NCBI GenBank assembly: GCA_964016885.1
Contig: OZ024748.1
Span: 16,306,001 to 16,370,000 of the forward strand
Length of the DNA: 64,000 nt
Source: Eledone cirrhosa
Taxonomy: Eukaryota
Reading direction: 5' to 3'
The translations under genes and the position numbers were made by a program. This document shows, piece by piece, positions 1 through 64,000 of the stretch; position 1 is the first letter of the stretch; the number at the start of each line of letters is the position of its first letter. The notes beneath the pieces were generated by a model. The model did not search any database. It saw only the letters and a program-made list of their open reading frames with translations, and was not told the origin of the DNA.

Positions 1-471
1 TTTGGGAAAGGTTCGTCTTACAAACGAGGCCCACACCGGTTGTCCGGTGAGGAATACGTAGAGGTGCCGTAGCCTTAATGCGTGTTTACGCATCATTAGC
101 CACGGCATCCCCAGCCCTCCTTTCGAAGGGTGTTGACAGCAGATGGATCTCCTCACCATAGGAGCCCGCCTCTTCCAAAGGAATTGGAAGAGCGCGCGCT
201 CCATCTTGGTGAGGGTTTCCCTTGGGCAGGGCACTACGGTCAGGCGGTAGTAGATGACGGACGCTATGTAGGTGTTCGCCACCTCCGCCCGACCTTTCAG
301 GGATAGTTTGCAACTGGCCCACTTCTGGGTCAGTGCAAACACCCTGTTCGTAACCTCCGTCCAGTTTTTCTCCACCTGGAGGTCCGGTCCGAACCAGACC
401 CCGAGCAACTTCACCGGGCCCTCCGTCCAGCGTCCGACGACGCTATCGGAGGGCATCGGTCTGCCCCTCAT
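1..471 (-). mobile_element. Tx1/L1-clade LINE ORF2 fragment (RT C-terminus/thumb), 5'-truncated, running off the window start
   Basis: Manual translation gives an uninterrupted frame of about 157 aa: ...GPVKLLGVWFGPDLQVEKNW...KLSLKGRAEVANTYIASVIYYRL...ALFQFLWKRR...HPSKGGLGMP. These match the K.LGV.F, LSL.GR and KGGLG motifs of L1/Tx1 ORF2. It is GC-rich and abuts a TAGA/TA microsatellite. Confidence 0.85.
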
Positions 472-634
472 ATAGATAGATAGATGGATAGATATATATA
501 TTTATTGTTATACTTTGGGAGGGGTCATGTTGCCAATTCTGCTAGTATATATATATATATATATATATTTATATGCCATTCTGCTAGTATATATATATAT
601 ATATATATATATATTAATATATATATATATATAT

Positions 635-1865
635 ACTAGCAGAATGGCCCGGCGTTGCTCGGGATTTGCTATAGGGTTCTTATATATTTTATATATATTT
701 ATCCTTATCGAACCTCGTGAAATAAATACGTTTGTTTATATTTTGTTATTGTGTATGCAAAAATATCTGTCCATAAATATATAATTATATATATATATAT
801 ATATATGTAGGAGGTGAGTTTTATTGTAGTACAATAAAGCAATGCAGATATCGGATAAGAAGCACTCTACAGTTTGTGGGACTGGAGTATGCATAATATA
901 AGATCAAAAGATGGTTAAAGGAGTTCAATATATTTTATTATGCGCATTTCAAAAACAAACATCATCAAACAATAATATTTGTGTTTTCATCAGATAAAAC
1001 AGGAGAACATGATATGAAGGCTAAAAAAACACTTGTTGATAGTGCAGTTTTAATATGTTGATTTAAAACTGCACTATCAACAAGTGTTTTTTTAGCCTTC
1101 ATATCATGTTCTCCTGTTTTATCTGATGAAAACACAAATATTATTGTTTGATGATGTTTGTTTTTGAAATGCGCATAATAAAATATATTGAACTCCTTTA
1201 ACCATCTTTTGATCTTATATTATATATATATATATATATATATTAAAATAACAGATTAAAGTTTAAGCAAAGAATCACTGCTTTCACTCTTAACGGGATA
1301 TTCTACCTAAAAGCGGTATGAAGTACATACACTAAGACTAATTGATGTAATCCTTGGCCTTGTTTATTTATATGTTGTTTTTGTGTATGCAAAAATATCT
1401 GTACACGAATATCTATATTAAAATAACATATTAATGTTTAAACAAAGAATCGCTGCTTTCAACCTTGACGGGATCTTCTTAAACTAAAAAAATTAATCTG
1501 GAAAACAGGAAGATGATACTTTGGTTCGTGAAGACGTTCCCTGGCATAAGAATATATATATACACACATACACACTGATCGCGTCATAATGACGTAATGC
1601 AGACATTCAGGCATACAGATAGATATTATGAAGGCGCGACGTCATATCTATGTATCTATCTAAAAAGAGAAAGACTAAGAGAAAGAGAAAGGGATCGCTA
1701 AATCGCCTAATGCGGTCCCTAGGGCATTGAAAATTTGAAATTATTTTTGCTCAAAACACTTCCGGGGTCATACGAGTTACATGTATAAAGTTTGAAAAAA
1801 AACCGGTTGGGTACTTCTCGAGTTTTAGGGAAACAGACACACAGACATCCTCTGTTTTATATATA
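635..1865 (+). mobile_element. Non-autonomous Helitron/Helentron-like element (Lep1/HINE-style), interrupted by a fold-back insert at about 807-1223
   Basis: Starts ACTAGCAGAATGGCCCGGCGTTGCTCGGG (subterminal hairpin) and ends ACAGACACACAGACATCCTCTGTTTTATATAT within (TA)n. Has an internal duplication (749-780 plus 1240-1310 vs 1381-1480). Confidence 0.5.
807..1223. repeat. Fold-back element with perfect 161-bp inverted arms (893-1053 / 1063-1223) and a 9-nt loop
   Basis: Arms compared base by base and identical. A single-arm homolog lies at 15768-16072 and a fragment at 502-536. Confidence 0.9.
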
Positions 1866-2123
1866 TATACACACACACACATATAGATAGATAGATGGAT
1901 ATATATATATATGTTTATGTTTGCTTAACTACTAATGAGTGCGCTTCTAAATGGAAGAGTTGTTCTCACAGAACTGACTGGATCTACTTAAGAAAATCAT
2001 CTAACAAAGCTACACTCAATGTCATTTTACTTGCAAACATTTAAAAAAATATATTTTTGCATATAACTGTGAGTTTGCGTTTCGTTTCGCTTTTTCTACC
2101 CGCCAAAATGCGATTCTCACTGA

Positions 2124-2154
<31 letters not shown>

Positions 2155-2507
2155 AGTGTTCTTTTTCACTAATATTTCTGCTCTGCTTATACGCATAGAG
2201 CTTAACTAGCTACCGTCACATATTTGGTAGGTCAGACGTGATCATCGCGATTCACATACGACCTACCATACATCTTGCTTATATATATATATATATATAT
2301 CTTTCATATAAAATGACATCTCTAGGACTGGATTTGTTTCATTCATTTGAAATAACTCAAATGCATGTAAAAGTTCTAGATTTCTAGGGGTCATATCTAT
2401 ATGGAATAAATATACAGCTTTTCTACTATTATATTGAGTACCTCATTTAGCGGTGGCTCCAACCCATTATATATATATATAAGTATGTGTGTATATATAT
2501 ATATATA

Positions 2508-2810
2508 TCTTTTTGGTAAATAACATCTTGGTTAAGAGAGTGGGACTGGCTTTGTGCAGTGCCTTTGCTCACTATAAAAGCTTCACAGCACAGGCATTGC
2601 TTTATATCTGGAGATCTCTCTGCACTTGTCATCACATGGTACCTTGAGCCCAGCACTATGTGTCAATAATTGTCACAAGTGTAGTGTTTGTACCAAAGTT
2701 TTCAAGTCGTTGGCTGGACTAAAAAGTCACACTCGTTCAGCGCATCGGTAGGGGTTCTCCTACATGGATATAAAGTAGTGGCCGTACTCGAAAACGAGTT
2801 GGCAGCCACC
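2508..2810 (-). mobile_element. Interspersed repeat, inverted copy of 59750-60051 (probable LINE 5' UTR fragment)
   Basis: High identity to 59750-60051 in the opposite orientation; both copies begin GGTGGCTGCCAACTCG right at a (TA)n tract. Confidence 0.8.
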
Positions 2811-2925
2811 ATATATAGATATATGTGTGTCTCATCCTCATCGTATATATATATATGTATGTCACATCATCATCATATATATATATATATGTATGTCACA
2901 TCATCATCATATATATATATATATG

Positions 2926-2963
<38 letters not shown>

Positions 2964-2993
2964 ACATCATCATCATATATATATATATATATG

Positions 2994-3072
<79 letters not shown>

Positions 3073-3267
3073 GTGTATATATATATATATACATATATAG
3101 ATAGGTAAATATACACGGGTGTGTATGATTGTGTATAGAAGATTATATTAATAAGAGGAATTCCAACTTTGTCTGATTTACTCGTTTTATTTACAATCCT
3201 TTAAAATATATATAATATGGTATTATAATGAAATAGTATGATAGAATATTAAATTCTAAGTGTTAAT

Positions 3268-3306
3268 TGAACAAGTACTTTCATGCTTTTGCAATCTTCA
3301 GGTTCA
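3268..3306 (-). ncRNA. Minimal type I hammerhead ribozyme motif
   Basis: Minus-strand RNA: UGAAC-CUGAAGA-U-UGC-AAAA-GCA-U-GAAAGUACUU^GUUCA. Stem I UGAAC/GUUCA, stem II UGC/GCA, core CUGANGA plus GAAA, palindromic AAGUACUU in place of stem III. Confidence 0.7.
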
Positions 3307-3347
3307 TGATATGTGGTGACAGTCGACTTTGCAATTTTCAATACATA

Positions 3348-3426
<79 letters not shown>

Positions 3427-3496
3427 GTATATTTATTAACATTTTTGTCTTCAAATTTATTATTATTACTATATATATGTATATATATATATATAT

Positions 3497-3900
3497 AATA
3501 AATGTAATCTGAGTTTTTCGAATATTAATAATAATTTTCCATTCATTTGCAATTATGTAAACAGCTTCTTTTATAAGCCATGTCAGTAGAATGAGCCCCA
3601 CATTCTCACTCTTTTGTTGGCATTCAATCAGAACTGCCGACACTAATGTTTCTGGGTGAGAACCCTTCATCAGTGCAGTTTACTGCTTACTTGCCAATTG
3701 TCAGAGCTAGTGAAAATATATGATATTTTCTGAAATATATAGTGACTGATCGGCCTGATTTGCATATTAGCAGACTGGCTGATCAGAGCGAGAATGAGGG
3801 GCTCATTCTACTGATATGGCTTATAAAAGAGGCTGTTTGCATAATTGCTAACGAATCAAATATTATTATTAATATTTGAAAAACTCAGATTACATTTATT
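3497..3900. mobile_element. Penelope-like fold-back fragment: about 116-bp inverted arms (3497-3612 / 3785-3900) around a hammerhead-containing spacer
   Basis: AATAAATGTAATCTGAGTTTTTC...ATTCTCACTCT mirrors AGAGCGAGAAT...AAAACTCAGATTACATTTATT; flanked by (TA)n. Confidence 0.7.
3632..3680 (-). ncRNA. Type I hammerhead ribozyme motif
   Basis: Minus-strand RNA: AACUGCA-CUGAUGA-A-GGGU-UCUC-ACCC-A-GAA-ACA-UUAG-UGU-C^GGCAGUU. Stem I AACUGC/GCAGUU, stem II GGGU/ACCC, stem III ACA/UGU, GUC cleavage triplet. Confidence 0.8.
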
Positions 3901-3924
3901 GTATTCAGCCATGAAGAGCGATAA

Positions 3925-3980
<56 letters not shown>

Positions 3981-4949
3981 CATTATAATCAATATTTAGC
4001 ATTTGTTTTCAGTAATATCTTGCTAATGAGGTTTCATATGATATAGAGTGTTATGAGTTAATAAACATAAAACATCCTTGTTGAAATAATAAATAAATCC
4101 GTTAGCTAATACAGCATTTCCAAAATTGGATATACATCCACGCAATTTCTCAAATCCACATTGCATTCTGTAATATATTTAGATTTCACTTGAGTAAATA
4201 TTTTTTGTACCTGTATATGCTGATTGTATTTATCATATTATCGACAAAATCTGGTATGGGAGTTCCGATTGAGAAAAAAATTGAAGTTTTATTTTAATTG
4301 GTTTGGTTTCAAATATCCAGATTAAGAAAAAAACTTAGAAGTTTTCTTCTATATATGAACCCATGTGGTGAAGAATCAAATCAAAATCACTTTTAAAATT
4401 TTAAATTGAAAATGTTGAATTTAAATCAATGAAATAGCTTCAGCTTTGGATTTAATTCAATATTCAAACCCCAATCATTTTCTGATAAAATTTCTCAACA
4501 ATTTTCGCTTTTGGTATTTTCTTTTTTTTTTTGTAAATTTCAAATCCGAAAGAAAATGAAATATAGTCTCATATCAAATTATTCATTTTTTAAATTTCCA
4601 TCTGAGTAATTCTCCTCATTCTATTACAATGTCCATGTGGGATATGTTTATGGATTAAAATGTAAGCAATACAAATCATCATCATCACCACCACCACCAC
4701 CATCATCGTTTTTATCTCTGTTTCACATGCTTGCATGGATTGGATGGATCCGTTTCAGCCCAGCATCTCTCCATTCACCGCATTCATTTGCCATCTCCTC
4801 TGTGAGTCTCAGATCACCAATCTTTATTTCAATTCATATATATTTGTGATAATATATCTGTCAGGCAGAAATCAACAAATAAGCTGGCAGGTAGAAAGGA
4901 ACTACTCCTTGCAGCCATAAAATGATTAAAACACACATGTAATCCATGC

Positions 4950-5440
4950 ATCTCTCTGTCCAAGAAGATTCTCCAAGGCACAGGTGAAAGAGAGTAAAAA
5001 GAGCAACATCAAAAACTGGACAGGTCACAACAGTGTGACACTGTTGTGTATGTCAGAGACCAGAGGTGATTCCTAACTATCAGAGCTGGTCTGGCAACAT
5101 CAAAAACTGGACAGGTCACTATACTGTGACCCTTCTGTGTATTATGGAGGACAAATGTGATTGTTCACTGTCAGAGATAGTCTGCCAATATCAAGGACTG
5201 GACTTTTCAAAACATTTCTGACTGTCAGAACAGGTCTGACAACAACAAAACCTGAACAGGCCACAACACTGTGATACTACTGAATATGACAGAGACCAGA
5301 GGTGATTTCTGACTGCCAGAGTTGGACGGACAACGTCAGCGACTGGACAGGTCACTACACGTCTGTGTATAATGAAGGACAGAGACCAGTGGTGACTGTT
5401 GTCTGCAAACACCTTCTAATGTGGCACCCCGATGACTGGC
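4950..5440 (+). repeat. Degenerate tandem array (about 5 units of 70-90 bp), probably derived from a LINE 3' end
   Basis: Recurring CAACATCAAAAACTGGACAGGTCAC...AGAGACCAGAGGTGA; the preceding sequence reads SLSKKILQGT, like an RTE ORF2 C-terminus. Confidence 0.55.
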
Positions 5441-5509
5441 TGCCCTGAACATCCTCAATTAATTTGACATATTTCATTCAGTTCAGTTTAATCCACTATT
5501 TAAAAAAAT

Positions 5510-5720
5510 ATATTTCAGGCCTCCTTATATTTCAAGTCACATACAGTTACATACATTTCAGGCCTCCATATACAGTTACATACATTTCAGGCCTCCATAT
5601 ATTTCAAGTCACATACAGTTACATACATTTCAGGCCTCCATATCTTTCAAGTCTAGAGTTACATAAATTTCAGGCCTCCATATATTTCAAGTCACATACA
5701 GTTACATAAATTTCAGGCCC
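5510..5720 (+). repeat. Minisatellite, about 28-43 bp units
   Basis: Repeated ATTTCAGGCCTCCATATATTTCAAGTCACATACAGTTACATA. Confidence 0.8.
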
Positions 5721-6730
5721 CTTTTATCATATATTATGTCATATTTGTTACAGAGAATAGCTGAGAAGTGAAAATGATGTATCATGTTAATGTATATTCA
5801 TTAACCTTAACATACACCGTCATCAATATTATTTCTATTACCTTAGACTACAAACTTTGTAGATTTCTAGGAAACTCTTAGATCATAAAAGGCTTTCATG
5901 CATTAATCAGGTCCACTATAAAGTGTTTTGCTGCATCATATCCATCATTATTATATTAGGTAGCATTTATGGTTGAACATCTCTATACTATTTCTTCTAC
6001 ATCCAATGGTGATTCCTAGCATACCACTAATCAATTACTTTTTTTTTTATTGCTCTGCAAAAGCTCTTTCCATTTACATCGATTCATAGATTTACAAATA
6101 ACTAAATACATTAGTCATAATTATGTCCACTATCCATTCTCTTTGAATGCAGATCATTTTATAGACAACTGCTAACTAATGCTAATCTAACTGAAACATT
6201 TCATAACTAGCCGTTCTTTAAATCTAAAATGAAAAACCTTCATTCAAGTACATTTCATCTTCTCTCTAATAAGATACATAAAACCTAATTCCTACATAAC
6301 AAATCTCTTATAAAACCTTCACTAACTTTCAAACTTCCAGCATCGTCTGTCTTATAGGAATACAGAATTCTTGCCTAAAACCTACATCAAGTTTTCTTTT
6401 ACTTCCTCTAAACTTTGGCATATAAGTGAATTTTAAGATTCTTAGCTCAGAATTCTGTGTTAGGGCTACATCTATTGTATAGGGCAACACTCTCAAACAT
6501 GTTCTACAAAGTACCTAAAGAAACTGTACTCACTGCTCCTGTCAAATATTGGTATCACTGATATACACAATAGCTATATTCACCACCAACTACATATGGA
6601 ATCCAATGCAAAACTTTTCTACCACTTGTCTACATGGCCATAACGATTTGCATATATCCCCACACTATAAATCAATCCTTAGTTTCGAGAAATATTTTGG
6701 GACTGAAAATATTGATGTATATGACAAGCA

Positions 6731-6848
6731 TGCAGCCCTTTACAAGCACACCTGCAGCCCTTTACAAGCACACCTGCAGCCCTTTACAGGCACACCTGCA
6801 GCCCTTTACAAGCACACTTGCAGCCCTTTACAAGCACACCTGCAGCCC
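6731..6848 (+). repeat. 22-bp tandem repeat (5+ units)
   Basis: TGCAGCCCTTTACAAGCACACC at 6731, 6753, 6775, 6797, 6819, and partial at 6841. Confidence 0.9.
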
Positions 6849-7739
6849 GCACAAAGGTTTTTACAGCGTGAGCATGTTTTACCTTTGTAACATAAAATAA
6901 AAAAACATTAGTTGTAATGTGTGCAATTAGTTGTCATGTGTGGCCCTCAGAGAACACAAATATGACCCATGTCACCCTTGGAAGACACTCAATTTAACAT
7001 GCCTGATTTACAGCATTTCTGAGTGGCCTGGAACAACACAAAATAAAGTGTCCTTTCAAGGATGCAATGCATTACTGGGAATTGAACTCAAGACCTTATA
7101 ATCATGAGCTAAACACACTAAAAGAGTAAATAGTAACACAGTTAACTGCTGTTTTAAAATGTTTTGATATTTCTAGTTTCATTCTTTCTGTGTGTTTATT
7201 AGAAAAGTAGTATTAACTATATGTTTCATGTTCATCACTCTGTTATATCGGTTGATTCGAAACTATGATTGCTTTAAACATTTTCTAGAATGATTTATAA
7301 TATACTTATCTTCTATCTTCTTGGCTTTTGCTGTTTATTTGGTTCTTTGATTGTTTGTATTTTTTTTTGGAAAACTTCTCCTCCCGAAAATGTCTTTGAA
7401 ATTTTATTGTTAATAAATATTTAAAATAAGAGATAAACGTTATCAGCAAACAACATCGGCAACATAAAACGCTCTGATGTGAAAAGTTCGATCAGACGAT
7501 AATTAGAATGCTTAAGAAGCAACAGACTGTGGACACATTTCAAAGGAATGAAAAGCCTCCAGTAAGCTTCCCTCCAAAAACATAACATTCCTGCTATGAT
7601 CAGTCTGTAGATCTACAGCATAAATTATGTTCAGTCAAATAGTAAATAGAACTGAATAACTGTTTATTTATTCATTTTATTATTATTATTATTTGTGTCT
7701 CAGTCATTGATGTTATTTAACTGGAAAGTTTGTTCCAAT

Positions 7740-8045
7740 GAACAGCCAGCAAGCTGCTACCTGCAGCCTCAGATATGCAGGACATATTGGAGGGTTCCCA
7801 GCAAGCATGCCTTTTGAAGTGTTCCAAAAAAGTGGGTTGGACTAATGTTCTTTAACCATTCTTGAAAACTCTTCGAGATAGTACCTAGTGCTCCTATGAT
7901 AATCAGGACGACCTTGATCTCATGACAGTCCCATATCCTTTTTAATTCGCACTTTAAATCCTGGTGTCGGTTAATTTTTTCCTTCAAATCCTGGTGTCGG
8001 TTAATTTTCACCTTCAAATCCTGGTATTAGTTAATTTTCTCCTCC
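7740..8045 (-). mobile_element. RLE-type (R4/Dong/NeSL/Hero-like) non-LTR element 3' fragment
   Basis: KEKINRHQDLKCELKRIWDCHEIKVVLIIIGALGTI...LQKACLLGT, the restriction-like endonuclease C-terminus. Confidence 0.75.
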
Positions 8046-8077
8046 ATTATTTGTATTGCACCATTATTTGTATTGAG

Positions 8078-8252
8078 GGCGGTGTATTGGCAGTATCGGT
8101 AGCGGGTCGGACGCCATGCTTTCCAGCATAGTTACGTCCCTTTACGATCTGTGTTCAAATCCCGCTAAGGTTGACTTTGCCTTTCATCCTTACGGGGTCG
8201 ATAAAATAAAGTACCAGTAATGCTGGCCTTGTGCCTAAAGTAGAAACAATTA
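8078..8252 (+). mobile_element. SINE family B (about 190 bp)
   Basis: GGCGG..TTGGCAGTATCGGTAG...GTTCAAATCCCGC...CTTTGCCTTTCATCCTTACGGGGTCGATAAAATAAAGTACCAG...GTAGAAACAATTATT. At least 15 copies or fragments in the window, e.g. 8620, 9120, 9253, 10150-10335, 20400, 32840, 34110, 34310, 34515, 43483, 44897, 47775, 47940, 61845. Confidence 0.85.
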
Positions 8253-8259
8253 TTTGTAT

Positions 8260-8605
8260 TGCACATCATTACTGCTTTACCGAGCACAGCTCTGTGTGCC
8301 TTGGGTATGTGCAGTGTAATTTTTGCTGATGTTATTTCTATTGTATTGATAGTACTTTTCATAATATATGTGCAGTACCTAGTAGTACTATTTTTTATAT
8401 GTGGTACATATTTGTAAGTCCTTGGGTTTTGGTTATGTACTTGCCTGTGTTTTTTTATCATTCCTAGAGCACCTATTATTATAGGTATTGCTTCTGTTTC
8501 CATTTTCCATATTTGAGTTATTTCTATCTCTAGATCTTTATATTGGGAGAGGTTCTCTATTTCCTTGGAAGATATATTGTCGTCTGTGGGGACAGATACA
8601 TCTAT
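8260..8605 (-). mobile_element. Second RLE-type non-LTR element 3' fragment
   Basis: IIIIDVSVPTDDNISSKEIENLSQYKDLEIEITQIWKMETEAIPIIIGALGMIKK, a PD-(D/E)xK-type RLE region; frameshifted downstream. Confidence 0.8.
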
Positions 8606-10354
8606 TATTATTATTGTTTGGTGGTGGATTGGCAGTGTTGGTGGAGAGTCGGGTGCCATGCTTAGCAACATAGAGTTATGGCCCTTTATGATCTGAATTC
8701 AAATCCTGCCGAGGTTAACTTTGCCTTTAATCCTTACGGGGTCAATAAAATAAATTTCCAGTCACGCACTGGGGTCAATGTAATCAACTTTCCCTTCCCC
8801 CAAAATTGCTGGCCTTGTGCCTATATAAGAAACCATTGTTATTATTATTATTATTGTTTGTTTCTGAAGTGATTTGAGTGTAAAATATTAAAAGGTCCAG
8901 CAATAAAACAACAAACAAGAGGAATAATTGATCGTTTTCATCTTCCAGCTTTATTGTTTTGCCATTTCCCTTTGTAGGTAATCTAACAGTTTATGGTTAA
9001 CAGATAGTTTCTATACCATCTCATGGCTGTATCAGAATATTAATTCTCTTTGTTTATAAATTACAGTTTCATTAGTGTTAATTAAGATAATTAAGATTCA
9101 AAGATTATCTCCAAAATTGCTGAATTGGTGGAATTGTTAGGAACACTGTACAGAATGCTTTGCGGTATTCATTCCATCTTGTTGCATTTTCTGAATTCAA
9201 ATCCTACTGGGGTCAATTTTTTCTTTCATCCATTTTGTGGTCGATAAATAATTGTTTCTACTTTTGGCACAAGGCCAGCAATTACCCAGTGCATTACTGG
9301 TACTTTATTTTATCGACCCTGTAAGGATGAAAGGCAAAGTCAACCTCGGCGGGATTTGAACTCAGATCGTAAAGGGACGTAACTCTGCTGGAAAGTGGTC
9401 GATAAATAATGTACCTGTCAAGTACTGGGGTTGCTTCTTCCTCTATATCTCTTTCTCACTCACTTCCTCTTTATCTCAATTTCTTGCCCCTTCTCTGGAA
9501 GAAATTGACTGTATTCCAACCTGGAGAGGCGATAGGCTCTGCCAGTTTTAAAGTGCCCAAGACACGCAAATGATTTCATCAGAAGTTACAGATTCGTTCA
9601 TAAAATTAAGATTCTGAGAATATCTGAAAAGGTAGGGTGTATTGGCAGAGTGGTTAGGACATTAGACAGAATAATTTGAAGAATTAACTTTGGTTATCAC
9701 AGCTCTGAGTTCAAATATCACCAAGGCCTGGTTTACCTTTCATCTTTTTAAGGTCAATGAATTAGGTACCAGAAAAATACTGGGATCGATTCTTTCCCTT
9801 TATCTCACACACACACACAAACTCTCTCTCTCTTTTGCTATCTCTCTCTTACCACTGGAACAAATCACCTGTGTTTAGACCTGGTTAAGGATGAGATCCA
9901 CCAAGTTTAAAATTCCAAAGACATGACAGCATCCATATGACTCCATCAAGAGTTAAAGGTCCATAAATGGAAGTTTATGTCAAAATCACGTACTCCATTT
10001 GGAACAGTTTAGTTTTAAAGTTATATTTCTTGGAGTGAATTTAACCATATTTTGTATATTACATCTTGTCCCACAGACTGAGTGCTCTACCAACTTTGGA
10101 TACAATTTTTTAATGAAATTCACTTCACTATATATATATAATAATAATAATAATTGTTTCTACGTTAGGCACAAGGCCAGCAATCACCCAGTGCATTACT
10201 GGTACTTATAATAATAATAATAATAATAATTGTTTCTACTTTTGGCACAAGACCAGCAATTATCCCAGTGCATTACTGGTACTTTATTTTATCGACCCTG
10301 TAAGGATGAAAGGCAAAGTCAACCTCGGCGGGATAATAATAATAGTAATAATAA

Positions 10355-10660
10355 TAATAATACAAGGATGATTGATTAAGCCTTCTTTACATTTATTGAT
10401 TGGTGATGCACTTTTCGCTATTAGGTTTGATCTGTATCGATCTGGTCTGCCTCTGGAATCAAAAGCTCATCGGACCTCTGTTGTAGTAATGACAGTTAAG
10501 ATGCATCACCAATCAATAAGTGTAATGAAGGCTTAACCAACCGTCCTTGTATTATTATATTACACTCTGTCTAGCTCTACACCTCGATACTGACGTGAAC
10601 CTAAACATCGGGTGCTCACCTGGGTGAACCTTCAGTAACTTTACGTTACACTCCCTGGAT
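10355..10660. mobile_element. Short fold-back repeat (arms about 10355-10411 / 10501-10557), Penelope-like fragment
   Basis: Inverted arms AATACAAGGATGATTGATTAAGCCTTC... / ...GAAGGCTTAACCAACCGTCCTTGTATT; homologous single-arm copy at about 33966-34090. Confidence 0.6.
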
Positions 10661-10877
10661 ATATATATTTATATAACAGAAGAAGTGATGGCTAAAACTT
10701 TAAAGTAACTGCCACCATCTAATTTTTTTTTTTTTTTTTTTTTGAATAAATCTTACACTGCTCACATGTATTGAGTGCTTATTCAGTTAATGTCTGATAA
10801 TTTTATATACACTAGTAATTAAAACACCTAATTAAATGTGTGTGTATGTGTGTATCTATCTATCTATCTATCTATCT

Positions 10878-10878
<1 letters not shown>

Positions 10879-10926
<48 letters not shown>

Positions 10927-11252
10927 CCATTTTACGTCCGCTTTTCCCTGGTTGCAAGGGTGGGACGGGAACTGATGCTGGCTTGATTTCTACAGCTGGA
11001 TGCCCTTCCTAACACCAACCTCATTTACAGTGAGTGCTGGGTGCTTTTTTGCCGTGGCACCTCCACGACCACTTTGCAGTGGAATGATAGGGACCCCAGT
11101 CCCTATCATCTCATTTCTACAGCTGAGTAAACTGGAGCAATGTGAAATAAAGTGTCTTGCTCAAGGAAACAACACATCTACCGGTCTGAGAATTGAACTC
11201 ACAACCTTTCGATTGCAAGGCCAATGCTCTAACCACTAAGCCATGTGCCTCC
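10879..11252 (-). mobile_element. SINE family A (tRNA head, CORE-like domain, RTE-type tail, (GAT)n)
   Basis: Head GGAGGCACATGGCTTAGTGG (A box)...GAGTTCAATTCT (B box). Core CCTTGAGCAAGACACTT...CAGCTGTAGAAATGAG resembles the MIR/CORE domain. Tail CCACCCTTGCAA...GGACGTAAAA followed by (GAT)n. Confidence 0.9.
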
Positions 11253-12069
11253 ATATATATATATATATACATACAATGTGAGTGAAAATGCCTCAATTGC
11301 ATGAAGTCATAAAAGTGTATACACACAAACTCATATAATCACAAACAGTTATATATAGGCACACACATATACACAGAAGCAACAGCAATGGCACTTCAAC
11401 AAAACATCTACCATCACCATCACCACCACCACTACATACGGATTTATATTCAAAAAGGTAATTTCAGATTTCAACAGATTTCATTCATAAACATGCAGTT
11501 GTTAATTACCAAAATCTATACAGAACGGTATAAGTTAATGATGTGCAGAAAGGTGGAACAACAGTAACAACAACAGTAACAACAGTAACAACAACATTAA
11601 CTCTACAAATAAACACCTCACCTCATAAAACACACAAATAATGAAATACTTGATATTCTTTTAATTTAAGCCTTCAGTGAAATCTTTCAAACTATAATGG
11701 AAATAATCTCAACAAAACTGTAAAAATAAAAAACACAGATTACAGTCTGGTTAATGAGTGACTGGTTAATGAGTTTGTTGCACAACCATGTTGTATTGAG
11801 TTCTGCCTTACTGCTCTGTTCCTTGAGCAAGTGTCTTCTAATAAAACCTCAGTTTGACCAATGCCTTGAGAGTAGAATTTGGTAGATGGACACTGCAGAA
11901 GCCTGTATATGTATATATAAATGTGGTTGGTCTTAGGAGGGGCATTTAGCCATAGAAACTAAGCTAGAAACAGTTCTGTATGAGCAAGGCATGGTTATCT
12001 AACTTGACCTGTCTCACAATGGGACTACTTGTTTAACAAATGCTAGCATGGAAAAATGGATTTTCAATG

Positions 12070-13466
12070 AGATGCTGTCATAGTGTTGTTTGGGGATAAG
12101 AATGTCTTGCTAACGTGATTTCATCTGGTTTGTTAATTCAAATGTTTATAGTATCTTTACTAGTGGTCAGATTGTGAAAATTTAGAGTAATCTAAATTTA
12201 CGATGTTAATTCCTCAATTATACTGCTGTTCTGAACTTGTTAAGAGTGTCTTGCAAATGTGGTTCAATGTGGTTTGTTAATTCAAATGTGTATTGTATCT
12301 ATACAAGTAAACAGATCATTGTGAAGATTTACAGTAAACTAAAGTTATGATATAAATTTCTTAATGTGATGCAACCATAGTGTTTTGGAATTTTCCAGAA
12401 CATTCATGTAATGTGATTTCATGTGATTCAATTCGTTAAGAGTTAATTTAACCCTTTAACATTTAAACTGGCTGTTTTGAAATTTTCAAAAACATCTAGC
12501 TAATCTGGTTTAACCCTTTAGCATTTAAACTGGCCGTAGCCGTCTAGAATTCTCTCACTTCTTTCTGTTCAAACTGGCTATAACTGGCCCCTCATACGGA
12601 CTTTAAGGTATTGTTCTCAAAATCTCATAGATTCCATACTATGTGATATAATTATGTGAGGCAAAGCATTTTCTGTGAAAATACAATAGTATATATAGAG
12701 TAATGTGAATGCTAAAGGCTTAATCCTTTGGCATTTAAATCGGCTGTATCTGGGCAGCACTCCCTCACCCCTTTCTGTTCAAATAGGCTGTAAATAAATA
12801 ATATCAAAATCTCATAAATTCGATATTACACGAGATAAAGCCTTTACTGTGAAAATACAATAGTATATATATAGAGTAATGTAAATGCTAAAGGGTTAAT
12901 GTTGCTTGTTAATTCAAATATTTATTGTATCTTTACAAGTGAACAGTAAACTAAAGTTGTGACATTAACTTCTCAATGTGATGCAACCATATTGTAGTTT
13001 CGGACTGTTCCATAACATTTATGTAATGTGGTTTCATGTGATTCAGTTCGTTAAGAGTTTAGTTAAACCTTTAGCATTTAAACTGGTTTTTCTGACCAGA
13101 ATTCACTCACCTCTTTCTGTTCAAACCGACTGTAACTAGCCACTCATACTAATGTTAAGGTATTGTTCTCAAAACAAATAATATCAAAATCTCATAGATT
13201 CAATATTATGGGAGAAAGCCTTTACAATAATATGTATAGAGTAATGTAAATACTAAAGGGTTAATGTTTGTTAATTCAAATGTTTATTGTATCTTTACAA
13301 GTGAACGGATGATTGTGAATATTTTACAGTAAAGTTATGACATTAACTTCTCAATGTGATGCAAGTATATTGTTGTATTCGACTTTACAAGAACCTCCAA
13401 CTAATGTGGCTTCATATGATTCAGTTCGTTAAGAGTTAATTTAAACTAACAGTGAAATCTTTCAAA
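12070..13466 (+). repeat. Composite tandem duplication: about 150-bp unit interleaved with piggyBac-type MITEs
   Basis: Recurring TTGTTAATTCAAATGTTTATTGTATCTTTACAAGT...GTGATGCAACCATA units, with MITEs at 12510-12723, 12720-12899 and 13063-13264. Confidence 0.75.
12510..12899 (+). mobile_element. Two tandem piggyBac-type MITEs (family 1) sharing one TTAA
   Basis: TTAA-CCCTTTAGCATTTA...AATGCTAAAGGC-TTAA-TCCTTTGGCATTTA...TAAATGCTAAAGGG-TTAA. TTAA TSD and CCC/GGG termini are piggyBac hallmarks. Confidence 0.8.
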
Positions 13467-13593
13467 TGAAGATGCAAGTAACATGAAACTAGCTGTAAAC
13501 AAAACATATATAATATATTATAGAATATAGATTCACAAAAACATCTTTTGGCATATACAGAAAATATAAATTAAAAAGTAATTACACATTTAC

Positions 13594-13646
13594 CTTTTCC
13601 AATTTCTCATTATGTCTCCATAATGGACGAAAGTAAATGGAACTTT
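13594..13646 (-). CDS. Candidate 53-nt internal exon, product unknown
   Basis: tttattctcag|AAAG...GAAAAG|gtaaat in non-repetitive DNA; two open frames (SSIYFRPLWRHNEKLEK or KVPFTFVHYGDIMRNWK). Confidence 0.3.
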
Positions 13647-13774
13647 CTGAGAATAAATGATGTTTCTTTTAAAATATTTGTTTCATTTTTTTTAGTTATT
13701 TTTATTTTTGTGTAATGCTTAACTGAAAATAATTAAGATTATTTTTCTTTCAAGATATTTCTTTGCATGATATA

Positions 13775-13805
<31 letters not shown>

Positions 13806-13817
13806 GTATATATATAT

Positions 13818-14188
13818 GGAGGTACATGGCTTAGTGGTTAGACGATAGGCCTTGCAATCGAAAGGCTGTGAGTTCAATTCTCAGACCGAGTGATGTGTTG
13901 TTTCTTGAGCAAGACACTTTATTTCACATGCTCCAGTTTACTCAGCTTAGAAATGAGATGATAGGTCCCTATCATTCCACTGCAAGTGGTCATGGAAGTG
14001 CCATGGCAAAAAAGCACCCAGCCCTCACTGTAAAGTGGACGTGTAGGCGCCACGGAAAAAAAGCACCCACCACCCACTGTAAATGGGGTTGGTGTTAGGA
14101 AGGGCATCCAGCTGTAGAAATCGAGCCAGAATCAGTTCCCGTACCACCCTTGAGAGCAGGGAAAGCGACGTAGGCTTATGATGATGAT
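13818..14188 (+). mobile_element. SINE family A with internal duplication
   Basis: Same head, core and tail; the GCCACGG...AAAAAAGCACCC..CACTGTAAA module is present twice. Confidence 0.85.
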
Positions 14189-14355
14189 ATATATGTTATA
14201 TATTAAATATGTATATATATAATATATTATGTATATAATATATATGTATATATATGTATATATATATATATATGTATATATATGTATATATATATAATAT
14301 ATATATGTATATATATGTATGTATAATATATATAATATATATATATATATATGTA

Positions 14356-14400
<45 letters not shown>

Positions 14401-14409
14401 CATATATAC

Positions 14410-14442
<33 letters not shown>

Positions 14443-14473
14443 CATATATATATGTAGTACATATATATATATA

Positions 14474-14760
14474 CGGCACAATTATTTCACCTCAATCGGC
14501 CTGCTCTCTTCAACATCACACCAGGACACGTCAAAACAGAAAATGACCACACAAAATTCAAGAAGACTTTGGACAAATTCCTCCAAGTAATCCCGGACAA
14601 ACCACCCACACCCGGATATGTCTCCGCAAACAGTAATTCTCTTCTCGAATAGGCCATGGTGCCCAAATCCTGAATTGAAGACTTCGCCAGGTGGTGCTAT
14701 TAAGTTAGACATGGCCTGGGCCAATACTGGCCAAAACATTTCAAAGTTATTCAAAGTTAT
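14474..14760 (+). mobile_element. CR1/L2-like LINE 3' end fragment inserted in (TA)n
   Basis: Reads (H)[57 protein letters not shown] (one frameshift), then a short 3' UTR with repeated TTCAAAGTTA. Confidence 0.65.
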
Positions 14761-14927
14761 ATGTATATACATATATATATATATGTACATATATATGTAT
14801 ATACATATATATATAATATGTATATATATATATATACATATATATATGTATATACTTATATATATGTATATACATATATATATATGTATATACATATATT
14901 ATATATGTATATACATATATATATATG

Positions 14928-14980
<53 letters not shown>

Positions 14981-15262
14981 ATGTATATACATATACATAA
15001 TATGTATATACATATATATATGATATATATATATATATGTATATATATATATGTATGTATATGTATATACATATATATATATGTATATATATGTATATAC
15101 ATATATATATATGTATATATATGTATCTATATATATATATATGTATATATATATATGTATATATAAATATATATATCTGTATGTAATATATATGTATGTA
15201 TATATTATGTATGTATATATATATGTATGTATATATATATATATGTATATTATATATATATG

Positions 15263-15293
<31 letters not shown>

Positions 15294-15369
15294 GTATGTA
15301 ATATATATATGTATATATATATGTATGTATATATATATATGTATATATATATATGTATATATATATATG

Positions 15370-15403
<34 letters not shown>

Positions 15404-15419
15404 TATGTATATTTATATG

Positions 15420-15450
<31 letters not shown>

Positions 15451-15770
15451 GTATATATTATGTATATATATATATATGTATATATATATGTATATATATA
15501 TATGTATATATATATGTATATATATATATGTATATATATATATGTATATATATATGTATATATATATATGTATATATATATGTACATATATATTATATAT
15601 ATATGTATATATATATGTATATATGTATATATATATATGTATATATATATATATGTATATATGTATATATATATATATATATGTGTGTATATATATGTAT
15701 ATATTACATATATATATATGTATAAATATATATATGTATTATATATGTATATATATGTATATATATATAT
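14761..15770. repeat. Degenerate (TA)n/(TATATG)n microsatellite tract
   Basis: About 1 kb of TA interrupted by G or C. Similar tracts at about 23675-24600, 29500-30390, 30720-32190, 46575-47115, 50670-51135, 57440-58070, 58200-59748 and 60313-61520. Confidence 0.95.
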
Positions 15771-16072
15771 TGTTATACTTTGGGAGGGTCCTGTTGCCAA
15801 TAAGAAACACACGCATATATGTTGATTTAAAACTGCACTATCCAAAAGTGTTTTTAACCTTCATATCATGTCTTCCTATTTTATCTGATGAAACACAAAT
15901 ATTATTGCATGATGATATTTGTTTTTGAAATGCGCATAATAAAATACATGGATCTCATTTAACCATCTTTTGATCTTATATATTATGTATACTCCAGTCC
16001 TACAAACTGTAGAGTGCTTCTTATCCGATATCTGCATTGCTTTATTGTACTACAATAAAACTCACCTCCTAC
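15768..16072. mobile_element. Single-arm copy of the 807-1223 fold-back family
   Basis: ATGTTGATTTAAAACTGCACTATC...AAAACTCACCTCCTACA aligns to 807-1223 with scattered substitutions; (TA)n flanks. Confidence 0.8.
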
Positions 16073-16656
16073 ATATATATATGTATATATATATATGTAT
16101 ATATATATATATGTGCACATACATACATACATACATACATACATACACACACATATAAACAGATAAACACACATACATACACATACAAACACACATACCA
16201 GATATAATATATATAATTCTTAAATGATATACAGACACATCGAAATGCTAATGAGTTTCAAATTTTGGGGGAGGTGGTGTGTTAAATTAGGGGTGTGTTA
16301 GGGATGTTTTGTTTTGGGGGCAATTGAAACATTTTGACCTAAATTCTAAAAGCAATACATATATCAAGTTAGTTGATATATCAATAGATAATTTCCATTT
16401 TGAATCTTCCAAACTAATCACAACTATTTCCTAGCAGATTAAATAATTTTAGCATGAAGTATACAATTAGTTGATGCTTAATATCCTCATTACATACTGA
16501 ACAGTTTTGTTTTTTTCTGTTGAAATTGATGCAAGTTTTGTTTTCTGTTTTTCCTTTTTTATATTTTTTTACGCAAGTAAAGATTAGTTTGATTTCACTT
16601 ATCTATACAAGTGTGTGTATATATGAATGTATGTATGTGTGTGTGTATATGCGTGT

Positions 16657-16688
<32 letters not shown>

Positions 16689-16722
16689 GTGTGTCTGCGT
16701 GTGTATGTATATATATATATAT

Positions 16723-17048
16723 GGAGGCACATGGCTTAGTGGTTAGAGCATTGGCCTTGCAATAGAAAGGTTGAGAGTTCAATTCTCAGACCGGGCGACG
16801 TGTTGTTTTTTTGAGCAAGACACTTTATTTCACATTGCTCCAGTTTACTCAGTTGTAGAAATGAGATGATAGGGACTGGGGTCCCTATCATTCCACTGCA
16901 AAGTGGTCATGGAGGTGCCACGGCAAAAAAGCACCCAGCACTCACCGTAAATGAGGTTGGTGTTAGGAAGGGCATCCAAGCCAAAATCAGTTCCCGTCTC
17001 ACCCTTGCAAGCAGGGAAAAAGTGGACGTAAAATGAAATGATGATGAT
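16723..17048 (+). mobile_element. SINE family A
   Basis: Near-full-length match to the 10879-11252 family. Confidence 0.9.
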
Positions 17049-18177
17049 GTGTCTGTAAAATGATGATGATGATGATATATGTGTCTATGTGTGTATGTAT
17101 ATATGTATGTATATCATCATCATCATTTAATGAATATTTTCCACACTAGCATGGATTAGACAGATTGTCTCAATTGAGGCAAATCATGTCAAAAACTGCT
17201 TCTGACTTAGTTTCTACAGCTTGATGCCCTTCCTAACACCACCCAGATTACAGTGAGGGCTAGGTGCTTTTTGTGGTGACACCTACATGACCACTTTACA
17301 TGTGTGTGTCTGTCTCTCTTCTTTCCTCTTCTCACTTTCTATCTTTCTATTATTTTTTTATTTCTCATTCTATCTTCTAATAAAGGACTAGTGTCCGATA
17401 TGTAAAGGTCTTTTCCTACTATATCAAGTAGTTAATTAAACATTTTTTTCATTGTATTGTCTTGTTTACTTTGTTGTTTCACCCCCTCAACAATAGAAAG
17501 AAATGGGCCTAGTAAGCCTATTGAATAATTTGGCTCTCCCCAGGATCCAAATATTTCCCATTTGAGAATCGATGTTGTAGCATGTCTAAAATAGACATTG
17601 GTGTTGTTATAACCTAGCAATATGTTAATAGCTGCTTGATAACTATGAGTAAATCATAAAGACAGTTATTAGTAAATCTCATAATTAAGACTGGTAGCTA
17701 TTACTTCCACACTTCCATTGCTGCACTTTCTTCATCAGTTTAGAACAATGAAAATCTCAACATAAACAGTCTTGAACAAGTGAAGAAACCCTATTAATGT
17801 ATCAAACTCATGATATGCTGTCAACTCCCTCCAAGTGAAGAGATATCCATGCATCCATTTGAAAATGTTAACACTTCAAACTGTACGGAATAATAATTTA
17901 TGTATCACGACAGTCATTGATATCTTAATTATTATAAATTCAATACCTTTACCTAAATTGTTATCATACCTAGTCAAATGATGAATAATCTGAACCCTTT
18001 TCTTACCATATCTCTAATACACTGCCAATAAATTTCAAATCAACTTCAAAATAATGAAGAATTTAGAAGGATTTAGTAAAATAACTAACTTGCTCATTAT
18101 TAAGCTGGTATTTTTGGAACATAACAAAAGTCTCTACTTAAACTTGTGGTGGAATATTCTAGATAACTATAAACAAT

Positions 18178-18391
18178 TTAACCCTTTTGTTACCAAATTT
18201 ATGATGAAACGCACAGCTTATGAACAGATTTAACAATATAACATCCTTATTATTGAGCTGGTGTTTGGAATGTATGGTTTACATAAAATTCTGATGGAAG
18301 GTTTTAAAATAAATATGAACACTTCAAAATAAACAGTTTTGTATCAGAAAATCAGGGGTGCTTTCAGGTGGTTTGGTATCAAAAGGGTTAA
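18178..18391 (+). mobile_element. piggyBac-type MITE family 2
   Basis: TTAA-CCCTTTTGTTACCAAA...TTTGGTATCAAAAGGG-TTAA; degenerate tandem neighbours at 17992-18178 and 18392-18505, and another copy at 27127-27383. Confidence 0.75.
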
Positions 18392-18724
18392 ATTCATAAA
18401 TGTTCTTACATAAAATTATGATGGAAGGTTTACACTTTAAGCTAAACAGCTTTATATCATAGATCAAAGGACTAGCTTCAGGCAGTTTGGTTTTAAAACA
18501 GTTATCATATTAACATAGTTACTGTTTTAGTTATCTGTATTGTCATATAGGTTGTTGCTGTGTGGCTCCATGCCAGCCCGAACAAATCTATGATAAAAGA
18601 CTTTCAAGCCATGAGCATTGCATCTTTTCTTAAAGACTATAAAGTGTGGGTTGAGAGAAGATATTCTGTTGGCATTTCTACCAAATCAAGTGACTACATA
18701 GAGACTCTCACATTGGTTCATAGA

Positions 18725-18771
<47 letters not shown>

Positions 18772-19394
18772 TTTGAGTGACTTCCATCTGTCTGCCTGTA
18801 TAGGTTTGTGTGAATGTATGTGTGTTTGTGTAAATGTATGTGTGTTTGTGTAAATGTATGTCTGTGTGTGTGTTTGTGGGAACGTGTGTGTTTGTGTGAC
18901 TGCATGTGTATTTGTGTGAATGTATGTCTGTGAGTGTGTATTTTTGTAAGTGTGTCTGTGTTTGCACATTTATATTTATATACTCATACATATAAATGTA
19001 TGCATATGCACATACATATATATATACACATATGCGTCAGTGTGTTGAAAACAATTCTAGTTATATAAAAATGACTAAATCAGCAAGATCCCAGACCTCA
19101 TTCACTTACCAAGTGGGGTGGAGCTTGTAAAATCGAACTAAGGGTGAAAATGTTTCCATTGGTCTTTCCATTGCTGATGCTATCTACTGGTTGCAACTCC
19201 TTATCATCCATTGGAAGAATAAAAGGCAAAGTTGATCTCAATCTCAACCAGGTTTGAACTCTGAACACTGAGCTTTGCGACAGATACAGTAAAGCATTCT
19301 ATTCTTCTGATATTTTATTTATTAACCTGGGTTTGAACTCTGAGTGAGCAGTGAGAGTGAGAACAAATATAGAAAGATATTCTATCTGACATAC

Positions 19395-19730
19395 TAAGGG
19401 TAAAGAACCACTTCGGTCACAAATGACCATGGGATTTACACCTAGAAAGTTCCTCTCCGAGGTACAAGTCCAGGCAAGGTTGTTTGAGGAAGTCCAGCAG
19501 TTGCCCATGTATACCAGTCTCCCTTCTCCATGCCACTGATGTTGTCCAAGGGAAAGGGCAATGGCCAATACAGCTTGGCTCCAGTGATGTTGCAACTCAT
19601 TTCTACAGCTGAGTCAACTGGAGCAACGTGACATAAAGTGTCTTGCTTAAGAACACAACACAAAGCCTGGTCTGAGAATTGAACCCACAACCTCACAATT
19701 GTAAGCCCGACACTCTACCCATTAAACCAC
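19395..19730 (-). mobile_element. Older CORE-like SINE with a different 3' tail
   Basis: Shares ...AAGCAAGACACTTTATGTCACGTTGCTCCAGTTGACTCAGCTGTAGAAATGAG with family A, then diverges. Confidence 0.7.
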
Positions 19731-20645
19731 AGCTCTACCAATTCTCCACTGTTTATTATAAACAAGCCAACCACAGCAATATTTTAATACATAATGTAAA
19801 ATGATGTGATTCTGAACTGCATGGATATCTCTTATTTATACTGGCTCTGTGAAAAATTCAACAAAAGGAGATTTCAATATATAAATCCTTCAACCTTTTT
19901 CATTCTTCTTAATAAATTGAATAATTAAAATATTATGTGATGTTACATATCTGCTAGAAGGGTTTGCTAAGAACATGATAATTAAAACAATAATTTCATT
20001 TCCCATTACTGTGATGGGTAAATATATTTATGATATTTAAAAAATATAAGGCATATCTTTATATCAAAGTGAAAAAAGGTTTGGATGAAAATGTGTATAA
20101 TATATACACTGCCTCTGACCCATCTGAAAAGTCAGTGGCTCTCACATATGAACCCTTGCTAGAAGGATAAATAGACGTTAAAGGAAGTTATATGTATATA
20201 CATATATATATATGAAAAGATTCAGGAACTCGATAGCTGAGCTCCAGACGTTTCGACAGCTAGATCTAAATTCAGCCATGATACAGCATATTTAAGCCTG
20301 GTATAGCCCATCTCTCTCTACGCCTGACTACAGCAGATTTCTTCCAGAGAAATATAGAAAGTGGGAGAGAGGAAATGAGAAAGAGATATAGAGGAAGAAC
20401 CCATGCCAGTACTAGACTGGTACTTTTTTTATCGACCTCGAAAGGACGAAAAGTTGACCTCAGTAGTATCTGAACTCAGAAAGCAAAGCAGAGAGCCAGA
20501 AGAAAATACCATAAAGCATTCTATCTGATGTTCTAATGACTCTGCCAAGTCACCATCTCACCACACAAGTACAACTTCTAAATATATAAATAGTGACAAG
20601 TAAGTATGTTTTGAAACAGTGAGCAGGTTTGAAATTAGAAAATAG

Positions 20646-20827
20646 AATAGCTTTCACCGTATTTTTGACTAAAGAAATTTTAGCCTGATAATGGGGTTTA
20701 GAACCCTCAGATAAATGGAAAAAGATGAGTATTGACGTCAATACTCATCTTTTTCCATTTATTTGAGGGTTCTAAACCCCATTATCAGGCTAAAATTTCT
20801 TTAGTCAAAAATACGGTGGAAGCTATT
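20646..20827. repeat. 182-bp spacerless palindrome
   Basis: Centre at 20736/20737 (TATTGAC|GTCAATA); 91-bp arms with two mismatches. Confidence 0.9.
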
Positions 20828-21169
20828 ATATAAATAGTGATTTTACAAATTGCAGAATTTACTGTTATTTAGAAATTAGTTTTGACTAAGAATTAGAAAA
20901 AAAACAAAAACAAGAAATAATTAAGTAAAAATTCAAATTATTAAATTATAAAATAAGACTGATAAATATTTTGAACTGTAAATAATATAATGAAAAGTAA
21001 TTAAAAAATTTAAGGAAAATATAAAATTCATTTTAATCACACACATGTTACAAGATCTTGTATAGAATTACAATAACTTAAAGATACTCAACTGAATAAC
21101 AACAACAACATAACTGAACAAAGAAGTTTCCATTACTTTGAGACTAAAGTGGCAAATCAATAAGACTTC

Positions 21170-21382
21170 TGCTGCTACTGCTACTACTGTTACTACTACC
21201 ATTACTACTACTACCAGCACCACCGTCCTTAATACTACTACTACCATCACCGCCACCACCACTACTAATACTACCATCACCACCACCACCACTACTAATA
21301 CTACCACCACCACCAACATCACCATCACCGCTACTACTACCACCATCACCACCACCACTACTACTAATACTACTACAACAAC
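21170..21382. repeat. (ACT/ACC)n trinucleotide low-complexity tract
   Basis: Mixed ACT/ACC/ATC triplets; the poly-Thr and poly-Val ORFs are by-products. Confidence 0.85.
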
Positions 21383-21667
21383 TCTTATATTGTAAATAAA
21401 CTGAAAAAAGTCAATTTGAATTGCAGTTTATTCGAAAAAAAATTGCTAAAAACATTGCAAGGAAATGATTGATGTGAAATAAAATTGCGAAAAATATATA
21501 AATAAATGTATACATAAATAATACTAATAATAATTTCTTGTGTGATAATATATATATATGTATACACAGGTGAAACTCCAAAGTAACAAGACTCAACACA
21601 TTGCCAATAAGTGAATATTTAAACTCTACTTTGGTATTGAGTACTTTTTGTCATGTCCACCAATAAT

Positions 21668-21698
<31 letters not shown>

Positions 21699-22254
21699 AA
21701 CAATCAGTTATATGGTTTGTTGATTATTCAACAATTTAATTTTACAATAGATTAGAAGCACTCAACAGTTTTATATGGAGTATCATAAATATGGTTTTAT
21801 AAAGATATTTTCCATTTATTAATATTATTAATATATATATATAATATATATATATTATAGGTTTCCTGGTGAAGTGTAATAGATGATTAAGTATTGCATA
21901 TGATTGAACAATAGATACTGTAATCAGCATATGTAGACTAAATAATAGACACAGAAACATATGTTAAAGCAAACAAATTCCTATTCTCCTCCACACCGAT
22001 GTTTTATTATTCTTGGTGCAATATTTGCTTATATATATATATGTTTGTGTATATATATATATCAGGAATAAATCAGTATTAAACTAGTTAGACCATTATT
22101 CAACAGAGTACTTGATAAATGGGATAGTAGTGTGTGAAGACAAAACAAATTGTCAGGGTCCAACATCTGAACTCTTACCATTTCAACTAGCTATTGAAAC
22201 AGTAAGAACTCAGCTGTTGGACCTTGACTCTTTCTTATATATATATGTATATAA

Positions 22255-22322
<68 letters not shown>

Positions 22323-22669
22323 GCTTCCATGCGAGTGAGATATGGTCTCCCGACCATTCCCGCATCAAATGGAACAACACTGTCTAACCCATGCTAGAAT
22401 GGAAGATGGACGTTAAACGATGATGATGATATATATATATATCAAATGTCAGTTGAACCTAGGAAACCATGGTTTCATTGGTAAGTCTTTGCATGACCAA
22501 TACTATTTGATGGTTGTAATTCCTATATTACAAATACATAGTAATTACCCAGTAAAACACATACTTTTATATTTATATATTTATATCTCAAATATTAGTT
22601 TGAATCAGAGAAACTACATTTCCATTGGTCGGTCTTTACATTTCTAGTAATATCTGTTGGTTACAGCTC

Positions 22670-23010
22670 CTATAGTAGTCCTCAAACACACCTTCCAGTG
22701 AGTACTGTCAGAAGCAACTGTCTCAAATTGATCAGCCTGGATTCCCTAGCAAGACCAGCCAAGCTCATGGGTGTTTTATCCAACCATCTTGATCAAAGCC
22801 TACCCCTTTATCTCCGACTGGTTGGCTTTGCCCATAAAATCTGTCGAGCGATTCTTTCCTGAGACATTCTAACCATATGCCCATAATATCAGAGCTGTGA
22901 TCTCTAAATTTGGAGAAGTGGTTCTACCTGAGTTAACTCTCTGATCTCCAAGCTACACACAACATTGAATAAAATTACTCCAAAGACCCTTCGGAGGAAT
23001 CCCATTCCAG
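22670..23010 (-). mobile_element. Decayed RTE-like LINE 3' fragment (second RTE family)
   Basis: Homologous to + strand copies at about 25340-25655, 26850-27126, 46330-46475 and 62500-62740, several ending in a (GAA)n tail; 26918-26985 reads KQVEKFKYLGAVF. Confidence 0.6.
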
Positions 23011-23531
23011 CGTAAATTTAGAATTATGCAGGAGCGCTCAACAGCTGTTTTAGTTATTTCAGAAATGGGTTGTATATTTCTAGAAATATGATGAGGTCAG
23101 AAGGTCTGTAAACTTTAAATTTTTCCCAAAAACTGTGAGTCCTTATCAAAGATGTGTTTAATTAGAGAATGTATGTATGTGTGTGCGTGAATGCATGTAT
23201 ATATGTGTGTATTATATGTATATGTTCATCTATGTAAATAGATGTAAATATATATGAATCTATGTAAATAAGGTCTGTGATAAAATAATGACATACTTTG
23301 TGGGGATAATTGTTAGTTCCATTTAATGAAGGCTCCTTATGTCCTCAAAAACACACTTACCCCAGGGTTTCTTCCACTGTTCAAAGCATGTCTAGAATGC
23401 GTTTTCAGTATGTATATATATATATATATAAATATATATATACGGATGAATATATACAGATACACACACTGGAATCATATGATTCCAGTTCCTCAGAGAA
23501 ATAACACCCCAACCAGGAGCTGAACATAGAG

Positions 23532-23775
<244 letters not shown>

Positions 23776-23994
23776 GTACACATATATATATATATATTCA
23801 TATATATATATATATATGCATATATATATATGCACATATATATATATACATATATATGCACATATATATATATACATATATATGCACATATATATATATA
23901 CATATATATGCACATATATATATATATACATATATATGCACATATATATATATATATACATATATATGCACGTATATATATATATATATATATG

Positions 23995-24036
<42 letters not shown>

Positions 24037-24083
24037 TATATATATATACATATATATACATATATATATACATATATATATAC

Positions 24084-24142
<59 letters not shown>

Positions 24143-24246
24143 ATTTATATATATATATATGCACATGTATATATACATATATATATACATATATATATAT
24201 ATACGTACATACATGCACATGTATATATACATATATATATATATAC

Positions 24247-24281
<35 letters not shown>

Positions 24282-24495
24282 CATACATATATACATATAC
24301 ATACATACATATATATACATACATCATTATCATCATCATTTACCATCCGTTTTCCACGCTAGCATAGGTATATATATACACACACACATATATATATACA
24401 TATATACATACATACATATATATACATATATATTCATACATACACATATATATACATATATATTCATACACACACATATATATACACAAATTCAT

Positions 24496-24588
<93 letters not shown>

Positions 24589-24691
24589 CATGTATACAAA
24601 TATATATATTTTTTAAATATAGAAATGGCTTCTACAGGACTAGAACTGTTTTACTCGAAGGAAATCATTAGGAAAGGCCAGGATACAATTT

Positions 24692-24773
<82 letters not shown>

Positions 24774-25916
24774 CATATTGATTGAACCCGGGATTCACAC
24801 ACACACACGTACATATATATATATATAAGTATGGATATAAATGTCCATATAATGTCTATATAATGTGCATGCATTTGTATACATATACATATCTATACAT
24901 GCATACACATATATACATGAGACCGCATGTGGGTTTGTGTGGGTTTCTATCTGACTCAGCTATTTAACTATCAGTTTCAATGTTGCCAGACTAAAGAGTT
25001 CCAAGTTGTCATCTATGGTTTGTACTTTTGACAATGCCATTTCCTCTCCTTTAGAATTTATGAAATTATACAGTATTCTCTTGAACTTTTACAATTTTTC
25101 ACTATTCATATCGCAGGACAATAGCAACTGAAGAAGAAGAAGGAGAACAACAACAATAACAACAACAAAAAAATACAATGATATTGAATGAAACCTACTG
25201 AAGAAAGAAAACTAAAATTCTGTGAAGTAAAACTCTAAGTTTGTATCTTCTTGTTAATCATTCAAATATTTTATCATGAATAATGTTGTAGCCGAAACTG
25301 AAATGAAGCTAAAATAGATAAATAAATATAATGTTACTCGATAGAATGCCTAGCTCAGAGATCAGAGAGTCACTCCAGGTAGAGCCGCTACTTCTCTGAA
25401 TTGAGAGATCACAGTTCCGATATTATGGCTTGTAGTTAGAATGTCTCAGGAAAGAATTGTAGGATTGATTTTATTATGAGCAAAACCAACCGGCAGGAGA
25501 TCCTGGGGGTAGAGAAAGATAGTTGGATAACATCCATGAACTTGGCTGGTCTTACTTGGGGGTCCAGTCAGATTTATTGGTGATGGTTGCTTCTGACAGG
25601 GGCTGCTGGGATGGAGTGTTTGAGGACTCTACCCCTACGACCCAAGAAGAAGAAGTTAATTAATTAATTAAAAAAGAAATGCAGACCTAAATGAATGAGA
25701 ATCAATCATTTTAAATAAGTGTTCCAGTTGCTTGATCAATTTAACAGTCTGCTCAGGAAATTAACGTGGTTGAACACTCAATTGACATGAGTTGTACTTT
25801 TAATCTCCCTGAGGTTACACGTGACTGTGGAATGCTCAGCCACTCACAAGTTAATCTCACTAGCAGGCAGCTCTGTTGATTGAATCTCACTGAGTGATCT
25901 CTGTCATAAAATGATG

Positions 25917-25957
<41 letters not shown>

Positions 25958-26048
25958 TATATGTATGTATATGTACATATGTATATGTACGTATGTATAT
26001 GTGTATATATATGTGTATATATATATATGTGTGTATATATGTATGTGC

Positions 26049-26097
<49 letters not shown>

Positions 26098-26524
26098 TAT
26101 ATATGAGTGTGTGAACAAATACACAGACACACTATGACACATTATATAATAGAATTTTCCTCACATTTTTATAATCTGCTTTCTCTCTCAATAGTACAAT
26201 ATCAAAGTAGACATTTTTAATAAGCCACTGTTGTAACTAAATATGATATCACATTTCCCCTTAATAATACATCTAAGAAGCTTAGCTAAGATTCTCACTA
26301 ATTGGCTCAGTATTAGTAGCTCGATATACAACAAAGGCTCCAAAGTTTAATATATAATAAATACATGGATACCAGACTCTATGTTTTACTATACAATCAC
26401 TATATATTTGTACAATAGGATGGATTTATAACCTGCAGATAGTACCAGCAATGAAAACATAGATTCCTTGACCAAATTTGATAATCAGCTCTCTTTTCTT
26501 TCTGTACCGATATATTTTACTGAT

Positions 26525-26823
26525 GAGTTGAGAGAGAAACTGTGTATGAGAGGGATAAGTTGTAGTGTGCGGGAGAGAAGACTGCAATGGTATGAACATG
26601 TGATGCGCATGGATGATGACCGCTGGGTAAAGAAGTGCCAAGAAATCCCAGTAGAGGAAGACCATGAAAAACATGGGCGGAGGTGGTGAGAGCAGACCTC
26701 AGATTGCTGAAGCTCACAGAGGAGATGACGAAGGACCGTGACAAGTGGAGAGATGCTGTGCTGAATAGGACCTGTCCCACCCTTGCAAACAGGGAAAAGC
26801 GGACGTAAAATGATGATGATGAT
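26525..26823 (+). mobile_element. RTE LINE 3' fragment (same family as 35845-37676)
   Basis: LREKLCMRGISCSVRERRLQWYEHVMRMDDDRWVKKC..., tail CCACCCTTGCAAACAGGGAAAAGCGGACGTAAAA(TGA)n. Confidence 0.85.
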
Positions 26824-27687
26824 TTTACTGTATAATATGAATGAAAATCCATGCTGAGACACTCGTCTTCTCAAGGAAGCCTGCTCAGTTCACTCTACAT
26901 GTGAATGGAGTTCCACTGAAGCAGGTAGAGAAATTCAAATATCTTGGGGCCGTGTTCATAAGCAATGGAAAGCAGGGGGCTGAATTAAGTGCATGAGTTT
27001 AACTGGTGTCACTTGGGAATCCAGTCAGATCAGTTGGAGATGGTTGTATCTGACAAGCCCTGCTGGAAAGAGTGTTAGAGGACTCTGCCCCCTATAGCCC
27101 TCCCAGGAATAAGTGGGCGAAGAAGAAACCCTTTTCTTACCATATTTATAATAAAAGACACTGCCTATGATTTCCAAATCATTTTGAAAATAATCAAGAA
27201 TTTATAGGAATTTTGTGATACAACTAACTTACTTATTATTAATCTGGTGTTTGGAACATAGCAAAGATTCTTACATAAAAATTATGATGAAAGGTCTTAA
27301 GATAAATATGAATACTTTAAAATAAACAGTCTTTTATCATAGAACCAGGGTGGTTTCAGGTGGTTTGGTATCAAAGGGGTTAAACTCAAATGCTTAACTT
27401 TCTGTTGCTGACTTCGATGCATAAATTTTGACATTTGAATGCAATGCAGAATTTTGACAATAAGCAAACAATAGTTAATGTGTATTCAAGCTGAGAAAGA
27501 TAAAGACAAATACATGAATTTAAACTAAGTCTGCACAATAAATGTTGTCCAATAGAAATGTAGGCATTGCAGACTATTGTTTCTATAGTTTTACTGATAC
27601 AATAAAGAAAGGGGGAAAAAAACAACTATGTAATGCTAAATGGAAAATGTTAAAACATCGTCTATAGTTACACACACTCATTTATAT

Positions 27688-28220
27688 TTAGTGGTTAGGT
27701 GTTGGCCTCATTATCGTGAGGTTCTGAGTTCAATTTCTGGACCAGGCAATGAATTGTGTTATTGAGCAAAAGGCTTTCATATGATCTCAATGATTTGGTT
27801 CGATTCCTGGACTAGGTTGTGTGTTGTGTTATTGAGCAAAAGGCTTTCATATGATCACAATGATTTGGTTCGATTCCTGGACTAGGTTGTGTGTTGTGTT
27901 ATTGAGCAAAAGGCTTTCATATGATCACAATGATTTGGTTCGATTCCTGGACTAGGTTGTGTGTTGTGTTATTGAGCAAAAGGCTTTCATATGATCACAA
28001 TGATTTGGTTCGATTCCTGGACTAGGTTGTGTGTTGTGTTATTGAACATAATGTCATGGGTTCCATTCTCTGAGTAGGTTGTGTATTGTGTTATTGAACA
28101 AAAGGCTCCTAATAACATATAATGTTGTGGATTCGATTCCTGGAATGGGTTGTGTGGTGTGTTCTTGAGCAAAACATTTCATTTCATGTAGTTCCAATAT
28201 ACTCAGCTGAAAATGAATAC
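27688..28220 (+). repeat. CORE-like SINE with a 70-bp tandem amplification of its B-box region
   Basis: Units ATGATCACAATGATTTGGTTCGATTCCTGGACTAGG... at 27781, 27851, 27921, 27991, plus 2 degenerate units; preceded by TAGTGGTTAGG and followed by the CORE-like sequence. Confidence 0.8.
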
Positions 28221-28739
28221 CAGCACCAGCTGGCGGTTTAACCCTGCGATGGAATTTCTTCCTGTCCAAAGCTGAGTCTTGTACACACAGTTGTTTAACA
28301 CCACAGAAACTGGAATTAACACTAACTTAATAGATATCTGAGCTCGAGACAGGCTTTCACTCTGTGATGGACTGGCATCCTGTCCAGGGAGGAGTCCTGT
28401 ACTCTCCGTCACTGAACACCACAGAAACTGTGATAAGCTCCAGCCTGATGGGTCTCCTGGTTAAAGACAGATTTTAGATTTCAGGCTTCCTTTTCATGTT
28501 GCTTCCCATGAAAAGATTACGGCCTCTATCATTAAAATACCAGAGAAACCTAAGAAGTACTACATACTTCCTTTGATTTGTCATGGCCTACTAGCTCTAT
28601 ACGAACATTTAAATTGATTAAATGAATAAATAATTAGTGACTCCATCAGAATGAAAGGCAGAGTTGACCTCAAAGGACAGGAAATCAGACAGCGACTGGG
28701 AAAAACACTATAAAGCATTTTCTCTGCCAATTTGCCATC

Positions 28740-28980
28740 TTAACCCTTTAGTATATAAACTGGCCATATCCAGCCAGAATTCTCTCACCTCTTTCTGTTC
28801 AAACCGGCTATAACCAGCCGCTCATATTGATGTTAAGGTATTATTCTCAGGATAAATAATGTCAAAATCTCATAGATTCGATATTATGAGAGAGAATTAT
28901 TTGAGGTAAAGCCTTTACCATGAAAATACAATAGTAAATATAATAGTAACTATAGGGTAATGTAAATGCTAAATGATTAA
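28740..28980 (+). mobile_element. piggyBac-type MITE family 1
   Basis: TTAACCCTTTAG...AAATGCTAAATGATTAA; internal sequence matches 13063-13264. Confidence 0.75.
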
Positions 28981-29262
28981 TATTTGAATCATACAAAATA
29001 ATGTTGGTTTCTAATTAAGCAAACAAATGCTTTTTTTTTTTCTTGAGGGTGGGTTAATTATATTGATGCCAGTCTATGACTGGTAAGATATATTATCTAC
29101 TATCTACATTGAGATGAAGAAAAGAGCAAAGTTAACCTCGGTGTGATGTGAACCTAGATTGCAAAAATCAAAAATGCCAAAACCATTTTTATCTGACATT
29201 TATATCGATTCCCCCATTTCACCAACATAATGTATAAAATTACATAAGATAATATCTACTAC

Positions 29263-29327
29263 CTAGAGTTTTGCGTAACTGAAACGTTTATATGGTCATA
29301 ATGTATAACAGGTACACACCATTCTTT
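29263..29327 (-). CDS. Candidate 65-nt exon, product unknown
   Basis: ttttgtaatag|AAAGAATGG...CTCTAG|gtagta; single open frame KEWCVPVIHYDHINVSVTQNS. Confidence 0.2.
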
Positions 29328-30066
29328 CTATTACAAAATTGAAATCTCTTAGTAAAAATTCGGTAGGCAAAATAGAGGTATTTATTTCAAAATTAGAGGA
29401 AAGCTTCTACAATATTATTTCATGTATTTTTTGGTGTTTTTATTCTATTTATGTATATATTTTATTTATTTCTTTGTTCCACCTCTTACAACTTACAATT
29501 TTCTGTTATATATATATATACATACAGACATATATATATATATATACATTTCTTTAAACACACATATATATTTACATAAGCACACACACACATGTATATA
29601 TATATATATAATGTGCGTGTGTGTGTATATATATATATATGATGATGATATATATATATATATATCATATATATATGATGATATATATATATCATCATCA
29701 TATATATATACACACACACGCACATTATATATATATATATATACACACATATATATATACATATACACACACATATATATATACATATACACACACACAT
29801 ATATACATATATAAATATATATTCATCTGTGTATGCGTATGTATATTTATGTATGTGCATGTATATGTGTCTGCCTGGGTTTGTATATTCATATGTATAT
29901 ACACACACAGACACACATACGTGTGTGTCTCTGTGTATGTGTATATTGTGATGTTCTTTTTTTTTTATAATATGCTCATGCATCTGTGTGTGAAAGTAAA
30001 ATGAATCAATGAGAACATACAAATATATACATATATGTATATATATATATACATATATATATATAC

Positions 30067-30139
<73 letters not shown>

Positions 30140-30601
30140 CATATATATACATACATATACATATATACATATACATATATATATATGTGTATAAACATAT
30201 ATATATATATATACATATGTACACATATACATACATATACATTTATATATACATATATACATATATATATATACATTTACATACACATATATACAAATAT
30301 ATATATACATTTACATATACATTTACATATATACAAATATATATATATGTGTATATATATATATATATATACATACATATATGTGTGTGTGCAAACATGT
30401 GTGTATGTGCGTATTTGTCTGTCTTGAAAGATATGTTTCTTGCGTGCTGTGTAATTATAGGATTTGTGGCAAATTTAAATAAAATAGAGAGAAAAAGTGA
30501 TTCTGTCAATAGATATTAATTTTATTTTCTATAGTAAAAAAAATGGAGGCCATTAAAAAGAAATGGGCTTTTACATACACACACACATAGCCCCCCACAT
30601 A

Positions 30602-30638
<37 letters not shown>

Positions 30639-30762
30639 GTGTAAGTACATACTGGAAGTGTGTTTATTTGGAGAGGTTTGTTCTCTATCAATGCATGTAT
30701 ATATCCGTGTGTATAAACCCATTTGAAATCATATATACATACATATATATATATTTGTATAA

Positions 30763-30812
<50 letters not shown>

Positions 30813-30815
30813 GTG

Positions 30816-30878
<63 letters not shown>

Positions 30879-30905
30879 GTATATATATATATGTATATAT
30901 ATATG

Positions 30906-30954
<49 letters not shown>

Positions 30955-31748
30955 GTATATATATATATGTATATGTATATATATATACATATATATATAT
31001 GTATATATATATACATATATACATATATATATATACATATATATATATACATATATATATATACATATATACATATTATATACATATATATATACATATA
31101 TATATGTACATATATATATATATGTATATATATATACATATATATATGTATATATATATACATATATATATATGTATATATATATACATATATATATATG
31201 TATATATATATGTATATATGTATATATATATACATATATATATATGTATATATATATACATATATACATATATATATATACGTATATACATATACATATA
31301 TGTATATATATATGTATATATGTATATATATATGTATATATATATACATATACATATATGTATGTATATATACATATACATATACATATATACATATACA
31401 TATATACATATATATATACATATATATATACATATATGTATATATATATGTATATATATATGTATATATATATATATGTATATATATATATAACCCATGC
31501 TAGCATGGAAGAACGGACGTAAAACGGTGATGATGATATGTATATATATATGTATATATGTATGTATATATGTATATATATATATGTATATATATATATG
31601 TATGTATATATATACATGTATATATATATATGTATATATATATATGTATGTATATACATACATGTATATATATATATATATGTATATATATATGTATATA
31701 TACATATATATATATGTATATATCTATATATATATGTATATATATATG

Positions 31749-31806
<58 letters not shown>

Positions 31807-31869
31807 CATATATGTATATATATATTTATATATATATATGTATATATATATATTTACATATATATATAC

Positions 31870-31915
<46 letters not shown>

Positions 31916-32082
31916 GTGTATATATATGTATATATGTATATGTATATATATATATATGTATACATATATGTATATATATATCTATATGCATACATATATG
32001 TATATATATATATGTATACATATATGTATATATATATATGTATATATATATATGTGTGTTTATATATATATATATATATATG

Positions 32083-32115
<33 letters not shown>

Positions 32116-34998
32116 CATGCTAGCAGGGAAATAGGATGTAAAAATGACAATGATGATGATGATAATATATATATATATATATGTATATATAGATATATAG
32201 ACACATTCCTATTTAAATTCTTGTTTAGGTAGGTAAATCACAAATGAACATAATAATCTCTCACATATAAAAAAAAAGAAGCAATTTGCCTATTTATTTT
32301 TTCTATTTCAAATGCAATTTTTCTTCTTCCTACAAAAAAATTTACCAGATTTATGTCTAACATACGATTTCTGCTATTTACCATTTAATTGAGATAGACG
32401 TTAACTCTTTGTTGTGTTTTTTCCGATGCATTCTTCACATCTATTATCATAGGAACAATGAGGTGGTGTATTCTAACAAGCGTAACATTATCAGCAACCA
32501 GTAAAATTATTCTAGTTTATATCCAATAAGGTCATTTAACTCCTATCAAATTTTTTAATGTATTAAAATCTTTTCCAGTGATTGAATTAACCTGCACTTT
32601 TCATATTCTTCTGTAAACAGAATCTATGGCCTTCAATTTCTAGTGGAGTCATAGGAACACTAACAGGATACACAGCTAGTCTTCTTTATTTTAACAAACT
32701 GGCTATAACTGGCCACTCATACTGATGTTAAGGCAATGTTCTCAAAATAAATATCAAAATTTCATAAATTCGATATTATGCGAGATAATTGTGTGAGATA
32801 AAACCTTTACTGAGAAAATATAATAGTAAATATATAATAATTGTTTCTTCTTTTGGCACAAGGCCAGCGATTACCCAGTGCATTACTGGTACTTTATTTT
32901 ATCGTAAGGATGAAAGGCAAAGATAATAATGTAAATAATAAAGGGTTAAAGCTGGTACGGCCGTCTCCCCTTAACAAGGTTTCATCATAGCTGATTATCA
33001 TCATCATCATCATCATCATCAGGTTTAGCGTCCGTGTTCCACGCTTGTATGGGTTTGGACGTGGGGTTTTCCCACTTGAGGCAAGAGTGGTTGTCTTGCT
33101 CGCATAGGACTGTCTGGCGGGTTTTCTACAGCTGGATGCCCTTCCTAACACCAACCACATTTACAGTGTGGGGCTGGGAGGTTTTTACCGTGTTGCCTAC
33201 ACGGCCACATTTACAGCGTGGACTGTGTGTTTTTTGTCGTTTTTTATCAAAGAAAAAAGGGGAGGATGAAGAGAGAAAGTGAGATAGATAGCAAGGGGGA
33301 GAAAAGTAGACTCCAGTATTGAAGAGTCCTTCTGACCTTTTGCAAAGCAAATGTAACTTGGCTGCTATTTCCAGCATGTCAAGCGACCACATAAATGCTC
33401 CCTCATCTCATTAGTCTTGTGTTGTAGCATTTGGTATTATCACATCACTCTTTTATCCCCTCGTGTATTAATTAGTGTATGCCCAATATACTAGTTAACC
33501 TTTATTACTCTTTAGGATTCAGGATTGTGAATGTATGTATGAGTGACAGTGAGAGACAGAGAAAGCAAAAGAAAGAAGAGGTGAGTCTTTAAGTAGTGTA
33601 AACAGTATAAACACTGACTAAACCAGAGATAATATATATATAGAGATAGAGATAGAGAGAGAGTGAGTGAGTGAGAGAGTGAGTGAGAGAGATATATATA
33701 AAATATGTACACTTTCATGTTATTTCCACTACTACCCTTCACCCACTTACGTTTATAGTTAGATCACCTCCTACTGTGTGACACAAAATATATAAATACA
33801 GATGGGTAATTATTATAAACGATACATACATTCTTATATTCTTTTATTACTGGCTTCAGTTATTTGACAATGGTCATGCTGGGTCATTACCATTATACAC
33901 ACACAGACAAACATATGCACATACATATGTTATTATATTATGTACACACACACATATAAGTATATACATCACCAATAAACGTAATGAAGGGTTAACAAAT
34001 CATCCTTGTATTATTATATTACACTGTCTAGCTCTACACCTTGCCAACCTAAACATTGAGTGCTCACCTTCATGTTATACCCCCTGGATATATATATATA
34101 TATATACATTTTGCCTTTCATCCTTACGGGGTCGAAGAAATAAAGTACCAGTAATGCACTGGTGTTTTGCTGACCTTGTGCCAAAAGTAGAAACAATTAT
34201 TTGATATAGAAATTGCTTCTACAGCACTCTGTTTCATTCATCAGGAATTCTTGATGATTGTATATGAATGATACAGTTATAGTCCTGGAGGAGTCATTTC
34301 TATATTAAATAATTGTTTCTACTTTTGGCACAAGGCCAGCAATTACCCAGTGTATTACTGGTACTTTATTTTATCAACCCCGTAAGGATGAAAGGCAAAG
34401 TTAACCTTGGCGGGATTTGAACTCAGAATGGCAAGGGCCGTAACTCTATGTGTCAAAGCATGGCGTCCGACCCTCTACCGATACTGACAATCCACCACCA
34501 TTTCTATATTAAATAATTGTTTCTACTTTTGGCACAAGGCCAGCAATTACCCAGTGCATTACTGGTACTTTATTTTATCAACCCCCGTAATGATGAAAGG
34601 CAAAGTAAAATGATGGTTCCTCTCTACCAGCGTATTGAGTACCTTTTTAACTCTGGCTACCCATGATTTCACTTGGGATGAACATACATGTCTGTGTTTC
34701 TATGCAAATAAGTATGTATATATGATATGTGTCTGAAATCTGAAAAGTAACAGGACTTTCTGTACTGTGTGAGCTATAAGTAGGGTAGAGATTAGTCGGT
34801 TGCGTTGCCATCTGACATAATATCTGGGGAGTGTGTAACTGCGATCTCAGTTCTCTGTAGACATTGTATGTTTTTTGGTGTACTATTGTTAACAGCTATC
34901 CAATTTTAGGTAATCGAGTGATGGACACACGGCAACAATCCAACCTGAAGCTTCTGGTCTGGCTGGGGAAAACTCCATCAGAAGCACTCAGAATACAT

Positions 34999-35087
<89 letters not shown>

Positions 35088-35764
35088 CCCGCCTTACCTA
35101 AATACATAGTAAAACCTACTACAGTCAGTAGGCATTTCTAACAAAATACACCCCCGTCCCACCACCCCACCCCATCCACACCGCCCCCTTCTATGTAAAG
35201 TTATGTTGGTGCCACACCATCCAGGCCGAAACAAATGAGATCGTGTAGGTGTCACGACAAAAAAACACACAGTCCACGCTGTAATGTGGCCGTGTAGGCA
35301 ACACGGTAAAAACCTCCCAGCCCCACACTGTAAATGTGGTTGGTGTTAGGAAGGGCATCCAACTGTAGAAAACCTGCCAGACAGTCCTATGCGAGCAAGA
35401 CAATCACTCTTGCCTCAAGTGGGAAAACCCCCGTCCAAACCCATGCAAGCGTGGAACACGGACGTTAAACGTTGATGATGATGATGATGATGATATACCA
35501 CAGTACACTTATATATTTACACATACACATCACATATACACACCACTGTACACATACATACATACACACATCACATATATATATACCACAGTGTGTACAT
35601 ACATCACATATACACAACACTGTAGAGAGGTCGCTCAACAGAGAGTTATAAGTATGTATTGTTGAATGATATTTAGACTTATACAAGCAAGACATTAAAA
35701 ATAACATCTCAAGCACATACAACAATGAAATAAACAAATATATATATATACACATATATAGATG

Positions 35765-35810
<46 letters not shown>

Positions 35811-35844
35811 CATACATATATACAAATATATATATATACATACA

Positions 35845-37676
35845 TATCATCATCATCATTTTACGTCCACTTTACCCAGCTTGCAAGGGTGGGACGGGTC
35901 TTATTCAGCACAGTATCTCTACACTTGTCACGGTCCTTTGTCATCTCCACCGTGAGCTTCAGCGATCTGAGGTCTGTTCTCACCCCCTCCGCCCATGTTT
36001 TTCGTGGTCTACCCCTACCACGTCTTCCTTCAACTGGCATTTCCTGGCACTTCTTCACTCATCGGTCATCCTCCATGCGCATCACATGTCCATACCACCT
36101 CAGTCTCCTCTCTCGCACACTACATTCTATCCCTCTCAGACACAGTTTCTCTCTCAACACATTTATGCTGGGTCGTTCACGCACATTGACATTGCACATC
36201 CAACGGAGCATGCTTGCCTCCTTTCTCTCCAGCCGTCGCATATCCTCTGCAGTTGCTGCACATGTCTCACTACCATGCAGCATCGCGCTCCTCACACAGG
36301 CATCATATAACCGGCCTTTGTACGCAGGGAGAAATACTTCTTCGACAGCAGAGGAAGCCGCTCCCTAAACTTCTTCCAACCCGGCCTTATTCTAGATACT
36401 GTGGCCTCAGAACAGCCCCCTTCCATCCTAATCTGATCTCCTAGGTACCGGAAGCTATCCACCACTTCTATAGCACCCGTCTGCATTTGAAAAATGTGTC
36501 TATCAATGCGATTTCTACTGTCTAATTTCCCTGTACATGTACTGCATACGTATTTCTCCCTACCTGTTAGTTTGCCTGCTATCCCATTACATCTCTTGTG
36601 TACCCAGGATCTGCATTGTGTGCATTTTATAGAATTTATGCCAGTTCCTTTTCTGCATATCGAACATGGCTATTTCCCTGACGGAATCAGGGTTTTGTCC
36701 ACTTTTCTACTCATCAACACTTTTGTCTTAGCTAGGTTCACTCTCAGTTCTCTTGCTTCCAACTGCTGTTTCCATAGCCAGAATTTATTCTCTAGTTCCT
36801 CTACTGATTCTGCTATAAGAACCAGATTGTCAGCATAGAGAAGTTCCCATGGAGAAGTTCCCATAGAGAAGTTCCCATGGAGAAGTTCCCATAGAGAAGT
36901 ACCCTGACTTTACTGAGAGTACCTCTGTACAAAGTTTGCACTGTCCTCACAACCCATTCCTCAACACCTAGTTTCCTTAGGGACCACCAGATGACAGATC
37001 GGGGTACTCTATCAAAGGCCTTCTCTAGGTCAACAAAGGCTAAGTATAGTGGCTTATTTTTCTCTAAGAACCTCTCTTGTAATTTTCTCACCAAGAAGAG
37101 GGTATCTGTTGTACTCTTCCCAGGCACAAAACCAAACTGCATCTCATCTAGTTTGACCCTTTCTCTAATTAGTTGTGCTAATATCCTTTCTTCCACTTTC
37201 ATAACCTGATCCATCACTTTTATACCCCTATAATTGCTCCTCTCCAGAGCATCCCCTTTACCTATGTAGCAATTTATGAGAATACTGCTGCACCAGTCTT
37301 TGGGTATGACACCACCATATATAGCCTGATTGATGATGCGTGCAACCAGTTTAGTGCCTACGTCCCCTGATGCCTTCAGCATCTCAGCAACTATCTGCGA
37401 TGGTCCAGCAGCCTTACCATTTTTCATTTCCTTAATCGCCTCTTGGACCCTATATTCATCAATCTCAATAGCTGGTCCCTCTGTTGGATCTACTGAGGGT
37501 AATTTCTCTCTCTCCCATCGTTCTCCACATTCATCAGTCTCTCATGGTGACATTTCCAGGCCTCCTTTTTCTGATCATTCGGGACACTAAGTACACCGGC
37601 ATCATTTTGGACACATTTATCTCCAACAACATCCTGATTTGCATTGACACACTGCCTTGCAATGTGGAACATCGCA
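35845..37676 (-). mobile_element. RTE-clade LINE, 5'-truncated and inactivated ORF2 (RT domain to 3' tail)
   Basis: MKNGKAAGPSQIVAEMLK...NYRGIKVM...QFGFVPGKSTTD...YLAFVDLEKAFDRVPR...WELLYADNLVL...FRYLG...MLHGSET...RRLRWYGHVMR...RGRGRPRKTW. YADD is mutated to YADN, with stops and frameshifts; (GAT)n tail. Confidence 0.95.
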
Positions 37677-37681
37677 CATAC

Positions 37682-37716
<35 letters not shown>

Positions 37717-38224
37717 CATACATATATATAAATAAATACATACATATATATATATACATACATATATATAAATAAATACATATATATAAATAAATAAATA
37801 CATATATATAAATAAATACATATATATATATCATCATCATCACCTTTTTACATCCTTTCTTCCATGCTAGCATGGGTTATATATATATATATATATACAC
37901 ACACACAATAATATATACAAAAATATATACAATATATATACAAATTATATACACCAAATATATACAAAAATATACCAAATTATATACAATATATAAACAA
38001 AGATCTATGATAAAATACACCAAAATCTATTCAAAAATATATACAATATATATACAAAGTATATACATCATATACACACAAAAATATATACAATATATAC
38101 ACAGACATATGGTAATACTAAAGTATATACAAAATATACACAGAAACATGAAAATATAATTTTTTAAATATTACAAAATATATACAATATATACAAGATA
38201 TATACAAATATATGCCAAAATCTA

Positions 38225-38500
38225 TACAATATAAAGAAAATATACACCTAGATATATATAGTATATACTAAAGTATAAAATATATACAAAATATAGACCT
38301 AGATATATATAGTATATACAAAAATATAAAATATATACAAAATATACACCTAGATATATATAGTATATACAAAAATATAAAATATATACAAAATATACAC
38401 CTAGATATATATAGTATATACAAAAATATAAAATATATACAAAATATACACCTAGATATATATAGTATATACTAAAATATAAAATATATACAAAACTATA
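38225..38500 (+). repeat. 51-bp minisatellite (about 5 units)
   Basis: ACCTAGATATATATAGTATATAC at 38246, 38297, 38348, 38399 and 38450. Confidence 0.85.
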
Positions 38501-38719
38501 AAATTATACAAAAATAACATTTTATTCAGATACACATTCATATATGTACATACATCCATGCACATACATACTCACACATATAATTAGATACACATACTTA
38601 CATACATGCACACACATTCATATATATATATACATACACATGAGTATATACTCTTTTATGTGTTCCAGCCACCAGGCAGAGGCCATGCTAATGCACCCCT
38701 ATATACACAGATATATACA

Positions 38720-39837
38720 TACACATACTTACATACATACTTATACATACCATAATTACATACACATACATACTTATACATACTATAATTACATACACAT
38801 ACTTACATACATACTTATACATACCATAATTACATACACATACATACATACATACTTATACATACCATAATTACATACACATACTTACATACATACTTAT
38901 ACATACCATAATTACATACATACTTATACATACCATAATTACATACATACTTATACATACCATAATTACATACACATACATACATACTTATACATACCAT
39001 AATTACATACACATACATACTTACATACATACTTATACATACCATAATTACATACATATACATACATACTTACATACTTATACATACCATAATTACATAC
39101 ATACATACTTATACATACCATAATTACATACACATACTTACATACATACCATAATTACATATACATACATACATACATACCATAATTACATACACATACT
39201 TACATACATACTTATACATACCATAATTACACATACTTACATACATACTTATACATACCATAATTACATACACATACTTACATACACACTTATACATACA
39301 TACATACATACTTATACATACCATAATTACATATACATACATACATACATACCATAATTACATACACATACTTACATACATACTTATACATACCATAATT
39401 ACACATACTTACATACATACTTATACATACCATAATTACATACACATACTTACATACATACTTATACATACATACATACATACTTATACATACCATAATT
39501 ACATATACATACATACATACACATACATACATACTTATACATACCATAATTACATACACATACATACATACATACTTATACATACCATAATTACATACAC
39601 ATACATACTTATACATACCATAATTACATACACATACATACATGCATACTTATACATACCATAATTACATACACATACATACATACTTATACATACCATA
39701 ATTACATACACATACATACATACTTATACATACCATAATTACATACACATACATACATACTTATACATACCATAATTACATACACATACATACATACTTA
39801 TACATACCATAATTACATACACATACATACATACTTA
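38720..39837 (+). repeat. Minisatellite CATACTTATACATACCATAATTACATACA(CATA)n running into the gap
   Basis: Many variable-length units of about 27-47 bp. Confidence 0.9.
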
Positions 39838-40037
39838 NNNNNNNNNNNNNNNNNNNNNNNNNNNNNNNNNNNNNNNNNNNNNNNNNNNNNNNNNNNNNNN
39901 NNNNNNNNNNNNNNNNNNNNNNNNNNNNNNNNNNNNNNNNNNNNNNNNNNNNNNNNNNNNNNNNNNNNNNNNNNNNNNNNNNNNNNNNNNNNNNNNNNNN
40001 NNNNNNNNNNNNNNNNNNNNNNNNNNNNNNNNNNNNN
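39838..40037. other. Assembly gap (200 N)
   Basis: Run of n characters. Confidence 1.
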
Positions 40038-40118
40038 CGGCATTGTTTGACTCAACAAGAGGTTTCCTTAGGTAGCGAGTTCTTGGGAATTCCTATGCAG
40101 GTTAATCTTGGAGTAATA

Positions 40119-40440
40119 ATAGTGAAAGAGTGAAGAATAACATGGTCAACCGTACAAAAAGGGTTTTATTTACAGTATTAACAATTGTTTCATTGATTAA
40201 GTTGTCTAAAAATTGCTAATCACTTGAAGTTGTCTCACTCAATTTTAAATACAATGTATGCTTAATCAAATCATCGGAAAAATGATGATTTGATTAAGCA
40301 TACATTGTATTTAAAATTGAGTGAGACAACTTCAAGTGATTAGCAATTTTTAGAGAACTTAATCAATGAAACAATTGTTAATACTGTAAATAAAACCATT
40401 TTTGTACGGTTGACCATGTTATTCTTCACTCTTTCACTAT
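40119..40440. repeat. Fold-back with 157-bp arms (40119-40275 / 40284-40440) and an 8-nt loop
   Basis: Arms differ at about 2 positions; the right arm ends in (TA)n. Confidence 0.9.
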
Positions 40441-41931
40441 ATATATATATGTGTGTGTGTGTCTAAGAACAACAACAACAATAAATTATTATATAATTCT
40501 TACATATATTGATAAAATTGATGTTTACTAGAGACATAGGTTACATAAACAGCCTTTGGTGTAAAAATGGCTTCCATGAGAATATAAAAAATTTCAGGAA
40601 TTTTGATATTCTTGGCAGTAATTACTGAGGTACCCTCAAAACAGTTCCATATTTCCACCATTTTCTCTCATATGGAACCAACAGGATGGTTCCAGTGCTA
40701 GGGGTTATGTGCGCGTGCGCGTGTGTGTGTTCTTCGGGTTCTTTAATTTTATAAACTTTTACCATTAGAGCCAGTTTCTAACAGACTCAAGACTCTTTCA
40801 TTGAAATTTAGACAACATCAACTAGGTAAATATGTATGTCCTCATGCGTGTGTGTATGTGTGTGTGCAGGTATAGAGGTTATTGTATGTGCGGATCCGTA
40901 TGTTTTGAGCTATATGTGTACACATGCATGCTTTGTATTCGTACATGTGTACATGCCTTGCTCGCACACAAGCGTCTCTGGCAGGTTTTTTACTGGATGC
41001 CCTTCCTAAATGTCGTTGGTGTTAGGAAGGGCATGCAGCTGTAAAAAACCTGCCAGAGAGGTCTCTGTGTAAGCAAGGCATGGTCTCTCGACCATTCCTG
41101 CATCAAATGGAACAAAAACGTCTAACCCATGCTAGCGTGGAAGATGGACGTTAAACGATGATGATGATGATTATGTATATACGGTTATTATATATAACAT
41201 TTTTTGAATGTTTTACATACTTTTACAGTTCCATTAATGGATTGTTCTTGTAACTTCCTAACAAGTTAAGTTCCTTCTGGCTCTGTGAAGCCCAGCTTCT
41301 CAAGATTTGTACTGAGGCAGTTAGTAACATATCCCAGAGCTCCAATGATCACAAGTATATTTCATTTGACGCTCTAATGATTCTGCCAATTAACAATAAA
41401 TGCTTCTAATTTAAGCAAAAGGGCAGCAATTTTGATGGGGCTTCAGACAGACTTTAACACTATGATGGATTGGTGTTCTGTCCAGGGTGCATCTTGTACT
41501 GTCAGTCACTTAATGCCATGGAAACTGGAATAAGCACTGACCCTGATGAGCCTCAGGGCTCAAGACAGACTTTAGACTTGCTGGGGATGGCTTCCTGTCC
41601 ACGAGGAGTCTTGTACTCTCAGTCACTTCACAGCAAAGAAACTGAAATAATCACCAACCTAATGAACCTCCACAGAGCTCTGGGCTCAAGACAGACTTTA
41701 GACATCATTTATCACTTGACTGGTACTTTATTGAACTCAGATTGATGAAACAGCAAATTTTATCTCAGTAGGATTTGAACACAGAAACAAAAAAAATGTC
41801 AGAGTAAACACCACATCGTATCTAGAGAATCTAATAACAATTTTATTTGATATTAAAAAAAAACATTATATATGACAAAAAAAGGACCTTATAAGAAATC
41901 CCATATTTACAAATGTACACTATTCAATTAC

Positions 41932-42023
41932 CGAGGGCATGGGGTAGAGAGCATGAGGATAAGCTGTGAGCAAAACATGAGAGAGATTAAGAGATGGAGA
42001 AGCTGACGGATATTTCTGTCTCT
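41932..42023 (-). CDS. Candidate exon with two acceptors 60 nt apart (long form 41932-42023, short form 41932-41963)
   Basis: gctgatactttctctgttctcttggccag| and tcttaatctctctcatgttttgctcacag| are both strong acceptors; shared donor TCG|gtaatt; one frame is open through both: RQKYPSASPSLNLSHVLLTAYPHALYPMPS. Confidence 0.4.
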
Positions 42024-43434
42024 CTGGCCAAGAGAACAGAGAAAGTATCAGCTTTAACACATGACCATTGTAGAGCAACACTCTGTACAAGTTAGATATT
42101 TTAACTACGTGTTTCATAAAGCCTTTTAGATGTTCTACCAATTCTCACAATCTACTTTTCTCTTAATTATAATTGTTTGGTTTGATTGCAACTTAAAATT
42201 TAATTTAAATGGCAGATATATTTTGAATTGGATTGAAGTCAACAAAAATAATATTAATTGACTGACTGTCTCTATAGCTCTCGTTAAGGTTAATTCCACA
42301 CATTATCAAACATAGACTCTCTAATAAGATACACCCACCAATTTGTATTCATTTCATTAGCATTCTATCAATAAAACTTTAGGCCTACAGTCAAAATAAT
42401 TTGTAATTCTAGTATATATATCTCCCTCAATCTCTCACTCTGTTTATATACTGTTTTCTGCCAAATTTCAGTCATTAAGTATTTAAAGAAAACCTGAAAT
42501 ATTTCTCCCTTCAGACATAACCATTTTAAGATGTAAACTTTAGTTAAGTCCAGTCAATATCATTGCCAAATTTTGATGAATGTCTTCATGTTTTAATCAT
42601 CGTATTTTGATTATTGCAAATTTTCATAATTATTGTGTATGTGTCAGTATGTGTATCTTTGTGTGTGTTTGTAAATATGTGTATATGTATGTGTGTGTGT
42701 AAATATGTATGTGTGTGTGTAAATATGTGTGTGTGTAAATATATGTGTGTGTGTAAATATATGTGTGTGTGTAAATATGTGTGTGTGTAAATATATGTAT
42801 GTGTGTAAATATGTGTATCTGTGTGTGTGCGTGTAAATTTGTGTGTGTGCATGTGTCTATGTGTGTGAGTGTATGTGTATGTATAAATATGTGTGTTTGC
42901 ATGTGTGTGTGTCATTGTGTATCTGTATGTGTGTGTTTCAGTTTGAAGTGTTAATGGTTCAAAGATCAGGAAGACCCAAAGTCAGGGTTGTACTCAATAT
43001 ATATATGGCTGCAATCATCATTGTCCTCTGGTTTAACACATTGTCAGAAACATTGGACATTACAGGAAGGTATAGATATAAACCGATACGTGCATATATA
43101 TATGTGTGCATGTATGTATATATATACATACTACTGTACGTCTGTATACATATATGTATGTACACATACATACATACTTACATTTAAGTAACTGCCGTAC
43201 TAAGAGTGAGAAATGAAATTTCGTTTCATTCTATTCCATTTATAGATATAAGGTATAGTCACAATTAAAGGGGCCCTCTCTTATGTGGTTAAAGGGTTTG
43301 CTTCATAACTGTATGGATTTTCTATCCAGCTCTACTGTATGGTAACCTGGGGATCTTGTAACATAGCCTCAGGTTGACCAATGCCTTGTCAGTGACATTT
43401 TATAGATGGGAACTATGTGAAAATCTGTTGTACA

Positions 43435-43844
43435 TTAACCCTTTGGCATTTACATTACTGTCTATTTACGATTATATTTTCAGTGGATTGGCAGTACCGG
43501 TAGAGGGTTGAATGCTATGCTTTCCAGCATAGAGTTACGTCCCTTTATAGTTTGAGTTCAAATCCCGCTGAGGTAAACTTTGCCTTTCATCCTTACGGGG
43601 TCGATAAAATAAAGCACCAGTAATGCACTGGGTAATTGCTGGCCTTGTGCCAAAAGAAGAAACAATTATATTTTCACATTAAAGGTTTTGATCTCACATA
43701 TATCGAATCTATGAGTTTTTGATATTATTTATTTTGATAACAATACCTTAACATCAGTATGATGTTACAGTTACAGTCGGTTTGAACAGAAAGAGGTGAG
43801 AGAATTCAGGTCAGATATGGCTGATTTAAATGCTAAAGAGTTAA
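43435..43844 (-). mobile_element. piggyBac-type MITE family 1 carrying a SINE B insertion
   Basis: TTAA termini; SINE B at 43483-43664 flanked by the 12-bp TSD ATTATATTTTCA (43471-43482, 43665-43676). Confidence 0.85.
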
Positions 43845-44749
43845 AATGTGTGTGAGTGTATGTGTAAGTGCGTATGAGTAAGTGTGTATGTGTAAGTGTG
43901 TATGTGTAAGTGTGTATGTGTAAGAGTGTATGTGTAAGAGTGTATGTCTATGTGTGTGTATGTGTAAGAGTGTATGTCTATGTGTGTGTATATATGTATC
44001 CATGTCTGCATTTGTTTATGCCCTGTAAATTATTGGCTTGACAAAAAATGATCCATAAGATAAGTAACAGGCTATAAGAAATATGAACGGATGTCAATAT
44101 AATTAACTAAACTACCAGAAAACCACCCTTCAGGTGGTTTTCTGCTAGCATGTGTAGTGTTTATATTGATATTATACGCAAGTATATATACATGTAGATA
44201 TGATACATCAAATAAAATCGTAATTGACAATATAAACAGAAATTGAACGAAGACGTTGTTACGCTGTCTTATGTAATGAGTAACGTAATCCATGATACAT
44301 TAAAAAAAGACGATATTAAATATAAACTGCATTAGGAGAAAATTAGAGACAGAAAATTAGTATGTTTATTTAAGTGATCGCCACCGAAAGTGTTGACATC
44401 ACACACTCTCTATTTCTATGTATATGTTAGTTGAAGTGGTGATGGTGGCAACGATATACTGGAAGTGCAACTTTGAAAAGAAGTCAATTTTAAATTATTT
44501 ATTTTTACGAAATTATTTTTCTTTACGAAATTTAGTAGATAAATTATGTAATATTCATTTATTATTTATTCAAAGTAATCCAGCTTATTTTACTAACAGG
44601 ATAACAAAAAAAAATAAACCGTACGCAATCATGCAGACCTTCCTTTATTATAGTTTAGATGCCTTCAATACAATGGCTGCAAACTAAAGACTGCAACCAA
44701 GAAAAGAGTGATATATATATGTATATATATATATATATAATATAGAAAT

Positions 44750-44800
44750 GGCTTCTACAGGACTAGAACTGTTTCATTCGGGAGAAATCATCAGGAGGCC
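44750..44800 (-). ncRNA. Type I hammerhead ribozyme motif
   Basis: Minus-strand RNA: GGCCUC-CUGAUGA-U-UUC-UCCC-GAA-U-GAA-ACAG-UUCUAGUC-CUGU-A^GAAGCC. Stem I has 5 of 6 pairs, stem II UUC/GAA, stem III ACAG/CUGU, GUA triplet. Decayed family copies at 24627-24679 and 34214-34300. Confidence 0.75.
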
Positions 44801-44820
44801 CGATTGAACCCAGAATAAAC

Positions 44821-44891
<71 letters not shown>

Positions 44892-45184
44892 CTATTAATA
44901 ATTGTTTCTACTTTAGGCACAAGGCCAGCAATTACCCAGTGCATTACTGGTACTTTATTTTATCGACCCCGTAAGGATGAAAGGCAAAGTCAACCATATA
45001 TATATATATATGTCTATTAATAATGGTTTTTATATAATGTGTCTATTAATAATAAAAGTATTTATACTTGTATATAATCTATATACAATTATAAATACGA
45101 AAGGAGTATCGTCAGCAATTAGATGGGATTTTCACACCAAATTTACAGAGATCAATAATTGATTTTGCTATTTTCTCTGATCGC

Positions 45185-46475
45185 TTTGATTCTGTGCTGG
45201 ATGTTCATGTTAAAAGAAGGGCTAAGCAGTCAACTGATCACCATTTAGTTATCTGCAATTTGAGAATACCAAAAGCCAAAGAAGACCACAAAAGTGGCAG
45301 ATCCAGGGCAACTTACAGGGTAAAGTAGGAAGTGTTGCGGGATAAGGAAGTCAGGACCAGGTATATAGATACTATAGGATACTATAAGGAAGTCAGGACC
45401 AGGTATATAGATACTATAGGATACTATAAGGAAGTCAGGACCAGGTATATAGATACTATAGGATACTATAAGGAAGTCAGGACCAGGTATATAGATACTA
45501 TAGGATACTATAAGGAAGTCAGGACCAGGTATATAGATACTATAGGATACTATAAGGAAGTCAGGACCAGGTATATAGATACTATAGGATACTATAAGGA
45601 AGTCAGGACTAGGTATATAGATACTATAGGATACTATAAGGAAGTCAGGACCAGGTATATAGATACTATAGGATACTATAAGGAAGTCAGGACCAGGTAT
45701 ATAGATACTATAGGATACTATAAGGAAGTCAGGACTAGGTATATAGATACTATAGGATACTATAAGGAAGTCAGGACCAGGTATATAGATACTATAGGAT
45801 ACTATAAGGAAGTCAGGACCAGGTATATAGATACTATAGGATACTATAAGGAAGTCAAGACCAGGTATATAGATACTATAGGATACTATAAGGAAGTCAG
45901 GACCAGGTATATAGATACTATAGGATACTATAAGGAAGTCAGGACTAGGTATATAGATACTATAGGATACTATAAGGAAGTCAGGACCAGGTATATAGAT
46001 ACTATAGGATACTATAAGGAAGTCAGGACCAGGTATATAGATACTATAGGATACTATAAGGAAGTCAGGACCAGGTATATAGATACTATAGGATACTATA
46101 AGGAAGTCAAGACCAGGTATATAGATACTATAGGATACTATAAGGAAGTCAGGACCAGGTATATAGATACTATTACATCCAAATTCAGAGAACTCCCTGA
46201 GCAAACTGAGGTTGTTGAGACAGAGTGGAGATTGTTCAACTCAGCAGTTTCTGCTTCAGCTGTTAAATGTTGTGGGTGAAAGAGGATTGGTGGGGTACAG
46301 GATGAGAGACCCGGGTGTAGACCCTGAGCAAGATGGTAGAATTACATCATGAGCTTATATGGTCTCAACTGGGGATCCAGCGGGATCAGTTGGAGACAGG
46401 ACCCGCTGGAAGGAGTGTTTGAGGAGTCTGGCCTCATGACCATCTCAGGAATAAGTGAGAGAAGAAGAAGAAGAA
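45185..46475 (+). mobile_element. Internally deleted RTE LINE (APE C-terminus, linker and 3' end) containing a 42-bp minisatellite
   Basis: DSVLDVHVKRRAKQSTDHHLVICNL (APE SDH-like motif), then LRDKEVRTRYIDTI/TSKFRELP...EWRLFNSAVSASAVKCCG; (GAA)n tail. Confidence 0.75.
45343..46173 (+). repeat. 42-bp minisatellite, about 20 units
   Basis: TAAGGAAGTCAGGACCAGGTATATAGATACTATAGGATACTA; single-base variants in units 7, 10, 15 (C>T) and 13, 19 (G>A). Confidence 0.95.
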
Positions 46476-46629
46476 CAACAAATTCAACAGCAACAGTAAC
46501 AACAACAACAAGAATTTATGAGCGGTTATGGTGCAGCAAGTTGATATTTTCTATATCAATATGAATTCATTTATGTGTGTGTGCATATATATATATATAT
46601 ATGTGTGCATATATATATATATATATATG

Positions 46630-46660
<31 letters not shown>

Positions 46661-46930
46661 GTGTGTGTATATATATATATATACATACATATGTATATAC
46701 ATATATATATGTGTGTGTGCATATATATATATATGCACACACATATATATATATGTGTGTGCATATATATATATATATACACACACATATATATATATGT
46801 GTGTGTATATATATATATACATACATATGTATATATATATATATATGTGTGTGTGTATATATATATATATACATACATATGTATATACATATATATATAT
46901 ATGTGTGTGTGCATATATATATATATGTAT

Positions 46931-46978
<48 letters not shown>

Positions 46979-47774
46979 ATATATATATATACATACATAT
47001 ATATATACATATATATATGTGCATATACATATATATGTATATATGTGCATACATATATGCATATATATATATATGTGCATACATATATATATGTATATAT
47101 ATATATACACACACACAGACAATTTATTATGCAATGTAGAAATTAATTTTATTGCATCTATATTATGTCATAGAAAATAGAAACAGAAATTTATAATGTT
47201 CCTGCGATAAGTTTTCATTACACTACACATAATGGGTTCCTGTAATGAGTACTTGAATTTCTGTATTATTCATTTAAATTTCAAATCAATAACTAGTAGA
47301 TGATCAACATCCTTAACCGGAAGCCTTACTTCCTAATAAGACATAGAAAATTGATCAGCTTTAAATTACGATGCCATTAATATTTAATTTTGCCTTTGAA
47401 AACTGGCAAAAGAATTAAATAAAAGTAGGCAAGATTTTGTACATCTGAATTGCATTGTAATCTAAAATATTAATGAGAATAAGTTTTGTGAAATTTCTCT
47501 ATGTATTATGTATTTTGAATATGGAAGAGATTTGATTTATGTAAAACATCACAGTGAAAATATAGAATATTTCATTTCCTTTCGTCATGAAATTAAAACA
47601 AATGTATAAATAGTACCTTGAGGTGATCCAGTATAATGAAGAATTTGATTATGTTTGTTCCCCTTCAGTCATATACAAGACAAGATAGATATGTGTGTGC
47701 ACGTGTGTGTGTGGATGTTTGTGTGCATAAATATGTATGTGTGTATGAATATATGTGTGTGTATTATATATATA

Positions 47775-48130
47775 TAATTGTTTCTACTTTAGGCACAAGG
47801 CCAGCAATTACCCAGTACATTACTGGTACTTTATTTTATCGACCCCGTAAGGATGAAAGGCAAAGTCAACCTCGGTGGGATTTGAACTCAGCTCGTAAAG
47901 GGACATAACTATAATCCACCGCCATTATATATATATAATGGCGGTGGATTGGCAGTATCGGTAGAGGGTCGGACGCCATGCTTTGAAGCATAGAGTTACG
48001 GCCCTTGCCATTCTGAGTTCAAATCCCGCCGAGGTTAACTTTGCCTTTCATCCTTACGGGGTTGATAAAATAAAGTACCAGTAATGCACTGTGTAATTGC
48101 TGGCCTTGTGCCAAAAAGTAGAAATAATTA
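47775..48130. mobile_element. Head-to-head pair of SINE B copies
   Basis: Minus copy 47775-47923 and plus copy 47940-48130, joined by a perfect palindrome at 47913-47950. Confidence 0.85.
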
Positions 48131-48344
48131 TATATATATATATGGTGGTTAATGGCTTCTTAACCATCGTCTCAGCGTGTATGACCATTTTAACTTATGT
48201 TTATAGCTCTGGTATCTTCTTCATATCCATGGAGCACTTGTCTGCACAATATGGAAGTTGCGTTTTGCTAATTTCTACCCGCCGAAATGCGATTCTCGCT
48301 AAATTTTTATTTGTATATATATATCATCATCATCATTTCATCAT

Positions 48345-48663
48345 TTCATTATATGTCCGCTTTTTCTCTGCTTGCAAGGGTGGGACAGGAACTGATTCTG
48401 GCTTGATTTCTACGGCTGGATGCCCTTCCTAACACCAACCTCATTTACAGTGAGTGCTGGGTGCTTTTTTGCCGTGGCACTTCCACGACCACTTTGCAGT
48501 GGAATGATATGGACCCCAGTCCCTATCATCTCATTTCTACAGCTGAGTAAACTGGAGCAATGTGAAATAAAGTGTCTTGCTCAAGGAAACAACACATCAC
48601 CCGGTCTGAGATTTGAACTCACAACCTTTCGATTGCAAGACCAATGCTCTAACCACTAAGCCA
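48345..48663 (-). mobile_element. SINE family A
   Basis: Near-identical to 10929-11243. Confidence 0.9.
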
Positions 48664-48787
48664 TATCTATGTAAAAACTAATAATTTTTCTTCCCCATTT
48701 TATTATTATTCGTATAAATATGCTACTTAGCTGCACTTTGCACATCTGCCGTTGAAAAAGCATACAATGCTGAAACCGCTACCACTA

Positions 48788-49012
48788 TTAACCCTTTAGC
48801 ATTTACATTACTCTAGATATACAATTATATTTTCACGGTAAAGTTTTACCTTACATAATTATCTCACATAATATCGAATTTATGAGCTTTTAATATTTAT
48901 TTTGAGAACAATACCTTAACATAAGTATGAGTGGCTGGTTACGGCCGGTTTGAGCAGAAAGAGGCGAGAGAATTTTGGCCGGATATGGCCGGTTTAAATG
49001 CTAAAAGGTTAA
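48788..49012 (-). mobile_element. piggyBac-type MITE family 1
   Basis: TTAACCCTTTAGCATTTAC...TAAATGCTAAAAGGTTAA. Confidence 0.85.
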
Positions 49013-49110
49013 ATGCAGAAATACCCATTTTATGAATAAATGTTTTGATATTATACTGAAAAAATCCCTCCAACATTTTCTACTGAATTTTTTCCTTTTT
49101 ACTATTTGTT

Positions 49111-49449
49111 TCATTTCATCATTTCATTTTACGTCCACTTTTTCCCTGCTTGCAAGGGTGGGACGGGAACTGATTCTGGCTTGATTTCTACAGCTGGATG
49201 CCCTTCCTAACACCAACCTCATTTACAGTGAGTGCTGGGTGCTTTTTTGCCGTGGCACCTACATGACCACTTTGCAGTGGAATGATTTGGACCCCAGTCC
49301 CTATCATCTCATTTCTACAGCTGAGTAAACTGGAGCAATGTGAAATAAAGTGTCTTGCTCAAGGAAACAACACATCACCCGGTCTGAGAATTGAACTCAC
49401 AACCTTTCGATTGCAAGGCCAATGCTCTAACCACTAAGCCATGTGCCTC
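49111..49449 (-). mobile_element. SINE family A
   Basis: Full-length match. Confidence 0.9.
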
Positions 49450-50239
49450 TACTGTTTATATATACATATATATATATATAGAGAGAGAGAGAGGGGGAGA
49501 GATAGAGAGAGAGAGAGAGGGGGAGAGATAGGAGAGAGAGAGAGAGACAGAGATACATGGTTGCAAACAAGTTATATCATCATCATCATTCTATGTCCAC
49601 TCTCCATGCTACCTAGTGTTTCTATTTCTGAAAGACTAAACTAAAATTTTAAAAAAGGAAAAAAATTGTGATATTTTTTTTCATAAAGAAATTATTTGGA
49701 TTGGAACTCAGAATGCAATAATCAAAAATGAAATATAAGTCAAGCATTATTCCTATCTGACATTCTAACAACTCTGCCAATTCACCACAACATCAGTATA
49801 TTTTGATATCCCAAACTCCCCATTAAAAACAAAGCCCCCCCCCCCCCCCCCCACAAGAACCACAAAAAATCCATAAAACAAAACACATAGCTATAATGAC
49901 AACAATAAAATTGTGATAATATTTTGTTTGTTTCTTTGGGTATTTTTTTTTCAAGAAATTACAGATAATGTCTAGAGGAAGTGTTCTGGTGTAATTGCTT
50001 GTCGTTGTTGAAATATTTTCCCCTTGAAATTGTGATGATGTTTGTTGCTGATAAATAAGTAATTCTGTATTTATATCATGATCTATTACCAGACAAAGAA
50101 AACCAATTGCATATTAAATTCTAGGATAGAAAATAAGAAAATAACATTTCCAAAATACATGATATAACTCTTACTTCTCAAATTTCTTTACATTGTATTA
50201 CATTTATTTTGTCTCTCCTTCACCTTCCCTTTATTCCCC

Positions 50240-50276
<37 letters not shown>

Positions 50277-50538
50277 TCTTCCTCCCTCTTACTATATATA
50301 TTCTCTCTCATATATGTATATATTTATATCTATTCTTCCTCCCTCCCTCCCTCTCTCTATATATTGTCTCTCACTCATATATGTATATATTTATATATAT
50401 TCTTCCTCCCTCTCTCTTTATATATATATTGTCTTTCTCATATATATATTCTCCCTCCATCTATATATATATTCTCCCTCCATCTATATATATATTCTCC
50501 TCTCTCTTTCAATATATATTTATGTGTCTCTGCATGTG

Positions 50539-50575
<37 letters not shown>

Positions 50576-50670
50576 CTGACTAGTGTATTTGTTATTAGAA
50601 TCACTTTGTCATTGCTTTATCTGATAACAAATGTGTTATAATTCAAATGTGGATAATGTGTGAACACAGG

Positions 50671-50718
<48 letters not shown>

Positions 50719-50912
50719 AATATTCATACATATACATACATAAAGATAGATATGTACATATATATGTATGTACATATATATATATATGTATGTACATATA
50801 TATATGTATATATCTACATATATGTAAAATGAAATATATACATATATATATGTACATATATACATATGTATATATGCACACATATATATATATGTGTGTA
50901 CATATATACATA

Positions 50913-50944
<32 letters not shown>

Positions 50945-51568
50945 CATATATACATATATGTACATATATACATATATATATACACATATATATATATGTG
51001 TGTACATATATACATATATATATATATGTACATATATACATATATGTACATATATATATATATATGTACATATATATATATATGTACATATATACATATG
51101 TACATATGTACATATATATATATATATATATATAATGTATACATGTTTATATATAAAATCACAAGCCAATTTACCAATTCTCTTTCTCTACCAATATTTG
51201 TCAGTGTCTCTTCTCTTTCCCCATTCTCTCTCTCTCTCTCTCTCTCTCTCTGTGAGCCAGTCTGTCTGTGTCTCTAGCCTCCCTCTCTCTCTATTTATAT
51301 ATACATATGTCTCTCTCTCTATATATATATACCTCTCTGTATCTATCTAACTCCCAGCCAGTATGCTATATGTCACTTCCACTTACAACTTAACAATGAA
51401 ATGTAATTCTGTGAATTTTAATGGAATAGATATCCTCATTTCAGAGTTACATATAAATCACATGCACAAATATGAGTGTATGTGTATACATAAATATATA
51501 AACACACACATAATATGCATGTATATATATATATATATATATACGCATATTATAGGCGTGTGTATGTA

Positions 51569-51606
<38 letters not shown>

Positions 51607-51680
51607 CATATTATATGCGTGTGTATGTATTCATATATATATATATATATATATACCCATATTATATGTGTGTGTATGTA

Positions 51681-51718
<38 letters not shown>

Positions 51719-51767
51719 CATACACACATATAACATTTATATGCAAACACTTTTGTGTGGACTTTAC

Positions 51768-51979
51768 CCAGTGAATGAGTATTTGACAGTCGTTTTTGAG
51801 ATTGTGAAATCAGATTTTCTCAGAATCACCAAACCGTTTGCCCTTGTTGAGGATGGAATGGCTAAGGTGTGAGATGGTCTGGACCTATTACATAAATAAC
51901 GAGAAAGATAGAACAAGTTACATCCTTCTCCACCTCCACCTCCTCTTCCTCTGCTACTTCTTCCTTCTATTCGATCCAT
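51768..51979 (-). CDS. Candidate first coding exon, product unknown
   Basis: ATG at 51979 with an upstream in-frame stop; [20 protein letters not shown]...KTTVKYSFT(G) ends at GG|gtaaag. Candidate acceptor ctttcatttcatag| near 52227; non-repetitive sequence. Confidence 0.35.
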
Positions 51980-53306
51980 ATGTCCCTTAATAGTTAGAAT
52001 TACTGAGTATGTAAGTTATTGAATTTTCAGATCAAGGGTTAGGAGTCATCATACATTGCAGCAATATTGTTGTCTTTATGGATGCACACTTCACTATACA
52101 CTTTTATTCAATTCACTTGGACTTTTTCGGAAATATGTGCCAGATTTTCTTGAAACATGTTGCCAGTCCGTTGTTGTTAAGTGAAATACATCTTAGCCAG
52201 GAGGAGATTTATTTCAACTCTTTTATACTATGAAATGAAAGCTTATGAATTTTACTTCTAAGGCTCTTTCTAGCATGTGACAACATTTCAAAAGTTTGCT
52301 TCTCAATAAATGTTAATGAAAGCTACTGTAAAGTGCATCTTGGAAATTTATCATTGCCATTTGAGTTTTAATTTTCTAACTCTCATATGATTTAACCCTT
52401 TTAATACCAAACCCTTTTAAATTGTCTTTATTGTATGATACAGAACTTACACTTTTAACCTCTTCAGTACCGCAAATGAGTTAACTCGTCCTAATATGTA
52501 AGTATTCCAGTGCCACAGACGAGAAAGTCGTTCTAGCATTTTTAAACTATTTTCCAACAGCCATAACTTCAAAGTTATGAACAGGTTTCCAACAGTTCAT
52601 AACTTCAAAGCTAGATGAGGTTACTAGTTTATTGATGTGATGTTTGTGAATCATTCAGATATGTGTTGTTAATAAATGTTTGTTTGAAAAAATAATCATT
52701 TTACTGAGAGAAAAATAAAAAACAGGCACAACTGTAGCTGTATAAAATATACACAGCAGTCAACAAATTAAAGCATTCATATTTATCTAACGATACATTC
52801 CATTGTAATATTTTTGTAAAAAACTTGGTTAAGTTTTGCACCAAATACCAGAAAAATAATGGAAAAATATACTAATTCCTCCAAAATTTTGACTATTTGC
52901 AAAATTTAACAGAAAACCACAGACAGTGTCATTCATTAAACATATGGTAACCTGTCTCTAGTCAGGCTATTTGTTTCTCAACCATTTGAAAGCATATTTC
53001 ATCTTTCTCGCATGTGATGGAAAGAACAAATATCATTAATAAGGGTGAAAAATATCTCTTCCCTATATTATTGTAAGCTAAGCTTTCAATATTTCTATCA
53101 ATTCTTTATAGTGATGGTGTTATTAAATGTAAGCGGTTCTTGCTATGGTTGTATCTATTTTCTCATACTGTTGAAATATGAGTATTCTCTAATTCGGGTA
53201 TGTGTATACATATATATAATCAGAGGTATATATTGAGTTAGAAACTCAAAATATTCTCTTACAATTAAATAGCTCAAAGAAAGAAGTTTTTCTGAGCCGT
53301 GTAATA

Positions 53307-54091
53307 TAATTGAATATACAAGAGAGGTAAACACAAATATAAACATACATGTGTTTCTAGCAGCGTATGTTTGTGAGACACGCTAGGTTCTGATGCCATG
53401 TGCATTATTTTATATTCGCATACAATGACACACGACCGTGACTTCTGGCGTCACGCAGTAATACAGGGTACCCGACCTCCCATGGGTACATGCTGAAGCA
53501 TATAAACAATATGCCCCCACTCCCCCCACCGCAAGGTGGTCGTGGAGGTGCCACGGCAAAAAAGCACCCAGCCCACACTGTAAAGTGGACGTGTAGGCGC
53601 CACGAAAAAGCACCCAGCACTCACTGTAAATGAGGTTGGTGTTAGGAAGGGCATCCAGCTGTAGAAATCAAGCCAGATCAGTTCCTGATTGAGCAAGGCA
53701 TGGTCAGCCGACCAGACACTGCTCACAACAGGACAACCCGTCTAACCCATGCTAGCGTGGAAGAACGGACGTAAAACGGTGATGATGATGATGATGATAC
53801 TATTCAGTCTTCTGATATACTTAGAAGTGGAGGGATTACTCATCTTTACATCCAAGAATTGGTAATTTCCTTCGCTAAAAAATTGTGAAACAGCTACCAA
53901 AGCTGTCTGGGTGTTCAGCAGTTGCCCAGTATAGGTTTGTTTTTCTTTTTCTTGATTTATTACTTTAAATTGAGTCTAGCAAACCATATTGTTATAGTTA
54001 GTATTTTTTTCACCCTAACGAACTTGGTCCCTTACAATTCGAACACGTGTATGTTTATATTTGTGTTTACCTCTCTTGTATATTCAATTAT
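53307..54091. mobile_element. Element bounded by about 50-bp inverted repeats, with a SINE A 3' part inserted (about 53530-53797)
   Basis: ATAATTGAATATACAAGAGAGGTAAACACAAATATAAACATAC at 53307 mirrors 54049-54091. Confidence 0.6.
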
Positions 54092-55248
54092 ATATATATT
54101 TCAATATATTTAAAAGGTGAAGGTGAAAATGCACAGAAGTATATTTAACCCTTTAGCATTTAAACCGGCCATACTTGGCCAGAATTCTCTCAACCTCTTT
54201 CTGTTCAAACTGGTTGTAACCGGTTGCACATACTTATGTTAAGGTATTGTTAGAATCGTCATAACTAGATGATTCTAACAGAAATGTCCAGTTCGCTCAT
54301 CAGTTGAAATATTTATGTTATGGATATCCAGATATCTTTAACATAAATATTTCTGTTAGAATCCTCTAGTTTCATGAAACCTTGATTAATGGAATAATTA
54401 TATTGTGTTGTTTATTATATAATATATATACATAAAACATTAACTGATTAAGCACTCAATACATCTAAGCAAAGTATAAGATTTATTTTCTTCAAAGGTA
54501 CTAACCCCTTTCTCTTCAGAATGAAAAAAACAAAACATACTATGTACAAGGATGTTCCCTGACATGACCACAGTCTAATGACTGAAACGAGTAAAAGAGT
54601 AAATGTGTATGCATGAGTGTGTATGTGTGTGTGTGTGTGTGTATGTTTGTGAGTGAGTGTGTGAGTGTATATGTGTGTGTATGTGTGTGTGAATGTATGT
54701 GTGGGTATGTATGTATGAGTGTGTATGTGTGGGTATGTATGTATGAGTGTGTATGTGTGTGAGTGAGTGTATGTGTAGGGGCATATATGTGTATGCATGT
54801 ACGTATGTGTGTATATATGTGTGTGTGTGTGCAGGGCCATGTCTGTGTGTATGTATGTATGAGTGTATGTGTGTATAAGTATGAGTGTTTGTGCGGGGGC
54901 ATATATGTGTGTGTATATATATGTGTGTGTGTATATGTGTGTGTGTGTATATGTGTGTATGTATGAGTGTGTATATGTGTGTATGTATGAGTGTGTATAT
55001 GTATGTATGAGTGTTTGTGTGGGGGCATATATGTGTGTGAATATATGTATGAGTGTATATGTGTGTGTATATATGTGTGTATATGTATGTATGAGTGTAT
55101 ATGTGTGCGTATATATGTGTATGTACGTATGTATGTATGAGGGTATATGTGTATGTATGTTGTATATGTGTGTGTGTATGAGTGTATGTGTGTGTATATT
55201 ATATATGTATATACGTATGTATGTATGAGTATATGTGTATGTATATTG

Positions 55249-55670
55249 TATAGGTGGTATATTGCCATAGAGATCCTTATTTGTTGGGTGTTCTCTCCAA
55301 GACACGTTTAAAGCAGCGCAGAGCATACGTGTGTATGCCCCGTCTAGCTTTTTCTCCAGTTTCGACGTTAGCGTCCAAGTGATAGAGCCATAAACAAGCA
55401 CAGACTCCACAACAGGTCAATACGTGGACAGAGACTCAGATTTGCTGGCCACTGCTGGCGCAGCAAGGAAGAAATAGCAGGTGAGGTGTTGTTATGGCGT
55501 CCATCTCATGGAGCAAGAAACGCTGATCATCCCAAGAAGACATACGTCAAGCAACTTGAGGACAATACTGGATGCACTGCGGAAGAACTGGCAAATGCTA
55601 TGAGAGACAGAGATGGATGGAGGAAACGTGTCGTAGAAAGCCTAGCAAGCTCGACCTGATGATGATGTTG
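55249..55670 (+). mobile_element. RTE-like LINE 3' fragment with an inverted 5' part
   Basis: 55249-55410 (-) reads VESVLVYGSITW...LYGNIPPI; 55411-55659 (+) reads NRSIRGQRLRFAGHCWRS...DRDGWRKRV...ST*, then (TGA)n. Confidence 0.85.
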
Positions 55671-56612
55671 TTGTTGTATAGTTTACAGTTTTCCTTGTAA
55701 ACACAGTACATTAGAGTGTTTACTTTAACTTTACTGTTTCTTTTCAGAACCAAATATTTTTTTCTGTCTCTCTAAATAAATTATATATGTATTCCATAAT
55801 AAAATACACGTTTACGATACCTGTTATTTAAAGCTAGAGATCTGAGCCGCAGGCAAGATGAAAATATGAATGATTTTCTTTGACATTTACAAACAAATCC
55901 CATTCTTCTATCCATTAAGGACGATGAACACACAACACTCAAACACTATATACATATATAATATACATATATAATATATATATACTATATATATATATAT
56001 TTATATACTATATAAATATATTTATAATATATATATATATACAATACATATAATATATATTATATAATGTGTATATATATATATATATAATATATATATA
56101 TACTATATATATATATTTATATACTATATAAATATATTTATAATATATATATATACAATACATATAATATATATTATATAATGTATATATATATATATAA
56201 TATAATATATATATACTATATATATATATTTATATATATATATATTATAAATATATTTTTATAGTATATAAATATATATATATAGTATATATATATTATA
56301 TATATATATATATACATAATATAATATATATTATATGTATTGTATATATATATTATAAATATATTTATATAGTATATATTATATAATGTGTATATATATA
56401 TACTATATAAATATATTTATAATATATATATACTATATATATATATTTATAATATATATATACTATATATATATATTTATAATATATATATACTATATAT
56501 ATATATTTATAATATATATATACTATATATATACTATATATATATATTTATATACTATATAAATATATTTATAATATATATATATACAATACATATAATA
56601 TATATTATAAAA

Positions 56613-56659
<47 letters not shown>

Positions 56660-56679
56660 AACAGAAATAACACAATCAG

Positions 56680-56725
<46 letters not shown>

Positions 56726-56942
56726 AAAGGTAAACAGAAATAACAACACAATCAGTAGATATATGTAGAATATATACAAAAATATATATTTATATATATA
56801 CACACAAACACACACATAAATGTATATATATAATTCTCAAAAGGAATACATAAACATATCCTTGAAATATTGCAGAACATATTTCAATGTTATGAGTACA
56901 TAGGGAGAATAGGTTATAAAATAGAGGCTGAAAAGAAAAAAA

Positions 56943-56975
<33 letters not shown>

Positions 56976-57495
56976 CTTAAAGAGCATAAAATAAATGGTT
57001 CCATATGAAAATTGGAATGAGAAGGTTAAGGTGAACATTGATTGATTTGCCCGAGGGACTACTCAGAAGATGGGAATCAGCTGCCAATAAGACGAATGTT
57101 GATGTATGGGGTCAGAGAATTGGTTATATCTAAAAGTCTACTGACCATAAGATATACTAAAACAAAAACATTGATATTTTTAGAGGATGCCAATTGCAGG
57201 AGGAGGAAGCTGAGGAAAAGGATGAGGGAGAGGTCCAGGAGGAGGAGGTGGAGGAAAAGTAGGGGGATGAGGTCCAGGAGGAGAAGGCATTACAATAGCT
57301 ATTGAGACAAAATAAGCAATAAAAATGAAAGGCAGATATGCATTTGGCTGGTTGCTCTGCTGAGTGATTGATTAAGCTACAGAGTAGCGGTGTGTGTTTA
57401 CTGGTGGTAGTGTTTATTACAGGCAGTGTACTGTGTTTATAAATATACATATGCAAATATATATATATACATATATATATATATTTACATATATA

Positions 57496-57535
<40 letters not shown>

Positions 57536-57543
57536 CATATATA

Positions 57544-57638
<95 letters not shown>

Positions 57639-58008
57639 TATATATGCATATATATATATACATATATATATATACATATATATATACATATAATATATAT
57701 GCATATATATATATACATATACATATATACATATACATATATATATATACATATATATATACATATAATATATATGCATATATATATACATATACATATA
57801 TATATACATATAATATATATGCATATATATATATACATATACATATATATATACATATATACATATAATATATATGCATATACATATATATATGTATATA
57901 CATATATATATGCATATACATACATATACATATGTATATATACATATGTATATAAATACATACATATATACACACACACACATACATACATACATATTTA
58001 CACACACA

Positions 58009-58072
<64 letters not shown>

Positions 58073-58557
58073 ACTATGAAGGTAACAAATGGATACACTG
58101 AGGAATCATGAGACAGAATTTGATGAAGATTGAAAAGAAATAGAATCTAGTGTGAAAAATATAGTCTGGAAAAGAGTGGGGGTGTATGTACATATAAACA
58201 TACCTAAAACATATATATATGTGTATATATATGAGTGTATATATACTTGGATATGTATATGTATGTGTATATATATAAGTATGTATGTATATGTATGTGT
58301 ATATGTATATTTATGTATATATATGTATGTGTGTGTGTATATATACTTGGATATGTATATGTATGTGTATATATATAAGTATGTATGTATATGTATGTGT
58401 ATATGTATATTTATGTATATATATGTATGTGTGTGTGTATATATATATATGTATGTAATATATATGTATGTGTGTATATATATATATATATCTATATATA
58501 TACATATACATATATATATACATATATATATATATACACATATATATATATATACAC

Positions 58558-58592
<35 letters not shown>

Positions 58593-58727
58593 CACATATA
58601 TATATACATATACATATATACAAATACATATATATATACACATATATATACACATATATATACACATATATATATATACATATACATATATATATATACA
58701 TATATATATATATACACATATATACAC

Positions 58728-58760
<33 letters not shown>

Positions 58761-59067
58761 CACATATATATATACACATATATATATACACATATATATA
58801 TACATATATATACACATATATATATACATATATATACACATATATATATATATATACATATATATACACATATATATATATATATACATATATATACACA
58901 TATATATATATATACATATATATACACATATATATATATATACATATATATACACATATATATATATATACATATATATACACATATATATATATATACA
59001 TATATATACACATATATATATATATACATATATATACACATATATATATATATACATATATATACAC

Positions 59068-59118
<51 letters not shown>

Positions 59119-59146
59119 CATATATATATATACATATATATACACA

Positions 59147-59208
<62 letters not shown>

Positions 59209-59499
59209 CATATATGCATATATATATACATATACATATATATATACACATATATATATATACATATATATATATACACATATATATATATACACATATA
59301 TATACACATATACATATATATACATATATATATATACATATACATTATATATATATACATTATATATATATACACATCTATATATATACACATCTATATA
59401 TATATACATATATATATATATACACATATATATATATACACATATATATATACACATATATATATATATACACACACATATATATATATATATATACAC

Positions 59500-59537
<38 letters not shown>

Positions 59538-59749
59538 CTATATATACACATATATATATACACATATATATATATACACATCTATATATACACATATATA
59601 TATATACACATCTATATATACACATCTATATATACACATATATATATACATATATATATATACATATATATATATACATATACACATCTATATATATATA
59701 CATATACACATCTATATATATATACATATACACATCTATATATATATAT

Positions 59750-60312
59750 GGTGGCTGCCAACTCGTTTTCGAGTACGGCCACTACTTTATATCCATGTAG
59801 GAGAACCCCTACCGATGCGCTGAACGAATGTGACTTTTTAGTCCAGCCAGCGACTTGAAAACTCTGGCACAAAGACTACACTTGTGACCATTATTGACAC
59901 ATAGTGCAGGGCCCATGGTACCATGTGATGACAAGTGCAGAGAGATCTCCAGATATAAAGCAATGCCTGTGCTGTGAAGCTTTTATAGTGAGCAAAGGCA
60001 CTGCACAAAGCCAGTCCCACTCTCTTAACCAAGATGATATTTACCAAAAAGAAGAACAAGTCAACATCATTGGATACCATCAGAGTTGCAGGTGTTATAT
60101 CAGAGTTTTCCTTCTCCTAGAATTCTGCCTTGACAAAGGCTAAGGGGTCATCTCTCCCGGTGATTTTGGATGGCTATTGAGTCTTAAGAGCTCCCTTGCC
60201 CTTTGACAGGTTTTGTTTTTAGTCCTGCAGGATGTCCAAAGTCACCCTCCTCACCAAGAAACCTTGGTGGGGTTGCCAGTTTAGTCGCCAACGACCCGAC
60301 CATGAGACAGGT
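59750..60312 (+). mobile_element. Probable LINE (RTE-like) 5' UTR fragment between (TA)n tracts
   Basis: The first 300 bp match 2508-2810 inverted; the downstream AGAGTTTTCCTTCTCCTAGA...TGCCTT...AAGGCTAA resembles RTE-type 5' UTR motifs (from recall). Confidence 0.5.
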
Positions 60313-60513
60313 TGTATATATATATATACACATATATATACATGCATATATATATACATACATATATATATATACATACATATATATATATACATACATA
60401 TATATATATACATACATATATATATATACATACATATATATATACATACATATATATATACATACATATATATATATATACATACATATATATATATATA
60501 TACATATATATAC

Positions 60514-60544
<31 letters not shown>

Positions 60545-61459
60545 CATATACATATATATATACATATACATATATATACATATACATATATATATACATA
60601 TACATATATATACATATACATATATATACATATATATATATATATACACATATATACATATATATATATATATACACATATATACATATATATATATATA
60701 TACACATATATACATATATATATATATATACACATATATATATACATATATATATATACACACATATATATATACATATATATATATATACATATATATA
60801 TACACACATATACATATATATATACACACACATATATATATATATATACACATATATATATATACACATATATATACATATAAAGATATAGATATATACA
60901 CATATATCTATACCTACATATATATACACATATATCTATATAGATATATACACATATATCTATACCTATATATACATATATAGATATATACACATATATC
61001 TATACCTATATATATACATATACATATATATATAGATATATACTCATATAACACATATAACATATGTGTATATATATATATATACACATATATATATATA
61101 TAGATATATACACATATAACACATATAACATGTGTGTATATATTTATATATACATATATATATATATAGATATATACACATATAACACATATAACATGTG
61201 TATATATATATATATATTTATATACACACATATATATATATAGATATATACACATATCTATACCTATATATATATATAGATATATACACATATCTATACC
61301 TATATATATATATAGATATATACACATATCTAGATATATACACATATATATATACACATATATAGATATATACACATATATCTATAGCTATACCTATATA
61401 TATATATATACACACATATATATACATATATATAAATATACATATACACACACACACAC

Positions 61460-61490
<31 letters not shown>

Positions 61491-62125
61491 TATATACATA
61501 CATACATATATATACTTACATATACACATGAGCATAACATAAACATAACTAGAAATGAGCAAATAGATGGTGAAACTACATGAATAGTTACCTAGATAGG
61601 TAAACAGTAAGATGATAGATATAAATCGATGGATAGATTGATAGAAAATATCGAGAGTTAAGTTGATGAATTGATATTCTTATAGGTAGAGGGATGTATC
61701 TACGTGTAAAATGTGATTGAGTGGGAATGTAGAGGGTGGTGTGTTTGTCTGATACTAGACAAAAATATATATTGTATAAGCTTAGAGAAAACTAAGGAAA
61801 TTGTAAAAGTTTCATCTATTTATCCTTATATGTGTTCAGCAAGTGCAGTGGATTGGCAGAATCGGTAGAAGGTCGGTAGCCATGCTTTGTAGCATAGAGT
61901 TACGGCCCTTTATGATCTGAATTCAAATCATGCCGAGGTTAACTTTGCCTTTTGTCCTTACGGGGTCGATAAAATAAAGTACTAGTAATGCACCATAATT
62001 GCTGGCCTTGTGCCAAAAGTAGAAATAATTATATATGTTCAACAACCATAACTATCATTTTTCTTACAGTTTAATCAAAGCATTGGTAGCAACCCATAGC
62101 CCATCATTTTTTTTATTCAAGACAT

Positions 62126-62477
62126 GGAGGCACATGGCTTAGTGGTTAGAGCATTGGCCTTGCAATCGAAAGGTTGTGAGTTCAATTCTCAGACCGTGTG
62201 ATGTGTTGTTTCCTTGAGCAAGACACCTTATTTCACATTGCTCCAGTTCACTCAGCTGTAGAAATGAGATGAAAGGGAAAGGGACTGGAGTCTCTATCAT
62301 TCCACTGCAAAGTGGTCGTGGAGGTGTCACGGCAAAAAATCACCCAGCACTCACTGTAAATGAGGTTGGTGTTAGGAAGGGCATCCAGCTGTAGAAATCA
62401 AGCCAGAATCAGTTCCTGTCCCACCCTTGCAAGCAGGGAAAAGCGGATGTAAAATGATGATGATGATGATGATGATG
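62126..62477 (+). mobile_element. SINE family A with TSD
   Basis: Full-length; 7-bp TSD AAGACAT at 62119-62125 and 62478-62484. Confidence 0.9.
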
Positions 62478-63059
62478 AAGACATCCAACATCGATATGTG
62501 ATTTGAATGACTAAGGAAAGAATCACTGGACAGATTTTATGGGCAAAGTCAACCAGCAGGAAACCCAGCTCAAGACCACAAGCAAGATAGTTGGATAAGA
62601 TCCATAAGCTCAGTTGATATTGCTTAGGAATCCAGCCAGATTATTTGGAAATGGTAGCTTTTGATAGGATCTTCTGGCAGGCATGTCTGAGGACTCTACC
62701 CTTCGTGACCCTCTCATGAATATATGGGAGAAGGAGACATCCTCCATGTGTATGTGTTGGACCTTGGTCAGTTCCGACAACAAGTGCTCCAATTGATTCG
62801 GTCAACTCACGAAATTAACATGCCAGTGGCTGAGCATTCCACAGATGCATGTAGTCTTAACATAATTCTAAGGGAGTTTCAGTGTCACACAGTATGTGGT
62901 TTGGTTGGCTTTTCAATTACAGATACAGCTCATAAAGTACCTTGCTGAAAAGCATAAGAGGTCACTAAGAATCAAACACATGGCTTTCCACTAACTACTA
63001 TGCCACATATCTTCACTCGGTAGAGGAAATGAAAAACATTATTCTTGAACACACAGCTT

Positions 63060-63547
63060 TACAATTGTGAATAAAACCCACTAACAGCTATGCCATAATT
63101 GTGAACCAGACACACTAACTACTATGCCACAATTGTTAATCAAACCCACTAACTACTATGTCACAATTAGGAACCAAACCCACTAACTACTATGCCACAA
63201 TTGTTAATCAAACCCACTAACTACTATGCCACAATTGTGAACCAAACACACTAACTGTTATGTCACAATTGTTAATCAAACCCACTAACTGCTATGCCAC
63301 AATTGTGAACCAAACCCACTAGCTACTATGCCACAATTGTGAACCAAACCCACTAGCTACTATGCCACAATTGTGAACCAAATCCACTAACTACTATGCC
63401 ACAATTGTGAACCAAACCCACTAACTACTATGCCACAATTGTGAACCAAACACACTAACTGCTATGTCACAATTGTTAACCAAACACACTAACTCCTATG
63501 CCATAATTGTGAACTAAACACACTAACTGTTATGCCACATATCTTCA
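63060..63547 (-). repeat. 34-bp tandem repeat (about 14 units)
   Basis: CACTAACTACTATGCCACAATTGTGAACCAAACC; the minus strand contains the A-box-like TGGCATAGTAGTTAG. Confidence 0.85.
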
Positions 63548-63570
63548 TTAGTTAATGGAAATGATGAAGT

Positions 63571-63741
63571 TACCCTATTTCTCGGAGCTGAAGACGCTTC
63601 GTCCTTCAGGACGCACCATAATTTTGACAACTAAAAATTTGTAAAAAAATGATAAACACTCTCGGGCTCCAGGACGTATGGTAGAATTTTGAGACTTATT
63701 TTAGCCAAAAAGTAACGTCTTTGATGCCGGGAAATAAGGTG
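63571..63741. mobile_element. Decayed Tc1/mariner (pogo/Tc2-like) MITE
   Basis: TA-CCCTATTTCTCGGAGCTGAAGACG at one end and CGTCTTTGATGCCGGGAAATAAGG-TG at the other form imperfect TIRs of the CCGTATTT type. Confidence 0.55.
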
Positions 63742-64000
63742 TTCTCAAACTGGTCATCTAGCCTTAATGTTTGTAACATAACATGCTCAGATAAACGTGT
63801 GCTGGAGTTAAGCAGTTAAGTCATGTGAAAAATTACGATCACCATTCTAGGGCAATTTTTTACAGTCATAAGAAGTCTTTCCAGATACAAACCCTTTTAG
63901 CTGCCTCCTACGACTTACACAGCGATATATTGTTCCAATTCTAAACCAAATACACATCGCCTCCATAGCATCACCAATATGTCTGTTTTATATGTCTGTT

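What the first reader, a model, noticed from the sequence alone, without database searches (positions are those of the whole stretch)
44750..44800. Third hammerhead family: an 80-bp module between (TA)n tracts, in several decay states
Seen: a complete motif with a GUA triplet in a module of about 80 bp (44740-44822) bounded on both sides by TA microsatellite. The same ATAGAAATGGCTTCTACAGGACTAGAACTGTTT sequence recurs at 24619-24679 with a mutated core (CUAAUGA, UAAA), and at 34205-34305. Inferred: a high-copy element reduced almost to the ribozyme alone and associated with (TA)n. All three intact motifs are on the minus strand, the same strand as the candidate exons, so they could cut a host pre-mRNA intron.
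Basis: partly seen in the sequence, partly recalled or inferred. Interest (0 to 1): 0.75.

Follow-up and report, generated by a model that had tools for sequence, protein, structure and literature searches.

The report
Penelope retrotransposon stub carrying a hammerhead
This 83-base piece is a real hammerhead ribozyme motif, but it is a short end-fragment of a known type of jumping gene that lands in TA repeats, one of thousands of copies that are likely dead ends, and it is predicted not to fold into the cutting shape where it sits.

Summary
The type I hammerhead motif is real (core 44794-44756, minus strand, GUA cut 44756/44755). It is not a stand-alone element. The same sequence continues into the ORF of a Penelope-like retrotransposon with Hydra-clade motifs. 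A young sister branch has intact 713-aa ORFs and two compensatory pairs in stem I. The 83-bp module is chimeric: the ribozyme arm plus an inverted 24-nt piece of the element's tail. At least 2,100 near-identical cores exist, without chromosome-strand bias. Of 60 position-sampled copies, 53 begin at the ribozyme's 5' edge, about 30 nt behind a TATA box; 36 of 38 inverted pairs have one short and one long end. They are likely paired cDNAs that ran off the start of uncut RNA. Cores decay almost like loops (16% vs 21% changed), and the window copy is predicted misfolded. No host exon was found, so the intron-cutting idea has no support. Hydra elements with hammerheads and (TA)n targeting are published, one from an octopus (PMC8557442). 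This scan found the same system elsewhere in this genome, and the run-off pattern in other genomes.

The parts
44750..44800 (-). Type I hammerhead motif: stem I (5 of 6 pairs), CUGAUGA, 3-bp stem II closed by U-U, GAAA, 4-bp stem III with 8-nt loop holding a CUAG palindrome, GUA cut at 44756/44755
44740..44800 (-). Direct arm of the insertion: element positions -44 to about +20 (cut site = 0), ending at the short 3' end
44799..44822 (+). Inverted arm: 24-nt piece of the element's tail (+68..+91), ending at the long 3' end; 2-nt overlap with the direct arm
44711..44744 (.). (TA)n tract, left target flank
44823..44885 (.). (TA)n tract, right target flank
24612..24676 (-). Second insertion, direct arm (-43 to short end), core mutated at G5 and G12
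24780..24794 (+). Inverted tail piece (+71..+85) likely of the second insertion, separated from its arm by a (TA)n tract; short match
34204..34305 (.). Third insertion: head-to-head pair of decayed arms, each followed by a SINE-like insertion; left arm has lost stem II
34632..34689 (+). Tail (+38..+91, 74% identity) likely of the right arm of the third insertion, displaced by SINE-like insertions
2302..2470 (.). Fourth, oldest insertion: head-to-head pair, left arm short end, right arm running on into a diverged tail (tail part read by eye)

Best explanation
The module is a stub of the end repeat (pLTR) of a Penelope-like retrotransposon with Hydra-clade motifs, likely made when the element's enzyme nicked a (TA)n tract and copied only the first bases of its own uncut RNA. 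Shown: the stub's sequence continues upstream into a CCAAT/TATA region and downstream into the ORF; insertions end at two fixed points about 65 nt apart; paired arms nearly always use one of each; 5' ends stop at the first base of stem I. Inferred: the RNA starts 30 nt behind the TATA box, at stem I; the two nicked DNA strands are primed at the two internal start sites; both cDNAs run toward the RNA's 5' end and are joined head to head. In this copy one cDNA reached the 5' end and the other stopped after 24 nt. Inferred: the stub lacks the promoter and is a dead end that decays neutrally. The ribozyme is kept by selection only in source elements, where it would cut slowly (as a dimer or with protein help) to trim read-through RNA to unit length.
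For: Tail runs directly into the ORF start in 7 old-branch loci (L122-L127, L129); ORF pieces in 8 old-branch loci are 53-83% identical to the intact protein. 5 of 6 fetched young-branch loci hold a 713-aa ORF; L159 has a ribozyme at each end, 4,797 bp apart; L160 has head-to-head pLTRs. Motifs RWR, DKT, YRDD, CxCx5C, VYxC..YIG, CxxC, CxH match the Hydra description, and the CUGAUGAU..UGAA layout matches published Hydra hammerheads. 60 loci taken in order of position: anchor ends 39 short, 21 long; 40 have an inverted arm; 36 of 38 classifiable pairs are short+long (p 2e-9 against independent choice); inverted arms, which were not selected for, start at -44..-34 in 21 of 40, beyond -44 in 2, at the cut site in 1. 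A 35-mer just upstream of the wall has 139 exact copies against 1,669. TATA-to-core distance is 36 nt in 15 of 16 matches, in both branches, despite different spacers. Internal priming at two sites on both strands, with uncut RNA as the main template, is shown in vitro for another PLE (PMC11167929, parts 1-2). Stem I has two pairs changed on both sides between branches.
Against: No RNA data fix the start site or show cutting. The young branch has 1,425 exact copies of a 39-mer that crosses the -44 wall, and I could not count its copies that stop there, so the wall is shown only for the old branch. The anchor arms were chosen by a 35-mer that forces a start at or before -30. The 60 loci come from one stretch of contig C1, and two (L174, L192) look like duplicates. 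No intact ORF of the window's own branch was seen in 8 loci. Core sites are somewhat more conserved than base composition predicts (core/loop ratio 0.74 seen, 0.88 expected from tail rates). Pfam gave only a sub-threshold GIY-YIG hit (E 0.069) and no RT hit for the protein. No phylogeny against named Hydra proteins was built. The covariation rests on 10 related rows, in effect 2-3 lineages.
Confidence: 0.8

Rival explanations
1. Same PLE origin, but the wall at -44 comes from reverse transcriptase stalling or fold-back at the structured ribozyme, or from a 3' splice site just before stem I, not from a transcription start.
For: Both branches have a CAG within a few bases of stem I. In D. virilis Penelope the intron ends at the 5' end of helix I (PMC4209133 part 2). 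Self-priming was proposed for palindromic junctions (PMC3846280 passages). The young branch often crosses the wall.
Against: The CAG sits at different offsets in the two branches while the TATA distance is fixed. No shared upstream exon is seen in stubs. A stall would be expected where the enzyme first meets stem I on its 3' side, not after copying through it (inference). Fold-back alone does not explain one short plus one long end.
Confidence: 0.12
2. The stubs are a self-propagating non-autonomous mini-element (retrozyme-like or MITE-like palindrome) that spreads as a unit.
For: They outnumber upstream-bearing copies about 12 to 1. DNA contigs of one sample show a head-to-tail joint 77 nt back within the young-branch ribozyme. 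Non-LTR retrozymes derive from pLTRs (bioRxiv 10.64898/2026.07.22.740005, part 1 and passages).
Against: Inversion junctions differ from copy to copy, so the palindrome is remade at each insertion. Stubs lack the TATA region. No regular tandem array of the old-branch stub in the fetched loci, only scattered near neighbours; the 77-nt joint was not in any fetched locus or in the first 100 of 1,425 listed places.
Confidence: 0.05
3. One reading: intact copies on a host gene's sense strand cut intronic pre-mRNA and are under selection for or against that.
For: The core is intact and the fold is possible in isolation. Retrozymes are under-represented in Xenopus introns (10.64898/2026.07.22.740005 passages). 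Core sites are slightly more conserved than expected.
Against: No host exon confirmed. Predicted misfolding in context. 16% of otherwise perfect copies have a core change. Animal PLE hammerheads cut weakly, as dimers or with protein help (PMC4209133; PMC11167929). Inverted pairs silence themselves (L059 active-fold probability 1e-48).
Confidence: 0.03

Closest known systems
Hydra clade of C-terminal GIY-YIG Penelope-like elements, incl. Hydra-1_Obim (Craig et al. 2021, PMC8557442; section 11, passages and supplement tables S1/S2 read)
   Same: Single ORF of about 710 aa with DKT, CxCx5C linker, CxxC and CxH motifs; (TA)n targeting; hammerhead with CUGAUGAU..UGAA layout; 5'-truncated, inverted insertions with a tail at one end.
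   Different: A different family from Hydra-1_Obim (other hammerhead and N-terminus, compared by eye). RWR for RWK. Loop III is 8 nt where listed Hydra motifs have 1-3 nt; stem II has 3 bp. Tail about 65 nt against 30-40. Unit period 4.8-5.0 kb because of a microsatellite-rich 3' region, against under 3 kb for most.
Hammerheads in metazoan pLTRs, mostly single motifs from truncated PLEs (Cervera and de la Pena 2014, PMC4209133; parts 1-2 of 4 read)
   Same: Thousands of dispersed single motifs, close pairs on opposite strands, palindromic helix III loop fit for dimers (duplex -12.8 vs hairpin -1.4 kcal/mol).
   Different: Here helix III is a full 4-bp stem and helix II is short; G10.1-C11.1 is replaced by U-U.
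PAc Poseidon element in vitro (Frangieh et al. 2024, PMC11167929; parts 1-2 of 4 read)
   Same: Two internal priming sites that give the tail, both strands extended, AT-rich targets, uncut RNA as template.
   Different: In PAc the ORF starts inside the ribozyme and priming is within the ORF; here both end points lie before the ATG (about +138).
Non-LTR retrozymes (PMC7229834 passages; bioRxiv 10.64898/2026.07.22.740005 part 1 and passages)
   Same: Type I hammerhead, non-coding, PLE-related.
   Different: Retrozymes are head-to-tail repeats of 150-450 bp with a ribozyme in each unit; these stubs are single or head-to-head, 65-270 bp, with variable junctions.

Membership tests
Type I hammerhead ribozyme | Core C3-A9 CUGANGA, G12-A15 GAAA, U16.1-H17 | tested here: met
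Type I hammerhead ribozyme | Three helices, stem I open, with covariation | tested here: met
   98% of cells paired; 2 stem I pairs changed on both sides among 10 related rows; window copy has one mismatch
Type I hammerhead ribozyme | Match to an Rfam hammerhead model | tested here: not met
   no match at E up to 10. Published Hydra motifs were found by descriptor search, not Rfam
Type I hammerhead ribozyme | Self-cleavage | not testable with these tools
   needs an assay; folding predicts low occupancy in context
Penelope-like element (EN+) | Single ORF with RT then GIY-YIG endonuclease next to the pLTR | tested here: met
   713-aa ORF with YRDD and VYxC..YIG; 692 homologues at E up to 1e-20, one of the 120 listed with Pfam RVT_1; Pfam on the query itself sub-threshold
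Penelope-like element (EN+) | Partial tandem pLTRs, inverted 5'-truncated copy, tail at one end | tested here: met
Hydra clade | DKT, CxCx5C linker, CxxC and CxH around the endonuclease, no CCHH | tested here: met
   absence of CCHH judged by eye
Hydra clade | RWK motif | tested here: inconclusive
   RWR here; 6 of 7 aligned homologues have RWK
Hydra clade | Insertion into (TA)n and a hammerhead | tested here: met
   20-nt downstream flank passed my TA-richness cut in 30 of 60, most others being microsatellite or AT-rich
Hydra clade | Generally under 3 kb | tested here: inconclusive
   ORF 2.1 kb, but tandem period 4.8-5.0 kb in L158 and L159
Hydra clade | Groups with named Hydra proteins in an RT phylogeny | not tested
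   reference proteins seen only as text in the supplement
Non-LTR retrozyme | Head-to-tail repeats with a ribozyme in each unit | tested here: not met
   window and old-branch loci; unresolved 77-nt joint in the young branch
MITE / DNA transposon | Fixed terminal inverted repeats and fixed interior | tested here: not met
   arm lengths and junctions vary; the two ends differ in 36 of 38 pairs

The most novel reading that the evidence does not exclude
The stubs are a genome-scale record of the PLE copying reaction: the RNA begins at the first base of the ribozyme's stem I, one enzyme dimer primes the two nicked strands at two fixed sites on uncut RNA, and both cDNAs run off the 5' end and are joined head to head. 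The 5' ribozyme would then act only as a slow clip of a 44-nt capped leader. In the young branch a 77-nt ribozyme-only tandem unit, half the size of described retrozymes, may have arisen from such a stub. I did not find the run-off rule in print (searches, listings plus passages of 4 papers).
Probability: 0.45. Interest if true: 0.5.

Novelty: new member of a known kind. Interest (0 to 1): 0.24.

Why it matters
As a locus it matters little: it is one of thousands of decaying stubs. As a family it offers clean end statistics (one short plus one long end in 36 of 38 pairs; a sharp 5' wall 30 nt behind a TATA box) and intact young ORFs, so the unresolved PLE integration mechanism and the role of the pLTR hammerhead could be tested directly in a Hydra-type element. 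It also warns that hammerhead counts in such genomes mostly measure retrotransposon debris, and that intron orientation tests are confounded by head-to-head pairs.

Tried and rejected
Rfam: the 150 listed of 559 window matches were all miRNA models, on microsatellites and inverted repeats; none for hammerheads at the locus. First idea that the neighbouring SINE-like repeat is the body of the element: rejected, other copies have unrelated flanks. MITE: rejected, see membership. Walking upstream through the (TG)n tract gave only patchy shared sequence; the parent was found downstream. C1:108.47 Mb looked like a tandem element but is a local duplication across a gap. No PLE ORF remnant in the window (tblastn). 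PDB sequence search: nothing significant. Cap-derived G at -45: G in 9 of 14 junctions, but several are explained by the inverted arm and two are likely duplicates; inconclusive. 77-nt tandem: DNA search empty (common words are skipped), not in first 100 of 1,425 places or in fetched loci; unresolved. PMC5785220 was a wrongly recalled id and is unrelated; the paper on dimeric PLE hammerheads that I sought was not read. Supplements of the bioRxiv preprint were not seen and may list related families.

Full report
Observation. On the minus strand the locus reads as a type I hammerhead: stem I with 5 of 6 pairs, CUGAUGA at 44794-44788, a 3-bp stem II closed by U-U, GAAA, a 4-bp stem III with an 8-nt loop, and GUA with the cut at 44756/44755. 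A loose scan gave 3 such motifs in the window and 5 in 30 shuffles. (TA)n tracts flank it. Rfam has no matching model at E up to 10. The genome looks like an octopus by its SINE-like repeats; that label is recalled and comes from no call.

What it belongs to. The first genome search returned 60 matches, many as close inverted pairs. Their flanks showed a longer unit: the ribozyme plus a tail of about 90 nt ending in (TA)n. Some copies extend upstream through a TATA and CCAAT region to a (TG)n tract. Downstream, the tail runs straight into an ORF start in seven loci of the window's branch; ORF pieces in 8 such loci are broken and 53-83% identical to the intact protein. A young sister branch has a 713-aa ORF in 5 of 6 fetched loci, ribozymes at both ends 4,797 bp apart in L159, and head-to-head pLTRs in L160. 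The protein has RWR, DKT, YRDD, CxCx5C, VYxC..YIG, CxxC and CxH, the marks given for the Hydra clade of Penelope-like elements (PMC8557442 section 11). It has 692 homologues at E up to 1e-20 among 7,995 scored candidates; of the 120 listed nearly all are unnamed. Pfam on the protein was sub-threshold. The paper's supplement lists Hydra families with (TA)n preference and hammerheads of the same CUGAUGAU..UGAA layout, including Hydra-1_Obim, which by eye is another family.

Anatomy of the window copy. Taking the cut as 0, 44800-44740 is the direct arm from -44 to the short end, and 44799-44822 is an inverted piece of the tail (+68..+91) ending at the long end. So the 80-bp module is a two-armed insertion. 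7 of 60 sampled loci have such a tail-only inverted arm, 5 of them with a direct arm starting at the ribozyme.

Numbers. Exact counts in 3.0 Gb: 859 for a 43-mer (433 plus, 426 minus), 1,669 for a 35-mer, 139 for a 35-mer just upstream of stem I, 1,425 for a young-branch 39-mer. I fetched 60 loci covering the first places listed, all on contig C1. Anchor arms end short in 39 and long in 21; 40 have an inverted arm; 36 of 38 classifiable pairs are short plus long, none long-long (p 2e-9); two pairs could not be classified. 53 of 60 anchor arms start at -44..-30, with the caveat that the anchor forces a start at or before -30. The unselected inverted arms start at -44..-34 in 21 of 40, beyond -44 in 2 and at the cut site in 1. 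The young branch has the same two ends (16 short, 12 long, 2 other of 30; 4 of 4 close pairs short plus long). The first T of the TATA box lies 30 nt before stem I in both branches although the spacers differ (15 of 16 matches).

Selection. Between branches, two stem I pairs change on both sides (C-G to A-U, G-C to A-U) and loop II changes freely while stems II and III do not; these are few lineages. Among inserted copies, freeing six core sites adds 312 copies (16% of 1,981) and freeing six loop III sites adds 432 (21% of 2,101). The ratio, 0.74, is near but below the 0.88 expected from G/C and A/T rates in the tail. The gap may be loop variants in source elements or weak constraint. Strong purifying selection on inserted cores is excluded.

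Mechanism. Shown: PLE origin, two fixed 3' ends, their pairing, the 5' wall in the old branch, the TATA spacing. From the literature: a purified PLE protein nicks and extends both strands of AT-rich DNA, primes at two internal RNA sites that define the tail, and uses mainly uncut RNA; its ribozyme cuts only with protein present (PMC11167929). The tail at one end only and the inverted copy are described (PMC8557442), as are a TATA-like box in a rotifer pLTR (PMC3846280) and a TATA-less internal promoter in Drosophila (PMC2377424 passages). Inferred: the RNA starts at stem I; priming at the 5'-proximal sites gives cDNAs of about 65 and 135 nt that run off the 5' end and are joined head to head; the products lack the promoter and are dead ends. 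Copies span the cut site unbroken, so their template was uncut. Against: the young branch often crosses the wall, and no RNA evidence exists here.

Host effect. Of 62 open stretches scanned, only a LINE-type RT passed a Pfam cut-off, and short exons would be missed, so a host gene is neither shown nor excluded. In context the inverted tail piece is predicted to pair with stem II and GAAA; the active fold has probability 1e-11 to 1e-9 against 2e-3 alone and 2e-2 for a family copy with perfect stem I. These models ignore tertiary contacts, so only the comparison counts. 28 of 60 insertions carry an antisense arm over GAAA-to-cut. Animal PLE hammerheads are weak and likely dimeric (PMC4209133); the loop III palindrome allows a -12.8 kcal/mol duplex.

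Novelty. A new family of a known kind. Two literature searches for hammerheads in octopus or cephalopods returned PMC8557442 and a squid genome paper as the relevant listings. The run-off rule was not found in print. Earlier notes of this scan describe the same system in this genome and the same run-off pattern in other genomes; none matched this sequence or place. I had reached the PLE and run-off reading before seeing them; they are not independent support. Verdict: real motif, ordinary origin, modest mechanistic value; interest 0.24.

Noticed in passing
L158:1175-1253 (contigs of runs X1, X2): Head-to-tail joints going back about 77 nt inside the young-branch ribozyme region at summed depth of several thousand, one sample. 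Could be a tandem array of a 77-nt ribozyme-only unit; not found in fetched loci or in the first 100 of 1,425 listed places.
   Followed up: partly
G000:C1:83679791-83691720 (L254, L255): Array of 12 young-branch pLTR copies at about 1.08-kb spacing, each with an intact ribozyme core and long end, separated by microsatellite-rich sequence; retrozyme-like in layout.
   Followed up: partly
window 3639-3673 (-): Second intact CUGAUGA/GAAA/GUC type I motif of another family, inside an imperfect inverted structure between (TA)n tracts (about 3500-3930).
   Followed up: partly
flanks of L013, L014, L015, L024, L025, L027, L029, L039, L087, L109, L119: Several other hammerhead-like or palindromic stub families sit in the same (TA)n tracts, so many PLE families appear to nest in shared targets.
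   Followed up: no
L158:3510-5000, L159: The intact element's 3' region holds about 2 kb of (TA)/(TG)-rich sequence between the stop codon and the promoter-like region.
   Followed up: partly
window 34100-34630 and 44890-44996: SINE-like repeat inserted repeatedly at the short end of the element (both arms of the 34204 pair, with a duplicated target at 34498); its identity as an octopus SINE is recalled, not tested.
   Followed up: partly
window 35900-37541 (-): Broken LINE-type reverse transcriptase ORF (Pfam RVT_1, E 3e-11 for 36816-37541).
   Followed up: partly
window 45342-46173: 42-bp minisatellite, 19.8 copies, 98% match, open in one frame on each strand.
   Followed up: no
window 20680-20793 and 40224-40339: Near-perfect inverted repeats of about 110 bp, not this family.
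   Followed up: no
L154:6729-9500 (-): Open frame of 924 aa of a different Penelope-like family with RT and GIY-YIG-like motifs (read by eye).
   Followed up: no
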